A stretch of 62,833 nt of DNA, counting the filler, from Thermoplasmatota archaeon (GTDB taxonomy: Archaea; Thermoplasmatota; E2; JACPAO01; JAHFTW01), in the NCBI GenBank assembly GCA_041623215.1. It is 17 parts of 17 records of this genome, joined end to end, with 100 filler letters (N's around TTAATTAATTAA, not from the genome) between each part and the next. Parts side by side here need not be neighbours in the genome. Positions count along the whole stretch, not along the records: positions 59,650 to 62,833 come from JBFJXH010000179.1; 16 more parts are not named here. One strand, given 5' to 3'. How positions within the stretch are numbered: the first letter of the stretch is position 1; each line of letters starts with the position of its first letter. Below are positions 1 through 62,833 of the stretch, in pieces. The notes beneath the pieces were generated by a model. That model did not search any database. It was not told the DNA's origin and saw only the letters and a program-made list of their open reading frames with translations. The translations under genes and the position numbers were made by a program.

Positions 1-250
1 AGGAGCTTCGTGTGCTTGGCAAACAATTTGGCCAGGACGAAGCGGGAACCTTCACCGCGCCCACGGATGGAACCTTCATCGTGGCCCTGTATGGCTGGAG
101 CATCACCGGACCTCAGGACGTCGGGGGCAATGTCCCGAATTTGACGCTCCTTGGCGAATACATTGCACTAGCTGAAACCGTCCTCTAAGGGCCAACCACC
201 GCACAACCCCTGGCCTCTGTCCTTTAATCTTGGCGCACGGTCGGCGGCCG

Positions 251-1561
251 ATGCGACCCGACCGGCGACTCTTGGCCGCCAGCCTGCTGACTTTGGCCCT
301 CTTGGCTCCGACCCTTCCCGGAGTACTCGCAGGTTCCGCCACCAATCCCGAAGTGTTGGACGAATTGGGCGACCAGACGGGTGTCACGCCGTTAACGCCG
401 TACAATGACGTTGACTTAGTTGCCGCTTGGGTGGACGCAGAAACGGCGGGGGCCTTCCACTTGGCCATCCAAGTCGCCGAAGACATCGCGCCTGGTGCAA
501 CGCAAACGAGCACCTACCGGTTCACGTTCTCCCTCGGGGGCACGGAATCCTTTGCCGAGGCCACCCTAACCAGTGACGAAACAACGCTTGGCGGCGTGGC
601 GAGTGCGGCTGCCGTAGATGGCCCCATCATCGTTCTCACCGTGCCTCGTGAAAACGTCAGCAACCCGTTGCCGGGCGACATCATGACCGGCCTCTTTGCC
701 GAAACGACTAGTTTCAATGGCGCCGTGCAATTATCGCAATCGAATGACCGCGCTCCCGACGAAGGAGTGGGCGCCGACTACGTCGTTGGTAGCCAGGCTA
801 CCGGCGTTGATTCGGACGGCGACGGCGTGGACGACGCCACCGAGCTGGCGCAGGGAACCGATCCGCTGTCGGAGGACTCCGATGAGGATGGCTTGAATGA
901 CGCCAACGAAACGGAGCTTGGCACCGACCCTCGCAACCCGGACACGGACGGCGATGGCATCACCGATGGCGACGAGGTGGCTGCTGGTACCAATCCTCTG
1001 GCCGCTGACAGCGACGGCGACGGCCTCACCGACGGGGAGGAAGCGCGGGCTGGCACCAATCCATTGGCGGCCGACTCGGATGGAGACGGCGTTGACGACT
1101 TGGCTGAGTCGCAGGCGGGTACCAATCCCAATGACGCCACTTCCTATCCGGGTGCCCCGGAGCCCGAGGCGGCTGGAGGCGACGACACAACAGACATTCC
1201 CTGGTGGGTATGGGCTGTCGTTGCGGGGCTCATCATTCTGTTTGCCATCTTCCTCATCTTGCTCCTTCGCCGTCGCCGCAAAGACGATGATTCGAAGGGT
1301 AAGGGAGGGAAGGGCGGTTCAGGCGGTGGCGGCGATGATGACGAAGAAGACGCTGACACAGCGGAGCATGAGGGCACCGGTACCGAAGCCGAAACCACAA
1401 CACGCGTGACTGAGCGGGTCGTCGATGGCGTCGGCTGGGACCGCAACATCGACGATGACTATCTTCGCAAGGGCGTCACTGATGAGCAAATCGAAGAAGC
1501 CCGGCGGCGCTTCGATGAACGCGAACGAAGACGTGCCGCCATGCTGGGCCAAGCCGCTTGA
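251..1561 (+). CDS. Secreted/membrane-anchored protein with Ca-binding thrombospondin type 3-like (DxDxDG) repeats and a C-terminal TM helix
   Basis: Signal peptide (RRLLAASLLTLALLAPTLPGVLA), five DxDxDGxxDxxExxxGTxP repeats, TM segment IPWWVWAVVAGLIILFAIFLILLL followed by RRRRK and an acidic cytoplasmic tail. ATG 251 preferred over TTG 230 because TTTAAT lies at 223-228. Confidence 0.75.
   Translation: MRPDRRLLAASLLTLALLAPTLPGVLAGSATNPEVLDELGDQTGVTPLTPYNDVDLVAAWVDAETAGAFHLAIQVAEDIAPGATQTSTYRFTFSLGGTESFAEATLTSDETTLGGVASAAAVDGPIIVLTVPRENVSNPLPGDIMTGLFAETTSFNGAVQLSQSNDRAPDEGVGADYVVGSQATGVDSDGDGVDDATELAQGTDPLSEDSDEDGLNDANETELGTDPRNPDTDGDGITDGDEVAAGTNPLAADSDGDGLTDGEEARAGTNPLAADSDGDGVDDLAESQAGTNPNDATSYPGAPEPEAAGGDDTTDIPWWVWAVVAGLIILFAIFLILLLRRRRKDDDSKGKGGKGGSGGGGDDDEEDADTAEHEGTGTEAETTTRVTERVVDGVGWDRNIDDDYLRKGVTDEQIEEARRRFDERERRRAAMLGQAA
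809..1135 (+). repeat. Five tandem 22-aa (66-bp) TSP3-like calcium-binding repeats
   Basis: DSDGDGVDD.., DSDEDGLND.., DTDGDGITD.., DSDGDGLTD.., DSDGDGVDD.. at 66-nt period, each ending GT(D/N)P. Confidence 0.9.
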
Positions 1562-1812
1562 CCCCGCAAGGGCGCGGCGAGGTCCCTGCACCCGCACCAA
1601 GTCGGCTGTGGCTCGCGGTAGGCTCGCTGCTCGCCTTGGCCTCCATGCTGCTGCTGTGGCCAACGCTTCTCGTGCTTGGGTTCCAAGGGGAGCGTCACGC
1701 CGCGCCGTACGCACTAGGCTCCTTGGCACTATTTGGAGTGGCTGTGGCGGCTTTCGCCTTGGCCATCCGTGGTAAGCGGCTGGCGCGCAACGACGCGCGC
1801 CGCTTGGAATGA
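1558..1812 (+). CDS. Small two-TM membrane protein, hypothetical
   Basis: Two hydrophobic stretches; TTGA start/stop overlap with the upstream gene; converges on purB. Confidence 0.55.
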   Translation: MTPQGRGEVPAPAPSRLWLAVGSLLALASMLLLWPTLLVLGFQGERHAAPYALGSLALFGVAVAAFALAIRGKRLARNDARRLE

Positions 1813-1815
1813 GGC

Positions 1816-3201
1816 TTACAGGTCCTTGGTTTCGGCCGTCACTTGGTCGATGATGGCATCGACGGGACCCGTGTAATTGGCGGGGTCGCACGCAGTGGCC
1901 ACACCCTCTTTGCCGAGTGCCGCCACGATGGTTTCGTTGGCCAGCAAGGCGTCACGGTAGTGCACGTTGTCGTGGATGGCCACCATGGCTGCCTGCCGGG
2001 CCACTTCGTGCGCGTCTTGACGGCCCATGCCCTCTTCGGTCAGGGCAATCATGACTGCTTCCGCCATCATCAATCCCTGCGCCCGCTCCATGTTGAGGGC
2101 CATGCGGTCCGCGAAAACGCGGAGGTTCTCGAACACCTCCGCCATCTTGTGAATGCAATGGTCGAGCACGATGAACATGGTGGGATGAATGAAACGCTCC
2201 GGCGCCGAATTGGCAAGGTCCCGCTCATTCCACTGGACGGCGTTTTCGTAAATCGCCGTCATGTGGCTGCGAACGTAGCGGGCAAGACCTGAGACCTGCT
2301 CACTGGTAATCGGGTTCTGCTTGTGGGGCATCGTGCTGCTGCCCACTTGCTTCTTGACATCGAAGCCCTCGGCGACTTCACCCAGCTCTGTGCGCTGGAG
2401 GGTGCGGATTTCGGTGCTGAACTTCTCCAGGCTCGTGGCAAGGTTGCTGAGGTGGCCAAACATCTCGATGTACCGGTCCCGCTGCACAATTTGCGTGCTG
2501 GCGGTGGCCGGTCGCAAGCCGAGGCGCTCGCACACCAATCGTTGTACTTCGATGCCCTTGCCCCGGTAGGCGGCCATGCTGCCCGTGGCGCCACTCATCA
2601 TCCCGACCTCGATGCGGCGCCGGCATTCTGCCAGGCGCTCCAGGTGGCGGCCTACTTCCGAGGCAAAGACGGCCATCTTCAAGCCAAAGGTGATGGGCAC
2701 GGCGGATTGACCGTGGGTGCGGCCCAGCATGGTGGTGTGTCGATGCTCGTCGGCTAAGCGCAACAACGCGTCGCGAAGTCGCCGCGTGCCGTCAGCCACC
2801 TGGTCCAATGAGTCGCGAAATTGCAGGGCATTGGCCGTGTCGATGGTATCGTAGGATGTGGCCGCCTGGTGCACGTACTTGCCAGGCAAGAGGTCCGGGT
2901 AGTCTTCGTCCGCCGCTTCGCTCATGGCTTTCACGACGGCCATCAGGTCATGCTTGATTTCAGCTTCAATCGCTTTCACGCGGTCGGGGGTGACGCGGCC
3001 ATCCTTGTCCGCGATGGCTTGCAGCGCCTCGGCTGCAGCGACGGGTACGGTGCCGGTCTCGGCGTGCGCGTGGGCGAGGGCCGCCTCCACCTGCATGAGG
3101 TAGCGCAAACGGGCGCGCTCCGTCCAGATTGCCTTCATGGCGGGGCGGCCATACCGGTAGTCCAGGGGGCTCACGAGGTCAAGAACAGCGTCGCCGGTCA
3201 C
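1816..3201 (-). CDS. purB: Adenylosuccinate lyase
   Basis: SPLDYRYG, HDLMA, GRTHGQ, signature GSSTMPHKQNP and WNERDLANS; GTG start at 3201 inferred. Confidence 0.95.
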   Translation of the reverse strand: MTGDAVLDLVSPLDYRYGRPAMKAIWTERARLRYLMQVEAALAHAHAETGTVPVAAAEALQAIADKDGRVTPDRVKAIEAEIKHDLMAVVKAMSEAADEDYPDLLPGKYVHQAATSYDTIDTANALQFRDSLDQVADGTRRLRDALLRLADEHRHTTMLGRTHGQSAVPITFGLKMAVFASEVGRHLERLAECRRRIEVGMMSGATGSMAAYRGKGIEVQRLVCERLGLRPATASTQIVQRDRYIEMFGHLSNLATSLEKFSTEIRTLQRTELGEVAEGFDVKKQVGSSTMPHKQNPITSEQVSGLARYVRSHMTAIYENAVQWNERDLANSAPERFIHPTMFIVLDHCIHKMAEVFENLRVFADRMALNMERAQGLMMAEAVMIALTEEGMGRQDAHEVARQAAMVAIHDNVHYRDALLANETIVAALGKEGVATACDPANYTGPVDAIIDQVTAETKDL

Positions 3202-3232
3202 GAAGGGCCGCCAGCCGGCGCGGCGCTTAGCG

Positions 3233-4010
3233 CTACCGGGTGAAGGTGCCAAACTGCGCCACGAAGCGGCAGCCGCTCGTGTCGCCAAAGTCATCGGCCA
3301 AAATCCGCAGCGGGCCGCCGGAGAGAAGGAAATTGGCGTTGTGCCACGCATCTTGGCCCCAGTTATCGGACATGGCTGCGATGGTGGCGTTGTCGCGCTC
3401 CATGTCTTGAATGATGATGGAGGAGTCGCCGCAGCCTAAGCTGGGAACAAAGGTGGTGCCAAACGTGTATTCGCGATCCACCACGACGGTGAAGGGGACG
3501 CCCCATGCATTGTAGCGTTCGCCTGCCATACCCTCGTAGCGGTCGTAGGTGCCAAGGCCCCCTGATGGTGTCGGGGATTCGTAGAAATGCCGCACCTCCA
3601 ACTCGCGCACCGACAAGTCGCTAGGCAACTGATCCACGCCAAGCATCGCCTCACCGCGCAGCAAAACCGCCACATGCTCGCCTGCTTCGCGCACGGGAAC
3701 AGCGACGGTTTGGGCCCCGTCATGGTGCACGAGACCTAGGTAGTCATTCCCGGGACCCCATAACGCGACCACGCCGGGTCCTGTGTCGAAGCTTACGTCA
3801 GGCACGCCCGGCGGAAAGTCCGGCAGGGGACCGATGTCAATGTCGATTTTCAGCGCGTCCCCCACGAGAATTTTGGCTGCCGAGCTGGGCACTTGGAAGG
3901 CGACTGGCCGGAGTTTATCAAGCGAGTCAAAAACGAAGGGCCAGAACTCGCCGGGCTCCCCCCACGCTTGTCCAACCTGCTCGGGCGTCGCCCATGATGG
4001 GCCGGCCACA
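3233..4010 (-). CDS. Hypothetical protein (5' truncated at contig end)
   Basis: Long open frame with plausible composition; no recognised motif. Confidence 0.55.
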
Positions 4011-4110
4011 NNNNNNNNNNNNNNNNNNNNNNNNNNNNNNNNNNNNNNNNNNNNTTAATTAATTAANNNNNNNNNNNNNNNNNNNNNNNNNNNNNNNNNN
4101 NNNNNNNNNN
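4011..4110. other. Artificial contig spacer (N44-TTAATTAATTAA-N44), first of 16
   Basis: Identical 100-nt spacers also start at 8116, 12179, 16230, 20281, 24117, 27839, 31556, 35225, 38794, 42344, 45894, 49419, 52883, 56261 and 59550; the linker gives stops in all six frames. Confidence 0.99.
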
Positions 4111-4181
4111 ACGCGATTAGTGGCGGTATGCACGTGCTTTCTCCCATCAGCCTTATTTTCAAGTGATACAACCGCGCAATC

Positions 4182-5528
4182 ATGCGCATCATTCTAGCGA
4201 TGGCCGTGGTGACGGTCATGTTTGCCGGCTGCTTGGCCGGAGACGAGCCAGTTAACACTAATTCCAATGCCGCCGCGAACGCGGTTGCAGGAGATGGCAG
4301 CCACGAGGCCTACGGCTTTCTCGTAAACGGCGATTTGGCGGTTGCGCCGCAAGCGGGCCTCATCAAGGACCGCGCGGATGATGGCACGCTCCACTGGTAC
4401 AAGCCGACCTACCGCGACTTGCCGGCGGCGCCATCTACCATGACTCGCTTGGCGGAAGTGGAAGGAGTTTCCACGGCCGGCGGCATTGCTATCTTTGGCT
4501 CGCTTGGCTTCATCGGTGGCCGCAGCAGCGGCCCCCTGTACGTGGTGGATTTGTCCAATCCAGAAGAGCCCAAGGTGATTGGTGAAGCCCCCGACGTGCC
4601 CGTTCGCGACGCGGACACCATGCTGTTTCCCGATGGTCGCCTTGTCGTGATTACGACCGCTGGTGGACGCAACATGTTTGCCACCGATGTAACCGACCCC
4701 ACCAAGCCAAAGCTCATCGGGAACTTTGAGACCACCCACGGCAACCACAACATCGCGGTCGTCCCCGGGACGCCCATCGTGTACAATTCTGGTGGCAGCG
4801 GCAAGATTGACATCGTCGATTGGTCCAACCCCGAGCGCCCCGTGGAAGTCGGCCAGTTCGGCAACGGTAATGGCTGCCACGACATCAGTTTCTTCATCAA
4901 CGCCAGCCGCGACTTCTTCCGCGCTTATTGCGCCGGCTACGGCCAATGGGAAGTGTGGGACATCACCGACCCGAAGGCCCCAATCATGGTGCACGAGCAA
5001 GACTACCCAAGCGTCCAGCACGGCATTCCGGTCGTTGGGGACGTGCTCGAGGATGCGCCTGAAACCGTTGCCTTCCCAGGCTCGTTCAGTCACTTGGCGA
5101 TGGTGAACCACAATGCCTCCATCATGATTCTCGGCGATGAACACGGCGGCGGCGGCACCAACAGTTGCGACTTCTACCTAGAAGGCTCCGAGGGCCAAAC
5201 CTACTCCGGCCCCATCGGAAACTTGTGGTTCTACGACATCACCGATGAAACCAACCCGGTTCTTCATGGGCACGTGAGCCCCACCGCCACCGATGCCCAC
5301 GACGGGTCGTGCACGGCACACTTTGGCCGCCTCATCGAGGACACCGGCATGCTGGTCATGGGCTTCTACGCTGCAGGCGTCGTGTTGGTCGATTTCAACG
5401 ACTTGGACAACCCCCGCATCGTTGACCGCTACGACCCCGCCGGCGACATTTGGGATGTCTGGTTCCACCAAGGCTACCTCATGACCGGCGACATGGTTCG
5501 CGGCATGGACGTGCTCGGCTTCGAGTGA
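4182..5528 (+). CDS. LVIVD-repeat beta-propeller lipoprotein
   Basis: Lipobox-like FAGCL; repeated LYVVDLSNP, DVTDPTKP, IVDWSNP, WDITDPKAP, YDITDETNP and LVDFNDLDNP motifs; His-rich strand ends (HN, CHD, FSH, AHF). Confidence 0.85.
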   Translation: MRIILAMAVVTVMFAGCLAGDEPVNTNSNAAANAVAGDGSHEAYGFLVNGDLAVAPQAGLIKDRADDGTLHWYKPTYRDLPAAPSTMTRLAEVEGVSTAGGIAIFGSLGFIGGRSSGPLYVVDLSNPEEPKVIGEAPDVPVRDADTMLFPDGRLVVITTAGGRNMFATDVTDPTKPKLIGNFETTHGNHNIAVVPGTPIVYNSGGSGKIDIVDWSNPERPVEVGQFGNGNGCHDISFFINASRDFFRAYCAGYGQWEVWDITDPKAPIMVHEQDYPSVQHGIPVVGDVLEDAPETVAFPGSFSHLAMVNHNASIMILGDEHGGGGTNSCDFYLEGSEGQTYSGPIGNLWFYDITDETNPVLHGHVSPTATDAHDGSCTAHFGRLIEDTGMLVMGFYAAGVVLVDFNDLDNPRIVDRYDPAGDIWDVWFHQGYLMTGDMVRGMDVLGFE

Positions 5529-5753
5529 AACGAGCGGCAACGGCCATACGCTAGGGCGCCTTCGTCCCCTTGTTCAGCTTCGGCTGTTCCGGGCCCCGCC
5601 GACGGGACCCGCTACGCGCGTAAAGCCGCCCACGCCCATCGGGCTACAGCCCAGGGGTCCTGAACTTTGGCCAGGCGCGCGAATTCCGTCGGACAAGAGG
5701 CCATTGGCCTGCTCCCGCCCCGCCGCGAGATGGGGCGGGAGCGAAGTCAATTC

Positions 5754-7418
5754 ATGACCATCACGTATGACGCTGGGTTCTACGCGCCTCGACTGGCCGA
5801 CCACCTGCTGGAGGACTTGCAGGACCGTGGTTTGGCGATGCCGTCCTATGAGCCCGGCACGCGATTGTATCTGTGGCCCGACACGCATGACGGCGCGCGG
5901 GCCGTGGCCTATTTGCGGCGGGCCTGGCGCATGGCAGCAGACGACGCGACCCAGGACGCGATTGAAGCGCATCGCAACGCGGGAGGGCTGCGGCAGGCCG
6001 CCACCCGCGAGCAAGAATTGTCGGCGCATCTGCGACCCTATCAGCGGGCCGGCGTCGCGTTTCTCGTCCAGAAACAACGGGCCATCCTGGCCGATGCCAT
6101 GGGCCTTGGTAAGACCGTCCAGGCGCTTGATGCGATTGAGCAGGCCGATGCCTACCCCGCTGTGGTGGTTGCCCCGGCCGGCGTGAAGTCTGGCTGGCAC
6201 CGGGAAGTTCTGAAGTGGATGCCCTGGCGAAGCGCGCAGGTCTTGCAACCAGGTCGCGACAAGGTACTCGGAGCTGACCTGACCATCGTCAATCCGGAAT
6301 TATTGGGCCGCCATTTGGATGCCCTTCGAGCCTTAGCGCCGCGCTGCGTGGTGCTGGATGAGGCGCATTATTTCAAGAATCCACACGCGCAAAGGAGTCT
6401 TCACGCGCGCACCCTCGTAGAAGATGTGCCGTACCGATTTGCCCTAACGGGGACGCCGATCAAGAATCGACGCGAAGACCTGCTGCACCAGTTGCGCTTG
6501 CTGGACCGCGTTGAGGATGTGCTGGGCATTTACCGGGGAGTCTTGCCGCACTGGTGGAAGCCGGACCAACATGGGCATTTGCAATGGGTCCATGCTATGA
6601 CGGCCCTGGAGCGGCTCGATCGACGGACGCTTCGAGGCCGTCTCCGAGACGTATGTTTGCTGCGCCGTACCAAGGAGGAAGTGGCCACGGACTTGCCGCC
6701 CTTGCAACGCATCACGCGGGACGTGGACTTGAGTGCGGCGACGGCCAAGGCCTACCAGGCGAGCGAGGACCACATCTTGGCACGGCTTGGCAAATGGGCT
6801 GCTGAGCACCACTTGGACGATACCGGCATCGGCGTCGAACTGCGAGCCGGATTGACGCAACTGCGGCGCGAGGCTGCCATGGCGAAGGTTGAGGCCATCG
6901 CAGAGTGGGGGCGAGAACTAGCCGCCAATGGAGAGCGCGCCGTGATCTTCGCGTACCACAAGCGCGTGGTGCACGCGGTTGCTGAGGCACTGCCGGGCAA
7001 GCCAGCCATCATCACCGGCGACACGCCGCCGCCGAAGCGCCGCGCCATCATCGATGGGTTGGACAACTACCCATTTCTTGTCTGCACCATGGACGCGACG
7101 GGCCACGGAGTTGATGGCATGCAGATGGCGGCGGGCACCGTCGCCTTCGCCGAACTGGATTGGACACCGACCAAGCATGAGCAATGCGAAGGCCGCCTGC
7201 ACCGCATCGGGCAAACGCGCCCCGTCGATAGTTGGTACTTCTTGGCCCGCGGCACAATTGAGGAGGCGATGATGCGGACGCTGGAAAGCAAGTGGGCTGA
7301 CATCGCCGGCGTTGTGGAAGATGAAGAGGCCGAAGACGAGGCGTTCCTAGACGCGATGGTCCGTGACCTTGTTGCCGACCGGGTGTGGGAAAAGCGGGCC
7401 GGGTCGCGCTGGTCCTAG
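5754..7418 (+). CDS. SNF2-family DEAH-box ATPase (SMARCAL1/HARP-like core)
   Basis: LRPYQ, LADAMGLGKT (motif I), LDEAH (II), LTGTPIKN (III), LLRRTK, IFAYH, QCEGRLHRIGQ (VI); start uncertain (5667 or 5754). Confidence 0.88.
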   Translation: MTITYDAGFYAPRLADHLLEDLQDRGLAMPSYEPGTRLYLWPDTHDGARAVAYLRRAWRMAADDATQDAIEAHRNAGGLRQAATREQELSAHLRPYQRAGVAFLVQKQRAILADAMGLGKTVQALDAIEQADAYPAVVVAPAGVKSGWHREVLKWMPWRSAQVLQPGRDKVLGADLTIVNPELLGRHLDALRALAPRCVVLDEAHYFKNPHAQRSLHARTLVEDVPYRFALTGTPIKNRREDLLHQLRLLDRVEDVLGIYRGVLPHWWKPDQHGHLQWVHAMTALERLDRRTLRGRLRDVCLLRRTKEEVATDLPPLQRITRDVDLSAATAKAYQASEDHILARLGKWAAEHHLDDTGIGVELRAGLTQLRREAAMAKVEAIAEWGRELAANGERAVIFAYHKRVVHAVAEALPGKPAIITGDTPPPKRRAIIDGLDNYPFLVCTMDATGHGVDGMQMAAGTVAFAELDWTPTKHEQCEGRLHRIGQTRPVDSWYFLARGTIEEAMMRTLESKWADIAGVVEDEEAEDEAFLDAMVRDLVADRVWEKRAGSRWS

Positions 7419-7462
7419 TCCGGGCCACAACCGCCATACGCCTTGCCTGACTCGTAGGCTTG

Positions 7463-8014
7463 ATGTCTCAGGGTACATCCAGCCATTCCACCGCGACCAC
7501 CGAGGCGTGTCAGGACCGCTTTGCCTCGCATGGCATCTGCTACGGATGCGGCCCCGCCAATGACCAAGGCCTTCGAATCAAGAGCTATTGGGAGCAGGAT
7601 GAAGACAATACGGAGGGTCCCCACGCGGGCCGCGCGTTCATTTGTCGCTTCACACCTGAGGCTCACCACCAGGCCTTCCCTGGTGTCATCAACGGCGGCA
7701 TCATTGGCACCTTGCTGGACTGCCACAGCAATTGGTGCGCGGCCATGACGCTCATGGAGCATCACGGATGGGGCGAAGCGATGTGTACGGTCACGGCGGA
7801 CTTTCACGTCAAGCTGCGTGCGCCAACGCCTGCCGGTGAAGAACTCACCGTCAAGGCATGGGCCGAGTCCCCGTCCGGCGACGGCGAGCGCCTTTGCAAG
7901 GTGCGCGCTGAAATCTGGGCCGATACCCCCCGCGGCCGCAAGATTACCGCCACCTGCACGGGCACATTTGTGGCCGTCGAGGAAGGTCACCCCGCGTGGC
8001 ACCGGTGGGGTTGA
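7463..8014 (+). CDS. PaaI/hotdog-fold acyl-CoA thioesterase
   Basis: CYGCG, HQAFPGVINGGIIGTLLDCH and VTADFHVKLRAPTP are typical of 4HBT/PaaI-like thioesterases. Confidence 0.85.
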   Translation: MSQGTSSHSTATTEACQDRFASHGICYGCGPANDQGLRIKSYWEQDEDNTEGPHAGRAFICRFTPEAHHQAFPGVINGGIIGTLLDCHSNWCAAMTLMEHHGWGEAMCTVTADFHVKLRAPTPAGEELTVKAWAESPSGDGERLCKVRAEIWADTPRGRKITATCTGTFVAVEEGHPAWHRWG

Positions 8015-8215
8015 ACGTGCGCGAATGGCGCCCCCCGCGAGGGGCTAGCTCAGCGAGCTTCCCTGGCACGCCGCCGGTTCAAGCCACTGCTGCGCCTGTC
8101 CCCGACGGCGACCCGNNNNNNNNNNNNNNNNNNNNNNNNNNNNNNNNNNNNNNNNNNNNTTAATTAATTAANNNNNNNNNNNNNNNNNNNNNNNNNNNNN
8201 NNNNNNNNNNNNNNN

Positions 8216-10171
8216 ATGGTGGAGGGCGAGACGAACACCTTGGTCGCCACCGACCTTGATGGCCAACTTTTGTGGACGGCCGAACGACCCCACAGCCACG
8301 GCGCGCCCGTGGGCCACGATGGCACGTTCGTTCACGTTGCCTACCACAACGTTTCGGCATGGCGCCCCGACGGCACGCTGGCCTGGTCGATGGTACCCCC
8401 AAGTAGTTGGGCCATGAGCCCACCCGCCGTAGGCGACTACCTCTACATCGTTGATCTTCGCGGCGACAGCAACGTGGGAACCATCCACATTACGGCCATC
8501 GACCAAGGGCAAGTGGTGTGGACCCGGTCCCTCCACGCCCCCCAATGGCCACCCGCGGGCGACCCCGACTCCGTCTACCGCCCAGCCGTCGGCAATGGCC
8601 TCGTGGCCTTCAACGTGCTCGGGCTCGCCGGCGCCTTGGATGCGGCTACCGGCGCGACGCTTTGGACCGATGCAACCGGCTACCCCTATCGGACGCCACC
8701 CGTGGTTGCCGGGGACCAAATGATTCTGCGCTCCCGCGTCAGCCAGGACTCCTGGGAACTGCAACTTCGGGACGCCGGAACCGGGAGCATTCTGTACCGC
8801 GATGAGCGCCACCAATTGAACGGGCAGGACATGGCGACAGCGGTGGGCGACGGCTTCTTTGCAACGGCAAGCGGCGGCCCTATTGGCGACCTGCTGGTGT
8901 TTGGCCCGGACTTCGTTGCACCGCAGTGGCCAAATTGGCCGGGTTGCGAGTGGTGCGGACGGCCGGTGATTAACGAAGCCGACGACGGGACACACGACGT
9001 GCTTGGCTGGGGCGATCCACGCGAACACAATCCGGGGCCATTCGTCATCGAGCGCCAAGACGGGGAAGTATGGGTCGAAGTGAGCTCCCTGGGCCCCCTG
9101 GACCGGCGGTGGCATGGCTTGCGAGACGCAGGCACCTACCGAGTCGTAGCAACCGACATGTCAGGCAACCGAGCGCCGAGCCTCAGCGTGGATTACAGTG
9201 GCTCCTGGCACGATGGTGGAGGCGGAGGTGGAGGTACGGGCAGCCCCTACCCAACCCAACCAACTGACCCCGAGGACCCCGACCAGCAACCGCCACCCCC
9301 CCAGAGTCACGAGGACCCTGAAACGCCGGCGGAAGTTCCCCCGGAGGAACCGCCCCGCGAGGACCCCGAAGACCGGATCGCCGTGGTAGAAAACCAGATC
9401 TTCATCGAGGCTGGCACCTTCGGCCTTAGTGACCGCAATCCCCGTGCCGGCGCGACCGTCGAAGCTTTTGTTCGCTTGGTCAATCCCTACCAACATCCGG
9501 CCGACAGTCGGGTGCACATCCTGGTTGATGGTGGTCTGCGCTCGTCGCACGACGTTCGCCTGCAGGCCTACGAGTCCGTTTTGTGGGCAGGCACGGTGCG
9601 CTTTGAGCAAGAAGGCGACCACCAGCTTCGCATCGCCACCGAGGGCCCCCATCCACCGCCGCCGATTCCCGACGCCCTGGCCTACGTGGACACGGTTGTG
9701 CCGGTTGGTGCAACGGCCCGGGCGAGCGCCGAAGCAAGTATCGTGGTCAGCGCCGGCTTGGTCAATTTTGGCACGGTAGCCACGGGCGAAGTCCGGACGG
9801 TGCCGGTTGACGTGACGGCATACAATGGCGCCGCCCACGGCGTGCGCCTGCAAGTGCTAGACACCGCGGGAGGCATCTTGGTGGAGCCCCTGACGCCACC
9901 GACCACGGTGCAGGCGGGCCAAACCGTCCAATTCTACTTGCGCATCACAGGGGCAGAGCTAGCCGAGAACCAAACCTCCGCCCAGGCAAGCCTCATCTTC
10001 CAAGCGGTGGCCGGAACCGGCTTGGCAAGCAACGTGGAAACGCTCACCGTTGTGACCCACCACGAAGACCTGCGTGGCATTCCGTTTCTGGGTGCCCCGG
10101 CCGTCGCTGCCGCCGTAGCGACTGGAGGCGGCCTCCTGGCCTTGTTTCGTCGCCGCCACCGAGACGGGTAG
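8216..10171 (+). CDS. Cell-surface protein: PQQ-like beta-propeller, Pro-rich linker, CARDB/Ig-like domains and C-terminal sorting signal (5' truncated)
   Basis: DGQLLW, DGTLAW and ALDAATGATLW propeller repeats; PTQPTDPEDP linker; CARDB-like GATVEAFVRLVN..GDHQLRI; C-terminus GIPFLG-hydrophobic-RRR. Confidence 0.7.
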   Translation: MVEGETNTLVATDLDGQLLWTAERPHSHGAPVGHDGTFVHVAYHNVSAWRPDGTLAWSMVPPSSWAMSPPAVGDYLYIVDLRGDSNVGTIHITAIDQGQVVWTRSLHAPQWPPAGDPDSVYRPAVGNGLVAFNVLGLAGALDAATGATLWTDATGYPYRTPPVVAGDQMILRSRVSQDSWELQLRDAGTGSILYRDERHQLNGQDMATAVGDGFFATASGGPIGDLLVFGPDFVAPQWPNWPGCEWCGRPVINEADDGTHDVLGWGDPREHNPGPFVIERQDGEVWVEVSSLGPLDRRWHGLRDAGTYRVVATDMSGNRAPSLSVDYSGSWHDGGGGGGGTGSPYPTQPTDPEDPDQQPPPPQSHEDPETPAEVPPEEPPREDPEDRIAVVENQIFIEAGTFGLSDRNPRAGATVEAFVRLVNPYQHPADSRVHILVDGGLRSSHDVRLQAYESVLWAGTVRFEQEGDHQLRIATEGPHPPPPIPDALAYVDTVVPVGATARASAEASIVVSAGLVNFGTVATGEVRTVPVDVTAYNGAAHGVRLQVLDTAGGILVEPLTPPTTVQAGQTVQFYLRITGAELAENQTSAQASLIFQAVAGTGLASNVETLTVVTHHEDLRGIPFLGAPAVAAAVATGGGLLALFRRRHRDG

Positions 10172-10217
10172 ATACTGGGCTGGCCGCGTCCTATGGAGCG
10201 CCGGCGGCGTCGCAGGC

Positions 10218-10757
10218 ATGGGCCTGTTTTCGCGCGTCCGTCGCGACGAGGTGCTTCGGCAAGAGACCCGGAACCGCATCTATGCAGCCATCGAGGACAA
10301 CCCCGGAGTGCCGTATCGGGAGTTGCGCATGCGTCTGCAAGTTGGCAACGGAACGTTGGCGCATCATCTCCATACGCTAGAGCGGGAAGGCTTCGTCCGT
10401 CGCGTCCGTGACGGACGCCGCGTACGCTTCCATGCCCACGAAAAACCGGCGCGCCCACTCAACCGGGCCCAATCGGATATTCTGCGGTTCGTGGCGCACC
10501 GCGGCGGCTGTACCCGTGCCGACCTGGCACACGCCTATGGCGTGACCCGCCAAACGGTCCACCACCATGTTCGACGATTGGCGGTTGCGGGCCTCGTCCA
10601 GGAGGAGGACGGCGTGTTGGACCTAGCTGCGCCGCAGCGCCTTGGAGCTTGCCCAACGTGTGGCAACCTGCACGATTGTCTCGATGCAGATCCTGTTTGC
10701 CCCGCCTGCCAAGTGGACTTAGACGGCGTTGACACGCCGGTTGTGATGCTCCGGTAG
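10218..10757 (+). CDS. Tandem winged-HTH transcriptional regulator with C-terminal zinc ribbon
   Basis: TRNRIYAAIEDNPGV..GTLAHHLHTLEREG (archaeal double-wHTH type), second HTH TRQTVHHHVRRL, CPTC..CPAC. Confidence 0.85.
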   Translation: MGLFSRVRRDEVLRQETRNRIYAAIEDNPGVPYRELRMRLQVGNGTLAHHLHTLEREGFVRRVRDGRRVRFHAHEKPARPLNRAQSDILRFVAHRGGCTRADLAHAYGVTRQTVHHHVRRLAVAGLVQEEDGVLDLAAPQRLGACPTCGNLHDCLDADPVCPACQVDLDGVDTPVVMLR

Positions 10758-10789
10758 TTGGCATCGAACTGGTTCAGCCTGGGACGACA

Positions 10790-10797
10790 CCTTCAAG
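10790..10797 (+). promoter_or_regulatory. Putative archaeal TATA-like box of fabI (leaderless transcript)
   Basis: CCTTCAAG about 25-30 nt before ATG 10822 with no SD; similar boxes at this spacing precede several genes in the window. Confidence 0.4.
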
Positions 10798-10821
10798 TCG
10801 CGTCCCAAGTCGGCGCTTGTC

Positions 10822-11754
10822 ATGACCAATCCGACTGACCTCGCCGGCAAACGTGCCTTGGTTTTTGGCGTCGCTTCCGAGGACAGCATCGCCTGGGCAA
10901 TCGCCCAGGAATTGGCTGCCCACGGCGCCAAGGTGACGCTTGGGTACCAGAAGCGCTTCCTGAGCCGCCTCATGGGCCTAGTCAAGGGGAATGATTGGAT
11001 TGAAGCGTGGCACGAATGCGACGTGACGAACGAGGAGTCTGTCAAGGGCTTTTTCGAACAAGCCCAGGGCGACTTCGATATGATGGTCCATTGCATCGCA
11101 TTCGCGCCAGCGGAGGCGTTGAGCGACGACATCACCAAGACCACGGATGCCGACTTTGCCACCGCCCTCAATGTGAGCGCCTATTCCCTGGTGCGCCTCT
11201 GCAATCACGCCGAAAGCCGCCTCAACCCGGGTGCCGGCGTCGTGGCCCTCACCTACCTAGGCGCCGACCGCGTCGTACCTGGCTACCGCGTCATGGGCAC
11301 GGCCAAGGCGGCGCTGCAAGAATTGACGCGCGAATTGGCGGCCGTCATGGGTCCCAGTCGAGGCATTCGTGTGAACGCCATCAGTGCCGGCCCCATTCGG
11401 ACGTTGGCAGCAAGCGGGGTGCCTGGCTTCGACAATATCCTCGACTGGATGAAACACTGTGCGCCGCTTCGCCGCAACGTCAGCCAACAAGACGTGGCCC
11501 GCAGCGCACTCTTCTTGCTATCGGAACAAGGCTCCGGTGTCACCGGCCAGACACTGTACGTTGACGCCGGGTACTCGGCCATCGGGGTGCCGCAAGGATT
11601 GGACGAAATTCGACTCCCCGGCCAGGTGGGTGCCGATGCTGGAGCGAGCCAGGCCGCCGGGCAGTCGAGTAGCACGGTGGCGCCGGACGCAGCAGCTGCA
11701 GCAGCACCGCCTGCGCCGCGCCCCATCATTTTTGGCGCGAAACCTCCATCGTAA
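10822..11754 (+). CDS. fabI: Enoyl-[ACP] reductase, FabI type, with Ala/Pro-rich C-terminal extension
   Basis: GVASEDSIAWAIA, CDV, HCIAFA, SAYSL, LTYLG, catalytic YRVMGTAK (Y-X6-K), VNAISAGPIRTLAASG, TGQTLYVDAG. Confidence 0.92.
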   Translation: MTNPTDLAGKRALVFGVASEDSIAWAIAQELAAHGAKVTLGYQKRFLSRLMGLVKGNDWIEAWHECDVTNEESVKGFFEQAQGDFDMMVHCIAFAPAEALSDDITKTTDADFATALNVSAYSLVRLCNHAESRLNPGAGVVALTYLGADRVVPGYRVMGTAKAALQELTRELAAVMGPSRGIRVNAISAGPIRTLAASGVPGFDNILDWMKHCAPLRRNVSQQDVARSALFLLSEQGSGVTGQTLYVDAGYSAIGVPQGLDEIRLPGQVGADAGASQAAGQSSSTVAPDAAAAAAPPAPRPIIFGAKPPS

Positions 11755-11862
11755 CTGCCGCCGCGGTCCCGGTGAGGTTGCCGTCCGGCCGCCATGAAGC
11801 CGGCGCACCATCAGCATCAACAAGCGGCGGTGTTAGCCGCGACTAGGTTGGGACCAGGCACG

Positions 11863-12178
11863 TTAGCTGGCGAGGCCGCGACCCGAGGCGCTGTAGAAGG
11901 TGGTGCAAGTGACACTGCGCTCGACGCCGGGCACCGTGCGAATGCCATCCAACACGAGGTCTGCAAGCGCCTCGGTGCTGGCAGCGCGCACTTTGATGAT
12001 GAGATCCCACTCGCCGCCGATGACGTGCACCGCCTCGACGCCAGCCACCTTGGCCAAGCGGTTGGCCACTTCTCGTTGCTCCACGCCGGGGTCGGGCGTG
12101 AAGCGGGCCAAGATGTGGGCCTCCACTGGGAAGCCGAGGGCAGCATGGTCAAGGACGGGAACGAAGCCTTGCACGATG
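11863..12178 (-). CDS. Lrp/AsnC family transcriptional regulator (5' truncated)
   Basis: QGFVPVLDHAALGF and VEAVHVIGGEWDLIIKVRA..VPGVERSVT (RAM domain). Confidence 0.9.
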
Positions 12179-12278
12179 NNNNNNNNNNNNNNNNNNNNNN
12201 NNNNNNNNNNNNNNNNNNNNNNTTAATTAATTAANNNNNNNNNNNNNNNNNNNNNNNNNNNNNNNNNNNNNNNNNNNN

Positions 12279-12864
12279 AGGGACACTCTTGGCTTTCTTG
12301 TCCAAGCGTGGCTTCACGGGCACGGGCAGCGACATCTCGCCGAGCATGGTCGCCGTGGCCAAGCGTCAGGCGCCAAATTGCAACTTCCACGTGGCAGATG
12401 CCGCCCACGCAGACATTCCTTCGTGCCTCGCCATCACGGCAGTGGGCGAAATTGTTAGCCACGTGGCCGCGGCCCACGGTGATGCATCCGTAACGAACCT
12501 GTTCCAGCGCGCCCGAGCCGCCTTACCAGAGGGCGGCATTTTCCTGTTTGACGCCGCCACTCCAGGTCGCGCCAGCAACGGACCAACGCATGCCCAACGG
12601 TCGGGGCGCAACTGGCGCGTGGAAGCCCATTCCGAGGAACAAAGCGGCTGGCTGACCCGAAGCATCGACACCTGGCGTCGTCAGCCCAACGGCGACGAAC
12701 TCCACCGCCGCGAAGTGCATCGGCTACGCCTACTGGAACCTACCTGGATTGTGCAACAGCTCGAGGCTTGCGGCTTCTCGGTGCAGGTGCTAGGCGGCTA
12801 CGACGACTTTGGCTTCGTGGAAGGATGGGACGGATTCCTTGCCCGACCCGTGGCCCTCAAATAG
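12279..12864 (+). CDS. Class I SAM-dependent methyltransferase (5' truncated)
   Basis: GSDISPSMVAVA, FHVADA and ALPEGGIFLFD motifs. Confidence 0.85.
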
Positions 12865-12912
12865 GGCCTTCTTGTGGCGCGCCTCGCCCCGTGGTGACAC
12901 GGTGCACCCGGC

Positions 12913-12984
12913 GCCGCTGTGGCTTAGAGGTATAGCACGTCCTTGGTAAGGACGAGGTCGCGTGTTCGAATCACGCCAGCGGCT
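12913..12984 (+). tRNA. trnT: tRNA-Thr(GGT), no intron, CCA not encoded
   Basis: Acceptor GCCGCTG/CAGCGGC, anticodon arm CGTCC-TTGGTAA-GGACG, T arm with GTTCGAATC, T-rich tract downstream. Confidence 0.96.
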
Positions 12985-13113
12985 CTTTTCACGGGACTCT
13001 TCGCGCATCCCCCGGCCTGCCAGGCGAGTGCCCGGCCACGGCCCGGATTCATCTGGTGCGCGGCTATTGGTGGCCCTCAACCCTTTTAGTGAATTTCGCG
13101 ACTGGTAGGCTAC

Positions 13114-13491
13114 ATGGTGTCATCAATTGACGAACTGCTGCAGACAATCCGTCTCAACCCCTACATCGACGGTGTAGGCTACTTCATCGAAGTGACCACG
13201 CAGCGCCCCGTGGATGGCCCCGCCCTCTCCGACCTGCAAGGGAAAATGGAACACGCCTTTTGCGACCAGGCCGAAGTGACCGCTGAAGACCCTCACGTGC
13301 TCGGCTTGGACTTCCACGACCACCTGCCCACGCAAGGCGACGAAGGGCGCTTCGCCATGGATGCGGTGGCCGACATGCTGCACTTCGTGGACCAACGCTT
13401 CGCCATCGACCACCTATGCGTGGAGTTCCAATTCGACCTCGGACGTGCCAAGCGCGCCAAGGTGCAAGTGGACGACTTGCTACAGCCATAA
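13114..13491 (+). CDS. Hypothetical acidic protein
   Basis: GC3-rich codon pattern; CTTTTAG box about 25-30 nt upstream; no known motif. Confidence 0.7.
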   Translation: MVSSIDELLQTIRLNPYIDGVGYFIEVTTQRPVDGPALSDLQGKMEHAFCDQAEVTAEDPHVLGLDFHDHLPTQGDEGRFAMDAVADMLHFVDQRFAIDHLCVEFQFDLGRAKRAKVQVDDLLQP

Positions 13492-13607
13492 CCGCGCCTC
13501 GTCGGACCCCGCTGATGCAAGGCGCGGTCAGCCCGCGCTAGGCCAAGCCCGACGCGTTCGCGCTTGGCCACCGATGCACGGTTGGCGCCCCAGCCACTAG
13601 GGGGCCA

Positions 13608-13946
13608 CTAGTAGGGCCAGAACCAGTTTACGAGGGCCGTGACGGCCGCCCAGATGATCCAGGCTACGACGCCAATGATGGCGCCCTTGGACCACTTGGT
13701 TCGATACACCGCCGCAAATGCAAACGCCATGGCAATGAGGCCCAGCAACGTCGCAATGGGGCGCCCCAAGGGGTCTCCGGCCAAGGCCATCACGCCAGTG
13801 GCCAGCAGGGTCCCCAACAAGAACGCCAAGATTGCCTGGCCAAACGAGCTGCGGTCGATGACAAGCTTGGCGGCAGCGTGCACGAAAAAGCCGCCAATCA
13901 GCAGCGTCAAGGCCGCGCTCACGAGCAGGGATACCCAGTGGTCCAT
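13608..13946 (-). CDS. Small four-TM membrane protein
   Basis: Four hydrophobic helices; divergent from uvrC. Confidence 0.75.
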   Translation of the reverse strand: MDHWVSLLVSAALTLLIGGFFVHAAAKLVIDRSSFGQAILAFLLGTLLATGVMALAGDPLGRPIATLLGLIAMAFAFAAVYRTKWSKGAIIGVVAWIIWAAVTALVNWFWPY

Positions 13947-14003
13947 GTGGTTCCATCAAGCTCACGCCATAACGGTTTTCGATAGGGCCCGACGCTGCAC
14001 CGC

Positions 14004-15968
14004 GTGGCCGAGGCTAAGGAGGTGTCACCCGCGACCAGCGACGCCACCGGGCGCCGACGCGCGCTGAGGGAACAAGTGGGCCGCCTACCCAAGGAGCCCG
14101 GCGTCTACCAATGGCGCAGCAAAACCTCCGGAGGTGAGATCTTGTACGTGGGCAAGGCGGTGGACCTGCGCGCCCGCGCCCGGTCCTATTTGTCCGGCAG
14201 CGACCGCAGCCCCAAGACGCTCGCGCTGATGGAAGAAGCAGCTGGCATCGACTACATCGCGGTCGCTAATCAGAAGGAAGCCCTGCTCCTCGAGCAGACA
14301 CTCATCAAGCGCCACAAACCGCGCTTTAACGTCCGCCTCAAAGACGACCGTTCCTACCCCTACCTCAAACTCACCGCTGGCCCCTGGCCACGCCTCATCA
14401 AGACGCACACCTACCGCAGCGATGGCGGCACCTATTTCGGCCCCTTCCCCGACGGCTACGGCGCCTTCCACTTGATGCGCCTCCTGAACGACCTGGTCCC
14501 CCTGCGACGCTGCCGGGTGCTACCCAAGACGAAGTGCCTCTACTATGACATCGGCAAGTGTGTTGCCCCCTGCATTGATGCATGCACGAGGGAAGAATAC
14601 GACACCCTCGTGGGACGCGTCAAGGCTGTCTTAACTGGCCGCGCCAACGACCTGATGAAGGAACTGCGCGCCGACCTCGAGGTGGCCGCCCAAGAGTCAC
14701 GATTCGAAGACGCGGGCCGTATCCGCGACCAATTGGCTGGATTGCAGGGGACCATGGAGCGACAACACGTCTTCACGCAACGCTTGGAAGATCGCGACGT
14801 CGCCGCCATCTCTGCCACCGGAGATACGGGCGTGGTGGTCATCCTGCACCAACGGGACGGCCGAATTGTCGGCCAATCGCCGTTTGATGTGGAAGGGCTG
14901 GCAGACCTCTCTCCGAGCGACGCGCTGGCCGACTTCCTCCGCACCCATTACCGCGACCAGCCCGCGGTCCCGCGCCACGTTACCCTCGATACCTTGGGTG
15001 CAGACGGCCGCCTGGCCCCCACAAAAACCGTTGCAACCTTGGTCGCAGACCTGGAAGCTGATTTGCGCGCAATGGCCGACCACGCCGTCACGGTCGAGGC
15101 GCCTCAGCGCGGCGAGAAGCGACGTTGGGTCGAAGTCGCGCACAAGAATGCCGAATTGCGCCTCATCCAAGAAGTAGAGCGCCGGGCCCGCCGCGGCATG
15201 GGCGCGGTGGAAGCCTTGCAGGAAGCTCTCGGACTGGCAATCGCACCCCGGTCCATCGAAGGCTTCGACATCAGCCACCACGCTGGGCATCATACGCGCG
15301 CCGCGATGGTTTCGTTCCAGGACGGTGCCCCCGTCAAGGCGCTGTACCGGACCTTCAACATGCGCCAGGTCGGCGCCGACCAGCAAGCGGGAGCCCATAC
15401 CGGGTCGGGGAAGACCCGCCGCACCATTGACGACTACGCCAGCCTCTTCGAGGCGGTTGGCCGACGGTACCAGCGACGCGTGGCTGAAGGCAAGCCCCTG
15501 CCAGATCTCGTTTTGATTGACGGAGGCAAAGGCCAACTTGCCGCCGCGCGCCAAGCCCTGCAAGCCGTTGGCGGCCAGGCGGCAACGCTGCCGATTTGCA
15601 GCCTCGCCAAGCGCGACGAAGAAATTTTCGTTCCCACCCGCCTCCATCCCATTCGGTTGCCAAGGGACAACGCCGGCTTGCAATTACTGCAACGGGTCCG
15701 CGACGAGGCCCATCGCTTCGGCATCACACAGGTCCGGCGGCAAGCCACCAAGGCGGCTGCGGCGGGCCCACTGGACCAAATCAAGGGAATCGGTCCCAAG
15801 CGCCGTGCCGCCTTGGTGCAGGCCTTTGGCGGCCTCGAGGGCCTGCGGTCAGCCAGCGTGGACGACCTCCAGCGTGTGCCAGGCGTTACAGCCGACATCG
15901 CTGCTGCCGTGGTCCAAGCCCTTGCCGAGGCGGTGTCCGCGACCCAAACGCCCCGTGACGACCCCTAG
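14004..15968 (+). CDS. uvrC: Excinuclease ABC subunit C
   Basis: GIY-YIG region (PGVY..LYVGKAVDLRAR), Cys-rich segment, UVR domain, RNaseH-like IEGFDISH and PDLVLIDGGKGQL, RDEAHRF, HhH IKGIGPKRR. Confidence 0.96.
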   Translation: MAEAKEVSPATSDATGRRRALREQVGRLPKEPGVYQWRSKTSGGEILYVGKAVDLRARARSYLSGSDRSPKTLALMEEAAGIDYIAVANQKEALLLEQTLIKRHKPRFNVRLKDDRSYPYLKLTAGPWPRLIKTHTYRSDGGTYFGPFPDGYGAFHLMRLLNDLVPLRRCRVLPKTKCLYYDIGKCVAPCIDACTREEYDTLVGRVKAVLTGRANDLMKELRADLEVAAQESRFEDAGRIRDQLAGLQGTMERQHVFTQRLEDRDVAAISATGDTGVVVILHQRDGRIVGQSPFDVEGLADLSPSDALADFLRTHYRDQPAVPRHVTLDTLGADGRLAPTKTVATLVADLEADLRAMADHAVTVEAPQRGEKRRWVEVAHKNAELRLIQEVERRARRGMGAVEALQEALGLAIAPRSIEGFDISHHAGHHTRAAMVSFQDGAPVKALYRTFNMRQVGADQQAGAHTGSGKTRRTIDDYASLFEAVGRRYQRRVAEGKPLPDLVLIDGGKGQLAAARQALQAVGGQAATLPICSLAKRDEEIFVPTRLHPIRLPRDNAGLQLLQRVRDEAHRFGITQVRRQATKAAAAGPLDQIKGIGPKRRAALVQAFGGLEGLRSASVDDLQRVPGVTADIAAAVVQALAEAVSATQTPRDDP

Positions 15969-16039
15969 GGCCCACATCGCGCGGCGAGATGGCACCGGAG
16001 GGGAGGGCCCGGCGCCACGCTAACGAGCGGCGATTCCAC

Positions 16040-16228
16040 CTATACTTCCGTGGCCACGTCCACAAACGTGTGCTTCAAGCCAAGCTCTCCGGCAACCCAA
16101 TCGCCGACGCGCGCCGTGCCAAGCCGTTCGGTCAGATAGTGGCCGCCGGCCACAAAGTGAATGCCTGCCTCTTTGCACAAGTGATACACCGATTCGCGCG
16201 GTTCGCCCGTGACAAAGCAATCGAGCCC
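16040..16228 (-). CDS. Nif3/YbgI-like dinuclear metal protein, 3' fragment (not in ORF track)
   Basis: Manual translation GLDCFVTGEPRESVYHLCKEAGIHFVAGGHYLTERLG..TFVDVATEV* matches the Nif3 C-terminal TGE..GHY.TE pattern. Confidence 0.85.
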   Translation of the reverse strand, partial: GLDCFVTGEPRESVYHLCKEAGIHFVAGGHYLTERLGTARVGDWVAGELGLKHTFVDVATEV

Positions 16229-16329
16229 CNNNNNNNNNNNNNNNNNNNNNNNNNNNNNNNNNNNNNNNNNNNNTTAATTAATTAANNNNNNNNNNNNNNN
16301 NNNNNNNNNNNNNNNNNNNNNNNNNNNNN

Positions 16330-16803
16330 CTCTTGATGGGTGACCGCACTGCACTGGAAGGCGCGCAGCGTTGTCTGCAAGCCTACCAGGAAGCGATTCA
16401 TGGCAGCTTGCAGCAATTGCAGCAGACCATCCGACGCGAAGCGAACCTGCAATGGGGTCGTATTGACAATCCCGCCTACACGGGCATGGTGGCCGGCTTG
16501 GGCATGGAGCATGCGCTCGCCGACGATGCCGTTCCCGCCGTGGTTGCGGCGCCACGAGCCGATGGTTCCCTCCAAGTGAGCACCCGTGGAACGCAGGATT
16601 TGGTCGCGCAAGGCCTCGACTTGGCAACCGCCGTCCAAGACGCGGCTGCAACCGCTGGCGGCGAGGGAGGCGGGCATCCCATGGCGGCGGGCGCTACGCT
16701 TCCGGCAGATGGCCTGCCCACGTTCCTTGCGGCGCTTGCCGACGGACTCAAGACGCAGCCGTGGACTCGCGGTTCCGGAGACCGCCAGACTCATGACTCC
16801 TGA
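16330..16803 (+). CDS. DHH-family phosphoesterase (archaeal RecJ-like), DHHA1 C-terminal fragment
   Basis: VSTRG..GLDL..GGEGGGHPMAAGA; lies directly upstream of pcc1 as in many archaea. Confidence 0.85.
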   Translation, partial: LLMGDRTALEGAQRCLQAYQEAIHGSLQQLQQTIRREANLQWGRIDNPAYTGMVAGLGMEHALADDAVPAVVAAPRADGSLQVSTRGTQDLVAQGLDLATAVQDAAATAGGEGGGHPMAAGATLPADGLPTFLAALADGLKTQPWTRGSGDRQTHDS

Positions 16804-17020
16804 ATCCGGTCAACAACAGGCGCGCATCAGCTTGCAACTGCGTGATGCAGAAGAGGCCACACGCCTCGCCCAGGCGCTGGCCCCGGACGACGATGGGTTT
16901 CTGGACATCAACGTGGAGGGCAGTCAACTCGTCATCGTGGCCGCATCGCCCACGCGCATGGGACTTCTTCGAAGCCTCGATGATGTCTTGGGGTGCCTGC
17001 GGGCCGCCGGCGTTGCGTGA
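16793..17020 (+). CDS. pcc1: KEOPS complex subunit Pcc1
   Basis: 75 aa; ALAPDD..LVIVAAS..LLRSLDDVLGCL pattern; DHH-pcc1-serS context; ATG at 16793. Confidence 0.8.
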   Translation: MTPESGQQQARISLQLRDAEEATRLAQALAPDDDGFLDINVEGSQLVIVAASPTRMGLLRSLDDVLGCLRAAGVA

Positions 17021-17091
17021 GCGCTACCTAAGGGCCGTGTTGCCTGCCGCCAAGCCTTGAAATGGCGCGGCCAAGTGGTCGCGCTGCTGCC

Positions 17092-18462
17092 ATGTTGGAT
17101 ATTCGACTCCTTCGCGAAGAGCCCGACGTCGTTCGTGCCGACCTCAAGAAGCGCGGGCGTGATGTTGCCGTTGTTGATGCGGTGCGGGCCTTGGACGAAG
17201 CATGGCGACAAGGCGTGGCCGACCTGAACGAGCTACGCGCCAAGAGAAACGCGGCGGGTAAGGCGGTTGCCGCTGCCAAGAAAGCGGGCGGCACGGGTCA
17301 AGCTGAGCTAGATGCCATGAAATCCATCAAGGCTGAACTGGACCGCCTCGAAGTTGAGGTGCCAGACCTCGAGGCGCGTAGGGACCGCGAACTGCGGGCC
17401 CTTCCCAACCTGATGCATGACTCTGTGCCCGTGGGCGCGGACGACGGCGGCAACGTGCTCCTGCGCGACTGGGGTGGGCAACCAACGCACTCGTTTGACG
17501 CCGTCAGCCATGTTGATTTACTGGATTCACTCGACATCGCCGACCTTGAGCGCGCTGCCCGCGCTGCCGGAAGCCGCTTCTTCTACCTGAAGGGCGACTT
17601 GGTGCTGTTGGCGCGAGGATTGGAGTTCTATGCGCTTAGCCATCTCGCGGACAAGGGTTTCACGCCCATCGAGCCACCCTACATGCTGCGCCGCGAAGCT
17701 GTCGAGGGAGCGGTAGACCTGTCGGACTTCGAAGAGGTCATTTACCGCGTTGAAGCCGGCACCGGGGCCGACGCAAAGGGTGGAGACGCGCCGGAGCTCT
17801 TCCTGATTGCTACCAGCGAACACCCCCTTGCCGCGCTTCATATGGGTGAGATTCTTGAGGACCGGCACTTGCCGCTTCGCTACGCTGGCGTATCACCATG
17901 CTTCCGCAAGGAGGCCGGCGCGCACGGGAAAGACCAGAAGGGCATCTTCCGCGTCCACCAATTCAGCAAGGTGGAGCAGTTTGTCTACGCCAAGCCCGAG
18001 GACTCGTGGAACATCCACGAGGAATTGCTGGCCAACGCCGAAGCTATCTACCAAGGCCTTGGCATTCCGTATCGCGTTGTGACCATCTGCACGGGCGACT
18101 TGGGCACTGTTGCCGCCAAGAAATATGACATCGAGGCCTGGATGCCGGTGCAGGGGGCCTACCGAGAAGTGGTTTCGTGCTCCAACTGCACCGATTACCA
18201 GGCAAGGCGCTACAACACGCGCAACCGGAAGGCGCCCGGGGAACCCACCTCCTTCGTGCATACGCTCAACTCCACGGCGATGGCGGTCCAGCGCACATTA
18301 GTGGCCATCCTCGAGAACTTCCAGCAGGCCGATGGCAGCGTCGTCATCCCTGAAGTGCTGCGCCCGTATGTGGGTGGCCGCGACCGCTTGAAGCCGGCCG
18401 TTTCCACGCCCGCAGGCGCGCCGGCGGATGGGGAAGTTGTGCCGGATGCCGGCGTAGCCTAG
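17092..18462 (+). CDS. serS: Seryl-tRNA synthetase
   Basis: MLDIRLLRE start, LIATSEHPL, CFRKEAG, GIFRVHQFSKVEQF, EVVSCSNCTDYQARR, HTLNST. Confidence 0.97.
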   Translation: MLDIRLLREEPDVVRADLKKRGRDVAVVDAVRALDEAWRQGVADLNELRAKRNAAGKAVAAAKKAGGTGQAELDAMKSIKAELDRLEVEVPDLEARRDRELRALPNLMHDSVPVGADDGGNVLLRDWGGQPTHSFDAVSHVDLLDSLDIADLERAARAAGSRFFYLKGDLVLLARGLEFYALSHLADKGFTPIEPPYMLRREAVEGAVDLSDFEEVIYRVEAGTGADAKGGDAPELFLIATSEHPLAALHMGEILEDRHLPLRYAGVSPCFRKEAGAHGKDQKGIFRVHQFSKVEQFVYAKPEDSWNIHEELLANAEAIYQGLGIPYRVVTICTGDLGTVAAKKYDIEAWMPVQGAYREVVSCSNCTDYQARRYNTRNRKAPGEPTSFVHTLNSTAMAVQRTLVAILENFQQADGSVVIPEVLRPYVGGRDRLKPAVSTPAGAPADGEVVPDAGVA

Positions 18463-18582
18463 TGGTTGACTGGGGCCCTGCGTCATCCGGCAGGCGCCGA
18501 ACCAAAGGCCCCGAGCGTCATCGGCGAAGGCCGACAAAGACACCGACAACCCTAAAGGAGCCGACGTGGGGTCTTACCTTAC

Positions 18583-18969
18583 ATGACCGACAACAACGGC
18601 ATGGACCGGACCGTTACCATGGTCATCGGCGGCATCTTCCTGGTGGCGATGCTGATTACGATGATCTTGGCCATTGCAACCTTCGACGGCACGCCAACTG
18701 TCATCCTTCTCATTGCCAGCTTCGTCTTCCTGGGCGTGGGCATTTTCTTTTTGGCCGGAGGCCCGAGCGGCGGTGGGGCAGAATCTGCGGGTGGCGGTGG
18801 GGGCGGCAGCAGCCAGCAGCAATCCGTCGTTCTGGCGGGCGGGCGCGTCGTGACCCAGTCCAGTGACAGCACTGGCGCCAGCAGCGTCAGCATCGTCTGC
18901 AGCGGCTGCAATAAGCGCATTCCCGACAGCGTCGCCTTCTGCCCCGGCTGCGGCCAAGCAACCGCCTGA
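18583..18969 (+). CDS. Two-TM membrane protein with QQQ motif and C-terminal zinc ribbon (paralogue 1)
   Basis: Two TM helices, Gly-rich linker, SQQQSVVL, CSGC..FCPGCG. Confidence 0.8.
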   Translation: MTDNNGMDRTVTMVIGGIFLVAMLITMILAIATFDGTPTVILLIASFVFLGVGIFFLAGGPSGGGAESAGGGGGGSSQQQSVVLAGGRVVTQSSDSTGASSVSIVCSGCNKRIPDSVAFCPGCGQATA

Positions 18970-18974
18970 ACACT

Positions 18975-19343
18975 ATGGCCAATGGACGAAATGGCCCCCT
19001 GTGGGCCGGCATCATCATTCTGATTGCGGCGGTGCTGCTGCCGATTGCCATGTTTGCCGGTGGCGACTGGGGAAGCGTTGTCGTGGGCTTCATCTTCCTG
19101 TTCTTCGTCTCGCCAATCCTTTTTGTCCTTGGCTTGGTCTTCCTTATTGTGGGACTGGCACGAGGCCGTGGTGGCGGCCAACAACAGCAACAACAGGTGG
19201 TCGTCGTCTCAGGCGAAGACTTCGACGAAGGCGCCTTTGGCGCAGCCGGCCAAGCGCGCAGTAGGCTGTGCGTGGAATGCGGCATGTCAATGGCTGCCAC
19301 GGCGCAGTTCTGTACGCGCTGCGGGAGGCACCAACATGGCTGA
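18975..19343 (+). CDS. Two-TM membrane protein with polyQ motif and zinc ribbon (paralogue 2)
   Basis: Two TM helices, GGGQQQQQQVVVV, CVEC..FCTRCG. Confidence 0.8.
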   Translation: MANGRNGPLWAGIIILIAAVLLPIAMFAGGDWGSVVVGFIFLFFVSPILFVLGLVFLIVGLARGRGGGQQQQQQVVVVSGEDFDEGAFGAAGQARSRLCVECGMSMAATAQFCTRCGRHQHG

Positions 19344-19677
19344 CCGCGGCCGCGGCCTTCTGATGGCGGCGCTGTTCCTGTTTCTAGGGGCCATGCTGTT
19401 CTACGGCCTTGATGCAGGCATTGATGTCGACTTTCTTGGCGGCATAGGAGGGACATTCCTCTTCTTCGCCTTCATCCTCTTCATAGCAGCCCTGTTCTCA
19501 GGCGGCAGTCGCGGAGCGACCCAGCAGCAACAGCAGCAAGTGGTGGTGGTCCGGCGAGGTCGCGGCGGGGCGCCAGCTACCGCCGTACAACGCGTTAAGT
19601 GTCCCTCCTGCACCCGTGTTAACCCGCAGGCATCAACCTATTGCCAACACTGCGGCGCTCATCTAGGAACCGCGTAG
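19336..19677 (+). CDS. Two-TM membrane protein with polyQ motif and zinc ribbon (paralogue 3)
   Basis: ATG 19336 overlaps the upstream gene end; two TM helices, TQQQQQQVVVV, CPSC..YCQHCG. Confidence 0.8.
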   Translation: MADRGRGLLMAALFLFLGAMLFYGLDAGIDVDFLGGIGGTFLFFAFILFIAALFSGGSRGATQQQQQQVVVVRRGRGGAPATAVQRVKCPSCTRVNPQASTYCQHCGAHLGTA

Positions 19678-19813
19678 TCTGTCAGGTGCGCTGGCCCGCG
19701 CCGGGAGAGGGGGGGGGGTGCGCCTGACATCGCGTTGCGTTCGGCTACCCTTTTCGCCCGTGGTCGGCCGCATGATTTTGCCGGCCTCGCCGTTCGTCAA
19801 TGTGAAATTGCCG

Positions 19814-20158
19814 CTAACGCCACGTGGCGTATTGGTCAAAAATTCCCTTAATCTTCTTGACGGCGTCTTCGGGAATCTCCAATTCAACCGCCTTCTCGTT
19901 GAGCCACAGCTTGGCCTCCTTGATGGAGTTCCGGCTGCCCTGGGTGTACAGGGACTGGACAATGGGCCGCCACGTTTCCTCCTCCATGGAAAGGTCGCCC
20001 TCCAAGATTTCACGGACGTCGTACCGGAAGTAGTCCTCCTTCCCCTGGTGGAGCATGCGCTCACGGCTGCGAGACTCGGCGCTGGCCTTGTTGACCTCGT
20101 TATGCCCCGGTCCGCGCTTCTTGCCCGGCTTGATTTTTCGACGCCTTCGACGTGCCAC
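19814..20158 (-). CDS. Conserved-looking hypothetical protein with a basic N-terminus
   Basis: RRRRRKIKPGKKR N-terminus followed by a helical domain; CTTAATA box about 25 nt upstream of GTG 20158. Confidence 0.65.
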   Translation of the reverse strand: MARRRRRKIKPGKKRGPGHNEVNKASAESRSRERMLHQGKEDYFRYDVREILEGDLSMEEETWRPIVQSLYTQGSRNSIKEAKLWLNEKAVELEIPEDAVKKIKGIFDQYATWR

Positions 20159-20381
20159 TAAGCGGGCCAAGGGGCCTCGTATTAAGAGGCCAGGGGTCGC
20201 GGCCACTTACGGGAATGCTTCGCCGGATGGCGTTAGGACAGCGTTGCCGGCCCCCGCAGCACCACCCTTACAAGAGATGCNNNNNNNNNNNNNNNNNNNN
20301 NNNNNNNNNNNNNNNNNNNNNNNNTTAATTAATTAANNNNNNNNNNNNNNNNNNNNNNNNNNNNNNNNNNNNNNNNNNNNC

Positions 20382-20591
20382 AGTCACTGTCGAATTCGAG
20401 ACGCCATCCTGGACAATGGTGTCGATTTGGGCAGTGGTAGCCGCGTCGAAGGGGCGGCCACGGTGGTCGGCAGCGATGCGGTCATCGGCAGTGACGTCCG
20501 CATCGAACCTGGCGCCAAAATAGGCCACGGCGCACGTGTAGCTGATGGACGCACGGTGGGCAATGTGCCCGACGACGGGGTGGCGGTCTAA
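20382..20591 (+). CDS. GlmU-like sugar nucleotidyltransferase/acetyltransferase, C-terminal hexapeptide-repeat fragment (not in ORF track)
   Basis: Translation ..IRDAILDNGVDLG..TVVGSDAVIGSDVRIEPGAKIGHGARV..VPDDGVAV*; TAATG stop/start overlap with glmS. Confidence 0.75.
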   Translation, partial: SHCRIRDAILDNGVDLGSGSRVEGAATVVGSDAVIGSDVRIEPGAKIGHGARVADGRTVGNVPDDGVAV

Positions 20592-22405
20592 TGTGCGGCA
20601 TTGTGGGTATCCATGGCCTCGTCGAGGCTAACCGGCACGTCCGGGAAGGCTTGGCACGGCTCGAATACCGGGGCTATGACTCGGCCGGTATTGCCTGGCT
20701 GGACGAACACGGCGTCGAAGTCGTCAAGGCCGTCGGCCGCGTTAGCAACCTACCCGCCATCGACGCAACGGGCGACACCGTAGCCATCGGCCACACACGA
20801 TGGGCCACGCACGGAGGTGTCACCGAGGAGAATGCCCATCCGCATCTTGATGGCACGGGGCACTTCGCGGTTGTGCACAACGGCACGCTAGAAGGCCACC
20901 ACCGCCTCCGCAAGGACCTGACCGACGACGGCGCGACCCTTCGAAGCGACACAGACACCGAGGTGCTGGCGCATCGCTATGAACGGGCGAGGCGGCACCA
21001 ACCCCCACTCGAAGCTCTTCGTGCCACGCTCGATGGCCTTGATGGAAGTTGGGCGACCGTCCTGCTTGATGGTGAGGCCGAAGCGCTTGCCTTTGCCTGC
21101 ATGCGTACCCCCCTCGTACTGGGTCGAACCAAGGATGGCGCCACAATTCTGGCCAGTGATATCACAGCCATCGTGGGCCATACGCGTGATGTGGTGTTCC
21201 TCGAAGACGGCGACCATGGTGTGGTGGATGGCTCCGGGGTCCATCTCTATGACGGCAACGGCGACGCCAAGCCGCTTCAGACTGTCCACGTCGAGTGGGA
21301 CATCAGGGAAGCCGAAAAGGCGGGCCATGCTCACTACATGCTCAAGGAAATTCACGACGCACCCGGCGCCTTGAATCAATGCCTGGCGGGTCGAATTCGC
21401 CACGGCCCACTCCACATTGACACCGGTCTTGACGCCACGATGCTAGATTCCATTCGGCGTGTGCGACTTGTAGCGTGCGGAACGAGCCACCATGCAGCGC
21501 TTATGGGGCAGCACTTCCTGGAAGCTTGGGCTGGCATCCCCACGGAGGTCCACGTCGCCAGCGACGTCCGCGAACGGCCGTTTTTGGACGAGGACGGGAT
21601 TCTTTACATCGGCATAAGCCAAAGCGGTGAAACTCTTGACACGTTGGAAGCGCTGCGGTTTGCCACCCGTCGGGGCTACCCACTCGTGGCCATTACCAAT
21701 GTGCAGGGAAGCAGCCTGTACCGCCTGGCAGACCAAGCGATGCTCACCCGGGTCGGTCCGGAGATTGGCGTCGCAGCAACCAAGACCCTCATTGGTCAGG
21801 TCACGTGCTTGGCGCTTCTAGCGCTACAATGGGGCCAGCGCAACCACCATTTGCCGCTGGAGCGCCTCCGCGACGTGGTGGCTCACCTGGAGCATTTGCC
21901 CCGCGTCGCTGAGGCGGTACTCGAATCCGACGAGGCGTGGCAAGCAATCGGACACGACCTTGCGCGCCAACGAGACCTGTTCTTCCTCGGCAGGGGAATC
22001 CATGTCGCCACGGCCCTCGAAGCGGCGCTCAAGTTCAAGGAAATCACCTACTTGCATGCTGAGGGCTTCGGCGCGGCCGAGTTGAAGCACGGTCCGTTCG
22101 CCTTGTTGGCCCCCGAGACGCCCTGCCTGTTTTTCCTCACCAAGGGCGACCGCCGAACGGTCGGTAACATCCTTGAGGTGCAGGCACGCGGAGCCCCCTG
22201 CTATCTTGTGGCTCAACCGAGTGAGGTGTTGCAAGATCTAGCGGGCAGTGTGGAAGCCGTCCAGACCGTTCCCGACACGCACGAGCTGCTGGCCACCATC
22301 CCCTTTGCCATCGCGGGACAACTCATCAGCTACCACGCAGCAGCGGCCCTCGGGCGGGACATTGACAAGCCACGAAACCTTGCAAAATCGGTCACGGTAG
22401 AGTGA
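20591..22405 (+). CDS. glmS: Glutamine--fructose-6-phosphate aminotransferase
   Basis: MCGIVG, LEYRGYDSAG, GHTRWATHG, SQSGET, ELKHGP, PRNLAKSVTVE. Confidence 0.98.
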   Translation: MCGIVGIHGLVEANRHVREGLARLEYRGYDSAGIAWLDEHGVEVVKAVGRVSNLPAIDATGDTVAIGHTRWATHGGVTEENAHPHLDGTGHFAVVHNGTLEGHHRLRKDLTDDGATLRSDTDTEVLAHRYERARRHQPPLEALRATLDGLDGSWATVLLDGEAEALAFACMRTPLVLGRTKDGATILASDITAIVGHTRDVVFLEDGDHGVVDGSGVHLYDGNGDAKPLQTVHVEWDIREAEKAGHAHYMLKEIHDAPGALNQCLAGRIRHGPLHIDTGLDATMLDSIRRVRLVACGTSHHAALMGQHFLEAWAGIPTEVHVASDVRERPFLDEDGILYIGISQSGETLDTLEALRFATRRGYPLVAITNVQGSSLYRLADQAMLTRVGPEIGVAATKTLIGQVTCLALLALQWGQRNHHLPLERLRDVVAHLEHLPRVAEAVLESDEAWQAIGHDLARQRDLFFLGRGIHVATALEAALKFKEITYLHAEGFGAAELKHGPFALLAPETPCLFFLTKGDRRTVGNILEVQARGAPCYLVAQPSEVLQDLAGSVEAVQTVPDTHELLATIPFAIAGQLISYHAAAALGRDIDKPRNLAKSVTVE

Positions 22406-22502
22406 ATTCAACGCCGAGGCGAACCGCGTTACTGCATCCAACCCATTAAGAGCCATCACAAGGTCCCGCGCCAGCCGCCGACTCTGGGGGCAAGGGTCCT
22501 CT

Positions 22503-23489
22503 ATGAACCTCGAATCCGTGATGCGTCCGTATTTGGACCAGTTCAACGCCGAACTCGAGAAGTATCTGTTTCTGCGAAAGCCGGAGCCGCTCTACGAGGC
22601 TATTCGCCACTTGCCCTTCGAGGGCGGGGGTAAGCGCCTGCGCCCCATCGCGGCCATTTTAGCGGCCCAAGCGGTTGGCGGCGACTCCAAGAAGATCATG
22701 CCTTACGGCGTTGCTTTGGAGGTGCTGCACAACTTCACCCTGATTCACGATGACATCATGGATGAGTGCGACACGCGGCGCGGCGTGGATGCGGTCCACA
22801 GCAAATTTGGCTCCAACCTGGGCATGCTCGCTGGCGACACGATGTTCGCCATTGTCTTCGAATTGATGGGCCACCTCGAGATTGAGGACGCCATGTTCCG
22901 TTCGGTCAACCTTGACCTGGCGCGCCTGGCGCGCGAGGTCTGTGAAGGCCAATACTGGGACATGCACTTTGAGACGGTCAAGAAGATTGACGAGATGGAC
23001 TACTACCACATGATTGAGCGCAAGACCGCCACGTTCTTCGAAATCGCCATGAAGAATGGCGCGGAGCTGGGCGGCGGCGACCACAACCAGGTCAAGAAAT
23101 TAGCCGAGTGCGGGCGTTTGCTGGGCTTGGCCTTCCAAGTCTGGGACGATGTTCTTGGTGTCACCGGGACGGACGAGGAAACCGGCAAGCCAACGTTTAG
23201 TGACATCGTCAACGACAAGAAGACGCTCGTCTATGTGGCTACCCATAAGGCGCTGGACCCGCTCGACCGACGCACCCTCGTGGACCTCTACAAGAAGGAG
23301 GACAAATCGGCTGAGGACATCCAGACGATTCTGAAGTTCATGGAGAAGTCCGGCGGCCTCGATTTCGCGAAGAAGCGCGCCAAGGAATTCAGCAGCTTTG
23401 CCAAGGCGACGCTAACCGAGTTGCCGGACACGGCGGCTAAGCGTATTCTGGGCATGGTGGCTGAATTCGCGAGCAACCGGACGTCCTAA
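22503..23489 (+). CDS. idsA: Short-chain polyprenyl (geranylgeranyl) diphosphate synthase, archaeal type
   Basis: GGKRLRP, HNFTLIHDDIMD..RRG (bulky Phe upstream of the first Asp-rich motif), GQYWDM, KTA, AFQVWDDVLG, GKP..SDI. Confidence 0.9.
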   Translation: MNLESVMRPYLDQFNAELEKYLFLRKPEPLYEAIRHLPFEGGGKRLRPIAAILAAQAVGGDSKKIMPYGVALEVLHNFTLIHDDIMDECDTRRGVDAVHSKFGSNLGMLAGDTMFAIVFELMGHLEIEDAMFRSVNLDLARLAREVCEGQYWDMHFETVKKIDEMDYYHMIERKTATFFEIAMKNGAELGGGDHNQVKKLAECGRLLGLAFQVWDDVLGVTGTDEETGKPTFSDIVNDKKTLVYVATHKALDPLDRRTLVDLYKKEDKSAEDIQTILKFMEKSGGLDFAKKRAKEFSSFAKATLTELPDTAAKRILGMVAEFASNRTS

Positions 23490-23578
23490 GCCGCCAGCTC
23501 GGCCCCTGCGTAGGCGGGGCGTCGGGGCCTCCAACGCTCCATCAGGTAAGGTCTGCTGCGGCGCTTCCTCGTGATTCG

Positions 23579-24116
23579 CTACTGGTCCGTGCCAAGGGCG
23601 TTTCCGACTTGTTTGCGAGGATAGCCCTCGGGGACGGGACGGCCCCATACTCGTTGCTCGGTCATGTTGGCAGTGATGACCTCGTCGTCGCCGACAATGC
23701 AATCGTACAGCTCCGTGCCTGGTGCGACCGTCACCCCGTCGCCTAGGACGCACCCTCGAAGTACGCAGCCTGCACCGACGGTAACCTCGTCCCCGCCCAC
23801 GGAGTCAATGATTTTGGCACCGGGGTCAATGTTGCAGCCACGACCGAACGAGCGCTCCGGGTCAAGTCGACGGCTGGCTCGCAGCAAGCGTTTGGGGTCA
23901 CCAACGTCAATCCAGGACCCTTCGAACGGTACGCCGTAGAAGCCAGCGTCCAGCAGCTGCGGGAAAACTTCCTTCTCCATGGATACCAGTTTCCCTGCCG
24001 GCACGAGGTCCAATACGTCTCGCTGCAACAGATAGGCGCCGGCGTTGATGAAGCGGCTCGGGGCTTGGCTCGGGTCGGCCGGCTTTTCCACAAACTCGCG
24101 AATTCTGCGCGGGTCG
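23579..24116 (-). CDS. NDP-sugar pyrophosphorylase (mannose-1-P guanylyltransferase-like), 5' truncated
   Basis: FVEKP, INAGAY, SMEKEVFP, WIDVG, C-terminal hexapeptide repeats. Confidence 0.88.
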
Positions 24117-24216
24117 NNNNNNNNNNNNNNNNNNNNNNNNNNNNNNNNNNNNNNNNNNNNTTAATTAATTAANNNNNNNNNNNNNNNNNNNNNNNNNNNN
24201 NNNNNNNNNNNNNNNN

Positions 24217-24836
24217 CATCGCTGGAGAAGATCTTGCGCCTCGAGCCCGACATCGTTCTCGCCGACAAAGACGAGAATCCGAAGGCGCTCGTGGAGGCGC
24301 TGGAGGAAGCTGGCGTGCCGGTGCTCTGGTCCGCGATTGACACCTTGGACGACGTGGAGGCGTGGCTCTCCGAGCTTGCCCAAGCCCTCGGGGTGGTTGA
24401 GATTGGACAACAAGAAGTGCAGCGGCTGGCCAACGTCCGCGCCGAGATTCGGCAGGCGGCTGCAGCACCGGTTGGCGTGTTTTGTCCCATTTGGTATGAC
24501 CCGTGGATGACGTTTGATGCAACGGCGTATCCGCACGCCGTTCTTGCGGAGTTAGGATTCGTTAACGCCTTCGCCGACCACGAAGGCCCAAAGTACTTCC
24601 ATGTCACACCCCGCGAAGTGGAAGCCAGTAATGCCCAGTGGACCTTACTGCCGACCGAGCCCTATCCATTCCACAAGCGCCTTGACGCAGTAAACACGAC
24701 CGAGCTTGGCCCAGCCGGAACGGCCTCCCGCGTCGTTCTGATTGACGGCGAGGCCCTGACTTGGTTTGGCACGCGGGCCGCCGCCGGTTTGCAGCGCCTG
24801 CGTGAACAGCTATCGGGCCTCGGGCAAGTCGCGTAA
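24217..24836 (+). CDS. Helical-backbone (BtuF/cobalamin-iron type) substrate-binding protein, 5' truncated
   Basis: LEKILRLEPDIVLADKDEN, CPIWYDPWM, LPTEPYPF, IDGEALTWFG. Confidence 0.8.
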
Positions 24837-24964
24837 GCCACCAGGCATCGCGGCGCCCTAGAGCCAGGCGTGCAGCGGCGGCCTAGCCGCCGAAGCGCCG
24901 CGGCGGGAAGGAAGAGCAGGGGAAGGCGAGGAGATGCCTCTGAAACTTGCTGTCGTGGCGCAAC

Positions 24965-26932
24965 CTAGCGCCGGCGGCCGTTGACGCCGGAGCGCAGGCC
25001 GATGGCGACGGCAGCCGCAGCGAGGGCGGCAAGTGTCAAGGCGACCCCGGGTGCGGGGATACCATCGTCGGGCTCAGTTGCCTTGGCGCGCGCGGCGGGG
25101 TCGTACGGACCGAGACCGCCTCCAAGATCCTCAAAGTCGGACGAGCCGTCACCGCCGGCCATCGAGACATCTTCTCCGGCGGCGGCGGTGCCTCCGGCGG
25201 TTGCCGTGGGTGGCCGAGGCGAGCCTGAACTACTTGTACCGTCGGCCGCGTCATCGCGTGCCATTTCGACATCGGTGGCGTAGGCAATCTCTGGGTGGCC
25301 ACCGTAGCCGTAGAAGCAGCAGCCGCCATCGGCCGATTTGCCAGGCGTGAGGCGGACGTCGAACGGCGTTTCACCGGCCTTCAACGACAAGGTTCCCTGC
25401 CACGGCAGATAGCCCTCGGCCCATACCGTCACGTGGTGGTAGCCGCTTCGCAGGCGGACCTTGTAACTGCCATCGCCGTCGGTCGTGGCCCATGCGTGGC
25501 CGTACGTGAGTTGATTCGAGAACTCAATGCGTGCGCCCGAGATGGCCGTGTCGGCACTGTCATCGATGATGTAGCCGCTGACGGTTGCATCGGGGGCCGG
25601 GCGCGGCTGCAGGCGGATGGTTAGTTCGGTTGTTCCATTGGCGGCCAACGTTAGCGTTTGCGTGAAGGCAAGGTATTGTTGACCACATTCGCGGCGCAGA
25701 CTACCATCCGAATCGCGGCTTTCCGAGCAAGTGCGCCAGTGTTCGTGGTGGGCGCTGACGATGGTGTAGCCGGGCGTGACTCGGCCTTCGAACGTGCCGT
25801 CCTTGCGAACCACAATGGCACAATGCTCGTTGCGCTCGCTCTCAGGGGCGCTACACTCCCAAATGCCAAACTCAGGCTGGCGGAAGTTGAGGCCAACTGA
25901 GGTGATGGCGGAGCCGGTCTGGGCGTCAACCACGCGGCCAATGACATGGGCCGTCTTGTCAGGGAACTTCTTGAGGACAACATCGTGTTCGGTGGTGGTG
26001 CCGGCCGTCAGTTGCAGTCCTTCGTAGTGGCTGGCGTAGCCGTCCTTCCAGATGTTGAAGTTGGCATGGCCGGAGAACACCTTGAGCGTGTAACGACCAT
26101 TGGCATCGGTCCGGGTCTCCGAGTGTCCGCCGGGGTACGGTTCGGGTCGGGCAATTGACACCGCATAGTCCTCCTCCATGGTGTCACCGCTGGCGGGTTT
26201 GGGCGCCTCGTCATCAGCCAAGTAGTAGCAGTCGTAGCAGCCATCCTGCCAAACCGACACGCGGGCTGCAGCTACCGGTTCACCATGTTGGTCCGTCACC
26301 AGACCGGTCAGAGTCACGTCACGCTGCGGGTCCGCCTTCACGCTCCATCGCAGCGTATTTTCGCCGTCAACAAAACGCCAATCGCTGCGCGCGGCATGGT
26401 CGTCGGCGCGAACGTCAATGTGGTACCAGCCGGCGGGAATGGCCACGGAGAACGCCCCATTGTCAATGGTGGCCTCCCACTCGCCGGTGGCCCCGCCAAA
26501 CAGGACGGTCCCAGTCGTTGGCGAGCCCGAGCTGCTGATTACGGACCCTTGCGCCTCAATGGTCAAGGGTTCGATGAACAGTTCCCCGAGGCCGCCCGCC
26601 TGAATCTTGATGTCTTGCTCAAGCGGCTCGAAGCCGGCGCGAGTTACATTGACTTTGTAGTCGCCTTCGGGCGCTGTGATGACGAAGGCCCCTTCCCTGT
26701 CTGTTCGGGTCTCGTACCGAGCGTTGTCATCGGTGGGCAAGGAAATGGCGGGTTTCTCGGTAAAGACAAGAGCGGCACCCGGAATGCCTGGGTGGCATCG
26801 ATCCCCCGCGCCCGCGCCGCAAACAATCCCCTTGGCTTCAACCGTGGCATCGTTTTGGGCAGTGGCTAGCTCGTTGGGCAGAAACAAAAGTGCGGACGTC
26901 AGCAGCAAGGCGACGACGAACGTAGTTCGCAT
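24965..26932 (-). CDS. Surface protein with multiple carboxypeptidase-regulatory-like (transthyretin/Cna-B-like) beta-sandwich repeats and C-terminal anchor
   Basis: Signal peptide MRTTFVVALLLTSALL; repeated TDxxGxY/F..GxYxVxVxxxGY units; C-terminus GIPAPG-hydrophobic-RRR; TTTATC box near 26958-26963 on the minus strand. Confidence 0.8.
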   Translation of the reverse strand: MRTTFVVALLLTSALLFLPNELATAQNDATVEAKGIVCGAGAGDRCHPGIPGAALVFTEKPAISLPTDDNARYETRTDREGAFVITAPEGDYKVNVTRAGFEPLEQDIKIQAGGLGELFIEPLTIEAQGSVISSSGSPTTGTVLFGGATGEWEATIDNGAFSVAIPAGWYHIDVRADDHAARSDWRFVDGENTLRWSVKADPQRDVTLTGLVTDQHGEPVAAARVSVWQDGCYDCYYLADDEAPKPASGDTMEEDYAVSIARPEPYPGGHSETRTDANGRYTLKVFSGHANFNIWKDGYASHYEGLQLTAGTTTEHDVVLKKFPDKTAHVIGRVVDAQTGSAITSVGLNFRQPEFGIWECSAPESERNEHCAIVVRKDGTFEGRVTPGYTIVSAHHEHWRTCSESRDSDGSLRRECGQQYLAFTQTLTLAANGTTELTIRLQPRPAPDATVSGYIIDDSADTAISGARIEFSNQLTYGHAWATTDGDGSYKVRLRSGYHHVTVWAEGYLPWQGTLSLKAGETPFDVRLTPGKSADGGCCFYGYGGHPEIAYATDVEMARDDAADGTSSSGSPRPPTATAGGTAAAGEDVSMAGGDGSSDFEDLGGGLGPYDPAARAKATEPDDGIPAPGVALTLAALAAAAVAIGLRSGVNGRRR

Positions 26933-27048
26933 AGGACCCCATGGGTCACCGGTCATAGATAAAGGCGGGGCGGCCGTTGGGTTTGACCCCGACAATCATC
27001 GAGCGGGGTTGGCATAGGAGGGGCTGCGTTGATTGCTTGGCCCGGTTT

Positions 27049-27310
27049 GCCTTGGCAGGCCCCCTACAACCCACCGGCCGCGTGCCACCCGCCTCCCCGA
27101 GCCGCCCCAGGCGGCACTTAGCCGACGGCCGGAAGGCCACTCTCGGCAAACAAACGACAGGGCCTAGCACCCCAAAGGGTGCCCGCCTCCCGCAACGCGG
27201 GAGGCGGGCGGTGGTGGTGGGTGGTAGGTGGTAGTAATCCTGAAGCCCCTGGTATTCCGGGGCTGAATGTACCTTCGTCTTCCAAGGTATTAGAATCCTT
27301 TGGAAGTCCC
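27049..27310. other. Highly structured intergenic region (candidate ncRNA/3'UTR element)
   Basis: Several hairpins, including a 13-bp perfect stem at 27181-27209, plus long-range complement 27063-27075/27216-27228. Confidence 0.4.
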
Positions 27311-27333
27311 GTCGAACATTGCCAGTGCAACCA

Positions 27334-27838
27334 CTACATCTCATCGAGACAAGGCAGGCCCAATGCCTCATGGGCGGCCCCTAACGCGGCCTTGGCGGCC
27401 TGTACCGTCGCGAGGCGAACGCGCTGGGCCGCAACATCGTCGCAGGCTAGCACGGGCCGGTCCCGGTAGTAGGAAGTAAACGAACTAGCCAATTCCAACG
27501 CATAGGAGCAAAACCGATGCGGTGCGGCCTCGTCGCACGCCTCTTTGGCCTCCCGTGAAAAACGGGCCACGAGAGCCAGTAGGTCGTATTCCGGCTCTCC
27601 CAGCTTGGCAAGCTCGGCGTCCGTTAACGAAGCCGTGCCCGAGGCATCAAGCCCAGCCGCCTCGGCATTGCGAAGCAAGCTAGCTGCTCGGGCATGCGCG
27701 TACATGAGATACGGCGCCGAGTCCCCATCAAACGAAAGGGCCTCTTCCCACCGGAATTGGATGGGCTTCTCAGGCTGGACCTTGGCGATGTTAAACCGAA
27801 TCGCTGCGATGCCAACCGCCTCGGCAATGGCGTCTCGC
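27334..27838 (-). CDS. argS: Arginyl-tRNA synthetase, C-terminal anticodon-binding fragment
   Basis: AVGIAAIRFNIAK..FRWEEALSFDGDSAPYLMYAHARAASLL, PHRFCSYALELASSFTSYY, LGL..DEM. Confidence 0.92.
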
Positions 27839-27938
27839 NNNNNNNNNNNNNNNNNNNNNNNNNNNNNNNNNNNNNNNNNNNNTTAATTAATTAANNNNNN
27901 NNNNNNNNNNNNNNNNNNNNNNNNNNNNNNNNNNNNNN

Positions 27939-28262
27939 GATGAGGAATGGAGCTTTGCGGTCAATGAAACCGCCTCGAGTATCCGGGCCGTCATTGACCT
28001 CGACCTCGATGAATCGCTAACGGCCATCTGGAGTTGCATTCAGGCGGTGCTCAGCGACGGCTCCGGCCAGCAGTTGACCGCCGGGGGCGATGCTGGATTC
28101 CGCCTCATAGAGGACGGTGGCGAACGCAAGCTACTGGTCTACGAGTGGATGGCGACTGACGGCGAAGCGCCGGACTGGGCGGCCGGCGACTGGGTCCTCA
28201 CGCTGCACAGTCAACAAGGCAAGGGCGTCTACGAAACCACCTTCGAGGTCCTCTACGCTTGA
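27939..28262 (+). CDS. Hypothetical protein, 3' fragment
   Basis: Open frame ending AGDWVLTLHSQQGKGVYETTFEVLYA, similar in style to the downstream gene's PGEWHLVFD..YEVRVEG. Confidence 0.55.
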   Translation, partial: DEEWSFAVNETASSIRAVIDLDLDESLTAIWSCIQAVLSDGSGQQLTAGGDAGFRLIEDGGERKLLVYEWMATDGEAPDWAAGDWVLTLHSQQGKGVYETTFEVLYA

Positions 28263-28326
28263 AGCAAGTGACCAAAATCAAACCCGCTCGCCACAAAGCA
28301 AGGCGTCCTCGCTCCGATGCCTCGGC

Positions 28327-28905
28327 ATGACCCGAATGGTGTTCATCTTGGCCTTGTCCCTCTTTTCCTTCGCCCTTGCGGGATGCTTGGCTGGCGGCCC
28401 GCAGGAAGCCAGCCTCGACGACGAACCTGGGGCCGAGGCGGAACCATCTGCGACCGCCGGCCACTTCGATGCGTCACCAAGTGGCCCATCGCACAGGGAG
28501 CTCTCCCTCAGCTCCAAAGGCAACGTCTTGGGACCCTACTCCAATCACTGGTCATGGCAAGTTGAGGATGCCATGTTTGACTCCTACGCGGTGACGCTTT
28601 GGATCGGCGGCTATGGACCTGCCGAGTCGGGCGGCAGCGGTGCCTTCGTGGATGTTGAAGCTCGATTGATTGATGGAAGCGGCACCGTGGTGAGCGAATA
28701 CTTGAGCAATGCCGACGCGGGCGGCTGGGGCGATGTCCTTCAGTACCACGTTGCCCGAACGCACGTAGCCCCAGGGGAGTGGCACTTGGTCTTTGATACG
28801 GCAGGCGGGGTCGCTTCCTACGAGGTTCGCGTCGAGGGCCACTATCTCATCCCGGCGCCAACCATCGCTTCCAGCGACCCTGCCGCCGACGCCAGCACCC
28901 CGTAG
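28327..28905 (+). CDS. Hypothetical lipoprotein (beta-sandwich)
   Basis: Lipobox-like LAGCL after a hydrophobic signal; ATG 28327. Confidence 0.7.
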   Translation: MTRMVFILALSLFSFALAGCLAGGPQEASLDDEPGAEAEPSATAGHFDASPSGPSHRELSLSSKGNVLGPYSNHWSWQVEDAMFDSYAVTLWIGGYGPAESGGSGAFVDVEARLIDGSGTVVSEYLSNADAGGWGDVLQYHVARTHVAPGEWHLVFDTAGGVASYEVRVEGHYLIPAPTIASSDPAADASTP

Positions 28906-28958
28906 CTTGCCATTTGGAAACCCCAACCGGCTTGACCTTCTACCGCCTAAGTCATTGT

Positions 28959-31142
28959 GTGAGCAGCACCAAGCTAGCCATTACGGGTATGACTTGCGCC
29001 AACTGCGTGCGCCATGTGGAAGAAGCACTCCAACGCGTACCCGGGGTCAACGAGGCCCGCGTCAACCTTGCCCTGGAGACCGCCACCGTCGAGCACTCCG
29101 ATGCTGTAACCACTGTGGAGCTTCGTCGTGCGGTCGAGCACGCTGGCTACGGGGTTACCGAGGATTCGACCGCGGAGGCGCACGCCGAAGCTCAGCGCCG
29201 CTTCCACCAGTTTCTGCTGGCAAGCGTATTCGCAACCCCCATCCTCCTCTACACGATGGTTTGGCTTCCCCTTGGAGGGCGCGTCGTACCCTTCGATGGC
29301 TTCATCGCCTGGGCCCTTGCGACGCCAGTACAATTCTGGGCCGCGCGCGGCTTCTATGCTGGTGCCTGGAGAGCGCTTCGAAACGGCACCGCCACAATGG
29401 ATACGTTAGTGGCCCTCGGTACCTCGGCCGCTTACGGCCTCTCCATTTGGCTCGTCCTCGCAGAAGGCGCAACGGCCCACGCCACCTACTTCGAGACAGC
29501 CGCCGTCATCGTTGCACTCGTGGGCCTTGGAAAGTGGTTTGAAGCACGGGCCAAGACCCAAGCGGCAGGTGCCGTCCGGGCGTTACTTGACTTGGCTCCG
29601 GCGACGGCCGTTCGCGCCGACGACCACCGTGAAATCCTGGTGGAGCTTGTGGCCGTGGGCGACCGCCTGCTGGTGCGCCCCGGCACCAAAGTGCCCGTGG
29701 ACGGGACAGTTGTTGATGGAGCAGCCCACGTAGACGAAAGCATGCTCACCGGTGAATCAAAGTCGGTTCGCCGCGGGCCAGGAGACCACGTCACGGGGGG
29801 CACCATTGTCGCCAGCGGCAGCTTGGTCATGGAGGCCACAGCCATCGGCGACGATACTGCGCTTGCGGCGATCGTTCGTATGGTCACGGACGCCAATTCC
29901 CGCAAAGCTCCAGCGCAGCGACTGGCAGACCGGGTGAGCGGCGTTTTCGTCCCCATCGTGGTTGCTTTGGCCATCCTGACCGGGCTGGGATGGTGGCTCG
30001 TGGGCGGAGCGACGATAGCAACTGCGGTGTTGGTGTCCGTGGCCGTTCTCGTCATTGCGTGTCCATGCGCGTTGGGCCTCGCGACGCCAACCGCCATCAT
30101 GGTGGGCACGGGACGGGGTGCGGCCAACGGCATTCTCTGGCAATCACCCGACGCACTAGATCACGCTCGTCACGTGGACACCGTCGTGCTAGACAAGACC
30201 GGCACGCTAACCGAAGGTCGCCCTACCGTTACCTGGCGAGGCGCGTCGCCGACATCCAAACTCGACCCCGACTTTGTACTTGCCTTAACTGCGGCCGTGG
30301 AGGCGCATAGCAGCCACCCACTGGCCGCGGCCCTGCGAAGCGCCGCATCCGAAGCCGGCATCAGCCCACCCGTTTGCCGCGACTTCGAGTCAAGCCAAGG
30401 CGGTGTAGCAGGCGTCGTTGACGGCGCAGCGGTCATCGTCGGCAATGCGCGTCTGCTTGGCGAAGCCGATGTGGAGCTGGATAAGCAAATGACCACATTG
30501 GCCAGCAAGCAGGAAGGCGGCGCTGGGAGCGTGGTGCACGTGGCCATTGACGGCGTGCACGAGGCAACATTCGTGATTGATGACGCCATTCGGCCGACCA
30601 GCCAAGGCGCCATTTCCCAACTCCACAAACAAGGCCTGCGGGTGGTGCTTCTAACAGGCGACCGCCCAAGTGCTGCAAAGCGCGTCGCGGCAGCTGTCGG
30701 GATCCCGCTCGACCATGTCAAGTCTGAGGTTCTTCCCGGCGACAAGGCAGCCGCCGTCCAGGCCATGCGCGCGGACGGCCATCGCGTCGCCATGGTCGGT
30801 GACGGCATCAACGATGCGCCGGCGTTAGCGGCGGCCGACCTTGGCATCGCTATGGGGACTGGCACGGATGTCGCAAAGCAAACCGGCGACGTCGTTCTCG
30901 TGGGAGGCGACCTAAGCCGCATCCCGGCAACGCTTGATTTGTCTCACCGAACGACTCGAACCATGCGCCAAAACCTGGGCTGGGCGCTCGGCTACAATGT
31001 GGTGTTAATTCCGGTCGCCATGGCGGGCCTTTTGCATCCTGCATGGGCGGCTGCGGCGATGGCGTTCTCAAGCGTCAGCGTGGTCGCCAACGCGCTTCGC
31101 CTGCGGGCGTGGACGCCGAAGGCATTAGCAAGCTCAGACTAG
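28959..31142 (+). CDS. copA: Cu(I)-translocating P1B-type ATPase
   Basis: HMA GMTCANC, YFETA, TGES, CPCALGLATP, DKTGT, HP, GDGINDAP, YN and MAFSS motifs. Confidence 0.95.
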   Translation: MSSTKLAITGMTCANCVRHVEEALQRVPGVNEARVNLALETATVEHSDAVTTVELRRAVEHAGYGVTEDSTAEAHAEAQRRFHQFLLASVFATPILLYTMVWLPLGGRVVPFDGFIAWALATPVQFWAARGFYAGAWRALRNGTATMDTLVALGTSAAYGLSIWLVLAEGATAHATYFETAAVIVALVGLGKWFEARAKTQAAGAVRALLDLAPATAVRADDHREILVELVAVGDRLLVRPGTKVPVDGTVVDGAAHVDESMLTGESKSVRRGPGDHVTGGTIVASGSLVMEATAIGDDTALAAIVRMVTDANSRKAPAQRLADRVSGVFVPIVVALAILTGLGWWLVGGATIATAVLVSVAVLVIACPCALGLATPTAIMVGTGRGAANGILWQSPDALDHARHVDTVVLDKTGTLTEGRPTVTWRGASPTSKLDPDFVLALTAAVEAHSSHPLAAALRSAASEAGISPPVCRDFESSQGGVAGVVDGAAVIVGNARLLGEADVELDKQMTTLASKQEGGAGSVVHVAIDGVHEATFVIDDAIRPTSQGAISQLHKQGLRVVLLTGDRPSAAKRVAAAVGIPLDHVKSEVLPGDKAAAVQAMRADGHRVAMVGDGINDAPALAAADLGIAMGTGTDVAKQTGDVVLVGGDLSRIPATLDLSHRTTRTMRQNLGWALGYNVVLIPVAMAGLLHPAWAAAAMAFSSVSVVANALRLRAWTPKALASSD

Positions 31143-31555
31143 GCGGCCTTCGCCAACGCCATCTGCACGGCGTCATCCAGACCTCGCTCCAAGGCGTCGG
31201 CGGGTGCCTCGCAAGCTACTGCAATCCACCCAAACAGGCGAAACACTGTGCCCTCTGGCTCTTGTAATTGAACACCTTCGCCCTTGAGGAATTCTTTCGC
31301 CTCGTCTGGCACTAAGATTTCCACGACACCATCGCGCCGAAAGCGCGCAAATTGGTGGCACCCAACAATCAGCGCTGCAACGCCGCCATCGAAGGAAACT
31401 TGCATCTCCTGGCCCGCCGCGGAGAGACTTGCCGCAGCGCGCCGCACTAGGCCCTGGTGGATTTCGCCGCCTTGATTGCGGCTCACAAACGCAGCAGCAC
31501 GGTCAAGGTCACTGCGGCGCGCCTGGTCGCCAGCCACGTTGCTCGCCAGCAACGC
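31139..31555 (-). CDS. Hypothetical protein (5' truncated)
   Basis: Open frame converging on copA; no recognised motif. Confidence 0.55.
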   Translation of the reverse strand, partial: ALLASNVAGDQARRSDLDRAAAFVSRNQGGEIHQGLVRRAAASLSAAGQEMQVSFDGGVAALIVGCHQFARFRRDGVVEILVPDEAKEFLKGEGVQLQEPEGTVFRLFGWIAVACEAPADALERGLDDAVQMALAKAA

Positions 31556-31655
31556 NNNNNNNNNNNNNNNNNNNNNNNNNNNNNNNNNNNNNNNNNNNNT
31601 TAATTAATTAANNNNNNNNNNNNNNNNNNNNNNNNNNNNNNNNNNNNNNNNNNNN

Positions 31656-31859
31656 CCGGGCGGCTTCATTCTCCTCGAGCCGATTGGCTTGACCAGTGAA
31701 ACCAACGGCGACGGGCAAGTTGCCTTCATTGGCCTCGAGCCGGGCGTGTATCGCATCAAATTCCAAAAGGAAGGGCACGAGGCGGCGCCGCTAAGCGTCA
31801 GTATTAGCGCCGGCCGATGGACCGAGGAAACGGTACTGGCACAGCGAACGTCCACGTAA
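31656..31859 (+). CDS. Carboxypeptidase-regulatory-like domain protein, 3' fragment (not in ORF track)
   Basis: Translation ..ETNGDGQVAFIGLEPGVYRIKFQKEGHE..STOP. Confidence 0.65.
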   Translation, partial: PGGFILLEPIGLTSETNGDGQVAFIGLEPGVYRIKFQKEGHEAAPLSVSISAGRWTEETVLAQRTST

Positions 31860-31988
31860 GGACTCCAGCGGAGTGCAGATGCGCTCGGCGCTTAGCGTGC
31901 AGTTCGATGCTGCCGGCCCAAGCGTTAAAAGAAGCCCCCAAGTGGGCCGCCCCGCCGCCGTGGGTCCAAGGACGCCACGCACCAAGCT

Positions 31989-32059
31989 GGGAAGGTAGCA
32001 AAGCGGCTATGCGCGGGCCTGCAGAGCCTGATACGGGGGTTCAAATCCCTCCCTTCCCT
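31989..32059 (+). tRNA. trnC: tRNA-Cys(GCA), no intron, CCA not encoded
   Basis: Acceptor GGGAAGG/CCTTCCC, discriminator T, anticodon arm CGGGC-CTGCAGA-GCCTG, T arm GGGGG-TTCAAAT-CCCTC. Confidence 0.93.
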
Positions 32060-32061
32060 CT

Positions 32062-32760
32062 ATGCCCCTCTGGCATTGCCGTGGCTACGGCTACTATCGA
32101 GGCGAGACCTGTCCCAATGGCGACAATGGCCGCTTCATGATGAAAGACCACGAGATTGACCAGGTCGGCCGCATCATGGCGGGCGTCCTACGTCACTTCC
32201 CGGACCGTTTCGGCCTGACCATGGACGGTCGCGGCTGGGTGGACCTGGAAGACTTCGTGCACGCTCTGAAGCGCAACCGCCGCAACCTCAGCCGGTGGCT
32301 GCGGCGCGACCACATCGTCGGCCTCGTTGAAACCGACGAAAAGGGACGTTACCAGATTGACGGCGGCATGATTCGCGCCACCTATGCGCACAGCGTCGAC
32401 GTCCTGCTGGACGACTTGCCGGAAGCAACGTCGGAAAAGCTGTACTTCCCGGTCAGCGAAGAGGAGTTGGACATGGTGCTCGAAACGGGCCTACGGCCCG
32501 GCGACCGCTCCATGATTCACCTCTCCGGCAGCCCGGAGAAGGCGTACTCGGCTGGCCGCGTCCACATGCCCGACCCCATCATCCTTGAGATTGATGTGCA
32601 GTCGTGCAGCAATGCGGGCAACTACATCTTCCGGGCCGGCAAATCGGTCTACGTCACCGACGCCGTTGAGCCTGAGTTCCTCGTCCGCTACGAAGACGAA
32701 GAGCACATGTCTGACCTCCGCGACAAATTCGGTTGCGGGGCGACTGACGAAGAAGAGTGA
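32062..32760 (+). CDS. kptA: RNA 2'-phosphotransferase (Tpt1/KptA)
   Basis: LRH..FGL.MD..GWV, KGRY, IRATYAHS, GLRP..R..IHLS, AGRVH. Confidence 0.93.
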   Translation: MPLWHCRGYGYYRGETCPNGDNGRFMMKDHEIDQVGRIMAGVLRHFPDRFGLTMDGRGWVDLEDFVHALKRNRRNLSRWLRRDHIVGLVETDEKGRYQIDGGMIRATYAHSVDVLLDDLPEATSEKLYFPVSEEELDMVLETGLRPGDRSMIHLSGSPEKAYSAGRVHMPDPIILEIDVQSCSNAGNYIFRAGKSVYVTDAVEPEFLVRYEDEEHMSDLRDKFGCGATDEEE

Positions 32761-32848
32761 GCGCAACGAGCGAACGTTGACGCGCCAGGCGCCAATGCCC
32801 CAGGGCCCCGCCCTGGGTGCGGGGCGACTGACGAAGAAGAGTGAGCGC
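32734..32848 (+). repeat. Perfect 31-bp direct repeat duplicating the kptA 3' end
   Basis: TGCGGGGCGACTGACGAAGAAGAGTGAGCGC at 32734-32764 and 32818-32848, separated by 53 nt. Confidence 0.9.
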
Positions 32849-32998
32849 CGCCACAACCGTCCCCTTACCCCCTTCTCCTTACACCCGCTTCACACGGTTA
32901 CCCACCCAAGCGGGCACAGTTAACGTTTTGTAGAAGCCCTAACTGCGGCGCCCCGACGACCTGCACATTGCAGGCACCATCCACTGGAGGAGACACGT

Positions 32999-34906
32999 AT
33001 GGGACGCATTATTGGCATCGACCTTGGCACCACGAACTCTGAAGCAGCCGTCATGGAAGGCGGCAAGCCCAAGATTATCCCTAGCGCCGAAGGCAACGTG
33101 TACGGCGGCAAGAACTTCCCTAGCGTTGTAGCCTTCACCAAAGACGGCGAGACCCTCATCGGCGACGCAGCCAAGCGCCAAGCGGTCACCAACCCCGAGC
33201 GCACCATCCTTCGCATCAAGCGCAAGATGGGAACCGATTACACCGTCACCATCGACGACAAATCCTACACCCCGCAAGAGGTGTCGGCGATGATTCTTCG
33301 CAAGATCAAGAGCGACGCCGAAAAGTACCTCGGCGAGGAAATCGACGGCGCTGTCATCACGGTCCCCGCCTACTTCGACGACGACCAGCGGCAAGCCACC
33401 AAGGACGCCGGCCGGATTGCCGGCCTCGAGGTCAAGCGCCTCGTCAACGAACCCACGGCAGCCGCCTTCGCCTACGGCCTGGAAAAGGGTGGTGAAGACC
33501 AGAAGATTGCCGTGTACGACCTTGGTGGCGGCACCTTCGACATCACCATCATGGAAATGGGCGACGGCGTCTTCGAAGTGCTCTCCACCAACGGTGACAC
33601 GCACTTGGGCGGCACCGACATGGACGACGCCATCATCGAGCACCTCGCAGCCACATTCCAACAGAACACCGGCATCGATGTCCGCAACGATCGCTCCGCC
33701 ATGCAGCGGCTGCGCGACGCCTCCGAGCGAGCCAAGATGGAATTGTCCGGCATGACCCAGACCACCATCAGTCAACCCTTCTTGGCCGTCAACGATGAAG
33801 GCCCCCAACACTTGGAACTGACACTCAACCGCGCCAAGCTCGAAGAACTGATTCGCCCCATTGTGGAGCGCACCCGCGGTCCCTGCGAAGGCGCCATGAA
33901 GGACGCCGGCGTATCCAAGGCCGACATTGACAAGGTCATCCTCGTCGGCGGCCCAACGCGCATCCCACTCGTGCAGGAATTCTGCAAGCAAGTCTTCGGC
34001 AAGGACCCGGTTCGCGGCGTAGACCCCATGCAATGTGTCGCCGACGGCGCCGCCGTCCAGGCCGGTGTCCTCACCGGAGAAGTTGACAAGGAAATCCTCC
34101 TGCTGGACGTGACACCACTAACGCTTGGCATCGAAACCATGGGCGGCGTTCGCACCGAGCTCGTGGCCCGCAACACCACGGTTCCGCACAAGAAGAGCCA
34201 GGTGTTCAGCACCGCCGCCGACAACCAACCGCAGGTTGAAATCCACGTCCTACAAGGCGAACGGCCCATGGCTGCCGACAACAAGTCGCTTGGCAAATTC
34301 CTCCTCGACGGCATCCCGCCCGCACCGCGTGGCATTCCACAAATCGAAGTGACCTTCGATATTGACGCCAACGGCATCCTCCACGTCACAGCAAAGGACC
34401 AAGGCACCGGCAAAGAGCAGAAGATCACCATCCAAGGCAGCAGCAAGCTGGACGACGACGAAGTGGAGCGCATGAAGCGCGACGCCGAAGAACACGCCGC
34501 CGAAGACGAACAGAAGAAGGAAGCGGTTGAGATTCGAAACGGCGCTGACCAAGCCGTCTTCCAAGCCGATGCCCTTCTGAAGGACAATGCGGACAAGCTC
34601 GGCGAGCACAAGGAAGGAGTCGAAAAGGCCCGCGACGACCTGAAGGCCTTGCTCGAAAAAGAGGATGTTACGCCGGACGAACTCAAGGCCGGCACCGAAG
34701 CTCTCAGCCAGGCCCTAGAGCCCGCCGTGATGGCCATGTACCAAGCGGCCGCCGCTGAGGCGCAAGCCGCCCAGGAAGCCGCTGGCGGCAATGGGGCCAC
34801 CGATGGTGACGCCGACGGCGGTGCCACGTGGAGTGGCAACCCCAGCGGCCCCGACTCGGACGACGATGTCGTTGACGCCGAGTTCGAAGAGAAGAAGGAC
34901 GCGTAA
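32999..34906 (+). CDS. dnaK: Chaperone DnaK (Hsp70)
   Basis: [50 protein letters not shown]-like GGAGG at 32986-32990. Confidence 0.99.
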
Positions 34907-35071
34907 GGGCAAGCTGGCTCTGGCCATCTGGGAAAGGCCGACGCACCAGCGTTAGCTCCCTGACCAAGTCCACGACGACGTGGCATTGCCCTGGCCCCAA
35001 ATGCCATGCTTCGCGACGGCCGGTGCCTTGCTCGCGCTAGCCGCCAATCGAAGCGGGCAGTCATTCACCGC

Positions 35072-35224
35072 CTAGTAGTGCCGAAAGAGAATTTCGCCGT
35101 AGCCCGTGTCGCCGTTGGCGCCGTCGAGCGTTAGGCCACCCAGGGTGCTACAGTCGTGGGCGGGGCCATCGATGCCACCGTTGCGGAACGCGATGCTCAC
35201 CGAAGTGGCATCATAGATGCCACG
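35072..35224 (-). CDS. Hypothetical protein, 3' fragment
   Basis: Open frame RGIYDATSVSIAFRNGG..GYGEILFRHY* from the contig edge. Confidence 0.4.
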   Translation of the reverse strand, partial: RGIYDATSVSIAFRNGGIDGPAHDCSTLGGLTLDGANGDTGYGEILFRHY

Positions 35225-35324
35225 NNNNNNNNNNNNNNNNNNNNNNNNNNNNNNNNNNNNNNNNNNNNTTAATTAATTAANNNNNNNNNNNNNNNNNNNN
35301 NNNNNNNNNNNNNNNNNNNNNNNN

Positions 35325-36115
35325 GCCGCGGGGGGACGGCTTGGCAGGGGCTCCGCAGTCGTTGCGATTGGCTGCACCGATGCCGTTAGAACCTGCTGGC
35401 CGTCGGTGGCCATCGCCAGCGTGTGAGTGCCGTTTGCGTAGGTAATACTCCACCACGGGGCGTACCCATCGGCCGGTTGGCGGTCAGGAACGACGGGAAT
35501 CCAGAGCGGCCGCGGCAGGGGCGTTTGCATCCAAGCTGGTGGACCCAGCTCATCACCGTGGGCCACCACGGCCGTCGCTCCTGGCAGGTGCCCAAGGGCG
35601 GTCGCCTGCGTTGCCTGCAAGGCCGCGGAGACATTGATGCCAATCCGCGGGCCATAGGCGCCCGTGGCGTCCAGCCAGGTGGGTCCGTGGTGCGGCCAGG
35701 CCACGTCCGGCTCGGCGGGCCATAGATCGGTGTTGATGGCTGGCCAGCCAGGGTCCTCGGCCCAAGCAGGGTGCCGATCGATGCGCCCCTTCGCCAACAC
35801 TTCGTACTGCCCGAAGCCCTGGTCCACGCGGGTGCCAGGACCTCGAAGCGTCAGCGTTGCCGTGCCGTCCTTGTCCCTGATGCCAAGGTGCCACACAGGG
35901 GCCTTGCCGTCGTCGGCCAGGGTTGAGGATGCCCACAGGAGTGTCGTGGCTCCGACGGACTGCGCGCGTTCCCACGCCTCAAAGAGGTCCATTTGGGCCG
36001 GCATCGGCTCGCTGCCCAGGCAGCCGCTCAGGGCCAGGGTCGTCGCCACCAGGCTCGCGCAGGCCGCCGAGGTCCACCGATTCCCGGGCGTCGTGAAGTG
36101 GAGCTTGCGGGGCAC
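35325..36115 (-). CDS. Hypothetical lipoprotein (3' truncated)
   Basis: Lipobox-like LSGCL after a hydrophobic stretch; start uncertain. Confidence 0.55.
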
Positions 36116-36214
36116 ACTTGGCCCACCGCGCGTCGCCTTTTGGGGCGTAGCTTTTGGTTGGGGGCGCGCCCGACGGCGGCCTTCGCCGCCGGAGGAGAGG
36201 AAACGTGGCGCCAC

Positions 36215-37519
36215 TCAGTTGAAGTCGCGCAGGTCCCCAAGACCATCGGGGTCGGCCCATTGCAACACTTCGTGCACCAAATCGGCAAGCGGAACATCGC
36301 GTCGGTCGCCGGTGACGAGGTCCTTCAATGCCACGGCGCCGCCTTCGAGGTCGCGGTCGCCAATGAGCACCAGCGCGCGTGCGCCGATGGTATCGGCGTG
36401 CTTGGCAATGGCGCCGGGCTTGCGTCCCATGAGGTCCAGTTCGCACGCGACGCCTTTGTGTCGCAACTCGGCAGCGACGCGTACGGCCTGTTGCAAGCCG
36501 GCGTCGGACAGGCCGCCGAGGTAGAGTGCCGGTCCGGCCGCCGCTTCAACCTCGGTGCCCTCCTTGTCCAAGGCCACGAGCAGCCGGTCAAAGCCGAGAC
36601 CGAAGCCCATGGTTGGGGTTGACTGCCCGCCGAACACCTTGGCTAGGTCATAGCCGCCGCCGCCCAAGAGTTGTGATTGGGCGCCGAGTGCCGGCGAATG
36701 CGCCTCAAACACGATGCCGTTGTAATAGTCCAATCCGCGTGCGATGCCAAGGTTGAGGCGCACTGAGACCCCAAAGTCTTCCAGGTGCTGTAGGCACTGG
36801 GCAAGGAGTTTCAGGTGCTCGCCCTCGCAGAGGTTGCGTACGTCATCCAGTGTGGTGGCGTCCAAGAGGCTCACCAAGGCAGTCCCGTCGCTCCCATGGT
36901 CTGCCAAGTGCTTGTCCACACCGTCGCGATCGCCTTTGTCAATCAGCCGCATCAGTTGCCCCTGAGCCTCGGCGTCAAGGCCGAGAGCTTCGACGACATC
37001 GCGCAGCACCCCGACATGGCCCACTTGGAAGTCCACGTTTTGGAGGCCCGCTGTTCGCATCACGGCGTCTCCCAAGGCAATGAGTTCGGCGTACGCGAGG
37101 GCCGTTCCGGCGCCGATTTGTTCGCAGCCGAATTGCCAAAACTCGCGGTAGCGGCCTTCCTGGGGTCGGTCGTAGCGGAAGCAATTACCGAAGTAATACC
37201 ACTTCAGGGGTTTAGGGTCAAACTGGTGCGCTTCGTGGTACATGCGCATGACCGGTGCCGTTAGTTCAGGGCGAAGCGTCATTTGGCGGCCGCCTTTGTC
37301 CTCGAACGCGTACAATTCGGCGACAATGCCGTCGCCCGATTTGGCCGTGAATAGCTCCAACTCCTCGAACGTAGGCGTTTGAACCTCCCGGTAACCAAAG
37401 CGCGCAAACGTCGTGCGAATGAGCTCGGCCGCCATGCGGCGGCGGTGCGCCTCGACAGGAGCAAAATCGCGGGTGCCGCGGGGTCGTCGGGGCATTGGCG
37501 CTGGGAGTGGCGGCGCCAT
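36215..37519 (-). CDS. hisS: Histidyl-tRNA synthetase
   Basis: PRGTRDF, LRPELTA, FRYDRPQEGRYREFWQ, ARGLDYYNG, GGGYD, GFGLGFDRL; start 37519 or 37495. Confidence 0.97.
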   Translation of the reverse strand: MAPPLPAPMPRRPRGTRDFAPVEAHRRRMAAELIRTTFARFGYREVQTPTFEELELFTAKSGDGIVAELYAFEDKGGRQMTLRPELTAPVMRMYHEAHQFDPKPLKWYYFGNCFRYDRPQEGRYREFWQFGCEQIGAGTALAYAELIALGDAVMRTAGLQNVDFQVGHVGVLRDVVEALGLDAEAQGQLMRLIDKGDRDGVDKHLADHGSDGTALVSLLDATTLDDVRNLCEGEHLKLLAQCLQHLEDFGVSVRLNLGIARGLDYYNGIVFEAHSPALGAQSQLLGGGGYDLAKVFGGQSTPTMGFGLGFDRLLVALDKEGTEVEAAAGPALYLGGLSDAGLQQAVRVAAELRHKGVACELDLMGRKPGAIAKHADTIGARALVLIGDRDLEGGAVALKDLVTGDRRDVPLADLVHEVLQWADPDGLGDLRDFN

Positions 37520-37608
37520 GATAAGGGGGATGGGCACGCGCGGCACGAGCGCGGATTGCAGCCGTCTCGTTCCCCAACCTTCAATTCCCTGGCCGCCTGG
37601 TTCGTACC

Positions 37609-38793
37609 ATGCGCGGGTCGCCCGTCCTTGCCGTAATCGTTGCCTTGGTCCTTGCCGTGCCTCTCCCTGGGCAGGCGGACCATGCCAGCGACGACGTGGT
37701 GTTGGCGATTCTTGACACGGGGATTCGGGCCAGTCACAACGAGTTTGCGCCCGGCCAAATCCTCGCGATCAAGGACTTTACTGGCAAGGGCAATGCCAAC
37801 GACGGCCACGGCCATGGCACCGCAACGGCCAGCATCGCGGCCGGGGCGACGCTTGGCAGCGCGCCTGGAACCAAGCTGCTCATTGCCAAAGTACTCAACG
37901 ACGGTGGCAGCAGCACGAGTTCCTCGGTGGCGCGCGGGTTCCGCTGGGCCATGGATCAGGGCGCCGACATCATCAGCATGAGTCTTGGCAGTTACATTCC
38001 GACGGGACCATTGGGTGCCGGCAATAGCCTGTTCCACGAAGCACGCCAGAAGGGCATCTTGGTCATCGTCGCAGGCGGCAATGGCCTTGGCAATGCTTGT
38101 GGCCCCACGGCGACTTGGCTGCACGCCTACGGCAATAGCCAGCACGCGCTGGTGGTTGGTAGCCTACATCAAGGGGGCAATCAGAATCGTGTCTTCACGT
38201 GCAGCAACGCCGATCCGGACGTAGCTGGCCACGGCTACAACGTGCCACATGCGCGGCGTGGGGGCGACAGCCAATATGGCAGCGGAAGCGGGACCAGCTA
38301 CGCCGCGCCAAACGTGGCTGGGTACGCCGCCGCGCTCATGCAGGCCGCGCGCGATGCAGGCGTCGATGACTCCGACGACCGCATCGAACGGCTGGTGTTG
38401 GACTGTGCCCAAGACAAGGGCTGGCCCTATGCATGGCAAGGCCATGGGTTCTTTGACGCCGATGAATTTGCGCTTGCCACCCATCACGCGCTGGACGGTA
38501 CCACGACCTGCTCCTGGACTGGCATGGCCGCGCTCAAGAAGGACATGGCGCGCGCCTACCAAGCCAATGTGGTTGACCCCATCCAAAACCAAGGCGGCGG
38601 TGGCGTGGACTTTGTCTTGACGCCGGCGCCGGTAACGACGCCGCCTGGCCGGCTTGGCCCCAGTTCGCCGGTGGGTCCAGCAGAAGTGGAACTGTACGCA
38701 TTGCCGCTCCTTGCTGGCCAATCTGTCGCCTTGACGGCCACCTATGGCAGCGGTCTGCCGGGCAACGATTTCGATGTGGCCGTCTATGCTCCC
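37609..38793 (+). CDS. Secreted S8 subtilisin-like serine protease (3' truncated)
   Basis: Signal peptide; triad motifs ILDTG, HGHGT and GTSYAAP; start of a PPC-like C-terminal domain. Confidence 0.9.
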
Positions 38794-38893
38794 NNNNNNN
38801 NNNNNNNNNNNNNNNNNNNNNNNNNNNNNNNNNNNNNTTAATTAATTAANNNNNNNNNNNNNNNNNNNNNNNNNNNNNNNNNNNNNNNNNNNN

Positions 38894-39118
38894 GAAATTC
38901 TTGGTGGCAAGGTGGCCGCGCGCGTGCCGCAACTGAACCAGATTGAAGCTGGGAGCCTCCGGCCGAGCGAACGCCTCGCGAAAGCCTTGGAGCGAGAGCT
39001 CGGTATCACCCTCATGGAGAAAGTCGATGTGCCAAGCGGCGTCAGTGGGGCTCCCAAGAAGGCCTCGGGCAAGGGACTAACGATTGGCGACTTGCTGAAG
39101 GAACAATTGGATTCGTAG
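38894..39118 (+). CDS. mbf1: Archaeal multiprotein bridging factor aMBF1, C-terminal fragment
   Basis: HTH end IEAGSLRPSERLAKALERELGITL and C-terminal LTIGDL motif. Confidence 0.85.
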   Translation, partial: EILGGKVAARVPQLNQIEAGSLRPSERLAKALERELGITLMEKVDVPSGVSGAPKKASGKGLTIGDLLKEQLDS

Positions 39119-39125
39119 GTGCGAG

Positions 39126-39713
39126 TTGTCCGACCAGGCAGACCTAGATGCGGTCATCGCCGCCTTGCAGGACGGCGAGCTTGCGTGTTTCCCCACCGAG
39201 ACGTTGTGGAGTCTGTCGTGCCTGCCCGAGGCGGGCCCCGTGGCGCGTCTTCGGATGATGAAGCGCCGGCCTGTTCACGTGCCTTTGGCACTCGGTATGG
39301 GTGCGATTGACGATGTGTCGCAGCACGTGGAATTGACTGCCGTCGCCAAGCGTCTCGCCGACCGGTTCCTTCCCGGGCCGCTGAGTCTCGTGGTGCCGCG
39401 CCGTAGCGACCAGTTTCAGTGCCTAGCGCCAAGCCAAGATACGTTGAGCCTCCGGGTTCCCGATCACGCCACCGCGCGCAGCGTCCTGGCGGCAACCGGG
39501 CCGCTTGTCATGACGAGTGCCAACGAGCACGGTGCACCGGACCCCTTGTCGCGCGAAGAGCTTGCAGCGGCGGTGGGCCACCGGGTGCCGGCGGTTGGGG
39601 ACGCTGTACCTGGCATCGCATCGACGGTGGTGGATTGCACTGGCGACCGACCAATTGTCCTGCGCGAAGGGGCGGTTGTCCGCGACGAGATCTTGGCGGC
39701 GTTCCGTTCATAA
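39126..39713 (+). CDS. L-threonylcarbamoyladenylate synthase (TsaC/YrdC single-domain form)
   Basis: FPTET, KRRP, PGPLS, RVPDH, TSAN, STVVD, LREGA. Confidence 0.9.
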   Translation: MSDQADLDAVIAALQDGELACFPTETLWSLSCLPEAGPVARLRMMKRRPVHVPLALGMGAIDDVSQHVELTAVAKRLADRFLPGPLSLVVPRRSDQFQCLAPSQDTLSLRVPDHATARSVLAATGPLVMTSANEHGAPDPLSREELAAAVGHRVPAVGDAVPGIASTVVDCTGDRPIVLREGAVVRDEILAAFRS

Positions 39714-39715
39714 GG

Positions 39716-40675
39716 GTGCCTCCAGTCGCGCGGTCTGTGCCGGTAATCGAAGATGAAGAGACCTTCATGGCATGGCGCCGCGCCGGCGACGTTGCCCATA
39801 GAGCCCTCGTCCATGGCGCTAACTTGTGCGTTGATGGAACGGTCCTGTCGGATGTTGCGGCCGCGGTGGAGGACTTCATCCGGCAGGAAGGACTTGAGCC
39901 GGCCTTTCCCTGCACATTGAGCCTCAATGCCTGTGCTGCTCACTTTACGCCAACTCACGACGACCCGGCCGCTCTGAAGAATGGCGACTTGGTGAAGCTC
40001 GACTGTGGGGCAAGCCTGAACGGTGCCCTGTCGGACAACGCGTTGACAATCGAAGTGGGTGCGCCGCAGGGAGGTGGCGAACACGACCGCCTCATTGAGG
40101 CCAGCCGCGCCTGCCTCGCGGAGGCCATTAGCGTCCTCGGGCCAAATGTCAACCTCGGCGACGTTGGCTCGGTCATCGAGCACACCGCCAAGGACTTCGG
40201 CTTCAAGCCCATCCAGAACCTGACCGGGCACAGCTTGGAAACGTACAATCTGCACGCGGGCTTGACGGTGCCGAACTGCGGCATGAAGGTCACGCGAAGG
40301 CCGCGCGTTGGTGATGTCCTGGCGTGTGAACCGTTTGTGACCGATGGCTCGGCAGGCCGCGTCGAAAACTCCGGGCCCGGCAATATCTACCATTTCAACC
40401 GGCCGGTGCCGCTTCGCATGCCGAGCCAAAAGCGACTCATGACCCACATTGGCCGCGCCCATCCCAAGTTACCCTTCGCGGAGCGCTGGCTCACCGGGGT
40501 CATTGACGACCGAAAGCTCGGCTTCAACTTGCTGCAATTACAGAAGGGCCTTGGCCTGAAGCACTACCCTGCCTTGTCCGAGAAATCGGGTGGCATGGTG
40601 GCGCAAACAGAGGCTACGCTCGTCATCACAGAGGATGGCTGCGAAGTGACGACCCAGCCGTTGGCTGTTGCCTGA
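39716..40675 (+). CDS. map: Methionine aminopeptidase type II
   Basis: AFPC..AAHFTP, KLDCG..DNA, NLTGH, LHAG, EPF, LPFAERW insert, YPAL.E..VAQTE. Confidence 0.93.
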   Translation: MPPVARSVPVIEDEETFMAWRRAGDVAHRALVHGANLCVDGTVLSDVAAAVEDFIRQEGLEPAFPCTLSLNACAAHFTPTHDDPAALKNGDLVKLDCGASLNGALSDNALTIEVGAPQGGGEHDRLIEASRACLAEAISVLGPNVNLGDVGSVIEHTAKDFGFKPIQNLTGHSLETYNLHAGLTVPNCGMKVTRRPRVGDVLACEPFVTDGSAGRVENSGPGNIYHFNRPVPLRMPSQKRLMTHIGRAHPKLPFAERWLTGVIDDRKLGFNLLQLQKGLGLKHYPALSEKSGGMVAQTEATLVITEDGCEVTTQPLAVA

Positions 40676-40713
40676 CCGCGAAGCGAGCCCAGGGGAGGCC
40701 GGGGAATTGGGTC

Positions 40714-40914
40714 CTAGTCCTCTTCCTCGTAAGGGCACTCGCTGCAGTAGCGCACTACGAAGCGGCCCTCCACGCGATAATCGAGAGGAATTTTGCAGTC
40801 AGGGCATACGTGTTTGCGAACGCCCGTTTGCAGCACTGTGTCGCCGCCGTCGTCAAAGTCGTCGTTGAACAGTTCTACGTCGTCGTCGTAGTCGTCGTCC
40901 ATGTTCCGCCTCAT
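40714..40914 (-). CDS. Small acidic zinc-ribbon protein
   Basis: Asp-rich N-terminus, CPDC..CSEC; CCTTAA box about 20-25 nt upstream. Confidence 0.65.
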   Translation of the reverse strand: MRRNMDDDYDDDVELFNDDFDDGGDTVLQTGVRKHVCPDCKIPLDYRVEGRFVVRYCSECPYEEED

Positions 40915-41035
40915 GCTTTGCAGTTGGACCGGTTAAGGCTTGCGGGCCGCATCGGCGCCGGGCGCGTCTCCTTTGTGTAACTGGGGTACACGCTGGCTCC
41001 ACCGGGGCGCACGCGTGAAGTGGCTGACCATCAAC

Positions 41036-41650
41036 CTAATCGATAGTAATCCGGACGCCATCCGAGCCGTCCCGAACTTTTTGCACCGTGACGTCCAAGA
41101 TGCCGTTATTGTAGGTGGCTTTGGTAGTGGATGGGTCCACCTTGGCGGGCAGGCGGACACGCTTGTGGTACTTGCGGCGCTCGGTGTCGACGCTGATTTC
41201 GAGGCTGTCCTCGGTCATCTTGAGGTCAATGTCTGACTTGTCGACTCCGGGCAGCTCCATGGTGGTCGCAACCGATACCGCGTCTTCGATGACATCCGTG
41301 AGAGGTTCTCGTTCGTCAATGCTGATGCCGGGTTTGCCGGTTCCGCTGACTTCACCCGGCTGGCCGCCAGGTCGCTTTACGTGTGGCTTGTTGCCAAACG
41401 TGTTGAACTGTGGTTTGCCATCCGGGCCCATGCGGAAGTTGAAGCCGCTGACAAAGCCCTTGGAGGGGTCATCGCCCATGTTGCGAAACGCCTCCTCAAG
41501 GTTGCGTTGCATGTCGTCGAAGAGGCGCTGGAAGTCACGCGGGTCAATGCCCATGCGGCGCATCCATTCGTCCATGCCGCCGGGTCCGAAGGGGCCGTCT
41601 GCGCCGAAGGGGTTGCCGCCGCCGGGCGGTCCGTTTGGGGGGGCTTCCAT
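41036..41650 (-). CDS. hsp20: Small heat shock protein, archaeal Hsp20
   Basis: GF..RMGPDGKP..FGN, REPLTDV, ELPGVDKSDI, KATYNNGILDV. Confidence 0.92.
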   Translation of the reverse strand: MEAPPNGPPGGGNPFGADGPFGPGGMDEWMRRMGIDPRDFQRLFDDMQRNLEEAFRNMGDDPSKGFVSGFNFRMGPDGKPQFNTFGNKPHVKRPGGQPGEVSGTGKPGISIDEREPLTDVIEDAVSVATTMELPGVDKSDIDLKMTEDSLEISVDTERRKYHKRVRLPAKVDPSTTKATYNNGILDVTVQKVRDGSDGVRITID

Positions 41651-41768
41651 GGTCTTTGATTGTTAGTGCTTCTACAAGAGGGTATCGCGGGCGTGGGGGA
41701 GCAAGGGCGCGAGGCTCGGCGGTCTGGTCACGGCAAACACTAAGTCGCAGGTCAAGGCCTCGAAGCCG

Positions 41769-42343
41769 ATGCTTACCCGGCGCCTTGCAGCGTTTACGGT
41801 CGCGGCCGCTTTCCTGCTGATGCTCCCAAGTGGCCACGCACACATGCTATGGTCAGACCATGTCGAGGCCAACATCGTCACAGATCCTTCTGGCATGGGC
41901 CCGGTGGCGGCCGCCACGGCAGGCGTGCTGCCCGAATCCATTGGCCTAGCCGCTGATGCCCCCGCCTGGCGCCAGGTCCTCGCCGCGCCCGAGGGATATG
42001 AATTGACCTTCACGTGCCCCGCCACAGATTCCGGGTACCAGCCGAGCACCAACGCGCAAACGGTCACGTTGAGTTGTCCCTTCCGCGTCATCGATGACCA
42101 GGACTTGCTCGGGTCGCCGCGCATTGCCATCCGGCCCGGAAGCACCGAGGAGGTTGCCTTCTTCAGCCTGCATGGTCAGGCGGCTCCCGGCGGACCAAGC
42201 GACCGCAGTCGAGATCCGGTGGACACCGGCACACACACCACCTTCACAACGTACGACCAAGGCATCAGTTGGACGGACAACCCCATCAACCACCATTTTC
42301 CCGCCGGTGGGTCCCTGGGTGAAGCAGCCGCAGGTGCCATGGA
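41769..42343 (+). CDS. Secreted hypothetical protein (3' truncated)
   Basis: Signal peptide; TYDQGISW resembles an Asp-box. Confidence 0.6.
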
Positions 42344-42443
42344 NNNNNNNNNNNNNNNNNNNNNNNNNNNNNNNNNNNNNNNNNNNNTTAATTAATTAAN
42401 NNNNNNNNNNNNNNNNNNNNNNNNNNNNNNNNNNNNNNNNNNN

Positions 42444-42944
42444 CTTGGTCAGGAAGGTTGCTTCTTCCATGGCCGTGTCGCCGCCGCCCACCACCACGAC
42501 TTCCTTGTCCTTGAAGAAGAATCCATCGCAGGTGGCGCACGCCGAAACACCGCGCCCCATCAACCGCTTCTCTGATTCCAGGCCAAGCCACTTGGCGCTG
42601 CTGCCAGTGGCCACGATGACCGACTTAGCCTGGTAGGCACCACTTGGCGCGGTGACGGTGAAGGGCTGGTGCATCAATTCCACTTCGTTGGCGTCCTCGT
42701 CCTTGAATTCGGCGCCGAAGCGCTCGGCTTGCTTGCGAAGGTCAGCCATCATGTCCGGGCCGGTAACGCCCTCCGGATAGCCGGGGAAGTTCTCCACGTC
42801 GCTGGTCAACATCAGTTGGCCGCCCGCCTCAAAGCCAGCAATAACGAGGGTCCGCAGGAAGGCGCGGCTGGCGTAGAGGGCGGCAGTGCAGCCGGCTGGG
42901 CCGCTGCCAATGATGATGACATCCCAGAGGTCGTCGTCGGACAC
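42444..42944 (-). CDS. trxB: Thioredoxin reductase (3' truncated)
   Basis: [40 protein letters not shown]. Confidence 0.96.
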
Positions 42945-43085
42945 GCGTGCGCCACTCAGGAGTTGCTTTTTGCACTTCGGGTCCGCGACGGCTGTGGCCG
43001 TCGCTGGCAGGTGCCTGGGTTTTCGCTCCGACGCTTCGACCTGCGCGCCGCAGCGCTGGTGGAAGGTCGCGGCAATGCGGGCCCT

Positions 43086-44168
43086 TCACTGGTAGGCTGC
43101 CGCCGCAGCCGCTGCGTCCAACAGCCCGTAACCGGTTGCGTCGCTGTGGTTGCCCTGGGCATCGGGGAGGCTGGCGGCCGTTTCAATCAAGATACTCTTG
43201 ACCCGGGCCACGCCGTCGGCATTTTGCAGGGGCGCGCGACCTTCCAGCATAAGAGCCACGGCGGCGCTCACGAAGGGCGTCGCTTGGCTGGTGCCGCTGG
43301 CACGTGCGAAGCCGCGGTCAATCCAAGCACCCAGAATATCCACGCCCGGGGCACTAATCTCGGGCTTCCGGTTGGGGTCGCAGCGCCCCGTTGGACTACC
43401 GACAAGGGGTATGGTCCGACACTCGCCATTGGAGCCTCGGCTGCTGAAGCCGGCGGGCGCTAGCTGCTGGTCCACGGCTGCTACCGCGATGACGCCGGGG
43501 ACGTCGGCTGGAACGGACACGTCCGAGCGCCGCTCGTCCTCTGGTGCACCTGGACCGCCGTTGCCCGCCGCCGCGACGACCACAATGCCGCGGTCGATGG
43601 CCCGCTGCACCGCCGCGCGAAGGGCGTCGTCGGATAGGTCCAGCAAGGCATCAGCGCCACCCAGGCTGAGGCTCATGACCTGGACGCGCTCGCGGATGGC
43701 CCAGTCGATAGCATCGAGGATGGCGCGGCCGTCGCACTCCTCCTGTCCGCACACGCGGGCTACATACAAGGTGACGTCATTGGCTGCTCCATCTAGGCGG
43801 ACAGCGCCGTAGCGGACCATTTGGGTGTCGCTCATGGGGCGACTAGTGATGATACTCGCCACATGGGTCCCGTGGCCGTTGTCGTCGAATGCGTTCTCCG
43901 GACCTCGAATATCTGTCAGGAAGTCCACGAATCCGGCCAATTCGCCGTTGGTCGTATCGCCGTCAATGAGGTGTTGAAGCGACGGGTGACTCGGGTCAAT
44001 GCCCGTGTCCAAGATGGCGACGCGAACGCCACGGCCCGTGGCCGCAACGTCGCGCAGGTTGGCCGCATCGTAGGCCCACTCAGAGTCGTCCGTGAATCCC
44101 AGTCCCTGGAGGCAGCCACTGGCCAGAAGTGTGGCCGTGAGCGCAACGAGGGTCGTTACGCGCATCAT
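43086..44168 (-). CDS. S8 subtilisin-like protease, lipoprotein
   Basis: Lipobox-like ASGCL; ILDTG, HGTHVA, AAAGN, GTSQATPFV. Confidence 0.92.
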   Translation of the reverse strand: MMRVTTLVALTATLLASGCLQGLGFTDDSEWAYDAANLRDVAATGRGVRVAILDTGIDPSHPSLQHLIDGDTTNGELAGFVDFLTDIRGPENAFDDNGHGTHVASIITSRPMSDTQMVRYGAVRLDGAANDVTLYVARVCGQEECDGRAILDAIDWAIRERVQVMSLSLGGADALLDLSDDALRAAVQRAIDRGIVVVAAAGNGGPGAPEDERRSDVSVPADVPGVIAVAAVDQQLAPAGFSSRGSNGECRTIPLVGSPTGRCDPNRKPEISAPGVDILGAWIDRGFARASGTSQATPFVSAAVALMLEGRAPLQNADGVARVKSILIETAASLPDAQGNHSDATGYGLLDAAAAAAAYQ

Positions 44169-44172
44169 GGTT

Positions 44173-44541
44173 TCACAGGCCCATCTTTAGGGCCAGGTCG
44201 GCCACGAGGGGCATCCGGTATCGTTCGCCAAGCAGCACCTTGAGGATGCCAATCGCGGCGAAGAACACGTAGAGAATCGTGACGCCGAACAGGAGTGCAA
44301 ACACAATTGGTTCCACAATGGGAACATTGGCCACGAAGAACAGCAGGATCATGGTCACGAAGGTCACCGCCAACCAGAGTAAGAACAGGACCATGCCTTG
44401 GCGGGCATGAAACTGGATGAACATGGAATCGCGTCGCAAACGCAGGGGCAACAGGAAGAGGACGGGCAAATAGCCCAGGAGGGCGAGAACCCTGTCGGCG
44501 CCGCTAATCTTCATGGTTGCCGCTCGATTCTGGCGTGCCAT
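44173..44541 (-). CDS. DUF4870/Tic20-like membrane protein
   Basis: ALLGYL..FIQFHARQG..G.RYRMPLV. Confidence 0.8.
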   Translation of the reverse strand: MARQNRAATMKISGADRVLALLGYLPVLFLLPLRLRRDSMFIQFHARQGMVLFLLWLAVTFVTMILLFFVANVPIVEPIVFALLFGVTILYVFFAAIGILKVLLGERYRMPLVADLALKMGL

Positions 44542-44612
44542 AAAGGGTTATTGAACAGCGAATGGAAGTTGGATGGGTCGAATCACCGGGGCATTGCCCC
44601 ATCCGGGGGGTG

Positions 44613-45893
44613 CTATGGCACGCGCTTGCGGGGCGCCAGGTAGTGGTCGCGAAGGACCCGCCGCATCACCTTGTTGCTGGCGGTGCGGGGCAGCTTCTCC
44701 ACCAGGACTAGGTCGTGGATTCGGAACAAGGGGTTGAGCTTCTTTTTGATTCGCTCCTGCAACCCCGCCTTCAGGCCCGCCGCTTCCACGCTCTGGCTCC
44801 CTGCATTCTTGGTCACGGCGAAGACGACGAGTTGTTCAGCGCCACCGCCGGCGGGTTGGATGGCCACGGCGGCCGTCTCCAATACGCGGTCGTCTCCGTC
44901 CATGGCCGCCTCCAATTCGACGCTACTTACCTTGATGCCGCCAAGGTTCATGGTGTCGTCGGCTCGTCCACCCGCCGCATAATAGCCACCGGGAAGCACA
45001 TGCATTTCGTCGCCATGGCGCCGTAGCGCCCCCACGCCGGCTGGGTCGGCCGGACAATCGTCGTAATACTCGCGGCCGTGGTCACGATTGAGGAGTCGTT
45101 GCGACAGGCCGATGGATGGTGGGCGCAGCCAAATCTGGCCGTGTTGGCCCGCGGCCACTTCTGTGCCAGCGTCGTCAAGGACGACAAAGTCGAGCCCTAG
45201 CGCAGGTGTGCTGAAGGTCGCAGGCGACTGCGCTTGCAGGACGCTGCCGGTGACATGGCCGCCGCCAATTTCAGTGCCGCCGCAATACTCGATAATGGGC
45301 GCCTGGTATCTTGCCCGGCTCATGAGCCATAGGTAGTCTCGCACATTGCTTGCTTCGCCGGTGCTCGAAAACACGCGGACGCCCGACAGGTCGCTGGTTG
45401 TTTCGCTTGTGGCCTTCCAGCTCCGCACAAGCGCCGGCACGAGCCCAAGCACCGAGGTCTTGCTATCGCGGACCCAGGCAAGAAAACCGTCGCCAACGGG
45501 AGCGCCAACGTACAGCATCATGGTTGCCTGATTGATGAAGGTGGCATAGATGAGCCAAGGCCCCATCATCCAGCCGATATTCGTGGGCCATGCAACAACA
45601 TCATGGCCGTGGATATCCTGGTGGAAGCGCCCGTCCATGGCGGCCTTGAGGGGCGTCAAGTGATTCCATGGAATGGCCTTCGGCTCCCCCGTGGTGCCCG
45701 ATGAAAACAGGACATTCGTTGTCTCGTACGGGTCTGCAGCAACCGCCTCCATGCTGCCGGTTTCCTGACCCGCATCTTCGATGACCTGTAGGTCCAAGCA
45801 CCCTTCGGCCGCACCGACCGACACAACCTCCACGCTCCCGACCGCTTGGGCTGCCTGGAGCGCCTTGGGTGCCATGGGCACCTCCTTGCCGCC
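44613..45893 (-). CDS. Acyl-CoA synthetase / AMP-binding enzyme (AAE17/18-like), 5' truncated
   Basis: FSSGTTGEPKAIPW, WPTNIGWMMGPW, IEYCGGTEIGG, GRADDTMNLGGIK, LPRTASNKVMRR. Confidence 0.9.
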   Translation of the reverse strand, partial: GGKEVPMAPKALQAAQAVGSVEVVSVGAAEGCLDLQVIEDAGQETGSMEAVAADPYETTNVLFSSGTTGEPKAIPWNHLTPLKAAMDGRFHQDIHGHDVVAWPTNIGWMMGPWLIYATFINQATMMLYVGAPVGDGFLAWVRDSKTSVLGLVPALVRSWKATSETTSDLSGVRVFSSTGEASNVRDYLWLMSRARYQAPIIEYCGGTEIGGGHVTGSVLQAQSPATFSTPALGLDFVVLDDAGTEVAAGQHGQIWLRPPSIGLSQRLLNRDHGREYYDDCPADPAGVGALRRHGDEMHVLPGGYYAAGGRADDTMNLGGIKVSSVELEAAMDGDDRVLETAAVAIQPAGGGAEQLVVFAVTKNAGSQSVEAAGLKAGLQERIKKKLNPLFRIHDLVLVEKLPRTASNKVMRRVLRDHYLAPRKRVP

Positions 45894-45993
45894 NNNNNNN
45901 NNNNNNNNNNNNNNNNNNNNNNNNNNNNNNNNNNNNNTTAATTAATTAANNNNNNNNNNNNNNNNNNNNNNNNNNNNNNNNNNNNNNNNNNNN

Positions 45994-46855
45994 CCGCGGC
46001 AAGCTCGAAGAGATGCTGCGCGGCGCTGACCTCGTTTTCATCACCGCAGGCATGGGTGGCGGCACCGGTACCGGCACCGCCCCCGTGATTGCCGACATCG
46101 CCAAGAAGAACGGCGCCATCGTGGTCGGCATGGTGTCGACCCCGTTCAATGTTGAACGCGCTCGCATCATCAAGGGTGACGAAGGCCTCCAGAAGCTCCG
46201 CTCCAAGGCTGACTCCGTCATCGTCCTTGACAACAACCGCCTCCTGAAGATGTGCCCCAACCTGCCCATCGACCAAGCGTTCAGCGTCATGGACCAACTC
46301 ATCGCCGAGACCGTCAAGGGCCTCAGCGAAACCATCACCCAACCCAGCCTCATCAACCTCGACTACGCCGACGTGAAGGCCATCATGGGCGAAGGCGGCG
46401 TCGCCGTCATGCTCTGGGGCGAAGCGAAGAACACCGACGGCCCCACCGCCGTTGTCAACGAAGCGCTCAACCACCCCCTCCTGGACGTGGACTACCGTGG
46501 CGCCACCGGCAGCCTGGTCCACATCACCGGCGGCCCCGACCTCACCCTCCGCCACGCGGAAGAAGTCGCCGAGGCCCTAACCTACGAATTGGACGCCCAC
46601 GCCAACGTCATCTGGGGCGCCCGCGTCCTGAAGGAATTCGAAGGCCGCTGCCGCGTCATGGCCATCATGACCGGCATCAGCCTGGAGCCGGCACCCTTCG
46701 AGGCTCGACCGAAGGGCGAGGTCGAATTTCGTACGGTAGCCAACACCCCGGCTACCGAGGCCCCCGTGGAGAACTTCCAACCCTCGCGGCCCACCAGCTA
46801 CGGTGTCCGCCAGCAGGCCCCTCCGCAGCGCGCCGGCATTGAGTTCATTCACTGA
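45994..46855 (+). CDS. ftsZ: Cell division protein FtsZ (archaeal FtsZ2-like), 5' truncated
   Basis: [51 protein letters not shown]. Confidence 0.96.
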
Positions 46856-46985
46856 ACTTCCCGCCAACGTTACCCTCCGAGTCTCTTCCCCCTCTATCCT
46901 TCCCATTCATCCACAACCACCCACAATCGCCTTCTGGAGCGTTTCCTCCCACACTCAACGTCCTGCTCCAGAAGGCGGCCCTTGG

Positions 46986-47036
46986 CCGGGGCGCGGCAAT
47001 CCTCCCGTCGCGCCCCGGTTCCTCCCTTTTAATCTT
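46986..47036 (+). terminator. Putative terminator downstream of ftsZ
   Basis: 10-bp stem CCGGGGCGCG/CGCGCCCCGG (46986-47018) followed by pyrimidine tract TTCCTCCCTTTT. Confidence 0.5.
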
Positions 47037-47114
47037 AGACCGGAAAGGCGCGGCCTTGGTCCATTCAATTAGCTACGCCAAGCTTCAGTCCGGCCAGCTG
47101 ACGCCCAACGCACG

Positions 47115-48092
47115 CTAGGCGTGCAGTTGGCACGCCTTGCACCGGTCGCCGCTCGTAGGTTCCCCACAGGTAACACAAGCGCGCATGGTGGCGCCGGCGT
47201 TGGCCTTAACGAGCACCGGCCGTAGGCGGTCGGCGCCGGCCACCAAACGATGCCGCGTCCCGGGCTCATCCGCCTCCAAGGCGAGCAGCACGTCCCGCAT
47301 GCGAAACCGTTGCGCCCGAGCGGCATAGGGGCATTCCATTTCGTCATGCACCGGCAAGCCCTCCAGCAGACAATACAACAACACTTCCTTCTCGGGAATG
47401 AGCCGGAAGGGCAACAATCGCGGGACTAGGCCCTCACGGCGTTCGGTGTGCGGCGCCAACCGGGCCAAGCGGTCCACGTCGCCGGTGAGGTGATTCATGA
47501 GGATGGTCTGCGCAGTGTCGTCCAGGTTGTGACCCGTTACAACGGCGGCCGCACCCACCTCCCGCGCCACTTGGTTGATGCCGACGCGCCGGAAAACGCC
47601 GCACGGCCCACAAGCGGGTCGCTCGATAGCAGACGGCGCCTCCATTGGCCCTGCCTCCCCTTCACGCGCCTCGCCTTCAGCAGGAATAGCTGGGCCCGCG
47701 GCGCCCGAAGCGTAGTCATCAATGGTGTAACCGGCCAAGTCCTTCGTCCGCACAACATGCCACGACACACCAAGCTCGGCAGTGACCTCGCGACAGATCT
47801 CAATGCTTCCATCACGATAGCCCGCGATGCCTTCGTCCACCGTCACCGCCACCAAGTCGATGCGCGGATGCTCGCGGATGATGCCATGGAGGAAATGTAG
47901 CACCGCGACGGAATCCTTGCCTCCGCTCAACGCGACGGCAATGGTGCCTTCCGGCAAGCGGCCTTGGCGAGCCAACTCCTTTTGCGCGCGGCGCCGGAAG
48001 AAGCGGCGAAAATGCTCGCTGCACAGGCTCTGGCCCATGTAGCGAATCTCGATGACCGACGGCCGGTCGCACCGCGAACAAGTCGGGGCCAC
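47115..48092 (-). CDS. tRNA 2-thiolation protein (TtuA/Ncs6/CTU1 family)
   Basis: N-terminal CxxC..CxxH, PP-loop SGGKDS, DEGI.GYR, CGPCGVFRR, TGHNLDD, CPY, C-terminal CxxC..CxxC. Confidence 0.92.
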   Translation of the reverse strand: MAPTCSRCDRPSVIEIRYMGQSLCSEHFRRFFRRRAQKELARQGRLPEGTIAVALSGGKDSVAVLHFLHGIIREHPRIDLVAVTVDEGIAGYRDGSIEICREVTAELGVSWHVVRTKDLAGYTIDDYASGAAGPAIPAEGEAREGEAGPMEAPSAIERPACGPCGVFRRVGINQVAREVGAAAVVTGHNLDDTAQTILMNHLTGDVDRLARLAPHTERREGLVPRLLPFRLIPEKEVLLYCLLEGLPVHDEMECPYAARAQRFRMRDVLLALEADEPGTRHRLVAGADRLRPVLVKANAGATMRACVTCGEPTSGDRCKACQLHA

Positions 48093-48108
48093 CGTTGATG
48101 CCTCCGAC

Positions 48109-48978
48109 CTACAGCAGGCCAGCCTTTTGCAGGGTCAGCAGGTCCTCAGTGGACAACTTCTCGCCGGACTTGAAGCGCTCGAACACTTCGTCGGCCGCAG
48201 CTTCAGCAGCCGCCGAGTCGTGACGGGAGCCGCCGCCGCTGCCGCGGTTGGCGTCCTCAATCTCGTGAATCATGTTCACGACTTCGATGTACGCCTTGTG
48301 GACCTTGTCCGCCTCCATCTTGGAAACGACGAACTTTTCCTGCATCTTGTCAGCCGACTTGCGAATCTTGTCGGACTGCTTGTAGAGCTTGATCATGGCA
48401 TCATGCTCGGCTTGCGCCTTCTGTGCCACTTCGCCTACTTTGCCATGGACTTTTTCGGCCTTCTCCTTGAGGTCGTCGGCCTTCTCGATAGCAGCCTTGA
48501 GTTCAGGGTCAGCCTTGAGTTCCTTATCCTTGGCCTTCAGCAGCTTGCCAATTTCTTGCAAGCGCTCCACCAGCGCGCGCTCCTTCTTGGGCGTCAGCAC
48601 CGTGGTCATTTGTTGGTATTCTAATTGCCGCGCCTCGCGCTTCAGGCGGGCGGGGTCAATACGCGGCGCACCTTCTTCCGGGTCGTGACCGCGCTCGCGA
48701 CGCAGCGCTTCGGCAGCCTTCATGGCCTCGTCGGCCACCTTGTTAGCCTCGTCACGAAGCTCCTTCTGACGACGCACGCCTTCGTTCATCTCGTCGCGAC
48801 GCTTCTTGTGCTCATTGGCCTCATTGACCAAGGCCCGAACCTGGGCATTGTACCCATCGCGTTCGTCAGCGTGCGTGCGTGCTTCGTCGTTTAATCGGTC
48901 CCGCTCGGCCCGAAGAGCATTCGCGCGTTGCTGCAGCTCCTCCTTGGACTGGACGGTGACGGTGGTTTCGTCACTCAT
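48109..48978 (-). CDS. Archaeal coiled-coil protein (COG1340-like)
   Basis: Heptad-rich RD.LN repeats, LEYQQMT..LTPKKE..LV, FKSGEKLSTEDLL.LQ. Confidence 0.85.
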   Translation of the reverse strand: MSDETTVTVQSKEELQQRANALRAERDRLNDEARTHADERDGYNAQVRALVNEANEHKKRRDEMNEGVRRQKELRDEANKVADEAMKAAEALRRERGHDPEEGAPRIDPARLKREARQLEYQQMTTVLTPKKERALVERLQEIGKLLKAKDKELKADPELKAAIEKADDLKEKAEKVHGKVGEVAQKAQAEHDAMIKLYKQSDKIRKSADKMQEKFVVSKMEADKVHKAYIEVVNMIHEIEDANRGSGGGSRHDSAAAEAAADEVFERFKSGEKLSTEDLLTLQKAGLL

Positions 48979-49028
48979 AGGTGGTCACCTGGATAAAACG
49001 GCCGACATGGGGCCCCTACATAACCCAT

Positions 49029-49418
49029 ATGGAGCCTCTGGGTCGTAGCGTCATCGGCCCGCCCAATGGCCAAGACGCCAACGTTCAAGACCCACGCCCG
49101 CTCGGCCGCCTCTGCGGCATGCTTGACGACGATACCGCGAAGGGGATTCTCATGGCCTACCATGAGGCCCACGCCGACGAGGAGGACCAGCCCACCCCCT
49201 TGTTGATCCTACATGGGTTGCGCGAGGAGATTACCATCCGTCCCCACGTGGAGTTGCCCAGCGCCTACCATATGGCGCATTACCTGGATGACTTCGTGAC
49301 GGACGGCACCGTGGGCATCACCGTCGCCGGCCGATTCTACAAGCAAATCGGCGAGAACGTTTTCCAGGGGACCATCCTGTACCATGTAGACCGAATCGGG
49401 AGCCACTTGATTCGCGGC
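49029..49418 (+). CDS. Hypothetical protein (3' truncated)
   Basis: Open frame divergent from the coiled-coil gene. Confidence 0.55.
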
Positions 49419-49519
49419 NNNNNNNNNNNNNNNNNNNNNNNNNNNNNNNNNNNNNNNNNNNNTTAATTAATTAANNNNNNNNNNNNNNNNNNNNNNNNNN
49501 NNNNNNNNNNNNNNNNNNC

Positions 49520-49765
49520 TACTCCGCTCCAGAAGTCAAGCGCGGCAGGGCGGGCGTTCACAGTGAAGCCTTCGGCCTCGGCTGCCTCCTCTTCGACCTC
49601 GCCGCTGGCCGCCGACCCCTCAAAGGCTGGACCGCCGACGACATGCGCGAAACCCTCGGCGACCACCCCGCAGCCAACGTCATCCTGGCACTCACGCATG
49701 CGGAGCCAGACCAACGCCAAACCTTGGACTGGGCGGTCAGCGAGCTTCAACGGCTTGGTGTTTGA
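49520..49765 (+). CDS. Hanks-type Ser/Thr protein kinase C-lobe fragment (not in ORF track)
   Basis: Translation YSAPEV..SEAFGLGCLLFDLAAGRRP..LALTHAEPDQR matches subdomains VIII, IX and XI. Confidence 0.7.
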   Translation, partial: YSAPEVKRGRAGVHSEAFGLGCLLFDLAAGRRPLKGWTADDMRETLGDHPAANVILALTHAEPDQRQTLDWAVSELQRLGV

Positions 49766-51966
49766 TCCACCATTGCTTCCAGAAACATTTCCGTATCACC
49801 AGCGCGCGGCTCAATGAACTTCATGCCAATGCCGCCGCTTCGCAGCAACCCAAGAATCTTGGGCAGCGTGGTCTTCAGATCCTGCACAATCAGTTCCATC
49901 TCCGTGAGCCGCGCTTCGGCCCGGAACACCCCAGGCAGGGCCATGATTTGTGGGATGAATTTCTTCGGGTCGCGGTCCAGAACCAAGTCGAACCAGAAGA
50001 TGTCTTCGTCAACAAGGTCCCGATTGCCAAGGCCAATGGTCGCATCATCCCGTACTTCGCGAAGCAACTGTGCTTGTGCCTCGTCGTTCAAGCCACCATC
50101 CTGTAGTTGCAAGTACCGTCCATATTGACCGCCCGCCTTGGCAAGCGTCGCATGGTCTCCTTGCTCCACAATCTCGCCTTTTTCCAAAATGACGATGTTG
50201 TCTGCCTCGCGAATCGTACTCAATCGGTGCGCCACCGCCAGTACGGTTCGGCCCTTGCCAAGGCGCGTGAGCGCCTGCTGTACGAGACGTTCGGATGCTG
50301 TGTCCAGCGCGCTGGTTGCTTCGTCCAAGATGAGTAGGTCAGGGTCGGCCAAGACTGCCCGGGCGATGGCAATCCGTTGTCGCTGGCCACCGGATAGGCG
50401 CGTGCCACGGTCCCCGACCATCGTCATCATGTCTTGGGGCAATTCGCGAATGAAGGCCTCGGCGTCGGCAATCCGTGCCGCTTCCTGAACCTCAGCATCC
50501 GAGGCGTCCGGGCGGCCGAAACGGATGTTTTCCAGCACCGTGTCATTGAACAGGAACGTGTCCTGCGACACGACCGCGATGCGCGCACGCCAGGAGTCCA
50601 CTTCGAAATCCGGCAGCGGTTTGCCATCAACGAGGACCTTGCCTTGGGTCGGGTCATACAGCCGCGCCACGAGGTCAACGAGCGTCGACTTGCCCGCCCC
50701 TGAGCCTCCTACAACCGCAGTCATCTTGCCCTTCGGAATGTCCATGGTAATGCCGTTGAGGACCCACGGTTCTTTGTCGCCGTAGCGGAAGGATACGTTG
50801 TCAAGCTTGATGCCTCGCTGCATCCGCGCAAAGGTTTGCTTGCCGTCGGGCAATTCCGAGCGCCGAGGGTCGCGCATGAAGGCAAGGAGTGTCTCCATGG
50901 CAGGCATTTCTTTAGCAAGATTGGCGCGGCGCTTGGCGAATTTGCCCGTCTTACCCATGAGCTGAGAATTGACGATGACGAAGGCGGTCAGGATGGCGAC
51001 CCATGCATCGTCCGAGCGATCCAACAGGAATGTGGCCAAGATGATGAGGCCGGCGAAGAAACCCATCGACAAGATGCCAAACAGAGGCGCTACGAGGCCC
51101 GAGAGCCAGGCATTGCGATACTGGATACGCTGGAAGTCAATGAGTTGGTCTTCGAATCGCTGCTTCGTCGTCTTGGTGCGTCCAAACAAGTGGAAGGTCT
51201 TGAGACCCTGGATTGCCTCCAGCGAGAACCGATGAAGCTCCATGCGCTGCTCACGCATGTCAATGGATTGGCGCCGTAGGACCACGTTGAGTCGGCTAAT
51301 CATCCATGTCACCAGCACGGCGAGGGTGAGCGCCACCGCCGTCATCGTGACGTCGAAGGACGCCATGGCAATGACGGCTGCAATGACCATGGTGGAATTG
51401 TGCATGGCCTTGATGTATTCATTGACAATCTTGGTCCCCGACGACGGGAAAGAGTGGAGAATCGTGAACAAGTTGCCTTGTCGATACCGGCCAATGTAGC
51501 GCATCTCCGTGTCCATCATGGTGCGGAAAATGTCGAACCGTATGTCGCGCTGGACCCGAAGCAGCATGTATTGCAAGGTGCGATCGGCCAAGTAGAGAAC
51601 GACCGCTTTGGCGACCTGTGTAGCAACCAACAGGCCGGCTACGAACCGGATGCGCTCCACGATGGTATAGTCCTCAAAGAGGGCTACCAAGAAGGCCAGC
51701 GGCGTGGCATCCACCAATCCTCCGTTGCCGCCTTGCAGGGCATCCAGGAACGGCAAGAACAGGGCGATGCTGAAGAGGTCAAGCCCAATCAGGATGCCAA
51801 TCGCCAGGAACGTCACGAGGACCAAGAACGGGTGCCGCATGACCTTCCCCATCAGGTAGATGAGAACGGGGGGCGAAATGATGCGGCTGTCCAGCTTGCG
51901 CTTGGACAAAGCCTTCCGCAGGTCGGTACTGTCAAGGACGGCCGTTGCCGACGACGCCTTACTCAC
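49747..51966 (-). CDS. ABC exporter, fused TMD-NBD (MsbA/HepA-like) with an extra C-terminal domain
   Basis: TMD, GGSGAGKST, LSGGQRQR, ILDEATSALD, AHRLST; about 115-aa C-terminal extension. Confidence 0.92.
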   Translation of the reverse strand: MSKASSATAVLDSTDLRKALSKRKLDSRIISPPVLIYLMGKVMRHPFLVLVTFLAIGILIGLDLFSIALFLPFLDALQGGNGGLVDATPLAFLVALFEDYTIVERIRFVAGLLVATQVAKAVVLYLADRTLQYMLLRVQRDIRFDIFRTMMDTEMRYIGRYRQGNLFTILHSFPSSGTKIVNEYIKAMHNSTMVIAAVIAMASFDVTMTAVALTLAVLVTWMISRLNVVLRRQSIDMREQRMELHRFSLEAIQGLKTFHLFGRTKTTKQRFEDQLIDFQRIQYRNAWLSGLVAPLFGILSMGFFAGLIILATFLLDRSDDAWVAILTAFVIVNSQLMGKTGKFAKRRANLAKEMPAMETLLAFMRDPRRSELPDGKQTFARMQRGIKLDNVSFRYGDKEPWVLNGITMDIPKGKMTAVVGGSGAGKSTLVDLVARLYDPTQGKVLVDGKPLPDFEVDSWRARIAVVSQDTFLFNDTVLENIRFGRPDASDAEVQEAARIADAEAFIRELPQDMMTMVGDRGTRLSGGQRQRIAIARAVLADPDLLILDEATSALDTASERLVQQALTRLGKGRTVLAVAHRLSTIREADNIVILEKGEIVEQGDHATLAKAGGQYGRYLQLQDGGLNDEAQAQLLREVRDDATIGLGNRDLVDEDIFWFDLVLDRDPKKFIPQIMALPGVFRAEARLTEMELIVQDLKTTLPKILGLLRSGGIGMKFIEPRAGDTEMFLEAMVDQTPSR

Positions 51967-52029
51967 ACGTCGGCCACGGACCTGGGGTTCAAGAAGCCGC
52001 CTTTGAGGGGCTGTGGGAGGCTTGGAGGC

Positions 52030-52882
52030 TCACCGCGAATTCGCCGCGTAGGTGTCAAACACGTACAGGTCGTCAGCGCGGAGCCCCAGCACCATGTCCA
52101 ATTCCTGCGGTGTCAGGAAGGGTTTGTTGTACCGTCCGGCATCGTCGATGGGTACGCGGGGGCACGCCGTGCCAACGAACGCATCTAGGTGGCGGAAGTA
52201 GAGGAGGTCATCAGGACTAATCTGCTTGTCTTGGATAATCCAGCCACGTTTGCCGTTCTCCACCAATTTGCGCTGAATCTTTTGCGCCATGTCAAAGCGG
52301 ATTTGCCCGCCCTTCGTACTGACGATGATGCCAAAGGTTTCGGCGTCTTTGGCCAACGCCATGGCGGCGTAGCGCTGCTTCAGAATGCGGTGGCGCGCTG
52401 CGTCGAGCCGACCGACGGTGTCGTGGTACGGGTCGCACGCGATGATGGGCTTCTGAGTTTCAAGTGCCAACGCCAGGGGATGAAAATCGCCGCTGCCGAT
52501 GTAGAGAAAACAGTCGGCGTCGCGCACGTGGGTGGCCGCCATGACATTGCAGCCAAGCAGTTGGCCGGCCTTGGCCGTGCGGTCGTCGCCGCGTCCGACG
52601 GCCACTTGGTAGCCGGCTTCTTCTACAACACGCCGTGCGTCCTCTAATTTGTGGATATGCTGGGCCGTCGTGGTGAGTGCAATGGTGGTGGTGCCTTCGG
52701 GCACCTCGGCGAGGGCAGCGGTCGTGATTTTGGTGATATCGTGGGTGCTGCGGGCGGGGACGAAGTAGACCGTCACGCCGTGCTTGGTGGGAACGCTTGG
52801 CATTTGCGTGTGGCCAAAGTGCAGCAGCACCGTCACGCCGAGCTTTGCCATCTCGTCGTCGCAAAGGTCGCAGGCACCGTAA
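52030..52882 (-). CDS. dph2: 2-(3-amino-3-carboxypropyl)histidine synthase (diphthamide biosynthesis), 5' truncated
   Basis: YGACDL at the contig edge, LHFGH, TTAQH, GQLLGC, GSGDFH, STKGGQ, TACPRV. Confidence 0.93.
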
Positions 52883-52982
52883 NNNNNNNNNNNNNNNNNN
52901 NNNNNNNNNNNNNNNNNNNNNNNNNNTTAATTAATTAANNNNNNNNNNNNNNNNNNNNNNNNNNNNNNNNNNNNNNNNNNNN

Positions 52983-55900
52983 GGTGTATGGACCGCCACC
53001 GCTGAACACTGGTTTGACGATGGCAGCGGGTTCGCCCTCAACGATGGCCCGGTTAGCGTGACCTTTACCGTCGGCGATGGGCCCGATACCGAAGCCCCGT
53101 CCCAAGCCACCGGCTTAGAGGCGACGGCTACCGGACCGGACGCCATTGACCTGACCTGGAACGCCGCCACCGACAACGTCGGCGTCGACCACTACAATGT
53201 CTACCGCAGCGCTACCGCCGGATTCACGGCCGGCCCGGCTAACCTCGTTGCCACACCTACTGGCACCAGCTACACCGACAGTGGTCTAGCCGCGCAAACG
53301 ACGTATTACTACCAAGTCACGGCCGAAGACGCTGCCGGCAACGAAGGCACGGCGAGCGCCGAAGCGAGCGCAACCACCGAATCGCAACCGGTTTCCCAGG
53401 AAACGGTGAAACTGTACCTCGACGGCGCCAGCACGCCGTTTGCCACCCTATCCATCACTACGGGCGGCGTTGGAACCGCGTCGTGGACGACGCCGTTTGA
53501 CACCACGACCGTCACGGATGGCTTCCACGACATCACGGCCGTCTATGATGATGGCAATGGAGGCAGTGCGCAAGACTCGGTTCGCTTCTACACAGCCAAC
53601 AACGCCGCGATTAGCATTGATTCGCCAACCGACGGTAGCGACGTTCTCCAAGACTTCGAGGCCAGTGGCACAGTCAGCTTGCCAGCTAGCCAGCAAGGCG
53701 TGCGTCTTGTGAACCTGGATGGCACCACGAATAGCGACCACTTCGGCTTGACTGCCCGGGACCACCCGGCCTACCAAGCCATTGAATCGTCCTTGGCCCA
53801 AGAATCCGGCTTCGTGCTTCTAACCCCGGTTCTAGATGGCCGCAAGATTCTCGTGGCCTTCTTCGAAGGCGACGTGCCGAACCAACTGCCACTAGAATTG
53901 CTGCCCGAAGGCTGGCAACTCTTGGCTGCCGGCGACCTGAAGCTCGAACAAACGCGTCTGGAGGTTCCCGAAGACCAAGTGATCTTCATGGACGAGCCGG
54001 CACCCCGTGCACCCGAGCCGACGGTCACTCATGATGGCATTGGCCCGGGCAGCACCTTGCTAATCTACTATGGTGGTGGCGTGGGCGTCTGCACGGCCAA
54101 CTACATTTGGGAAAATACCGCAACCAAGGAGCTGTACATTGGCGCTGCTGGTCACTGCTTCATGCCTCAGGACCGCGAGTCCACGCATGGCTCCGGTGCG
54201 GACTGGAATCCCTCATCCGTAACCGAGATCTGGGTGTGCAAGGGCAACTGCCTGGGTGGCGGAGGCGGCCTTGGCAGCGGCTTTGTGGGCATCCACAACG
54301 TCGCCGGCCAGATGGTGACCCTTGGTTCTAACAGCCTTGTTTACGCACGGCAATCAACTGGCACGGCGGAGGTCGGCCACGACTTCGGCATCGCCAAGAT
54401 TCCTGACGCGCTTCGCGACATCGTTCGCCCTGAAATGAAGGTGTGGAAAGGCCCCACCGGTGCAGCGAACACCAACAACGGCGACTTCTTGGCCCAATAC
54501 GGCAACTCCATTGTCTTTGGTGAAACACCTGCGACGCAAGCACGCGCCGGCTTCGGCTACGCCACCGGCGGCGGTGCCTGGCGCGGCGTCTTGCCCAGTG
54601 CCCAAGGGGACTCAGGCAGCGCCGTGAACGGGCTACTGCTCGGCGGCGAGGATCTGGCCGCGGGAACGACCGCGCGCGGTGTCCTCACGCACTTGTCCCC
54701 GGCGGGCTTTAGCTTCCCCACCATTCCCGCCGGCATCACGGCCGGTACCACGGTGGACCGCGCCATCCAAATGGCCCAGAACGACGCCGGCATCAGTCTG
54801 CGCCTCGTTCTCGAAGGCGAAGACGTCACCTCCGTTGGCCCGACGCCACCAGCTGCCCCGCAGACCCTGTCGGCGACGCCCGGCAGCGGCCAGGTAAGCC
54901 TGACGTGGGGTGCCCCAATCAGCGATGGCGGTGCAACCATCACGGATTACACGGTGAAGTGGGGCACGTCGAGTGGCTCCTACTCCGACAGCACGAGTGC
55001 GGGTACTGACATGGCAGAGACCATTACGGGCCTTACCAACGGCGTCACGTACTACTTCAGCGTCAGCGCAACCAACAGCGAGGGCGAAGGTGCCAACAGC
55101 GCAGAAGTGGCAAGCACGCCACAAACTGCGCCCACGGCGCCCGATGCCCCCGGCAACGTCCAGGCCGCTGGCGCCGATGCGAGCATCTTGGTCAGCTGGG
55201 ACGCGCCTAGCAATGGTGGTAGCCCCATCACGGGCTACACGGTCCACTACGGCACCACCACGCAAACCTACACGGCCACCAAGAGCGTCGGCCCCGGCAC
55301 GACCAGCACGACCCTCACGGGCCTCACCAACGGCCAAACGTATTTCCTGGCCGTTGACGCAACCAACAGCGTCGGCACCAGTGCCTTGTCCTCCGAAGTG
55401 ACCGCCACGCCGGTCGCTGGCCCGCCCACCGACTACAGCGTCCAAGTGCGCGCAACCAACGCCGGCGGCACGGTCCAAGACTGGACCGACGCAACCCTGG
55501 CCGGCAGCATGTGGACGTACGACTTCACCGGCATGCCGCTTGGTGACCTCAACGTCGAAGCTCGCCTGAGCCAAAACACACAGACGGTTGACACGGACAG
55601 TGTGACCGTCACGGTGGTGCAAGCCAACCAACCCCCGACTGCCAACGCCGGTGCCGACCAATCGGTCGAAGCTGGCACCACCGCGTTCCTTAACGCCGGC
55701 GCTAGCATCGATCCTGACGGCGACATCCTCTCGTATCAGTGGACGCAACTCTCGGGCACGCCCGTTGCCTTGGCTGATGACGACACCGTCCAGGCCTCCT
55801 TCGAAGTGCCCCGTGATGCGGGTACCATGCTCTTCCAGGTGACCGCGACGGACCCGCACGGCGAGTCGGACCCCGACACCGTCAGCGTCACGTCGTTCAA

Positions 55901-56260
55901 TGCGGACGAACTGACCTTTACGTCCATCAATGGAGAAGCGTACAACCCGGTGAACGAGCCATACGGGGTCTACGAAGGCATCATCCCGGTTGGAGGCGCA
56001 GCCAGTCTCAGTGGCGGCGTCAGCGAGCAGGAACCCAACAATGCCCCCACGGCGGACATCTGCAACGTAACCATCACTGGCCTTCAGTTCAGTGCGGACA
56101 GTTGCAGCTTCGACCCCGATGCGGGCGACACCCTGACCCTCAACTGGGCCTTCGGGGATGGCAGCGTGGCAACGGGATCCAGCGTCGCCTACACGTACAG
56201 CGGAGCGGGTACCTACACGGTCACCTTGATGGTCTTCGACAATCACGGTGGAAGCTCGCA
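52983..56260 (+). CDS. Very large multidomain secreted protein: FN3, Ig-like, internal chymotrypsin-like (S1) protease, two FN3 and two PKD domains (truncated at both ends)
   Basis: Frame open across the whole contig; W.AATDNVGV..Y.VYR FN3; AAGHC, DFG and GDSGS triad; NQPPTANAGADQ and WAFGDG..Y..AGTYTVTL PKD motifs. Confidence 0.85.
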
Positions 56261-56360
56261 NNNNNNNNNNNNNNNNNNNNNNNNNNNNNNNNNNNNNNNN
56301 NNNNTTAATTAATTAANNNNNNNNNNNNNNNNNNNNNNNNNNNNNNNNNNNNNNNNNNNN

Positions 56361-56882
56361 GTCATCATCAGTGGGCCCTGCGACGCCACCATCCGATTCA
56401 CCAACGACGCCATTGAGGAAAGCGACGGCGGCCGTCCATTGCCTGAACCTGTAGAGGCAACGGACGCGTTTGACCTGCGCCTGGAAGCAGGATGGAAAAC
56501 TGCCATCATCGACGTAGTGTTCAACCCCGACGCTCACCCTGGCCTGGATGGCCTTCGCCTGAGCGCTAATGGCCGCGATGCGCAAGCCAACGTCTGGGTG
56601 TACGAACGGTACCGCACCGTGCACGGCGCCGACCCCTTTACCCTGCGCATTGACGCGGGCGCCGAGTACGAAACCGGCTTTGTCGCCGTACCCATCAATG
56701 CCACCGATATGCAATTGAACGTGTACCCGCACAGTCATGGCTACAAGCAAGTCTGCGACCCAGGCATCTACGACGGGAGTTGCTTCCTCGGCCTAGGAGC
56801 AGGTGCCCAAGTAGAGTTCGAGCTTCTCGTTACCGTGTTCTACATTGAGCCGGCACCGGATGGCTGGACCAGCCTGCAATGA
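56361..56882 (+). CDS. Hypothetical protein (5' truncated)
   Basis: Open frame; ATGA overlap with the MMPL gene. Confidence 0.6.
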   Translation, partial: VIISGPCDATIRFTNDAIEESDGGRPLPEPVEATDAFDLRLEAGWKTAIIDVVFNPDAHPGLDGLRLSANGRDAQANVWVYERYRTVHGADPFTLRIDAGAEYETGFVAVPINATDMQLNVYPHSHGYKQVCDPGIYDGSCFLGLGAGAQVEFELLVTVFYIEPAPDGWTSLQ

Positions 56883-59326
56883 TTGCTTGGACGCGCCGGC
56901 AGGCACTGTCCATCCTAGCCGTTGGCTTGGCGGCCACGACCGGCATGGCCTTGGCATCTACCAGTCTCGAAACGGAGGTAGACTTCGTCGATGCCGTGCC
57001 AGACCACGACGGCCTAGCATCCTACCGGGCCCTGCTAAGCGAATTAGACGGCGTCCATTTCCTTGCCATCTACCATGCGCATGACACAACCAGTGGGACA
57101 GATCACCTCCGTGGCGAAGCGTTCGATGCATTAGTCATGGAGCAAGCGCGGCTCGGGGCAGACCTACGGGCTGCTTTTCCGGGCATGTTCAGCCACGAAC
57201 TGAACGTTGCAGAAGCCATGCGGGCGGGGAACTATATGCTGGAAAAAATGGCAACCGGCGGCCAGGCGCGTCCTGAATCCTATGCGCTTCCATCGGACCC
57301 GGTGCGCTACCAAGCCGTGCGCGACCAAGCGCTTGCGGGCGACAGCCTCGACGCAGTCCTCGCACCCGATGGCTCAAGCGCACTCAGTCTTTGGTTTGTC
57401 ACAGCACGCGATTCCGCCGCCGCACGCGTCTTGGCCCTAGACGTAAACAATTGGCTCGCCGACTGGGCGGCAACGTCCGCGAATCACCCCACCACAACGC
57501 AGCACGCGTTGACGGGGCTCCTATGGGCGCGTGCTTACACCGACCAAGTCAACCGCGAAGAAACCACACACTGGGGCATCCTGGCCGGCGCTGCGGTCGC
57601 ACTTTCTCTTCTTTGGGTCCTGCGACGACCCAGCAACGTCCTCCTAGCCGTGGTGACGCTGGCCGTGGCGCTCGTTTGGACCTACGGCACCATGGCACTC
57701 CTGGGCATTCGCATTAGCTTCCTGACGGCGTTTCTGGCGCCGGTCGTGATTGGCATTGGCATCGACTATGCCGTGCACCTTCTCCACCGGTTCGACGAAC
57801 AACTGGCCCGCGGGGATTCGGTGGACGGCGCCTTGATGGCCGCCCTAGCAGGGAGCGGGCCGGCCGTTGCGCTTGCAGCCTTGACCACGGCCGCTGGGTT
57901 AGCAGTCCTGCTGCTGGTTCCAGCACCCCTCTTTGCTGAGATTGGAGGCGTCGCGGCCATCGGCATCCTCATGGCCGCCCTGGCGACCTTCACCATCACG
58001 CCCGCGCTGCGACGCTTGCTGCCGGCACGTCGGTCGCGACGACACCCAGCCAGGCGGGCCAAGCTCAGTTGGTGGATGCGATTTGGGGACCTACCCCCAC
58101 GCGCCACCATCCTCATTCTCGTCGCCATTACGGCCGTCGCGGGCACGGCAGCGGCAACGGGCACCGAAGTGGCATCGGGCAGTGCCCAAAACGAGTTCCC
58201 ACAGGACGACCCAACCATCGAATTGCAGCAACGAATTGAGTCGGAGTACGGGGCGTTTGCCCGCGCCTACCTGGTCGTGGAAGGGCCCATGGACCGCGCC
58301 CAGGCGCTCCAGGCAATCCACGATGCAACGTTGGCAAGCCACGAAGCTCCGTTGTGGCGTGACGCCACCAGCGTCGCCGATGTGGTTCTCGCAGACCGCG
58401 CCACCGACCAGGGCGCTGTTGACGTCGGCCTTTCCACCTTGTTGACGCCGGCAGGGCAGCCCTCTCCGGCCGCCGGTCTGCCCGCAACCGACGAAGAGGC
58501 GCGGGCCTCCCTCGATGCTCTCTTCGCGGATCCCTTGTGGCGCACCATCGCGCCCTTCACCATCAGCCGCGACTACCAGCTCGCCGTGGTCGCCGTCACG
58601 CTAGACCCATGGCAAACACAAGGCGAACTGCAAGCCGTGGCCCGCGAGCTCCGGGCGCAAGCCGCCACGTTGCAGGGCACGCTCGGCGACGACTACCATG
58701 TAGCCGCCGCGGGCGGGCCTCTGAATCGACACGCCATCGTCGAGCAGACCCCCAGCGATGTGGCGCTAGCAACCATCGGCACGACTGCGGTGGTATTTGT
58801 GTGTCTGGCCACGGCATGGCGGCGTCGCCCGCGCGGCGTCCTCATTGCAGCAGCGGCCGCAGGAACAGTCCTCGTCGCGGCCCTCTGGTTACTTGCCACC
58901 ATTCCGGTGCTAGACGCCTGGTACGCCTGGGGCCACGGTGCCCTGGGATGGCCCGCCAACAGCGCCACGCTCAACGACATGTTCCTGCTGGCGTTTGCCA
59001 TCACGGTAGCCGCTGGCATCGACGACTGGGTCCATTTTGCCCACCGGACCTGGAGCACGGGAAGTACCCAGGAAACGCTCCGGACCACGGGCCGGGCGCT
59101 GACCGGAACCACGCTGACGACCACGGCGGCCTTTGCCACAATGGCCGGCATCTACTTCCTGCAATCCAAGAATCTGGCCATCCTCACAGCCGTCGGTGTT
59201 GCTTCGGCTTACCTCCTAACCATGGCCGTTGCGCCAGTTCTGATGCGGGGGGCCGTGGCCACGCACGCTGACGGGCGAGGCCCCTCCCCAACCACGCCGC
59301 CTCGCACCACCACCTCCGGCGACTAG
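56879..59326 (+). CDS. MMPL/RND-family (HAE3-like) lipid/hydrophobe transporter
   Basis: Two repeats of 1 TM + extracellular domain + 5 [32 protein letters not shown]. Confidence 0.85.
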
Positions 59327-59549
59327 TGTTCGCCACCGACTGGATGATGCACACCGGCACCCGCTGCGACCGACCCCACGACCCGGACCTCGTAATCAGA
59401 GTGGGCCCCCAGAACCGCCAGTGCCGCATCAACCGCGTCTGCAGGGACCACCACAACGAAGCCCATTCCCATGTTGAAGGTGCGATACATTTCATGGTCC
59501 GCGACGCCGCCCAAGTCCTGGATACGGCGGAAGACGGATGGAACAGGCA
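59323..59549 (-). CDS. purM: Phosphoribosylformylglycinamidine cyclo-ligase, C-terminal fragment
   Basis: [34 protein letters not shown]. Confidence 0.88.
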
Positions 59550-59650
59550 NNNNNNNNNNNNNNNNNNNNNNNNNNNNNNNNNNNNNNNNNNNNTTAATTA
59601 ATTAANNNNNNNNNNNNNNNNNNNNNNNNNNNNNNNNNNNNNNNNNNNNC

Positions 59651-62600
59651 ATGGAGGCGGATTTGGGGATTGATACGGTGAAGCAGGCGGAGTTGTTTGG
59701 TTTGATTCGCGAGGCGTATGAGGTGCCGCTTCAGGATGGCTTGCAAATCAAGGACTACCCGACGCTTCGCGCCGTCGCCGATTACATTGCATCGCAAGCG
59801 GAGGTAGGCTCCTCGCCAAGCGCCACCGCTGAGGTGCCAGTGGCCACCAGCGTCCCAAATCCCGCGCAAGCATCTGCCCCTGCCGTGGCCAGCGGCCCGT
59901 CCAATGTCGCAGCCGCTTCACCATCAGGTGATGGGGATATTTTGGCAACCGTCACGGCGCTGGTCGCTGACCAAACTGGCTACCCGGTCGAATTGCTGGA
60001 GCCGGACTTAGACATGGAGGCGGACTTAGGCATTGATACCGTCAAGCAGGCGGAACTGTTTGGGCAAGTGCGCGAGGCATTCGGGATTGCGCCCATAGAC
60101 GGCCTTCAACTGAAAGATTACCCGACGCTTCGAGCGGTGGCTGGCTTTGCCGCGCAACACCGGGCTGGCGGAGAAACCACAGCCCCGCTACAGGACGCGG
60201 AGGCACCTCGCACGCGCGCCGCTACGACGCCGGCATCCGACATTGTTCGCCGCATACCAGTTTGCCGGCCCGCCGCGACGCCCAACAGGGACAATGCCAT
60301 TTCCCCCGGTGTGATTTTGGCCGTCGGTGACTTTGACCGAGATTTCTTTGATGCCTGGAGCGAGGCTGGCTTTTCGGTGACGCAGCGTATTCGTGAAGGC
60401 GACGTGCTGGCGGGCATCATTTGCTTGGCGACGCGACCTGACGCGTCGTCGGCGTCGTCGCGAGCTGGCGCGCTCTTCGACGCCGCCAAGGCCCATCAGG
60501 ACAAGTTGGGCAAGGGGACGTTTGTGGCCATTGTCACCAGGCAGGACGGGGCACATGGTGTGTCGCCGGACGCGGCCATCCGCGACCCTGCAGCAGGGGC
60601 CGTGGCAGGGCTTGGCAAGGCCTTGGCGAAGGAACTGCCCGACGCAGTGGTCAAGGTTGTGGACCTTCATCCTGGCACGCCCGGAGCAGCCCAACTCGTC
60701 ATGAACGAAATTCTTCAAGGCGGAACCCGCACGGAGGTAGCTTTCGGCCAGGATGGCGACCGATTCGCCATCGATGTCATCGAGGAAGCAATTGCCCAAG
60801 CGGTCCCCGACGTGGCGGGCAAGAACCTCGTGGTTTCCGGTGGGGCTCAAGGCATTACCGTGGAATTGCTGCGCTCGCTGGCGCCGCAGCAGCCGCGCTT
60901 GCTGCTGCTGGGCCGGACGCCGCAACCGAACGAAGCAGCGACTTGGGCCACGTGGCAAGAGTCGGACTGGGCCGCCGAGCAAGAGCGTGTCATCGATTCA
61001 CTCAAGCAGGCGGGTGAACGCCCGACGCCGGTTGCCATCAACAAAGCTGTTGATGCCAAGCGCAAGGCGGCCGAGGTGTATCGCAACCTGAACGACTTGC
61101 AACGGGCCGGTGCACAGGTCTTGTACGCCCCGGTGGATGTCACGGACCCCGGCGCCGTTGCAGAGGCCGTTTCGTGGGCGCGTCAAGAATTTGGCCCCAT
61201 TGACGGCGTCCTGCATGCGGCCGGCGTGGAAATTAGCAAGGATTTGGCAAACAAGCCCCGTGACCAATTTGACATGGTTTTCGGCGTCAAGCATGCAGGC
61301 TGGCAGGCGTTGATGGCGGCAACGGCGGAGGACCCAATTACAGTCGTGGCCGCCTTCACGTCGGTAGCCGGACGATTTGGCAACTTAGGGCAAACCGATT
61401 ACGCGGCGGCCAATGAATTCCTTGCCAAGGCCGTCAAGGCCGAAGCCGCGCGGCGAACGTCGCAGGGCAGCCCCTGCGCCGGATTTACCATCGCGTGGGG
61501 GCCCTGGGGCGAAACCGGTATGGCGACCAAAGGCAGCATTCTCACCATCATGCGAGAGTCAGGCGTAACTCCCATTCCCACCGCCCATGGGGTCCGACAT
61601 TTCCTGGCCGAATGGGCCGCCGCCACGACCGCGCCGGGGCAAGTCTCGGAGGCCGTGGTTGCCGGTATGCTTGGCGACATCGACGCGGATGGGCAAATCG
61701 TGGCGCCGATGTCCGACGAGGCCACCCTGCCCGGCAAGGCCACGGACCAGGTGGCAGAGCTAGAGGCTAGGGTAGCCGCTGCGCCTGCGCGTTTCCGCTT
61801 GCTAGACCGTATTGTCGAGGCGGACATAGGCAAACGCATCGTGGCGGAGGTCGTAATCGACGCGGCCCGCGACCCCTACCTACGGGACCACAGTATTGAC
61901 GGTGTCCCGGTCTTCCCCGGCGTTTTTGGCGTGGAAGCGTTTGCCGAGGCGGCCACATTTTTGGCCGAGCGCGACACGCACGTGATTGGTGCTCGCGACG
62001 TCCGGTTCGTATCGCCCCTGAAACAACTCAAGGAAGCGCCCGTGGTAGCAAGGCTGGAGGCAACAGCGGTCCGCGCTGAAACGGACGCGGGGATGGATGT
62101 CGCTTGCCGTCTGACGACCCAGTTCATCGGGCCGGATGGAAAGCCGCACGGCGAGCCTCGATTGCACTTTGAAGCAACACTCGTGCTGGGTGAACCGTCG
62201 CCGCCAGACTTTGGCAAGGTCCCCGTCACGACGCGTGACCGCGATGCGTCCATGGTGTACGACCGCTTCTTCCATGGCCCATCCTTCCAAGTGATTGGCT
62301 TTGCCGGGCCCATTGAAGGGCACTCGGTCGGCCGCTTCCGGCGACCGGAGGAAGCTCACTTCGGTGCTGGTGAGGCGCTTTTCCTAACTCATCCAATGAT
62401 TCACGAGGCGTTGTTCCAGTTGGCGGGGCTTCACGCCATGGAACATGGCGGTGTCATGGCACTGCCAGCGGCCATTGGGCACTTGGAAATCCTTGAGCAG
62501 GAACGCCCCGAAGGTGAGGTGCGCCTGTCGGCGACCAGCCTTGGCAAGGATAGCGGCGGCTTGTGGCGTTATGACTTGGTGGCCATCAGTACCGATGGTC

Positions 62601-62833
62601 GCGTCATCACCCGCATGAAGGACTTCGCCTTGGTTGAAGCAGGCCCGGCGCCGATGCCCGGCGCCAAGCAGGATGGCTCTTTGGCCGCTTCGCCGGCCCT
62701 TGAAGGCACGGTGGCTGACCCCGACGCCGGCGAAGACGTGGATGTTCGCCTCACGGAGATTGGCGCGGCAGCACCGATTCCCGCGGGCGGCATTGCCTTG
62801 CCTGAAATTGACGGGGTGGTGCTAGCTGCGTGC
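59651..62833 (+). CDS. PUFA-synthase (PfaA)-like type I polyketide/fatty-acid synthase fragment: ACP-ACP-KR-DH, open at both ends (not in ORF track)
   Basis: 1061 codons with no stop. Two ACP units with MEADLGIDTVKQAELFG (the second preceded by TGYPVELLEPDLD) and an Ala/Pro/Ser linker. KR: VSGGAQGIT, HAAGVE, FTSVAGRFGNLGQTDYAAAN, WGPW. DH: DHSIDGVPVFPG, FHGPSFQ, HEALFQ. Confidence 0.92.
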   Translation, partial: MEADLGIDTVKQAELFGLIREAYEVPLQDGLQIKDYPTLRAVADYIASQAEVGSSPSATAEVPVATSVPNPAQASAPAVASGPSNVAAASPSGDGDILATVTALVADQTGYPVELLEPDLDMEADLGIDTVKQAELFGQVREAFGIAPIDGLQLKDYPTLRAVAGFAAQHRAGGETTAPLQDAEAPRTRAATTPASDIVRRIPVCRPAATPNRDNAISPGVILAVGDFDRDFFDAWSEAGFSVTQRIREGDVLAGIICLATRPDASSASSRAGALFDAAKAHQDKLGKGTFVAIVTRQDGAHGVSPDAAIRDPAAGAVAGLGKALAKELPDAVVKVVDLHPGTPGAAQLVMNEILQGGTRTEVAFGQDGDRFAIDVIEEAIAQAVPDVAGKNLVVSGGAQGITVELLRSLAPQQPRLLLLGRTPQPNEAATWATWQESDWAAEQERVIDSLKQAGERPTPVAINKAVDAKRKAAEVYRNLNDLQRAGAQVLYAPVDVTDPGAVAEAVSWARQEFGPIDGVLHAAGVEISKDLANKPRDQFDMVFGVKHAGWQALMAATAEDPITVVAAFTSVAGRFGNLGQTDYAAANEFLAKAVKAEAARRTSQGSPCAGFTIAWGPWGETGMATKGSILTIMRESGVTPIPTAHGVRHFLAEWAAATTAPGQVSEAVVAGMLGDIDADGQIVAPMSDEATLPGKATDQVAELEARVAAAPARFRLLDRIVEADIGKRIVAEVVIDAARDPYLRDHSIDGVPVFPGVFGVEAFAEAATFLAERDTHVIGARDVRFVSPLKQLKEAPVVARLEATAVRAETDAGMDVACRLTTQFIGPDGKPHGEPRLHFEATLVLGEPSPPDFGKVPVTTRDRDASMVYDRFFHGPSFQVIGFAGPIEGHSVGRFRRPEEAHFGAGEALFLTHPMIHEALFQLAGLHAMEHGGVMALPAAIGHLEILEQERPEGEVRLSATSLGKDSGGLWRYDLVAISTDGRVITRMKDFALVEAGPAPMPGAKQDGSLAASPALEGTVADPDAGEDVDVRLTEIGAAAPIPAGGIALPEIDGVVLAAC

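Follow-up and report, generated by a model that had tools for sequence, protein, structure and literature searches.

An order-wide, carrier-protein-based synthase and a candidate FabI reductase partner in an archaeal order of Thermoplasmatota

The window (the whole stretch of 62,833 nucleotides analyzed here) ends in a contig, C179 (59650 to 62833), that is filled edge to edge by a single open frame of 1,061 aa without a stop codon, as had been proposed from the sequence alone; hence, the ATG at its first codon is an internal Met within an ACP and not a start. The frame is part of a megasynthase gene whose ends, flanked by acyl-CoA carboxylase genes, lie on two further contigs, C58 (KS1-AT-KS2-ACP; exact overlap of 141 nt with C179) and C37 (PPTase and stop codon; overlap of 186 nt at 98.4%, with 3 mismatches). 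Thus, the KS-AT part that the sequence-only reading had sought by contig extension was located on C58, and the cis PPTase that it had guessed at the C terminus was found on C37 (ACPS match, 8.6e-12). Pfam matches in the C179 frame (PP-binding, 6.6e-12; KR, 2.8e-30; PS-DH, 4.4e-14; PKS_DH_N, 4.2e-8) bear out the tandem ACPs, KR, and double-hotdog DH recognized in that reading, and the motif codons named in it (GGT, TAC, CAC, and GAG) are all in frame (Table 1). The FabF-like second KS, the Thr in place of Ser in the ACPs, and the FabI gene elsewhere in the window had been overlooked.

Table 1. Features of the synthase frame and the FabI gene, in window positions
Feature	Position	Strand	Evidence or remark
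Stand-alone FabI enoyl reductase (contig C163)	10822..11754	+	1.6e-61 to Thermus FabI
Megasynthase, middle third	59651..62833	+	Whole of C179; upstream part on C58, downstream part on C37
ACP domain, 3' part	59651..59790	+	Thr at attachment position, codon 59675
ACP domain, complete, no serine	59924..60151	+	PF00550; Thr codon 60038 at phosphopantetheine position
Structural (pseudo-KR) subdomain	60240..60815 (limits approximate)	+	Alignment with 13 homologues
Catalytic ketoreductase	60830..61510	+	PF08659, residues 394-620; Rossmann motif 60839, Tyr 61400
Double-hotdog dehydratase	61799..62635	+	His (61889)/Glu (62405) dyad
Linker and start of fused Sfp-type PPTase	62636..62833	+	PPTase end on C37

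The full synthase is a protein of ~3,000 residues with the architecture KS1-AT-KS2-ACP×3-4-KR-DH-PPTase and intact catalytic motifs, and the order KS1-AT-KS2-ACP×3-4-KR recurs in 13 full-length relatives and in genome G024. In the genome under study (G000), the C58-C179-C37 join contains two ACPs plus at least one that is collapsed: the 3' ACP part at the edge of C179 shows about twice the depth of the contig and alternative flanks (two runs of one study) and is probably a collapsed repeat, with at least one further ACP in the real gene. None of the contig pieces listed covers the whole stretch. KS2, between the AT and the ACPs, is FabF-like (2e-26) with aligned Cys/His/His residues, and G000 has no strong KS match beyond the two KSs of this gene. 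The KR matches those of PksJ and AmphB, while the DH dyad is conserved in 55/55 (His) and 54/55 (Glu) homologues. There is no thioesterase domain in the synthase and no enoyl reductase domain; a search for one hidden anywhere in the protein found none, and the ACP-KR gap aligns as a pseudo-KR in the 13 homologues. The dN/dS ratios for three pairs of synthases were 0.11, 0.15, and 0.24. The synthase lies between carboxyltransferase and biotin carboxylase/BCCP genes, the former upstream in 14/14 loci of the order and the latter downstream in 11/14.

The synthase is native to the archaeal order. It is found in 36 of the 38 genomes of this Thermoplasmatota order versus 0/159 in the rest of the class, and C179 is typical of its bin in both GC content (0.633 versus 0.627) and tetranucleotide profile (its distance is exceeded by 46% of 488 same-size bin fragments). 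In relatives, it shares a contig with archaeal genes, namely, rpoH (G005:C3), TFB (G023:C5), and, ~3.7 kb away, oapABC (G003:C1). In the synthase tree, which included Terriglobia and Chloroflexia loci, families f1 and f3 were each grouped with an SH-aLRT of 100; given the low support for monophyly of the order's synthases as a whole (SH 0.277 in one tree and SH-aLRT 19 in another), we claim neither a donor nor a sequence of events. None of the three outcomes named beforehand as refuting an archaeal origin (deviant coverage or composition, uniformly bacterial flanking genes, or no homologues in related archaea) turned up. Although C179 itself carries no archaeal marker and its close homologues are bacterial (57 to 65% identity in KS2), contamination of the bin by a bacterial contig is refuted by these linkage and distribution results; the compositional fit also speaks against it, and we give it practically no credence.

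Judged by its domains and motifs, the archaeal synthase is a variant of the bacterial "Type R" secondary lipid synthases, which were described from Roseiflexus, Koribacter, Solibacter, and Elusimicrobium and whose product is itself uncharacterized (Shulse and Allen 2011, PMC3098273). The two share the arrangement KS-MAT-second KS-like domain-ACP(3-6)-KR, a nearby ACC gene, and a PPTase with the P1a and P1b' motifs and without P0. Among the seven PPTase sequences displayed, P1a, x(G/D)xP, is present in six and P1b', hShxH, in five, with no P0 seen; that of G000 has Thr where Ser is expected in P1b'. For KS2, the comparison with Roseiflexus was made with proteins bearing the name Roseiflexus sp., whose match is at 58%. 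In contrast to Type R, the archaeal form is order-wide, has a DH after the KR, and has a fused PPTase, which in Type R is a separate downstream gene. Fusion is likewise seen in Heimdallarchaeota and a Myxococcota-like clade, and 23 bacterial loci have the PPTase separate. The third domain, published as a noncatalytic CLF, is here FabF-like with Cys/His/His; bacterial homologues also keep these residues, so the difference may be one of naming. Further, whereas the candidate trans reductase in the archaea is FabI, that of many bacterial carriers is an upstream ACAD (24 loci, some with ETF).

The ACPs are unusual in their attachment residue. The Ser that bears phosphopantetheine at the start of helix II in canonical ACPs (PMC7949117) is replaced by a Thr, which aligns without gaps to the Ser of solved ACPs and is found in 60/60 ACPs of the order, 4/4 of Heimdallarchaeota, and 175/178 of bacteria; the main text of PMC3098273 makes no mention of such Thr-type ACPs. 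This near invariance suggests carrier-protein modification at an unusual residue, which one small protein and mass spectrometry could test.

The best candidate for the missing reductive step is the FabI of the window. Its top five NCBIfam matches are all FabI models, each below the cut-off, and the catalytic motif (Tyr...Tyr-x6-Lys, SDR fold) is present in 14/14 inspected sequences. FabI is found in 37/38 genomes of the order versus 0/159 others of the class, and in genome G001 its gene overlaps the synthase stop codon (ATGA). In five genomes of the order, the only FabZ-model match is the synthase's own DH, which leaves no FAS II for FabI to serve. We predict that FabI is a trans-acting partner of the synthase; their codistribution points to full reduction and saturated chains. 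Against this stand the adjacency of the two genes in only 1 of 14 loci and genome G002 (85% complete), which has FabI without a synthase match. Other reductases were considered and rejected: a Heimdallarchaeota FabK query found FabK/PfaD in 0/38 genomes, and an orthologue of the bacterial synthase-linked ACAD was recovered in 0/197 genomes of the class (E ≤ 1e-75), the G000 paralogues being only 28 to 35% identical. NMO matches are weak and partial in 11/38 genomes and absent in G000. MDR-family proteins are present.

The order also carries PlsC-family genes beside a complete ether-lipid pathway. PF01553 acyltransferases are found in 38/38 genomes (1 to 5 each) versus 0/4 control archaea, GpsA in 37/38 versus 8/159 others of the class, and a PlsB-like protein in 27/38 versus 0/159; GGGPS and the G1PDH family are each present in 33/38. 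A third acyltransferase has a weak DAGAT match (1.7e-4), its best structure match being PlsC, which makes a triacylglycerol role conceivable at most. WS/DGAT matches were found in 0/5 genomes, but the control genomes likewise had none, so that this zero is uninformative.

Taken together, these observations make it probable, in our view, that an order-wide iterative carrier-based synthase produces, with FabI, saturated acyl chains for glycerol-3-phosphate (G3P) acyltransferases; the presence of the synthase, FabI, and acyl-transfer genes in one order makes bacterial-style fatty-acid lipids beside ether lipids likely. In such a scheme, the flanking carboxylase would supply malonyl-CoA, the AT would load malonyl units, and the cis PPTase would place phosphopantetheine on the ACP Thr. 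The two KSs might split the work between priming or short-chain steps and long-chain elongation, and the KR, the His/Glu DH, and FabI would finish each cycle without cis double bonds. Because the synthase lacks a thioesterase domain, chains would be transferred either onto CoA or straight to PlsB/PlsC-family enzymes, with acyl-G3P lipids arising alongside the normal G1P ether lipids. Several points weigh against this reading: the predicted loading site is Thr in place of the usual Ser; PlsY was found in 0/5 genomes; CTP-transferase matches are weak (best, 1.7e-9), and so there is no clear CdsA; the PlsB-like protein is patchy, with 9 of the 13 genomes in genus g5 lacking it, including five that are ≥90% complete; and co-occurrence inside one order counts as one evolutionary event, not 38. 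The fuller proposition, in which the whole order builds fatty acids de novo on a single-chain synthase with phosphopantetheine on the Thr of its carrier domains, esterifies them to G3P, and keeps its G1P ether lipids, we put forward only tentatively; if true, it would describe a natural mixed-membrane archaeon.

These same gaps in the G3P route favor the most serious alternative, namely, a real FAS whose chains are used elsewhere, for protein acylation, for wax or long-chain alkyl glycolipids, or as lipoate or biotin precursors. In that case, the acyltransferases would be an independent acquisition, and the beta-oxidation-type genes nearby in the order (ECH and ACAD) mean that they could use scavenged fatty acids. 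In line with this, gpsA, fabI, and the genes for the acyltransferases lie dispersed, with no recurring lipid genes beside them; the intact ether-lipid pathway means that acyl lipids need not be structural; and PF01553 is found in 0/2 Heimdallarchaeota carriers, so that the synthase is not always paired with such acyltransferases. However, GpsA, rare outside the order, and PF01553 enzymes are near-universal in it, and three to four tandem ACPs, a feature linked to high throughput (PMC3098273), would exceed the need of cofactor supply. We regard this alternative as rather unlikely, if worth keeping in view.

Less probable still is a synthase working without an enoyl reductase to give a polyene or partly reduced polyketide, with FabI serving another pathway. 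The model would be the enediyne PKSE, a single KS-AT-ACP-KR-DH-PPTase protein accompanied by a thioesterase and cassette genes. The shared ACP-KR-DH-PPTase order, the lack of an ER domain, and the mostly unlinked fabI genes fit this proposal. In contrast to the PKSE, the archaeal system has two KSs, 3 to 4 ACPs, a codistributed FabI, and a carboxylase operon, and the flanks of 13 loci show no recurring tailoring or thioesterase genes. Also telling against it are the tracking of the synthase by FabI across the class and their overlap in G001, the lack of FAS II in the five genomes, and a Heimdallarchaeota homologue with FabK fused to the synthase, showing that the family runs with a reductase.

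A PUFA synthase with a polyunsaturated product seems very improbable. PfaA (TIGR02813) is the best NCBIfam match, and KS-MAT, tandem ACPs, and KR are shared with it, but the score of 251.7 bits falls far below the cut-off of 1010, and PfaA has neither the additional KS between AT and ACPs nor the cis PPTase. No PfaB, PfaC, or PfaD partners were found; a PfaC-type protein (KS-CLF with two FabA-type DH/isomerase domains) is lacking in G000, where the sole FabZ-model match is the synthase's own DH. The His/Glu dyad of that DH is one we take to be FabZ-like and nonisomerizing. The PUFA-type P0 motif is absent from the PPTase, and PfaD/FabK is missing from the order (see the reductase results above). 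The PUFA or enediyne flavor given to the protein in the sequence-only reading is not supported: beside the missing PfaD/FabK, the protein has no FabA-type DH pair, and its additional KS looks catalytic.

The absence of ACP-based fatty-acid synthesis and of PlsB from archaea is part of the foundation of the "lipid divide." Here, one archaeal order apparently keeps a full ACP-dependent set and G3P acylation genes together with ether-lipid genes, and natural mixed membranes become directly testable by lipidomics and two-gene expression. The Sulfolobus fatty-acid synthase complex likewise represents de novo archaeal fatty-acid synthesis but is ACP-independent, CoA-based, and thiolase-driven (bioRxiv 10.1101/2024.07.05.601840). 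For the uncharacterized Type R synthases, a likely function is offered: a FabZ match is absent in 15/15 Chloroflexota-titled bacterial carriers, and the synthase in bacteria appears to behave like a primary FAS, as in Anaerolineae. A PUFA-like PKS cluster in one Heimdallarchaeota MAG (9.8% contamination) has been read as secondary metabolism (PMC7472256); its archaeal KS domains are likewise nearest the PUFA type, it may belong to the same family as our loci L090 and L101, and the passages on the cluster give no architecture, reductase, or lipid link. A FabK-fused, self-contained version of the same synthase is present in Heimdallarchaeota.

The window consists of 17 small contigs separated by spacers, and its 3184-nt contig C179, the middle third of the synthase gene, coincides exactly with the feature that the sequence-only reading had claimed as a PfaA-like type I PKS/FAS megasynthase, and its translation is one open frame from position 59651 to the contig and window end. 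Pfam matches to an ACP, a KR, and a PKS-type dehydratase, the last detected in its two halves, bear out the claimed frame and domain content, and the four codons that had been picked all lie in frame. The reversed end of contig C58 overlaps the start of C179 exactly over 141 nt, and the end of C179 overlaps reversed C37 over 186 nt with 3 mismatches. A scripted join of C58-C179-C37 yields the full-length synthase of the source genome (G000), a product of 2851 aa with the architecture KS1-AT-KS2-ACP-ACP-pseudoKR-KR-DH-PPTase, which includes the cis PPTase guessed to lie at the C terminus. The left join (C58/C179) falls within the ACP repeat, where read depth is about twice that of the remainder (14.6 versus 6.9 to 8.5 and 12 versus 5 to 9 in two runs from one study, which may include the source sample and are not independent support). 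Because of this depth and the alternative flanks attached to the repeat in the same runs, at least one ACP copy has probably been collapsed in the G000 assembly; unbroken relatives are 2762 to 3798 aa long, with 3 or 4 ACPs each. The G000 synthase has a carboxyltransferase gene upstream and genes for BioY, biotin carboxylase, BCCP, and an enoyl-CoA hydratase downstream. Among 14 fetched loci of the order, the carboxyltransferase is upstream in all 14 and the biotin carboxylase downstream in 11. The genes preceding the carboxyltransferase on C58 form a set that we take to resemble a polyprenyl-phosphosugar (DprE1-like) cluster; in five relatives (L036 to L040) a suf cluster (sufS, sufU, FeS_assembly_P) precedes the carboxyltransferase. 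The MMPL/RND-family gene preceding the synthase in the window is on a separate contig, and its nearness is therefore an artefact of concatenation.

Locations of the features discussed (window positions, or positions in a fetched locus, L)
Location	Strand	Feature
7460-8014	+	Weak 4HBT hot-dog thioesterase match (3.5e-4); possible release enzyme, unlinked to synthase
10822-11754		FabI, contig C163; found through an SDR scan
22503-23489	+	Archaeal-type isoprenyl diphosphate synthase, best matches IdsA/GGPP synthase; fits a retained ether-lipid pathway
53058-56260	+	Large surface protein; fibronectin III and PKD repeats flank a region protease-like by eye
56879-59326	+	MMPL/RND-family membrane protein, sterol-sensing-like domain, contig C178
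59651-62833		Middle third of synthase, contig C179
L009:6872-10769		G000, contig C58: membrane protein, UbiA prenyltransferase, ALO-type FAD oxidase, SMR/EamA protein
L054:14805-15452		GNAT-family gene directly downstream of synthase; also in 12 other Myxococcota-like loci
L060:4049-4276		Ser-type ACP
L068:4675-6300		Conserved ~545-aa acyl-CoA dehydrogenase (ACAD)-family gene directly upstream of synthase; also in 23 other bacterial loci
L084:8906-9133		Ser-type ACP
L090:3992-14722		Heimdallarchaeota-titled synthase
L095:8945-9172		Ser-type ACP

The synthase, which the sequence-only reading had treated as archaeal only conditionally, is real, native to the archaeon, and order-wide. The G000 bin has a TBP, a completeness of 88.4%, and a contamination of 0.04%, and C179 matches it in composition: the GC content is 0.633 versus 0.627 for the bin, and 46% of 488 same-size bin fragments lie farther from the bin tetranucleotide profile than C179 does. 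KS2 matches occur in 35 of the 38 genomes of the order (G000 counted) and in none of the 159 genomes from the rest of the class; a KS1 match in G030 brings the homologues to 36/38, leaving G002 (85% complete) and G156 (66% complete, searched with the KS2 query only). In relatives, the synthase shares contigs with archaeal markers, namely, rpoH (G005:C3), TFB (G023:C5), and oapABC, about 3.7 kb downstream (G003:C1). Its dN/dS is 0.11, 0.15, and 0.24 in three pairs, and the closest titled records are Thermoplasmatota MAGs. In a 28-protein tree, with which a 68-row tree agrees, families f1 (8 rows) and f3 (2 rows) each have an SH-aLRT of 100, the order as a single clade has only 19, and the order with Heimdallarchaeota and one spirochaete has 89. 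With these results together, bacterial contamination as the origin of C179 can be dismissed with near certainty.

Observation covers the synthase domains and their motifs, the order of genes, and the distributions; each chemical step is inferred in the scheme that we favor on balance: the carboxylase would supply malonyl-CoA, the AT would transfer malonyl to Thr-linked holo-ACPs, KS1 and KS2 would elongate the chain, the KR, the DH, and a trans-acting FabI would reduce it fully, and finished chains would pass to G3P acyltransferases. GpsA is found in 37/38 order genomes versus 8/159 others, a PlsB/GPAT-like protein in 27/38 versus 0/159, and PF01553 acyltransferases in 38/38 in a search of the order genomes only. 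G1PDH-family and GGGPS genes are each present in 33/38 order genomes; G000 has both above the cutoff, with DGGGPS- and GGR-like genes as well. Counting against a phospholipid role, no PlsY was found in 5 genomes, CTP-transferase matches are only weak, the PlsB-like protein is absent from 9 of 13 genomes of genus g5, and two Heimdallarchaeota synthase carriers gave no PF01553 match. Since CarS is described as selective against bacterial PA (PMC9385802), acyl chains may end up in a glycolipid or a neutral lipid and not in a CDP-derived phospholipid. Given the acyltransferase distributions on one side and the findings against a phospholipid role on the other, we consider it unlikely that fatty acids are made for another use.

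For the full reduction in the favored scheme, domain searches of the order synthase and its homologues found no ER or thioesterase domain in the protein. FabI occurs in 37/38 order genomes versus 0/159 others of the class and keeps its catalytic motif in 14/14 inspected. In G001 the fabI ATG overlaps the synthase TGA, and fabI adjoins the synthase in only 1 of 14 order loci. Five order genomes had no FabZ match beyond the synthase's own DH, and FabI is therefore without an evident FAS II to serve. Beside this FabI distribution, a PKSE-like polyene is a decidedly improbable product. FabK/PfaD was rejected as the order's reductase, not being found in its genomes, as was the ACAD upstream of the synthase in 24 bacterial loci, which has no counterpart in the order and no orthologue in the Thermoplasmatota class searched. 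Three candidate reductases thus accompany the family: FabI in the order, FabK as a fused part of the protein in Heimdallarchaeota, and ACAD/ETF in many of the bacteria. The bacterial ACAD is a candidate flavin enoyl reductase running in reverse; ETF genes lie farther upstream in 7 of its loci.

The KS1 and AT motifs are intact, the AT bearing a Phe that is presumably the residue selecting malonyl. The nearest structures to KS2 are those of FabF (2e-26), with which its Cys, His, and His line up, and KS2 is therefore not a dead chain-length factor. The DH dyad is kept across homologues (His in 55/55, Glu in 54/55), and such a His/Glu pair is of the FabZ-type, non-isomerising kind; a PUFA product is very improbable.

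At the ACP position aligned gap-free with the phosphopantetheine Ser of solved ACPs, Thr is present in 60/60 order, 4/4 Heimdallarchaeota, and 175/178 bacterial ACPs (four non-ACP pattern matches removed), and a 120-protein homologue set has 330 Thr versus 1 Ser. Serine is missing altogether from the complete ACP in the window, and across 84 domains none of the remaining columns has a conserved Ser. Since Thr and Ser are the only residues that occur at the aligned position, the alignment suggests that the hydroxyl is used and, as every synthase also has its own PPTase, loading of phosphopantetheine onto Thr is likely. Ser is given as the rule at this site (PMC7949117). The only Ser-type ACPs found lie between the AT and KS2 in a Myxococcota-like clade, in which L061, L076, and L104 have a Thr-type ACP at that position.

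The nearest described family is Type R of Shulse and Allen, reported as bacterial with no known product, in a paper whose main text makes no mention of Thr-type ACPs (PMC3098273). The archaeal synthase is a variant of this known but uncharacterised kind; the chief additions are the FabI partner, the co-occurrence of genes for G3P acylation with an intact ether-lipid gene set, and ACPs of the Thr type. The family is large, accounting for 4136 of the 8000 candidates scored and for about 1200 stretches stored in GTDB, and proteins named Roseiflexus match KS2 at 58%. The archaeal proteins may have been overlooked because of their database name, "SDR family oxidoreductase." A PUFA-like PKS is recorded for one Heimdallarchaeota MAG (PMC7472256), T1PKS is counted as a class, without detail, in marine archaeal genomes (PMC10304266), and a literature search that reached few subscription journals turned up no paper on this order-wide system. 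No FabZ match was found in any of 15 Chloroflexota-titled genomes (completeness not given), which suggests that the synthase replaces FAS II in Anaerolineae. The Heimdallarchaeota-titled records L090 and L101 carry the same synthase (86% identical over 1758 aa); a carboxyltransferase gene precedes it, and ThiI and an RpoM-like zinc ribbon are encoded nearby. Its N terminus has two FabK-like barrels, of which the second shows a catalytic-looking His motif, making it a type I FAS-like protein of Asgard archaea that is self-contained. The first ~340 aa of L042 (from genome G026) and 22 Myxococcota-like loci share a conserved extension at the N terminus that looks like a FabK-type barrel in degenerate form; it weakly matches the first Heimdallarchaeota barrel and is probably the relic of a fused reductase.

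Follow-up and report, generated by a model that had tools for sequence, protein, structure and literature searches.

We identified, in a Thermoplasmatota metagenome-assembled genome (G000; 1.94 Mb, 88% complete), a multidomain synthase whose acyl carrier protein (ACP) domains present Thr in place of the Ser that normally accepts phosphopantetheine. Comparison with its homologues leads us to predict, with considerable confidence, that 4'-phosphopantetheine is attached to this Thr by an Sfp-type phosphopantetheinyl transferase (PPTase) fused to the same protein.

The window, i.e. the whole stretch of 62,833 nucleotides analysed, is made up of 17 separate contigs with N spacers between them and internal ttaattaattaa, with no linkage across the spacers. 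Positions 59650-62833 are contig C179; the window genes upstream of 59650 lie on other contigs and were set aside. The Thr ACP motifs are found at the extreme start of C179, where the contig boundary truncates the first ACP copy, which lacks helix I. The ATG at 59651 was ruled out as a start codon, as C179 begins inside the frame, in which Pfam scans identified ACP, KR and DH domains (Table 1).

Table 1. Features identified in the window, with positions counted along the whole stretch.
Feature	Positions	Strand	Details
Thr-type ACP, C-terminal two thirds	59651..59797	+	PF00550 positions 26-67; Thr codon ACG 59675-59677
Inter-ACP linker, Ala/Pro/Ser-rich	59798..59935	+	
Complete Thr-type ACP, 76 residues	59936..60163	+	PF00550, model; Thr codon ACC 60038-60040
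Ketoreductase (KR)	60830..61510	+	PF08659, aa 394-620; GGAQGI nucleotide motif, DYAAAN catalytic Tyr motif
PKS-type dehydratase (DH)	61799..62635	+	PF21089, PF14765; His motif DHSIDGVPVFPG
Linker into fused Sfp-type PPTase	62648..62833	+	Overlaps first 186 nt of C37 (98.4%)
FabI-like enoyl reductase on contig C163	10822..11754	+	Orthologue (52%) of Poseidoniales gene directly upstream of synthase

Both ends of this frame continue on other contigs. At its end, contig C58 (minus strand) has a KS-AT-KS-ACP open frame of 1700 aa, the ACP of which is full and Thr-type, and the last 141 nt of this frame recur without a mismatch at the start of C179. The last 186 nt of C179 overlap the beginning of C37 (minus strand) at 98.4%, and there the frame continues through the sole PF01648 match of the genome to a stop. 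The C179 frame would thus be the middle of a KS-AT-KS-ACPn-KR-DH-PPTase gene spread over three contigs, a join made from overlaps with no spanning read, which is well supported because relatives in the family carry the same layout as one frame. These same-family relatives have a single frame of 2769-3663 aa that encodes 3-4 Thr ACPs and, at the C-terminus, a PPTase; in a genome of the same genus (G346), three ACPs lie within one intact 2769-aa frame. The original prediction spoke of both ACP domains, and two Thr copies are indeed present on C179; judging from the C58 overlap and from G346, the protein probably has three ACPs and not two. The two KS, the AT, KR, DH and PPTase are each intact and in frame.

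The synthase of G000 is preceded by a carboxyltransferase gene and followed by a gene that its sequence suggests to be bioY-like, for which NCBIfam gave no match, and by genes for biotin carboxylase and biotin carrier protein. Upstream of the carboxyltransferase, C58 carries genes that we take to resemble a UbiA-type prenyl-phosphate phosphoribosyltransferase and a DprE1-like FAD oxidoreductase, and the same stretch adjoining the synthase cluster presumably encodes a small multidrug-type membrane protein and a GT-C-like protein. A locus titled 'uncultured Halobacteriales archaeon' (L079) has the same frame length and motifs as G301, from the Thermoplasmatota family of G000, and a label conflict is likely.

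Both Thr codons that had been predicted, ACG in the first and ACC in the second copy, are present, and both copies read DLGIDTVKQAELFG and score above the PF00550 cut-off. Every ACP copy in G000 has GIDT at the N-terminus of helix II, where canonical ACPs have the Ser of GxDS; the G000 domains are variant ACPs, not canonical ones. The helical-bundle fold is retained, as found by Pfam, structure prediction and Foldseek. The AlphaFold model of the second ACP (pLDDT 96) places Thr35 as the first residue of helix II (H35-49), and a Foldseek search with this model returned ACPs, with TM scores of about 0.8-0.87 to solved structures. In the family profile, the Thr is aligned onto the Ser of solved ACPs (PigH, Plasmodium, Aquifex and others), and the alignments examined show no other position of the domain at which a Ser is conserved.

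We investigated the distribution of the Thr motif using three different domains as queries, and found it to be common to proteins of Chloroflexota, Elusimicrobiota, Acidobacteriota, Myxococcales and Leptospiraceae. An ACP query recovered 863 long homologues, with Thr in 573/573 ACP motifs among the matches listed (120 of 863) plus the query; four other regex matches in this set were rejected as not being ACP motifs. As this set is biased towards Thr, we relied on sets selected by the second KS (KS2) and by KR. With a Chloroflexi protein as the KS2 query, all 385 complete motifs in 120 proteins, mostly from Chloroflexota and 15 of them shared with the ACP-query set, read D-T-V, with no Ser and 7 motifs truncated or unreadable. 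The KR query matched 126 of 401 Thermoplasmatota genomes, from which 40 loci were picked, non-randomly, to span families. These contained 119 Thr and 8 Ser copies (127 in total, one false regex match having been set aside): 35 genomes were all-Thr, two had an array of Thr copies with a single Ser copy among them, and three were all-Ser. Eleven further synthase stretches comprised six with only Thr, one with Ser in the first copy and four without an ACP in the stretch. Within the Acidobacteriota, the phylum of a Solibacteraceae record, 7/201 genomes matched KS2, and 22/22 ACP copies in 7/7 clusters were Thr-type. Among 79 metagenome loci, 20 were Thr-type and the other 59 were canonical PfaA-type Ser clusters. 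The number of ACP copies varies from 1 to 6 across the family, and single-ACP proteins (P0160, P0168, P0203 and L193) also have Thr. Thus, the claim that the Thr is maintained is strongly supported by its high conservation among homologues that were picked via other domains.

All four Thr codons occur at this site in the Thermoplasmatota set (ACC 54, ACG 46, ACT 11, ACA 8), indicating that the Thr is not there by chance, and the sole alternative residue among the homologues is Ser. In a KS1 tree (FastTree, 156 rows, midpoint root), the Thr enzymes formed one clade (0.86), sister to the PfaA-like enzymes, which are of the Ser type; nested in its Poseidoniales subclade (support 1.0) were the three all-Ser genomes. 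With the root so placed, this looks like one gain of Thr and a later reversion to Ser. The use of all four Thr codons, the exchange only to Ser and the nested position of the all-Ser genomes indicate that the site keeps a hydroxyl. Exchange between Ser and Thr is typical of helix N-terminal capping positions, and is hence no proof of use as a nucleophile.

The family also shows variation in domain architecture, with extra Thr ACPs ahead of the first KS, a PF03060 reductase-like N-terminus (L076) and N-terminal extensions of several hundred unannotated residues; these variants span L062, L066, L067, L068, L069-L073, L074, L075 and L076.

The co-occurrence with PPTases that the original prediction raised is borne out, as a PPTase is fused (18) or adjacent (20) to the synthase in 38 of the 40 loci. 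The remaining two, both of family f38, have no linked PPTase and their genomes carry PPTases elsewhere. In G000 the PPTase lies directly downstream, fused in frame on C37; in the Acidobacteriota, a PPTase was found in 2 of 7 stretches, which have short flanks only. A PF01648 match is present in 122/126 synthase-bearing genomes vs 20/275 others, counts in which related genomes are not independent. The PPTase profile matches Sfp at 5e-23, and also human AASDHPPT and EntD. Aligned to Sfp, the G000 enzyme has THR, GIDLE and WAAKEAAFK at the SH, GxDxE and WxxKExxxK motifs. The residues aligned to Sfp H90, D107, E109, E151 and K155, which we take to be catalytic, are invariant in 49/49 linked PPTases, against a mean column identity of 26%.

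The Thr-linked PPTases group with PPTases fused to Ser-type synthases. A Lys present in 55/55 Thr-linked PPTases was rejected as a Thr-specific residue, as the Ser-acting EntD has Lys too; it is lost in the PPTases of 3/3 all-Ser revertants (L052, L054 and L055), which form one clade. Alignments with Ser-acting relatives yielded no Thr-specific PPTase residue. The option that phosphopantetheine is linked to Thr by a cognate PPTase is strongly supported by the fusion of the PPTase to the same protein; no residue was found that would mark this PPTase as dedicated in the sense of having evolved specially for Thr.

We additionally searched for other carriers that the PPTase might serve. In eight Thr-type archaeal genomes (G000, G037, G081, G048, G007, G189, G225 and G097; G037 being a single contig), every above-cut-off PF00550 match lies in the synthase and there is one PPTase match each, so that, as far as a PF00550 search reaches, G000 has no Ser-type ACP elsewhere. 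A weak PF00550 match in G037 was rejected as not being an ACP. The archaeal PPTase would accordingly appear to have no other visible substrate, a divergent free carrier being able to escape Pfam. Two acidobacterial hosts have other Ser-type carriers, with 13 and 8 PF00550 matches.

These searches bear on a first alternative, that the Thr domains are apo scaffolds and that the synthase uses CoA esters or a free Ser carrier served by the PPTase, which we regard as improbable. The Ser-type carriers of the acidobacterial hosts would suit it, as would the CoA-based pathway described for Sulfolobus in the accessible part of bioRxiv 10.1101/2024.07.05.601840. Experimental substitutions of Ser by Thr also favour it: in the available text of the respective papers, spinach ACP-I S38T is reported to have lost function (PMC9310384, citing older work) and E. 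coli ACP S36T to behave like an arm-less variant (PMC13343975). That Thr abolishes the function of these ACPs counts against a Thr carrier. However, apo scaffolds sit poorly with the absence of other carriers from 8/8 Thr-type archaeal genomes, with the fusion of the PPTase to the synthase in 18/40 loci, with ACP copies that vary between 1 and 6 like working PfaA arrays, and with all-Ser revertants that share the same operon. The option, offered in the original prediction, of non-carrier domains in an enzyme that acts on CoA esters and fits archaeal metabolism fares no better, since the Thr motif is also bacterial, and an intact PPTase and AT are kept.

In the preferred reading, that of a phosphopantetheinylated Thr, the PPTase would move phosphopantetheine from CoA, with Mg2+, onto the secondary hydroxyl of the Thr. 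Kinases and Fic enzymes routinely use Thr as the acceptor in phosphoryl transfer. The AT would then load malonyl from malonyl-CoA, which is likely supplied by the flanking biotin-dependent carboxylase genes, and KS, KR and DH would extend and reduce the chain by ordinary thioester chemistry. The AT motif GHSLG is conserved in 40/40 loci, and the two KS domains each retain their cysteine motif.

Enoyl reduction would likely be performed in trans by a separate FabI-like enzyme. Pfam scans found no ER or TE domain in the synthase chain, save for an N-terminal PF03060 in 1/14 relatives, and the protein thus lacks the in-chain ER and release domain of a complete type I fatty acid synthase. We found no clear match for a PfaD/FabK-type reductase (PF03060) in G000, G037 or G007. 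In Poseidoniales there is a fabI-synthase-PPTase operon, with fabI directly upstream in L038, L039, L044, L047, L050, L052 and L054. The FabI-like gene of G000 lies on a separate contig, C163, which is inside the window by chance, and its product likely supplies the missing ER step.

About equally unlikely as the apo scaffold is that the Thr bears some other group, such as an acyl chain esterified directly to it or, like citrate lyase, a modified arm derived from CoA. The linked PPTase is of the standard Sfp/EntD-like type and lacks none of the catalytic residues, the KS Cys-His-His and AT motifs fit thioester chemistry, and the Ser revertants retain the same partners. What speaks for a different group is that the hydroxyl is conserved yet the side chain differs, that positions +1, +3 and +4 of helix II deviate from those of PfaA (TVKQA vs SIKRV), and that the second KS is unusual.

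The Ser copies that do occur were of two kinds. In family f22 (L070, L073 and L212), Ser is found only in the first ACP of an array of 4-6 copies, the rest being Thr, with AGC and TCG encoding this Ser in the two genomes checked; this first ACP is possibly a specialised first carrier. In the all-Ser revertants, the motif reads DSIKQAE, with Val replaced by Ile at +1. Counts for the Thr site and the +1 position (TV 660, SI 6, TI 5, SV 2) hint at packing compensation between the two residues, the SI cases all belonging to one clade.

A third alternative, that the Thr copies are poorly modified and merely tolerated while occasional Ser copies do the work, could draw on the three f22 genomes with a Ser copy heading a Thr array. 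We consider it very improbable, as Ser copies are absent from 35/40 Thermoplasmatota synthases, from the readable KS2-selected proteins and from several single-ACP proteins. Finally, faulty sequencing or assembly or an altered genetic code, to which only the fragmentation of the locus at the ACP repeat could point, is refuted as a source of the Thr by hundreds of independent proteins from several phyla and by the use of all four ACN codons; the original prediction had already argued against sequencing error. Covering contigs from public runs (X1 records 1 and 5, X2 records 9 and 10; two runs of one study, possibly the source sample and so not independent) agree with the window, with no differing letter, and thus no Ser, at the two codons.

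Attachment of phosphopantetheine to Ser is generally regarded as universal, and carriers with a non-Ser motif are usually taken to be dead. In the literature searched, which excluded most subscription journals, neither natural Thr-linked carriers nor the motif turned up. The gene family is known; that literature yielded no description of carriers with Thr throughout the family and a cognate PPTase retained. We tentatively propose, with rather less than even confidence, that the Type R synthases, to which the G000 enzyme is assigned below, have the first natural carriers phosphopantetheinylated on Thr, forming with their PPTases an orthogonal pair for which ordinary hosts would have no substitute, and that together with FabI and the biotin-carboxylase genes they would constitute a complete ACP-dependent type I pathway of de novo fatty acyl synthesis in Marine Group II and related Thermoplasmatota. 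If so, a multi-phylum Thr family with an intact cognate PPTase would overturn the Ser-only rule, the usual Sfp or AcpS might fail to activate expressed Type R synthases, and the pair could be of use for orthogonal labelling or activation. The synthase was matched in 58/58 sampled genomes of family f30 (Ca. Poseidoniaceae-like), taken as Ca. Poseidoniaceae because the FabI encoded upstream of the synthase shares 92% identity with a protein carrying that name. Poseidoniaceae are abundant marine archaea, and the enzyme bears on whether archaea build acyl chains on ACP.

By domain order and KS grouping, the G000 synthase belongs to the Type R lipid synthases of Shulse and Allen 2011 (PMC3098273). 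The available text of that paper lists Koribacter, Solibacter, Elusimicrobium minutum and Roseiflexus as hosts, and describes an order of KS-MAT-(second KS fold)-ACP(3-6)-KR followed by PPTase, often beside acetyl-CoA carboxylase genes. The same order is found in G000 across the C58/C179 overlap, with the number of three ACPs deduced as above, and is intact in relatives. Proteins labelled Roseiflexus and Elusimicrobium are among the close homologues, and on the KS1 tree, which was built from genomes other than the five named in the paper, the enzyme groups (clade 0.86) with P0124 of Roseiflexus sp. and P0047 of Elusimicrobium posterum. In the available text of the paper the second KS goes under the name CLF, yet this domain retains Cys-His-His in G000 (C58) and in most relatives; the same text lists no DH and no archaea, whereas here there is a DH, an archaeal host and a fused PPTase. 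That text returned 0 matches for threonine and 0 for serine, and one supplement was likewise without matches.

The PfaA-type PUFA/HglE synthases (DLGIDSIKRVE) share with Type R the ACP subfamily (TGYP...EADLGID; TIGR02813 match) and tandem arrays, and are its sister group on the KS1 tree. They differ in having Ser in 136/136 distinct copies vs Thr in 665/673 copies of Type R, as counted with patterns that left the position free, and in lacking a second KS and DH in one chain. In place of Ser ACPs, a single KS and pfaB/C/D partners, the G000 synthase has Thr ACPs, two KS, and carboxylase and bioY-like flanks. The available text of PMC6619796 gives GXDS as common to all ACPs, and that of PMC12391972 gives DSL, DSI and DST motifs, the Thr of which is at +1 and not the attachment site. 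The Type R PPTase keeps the catalytic residues of the Sfp/EntD/PptT enzymes, and its fusion recalls the in-cis C-terminal PPTase of fungal FAS alpha.

For archaea, the accessible part of PMC9902471 mentions, without detail, that four Thermoplasmatota MAGs express polyketide synthase transcripts. Degradation of fatty acids is described for Marine Group II archaea (PMC6461757, PMC6336850), with no match for 'polyketide' or 'acyl carrier' in the accessible text of these two papers. According to the available part of 10.1101/2024.07.05.601840, archaea seem to be without FAS I, and nearly all of them without ACP and ACP synthase. The ACP-independent fatty acid synthase of Sulfolobus described there is, like Type R, a candidate archaeal route to acyl chains; its pathway is CoA-based, whereas Type R is a type I enzyme that bears both ACP and PPTase.
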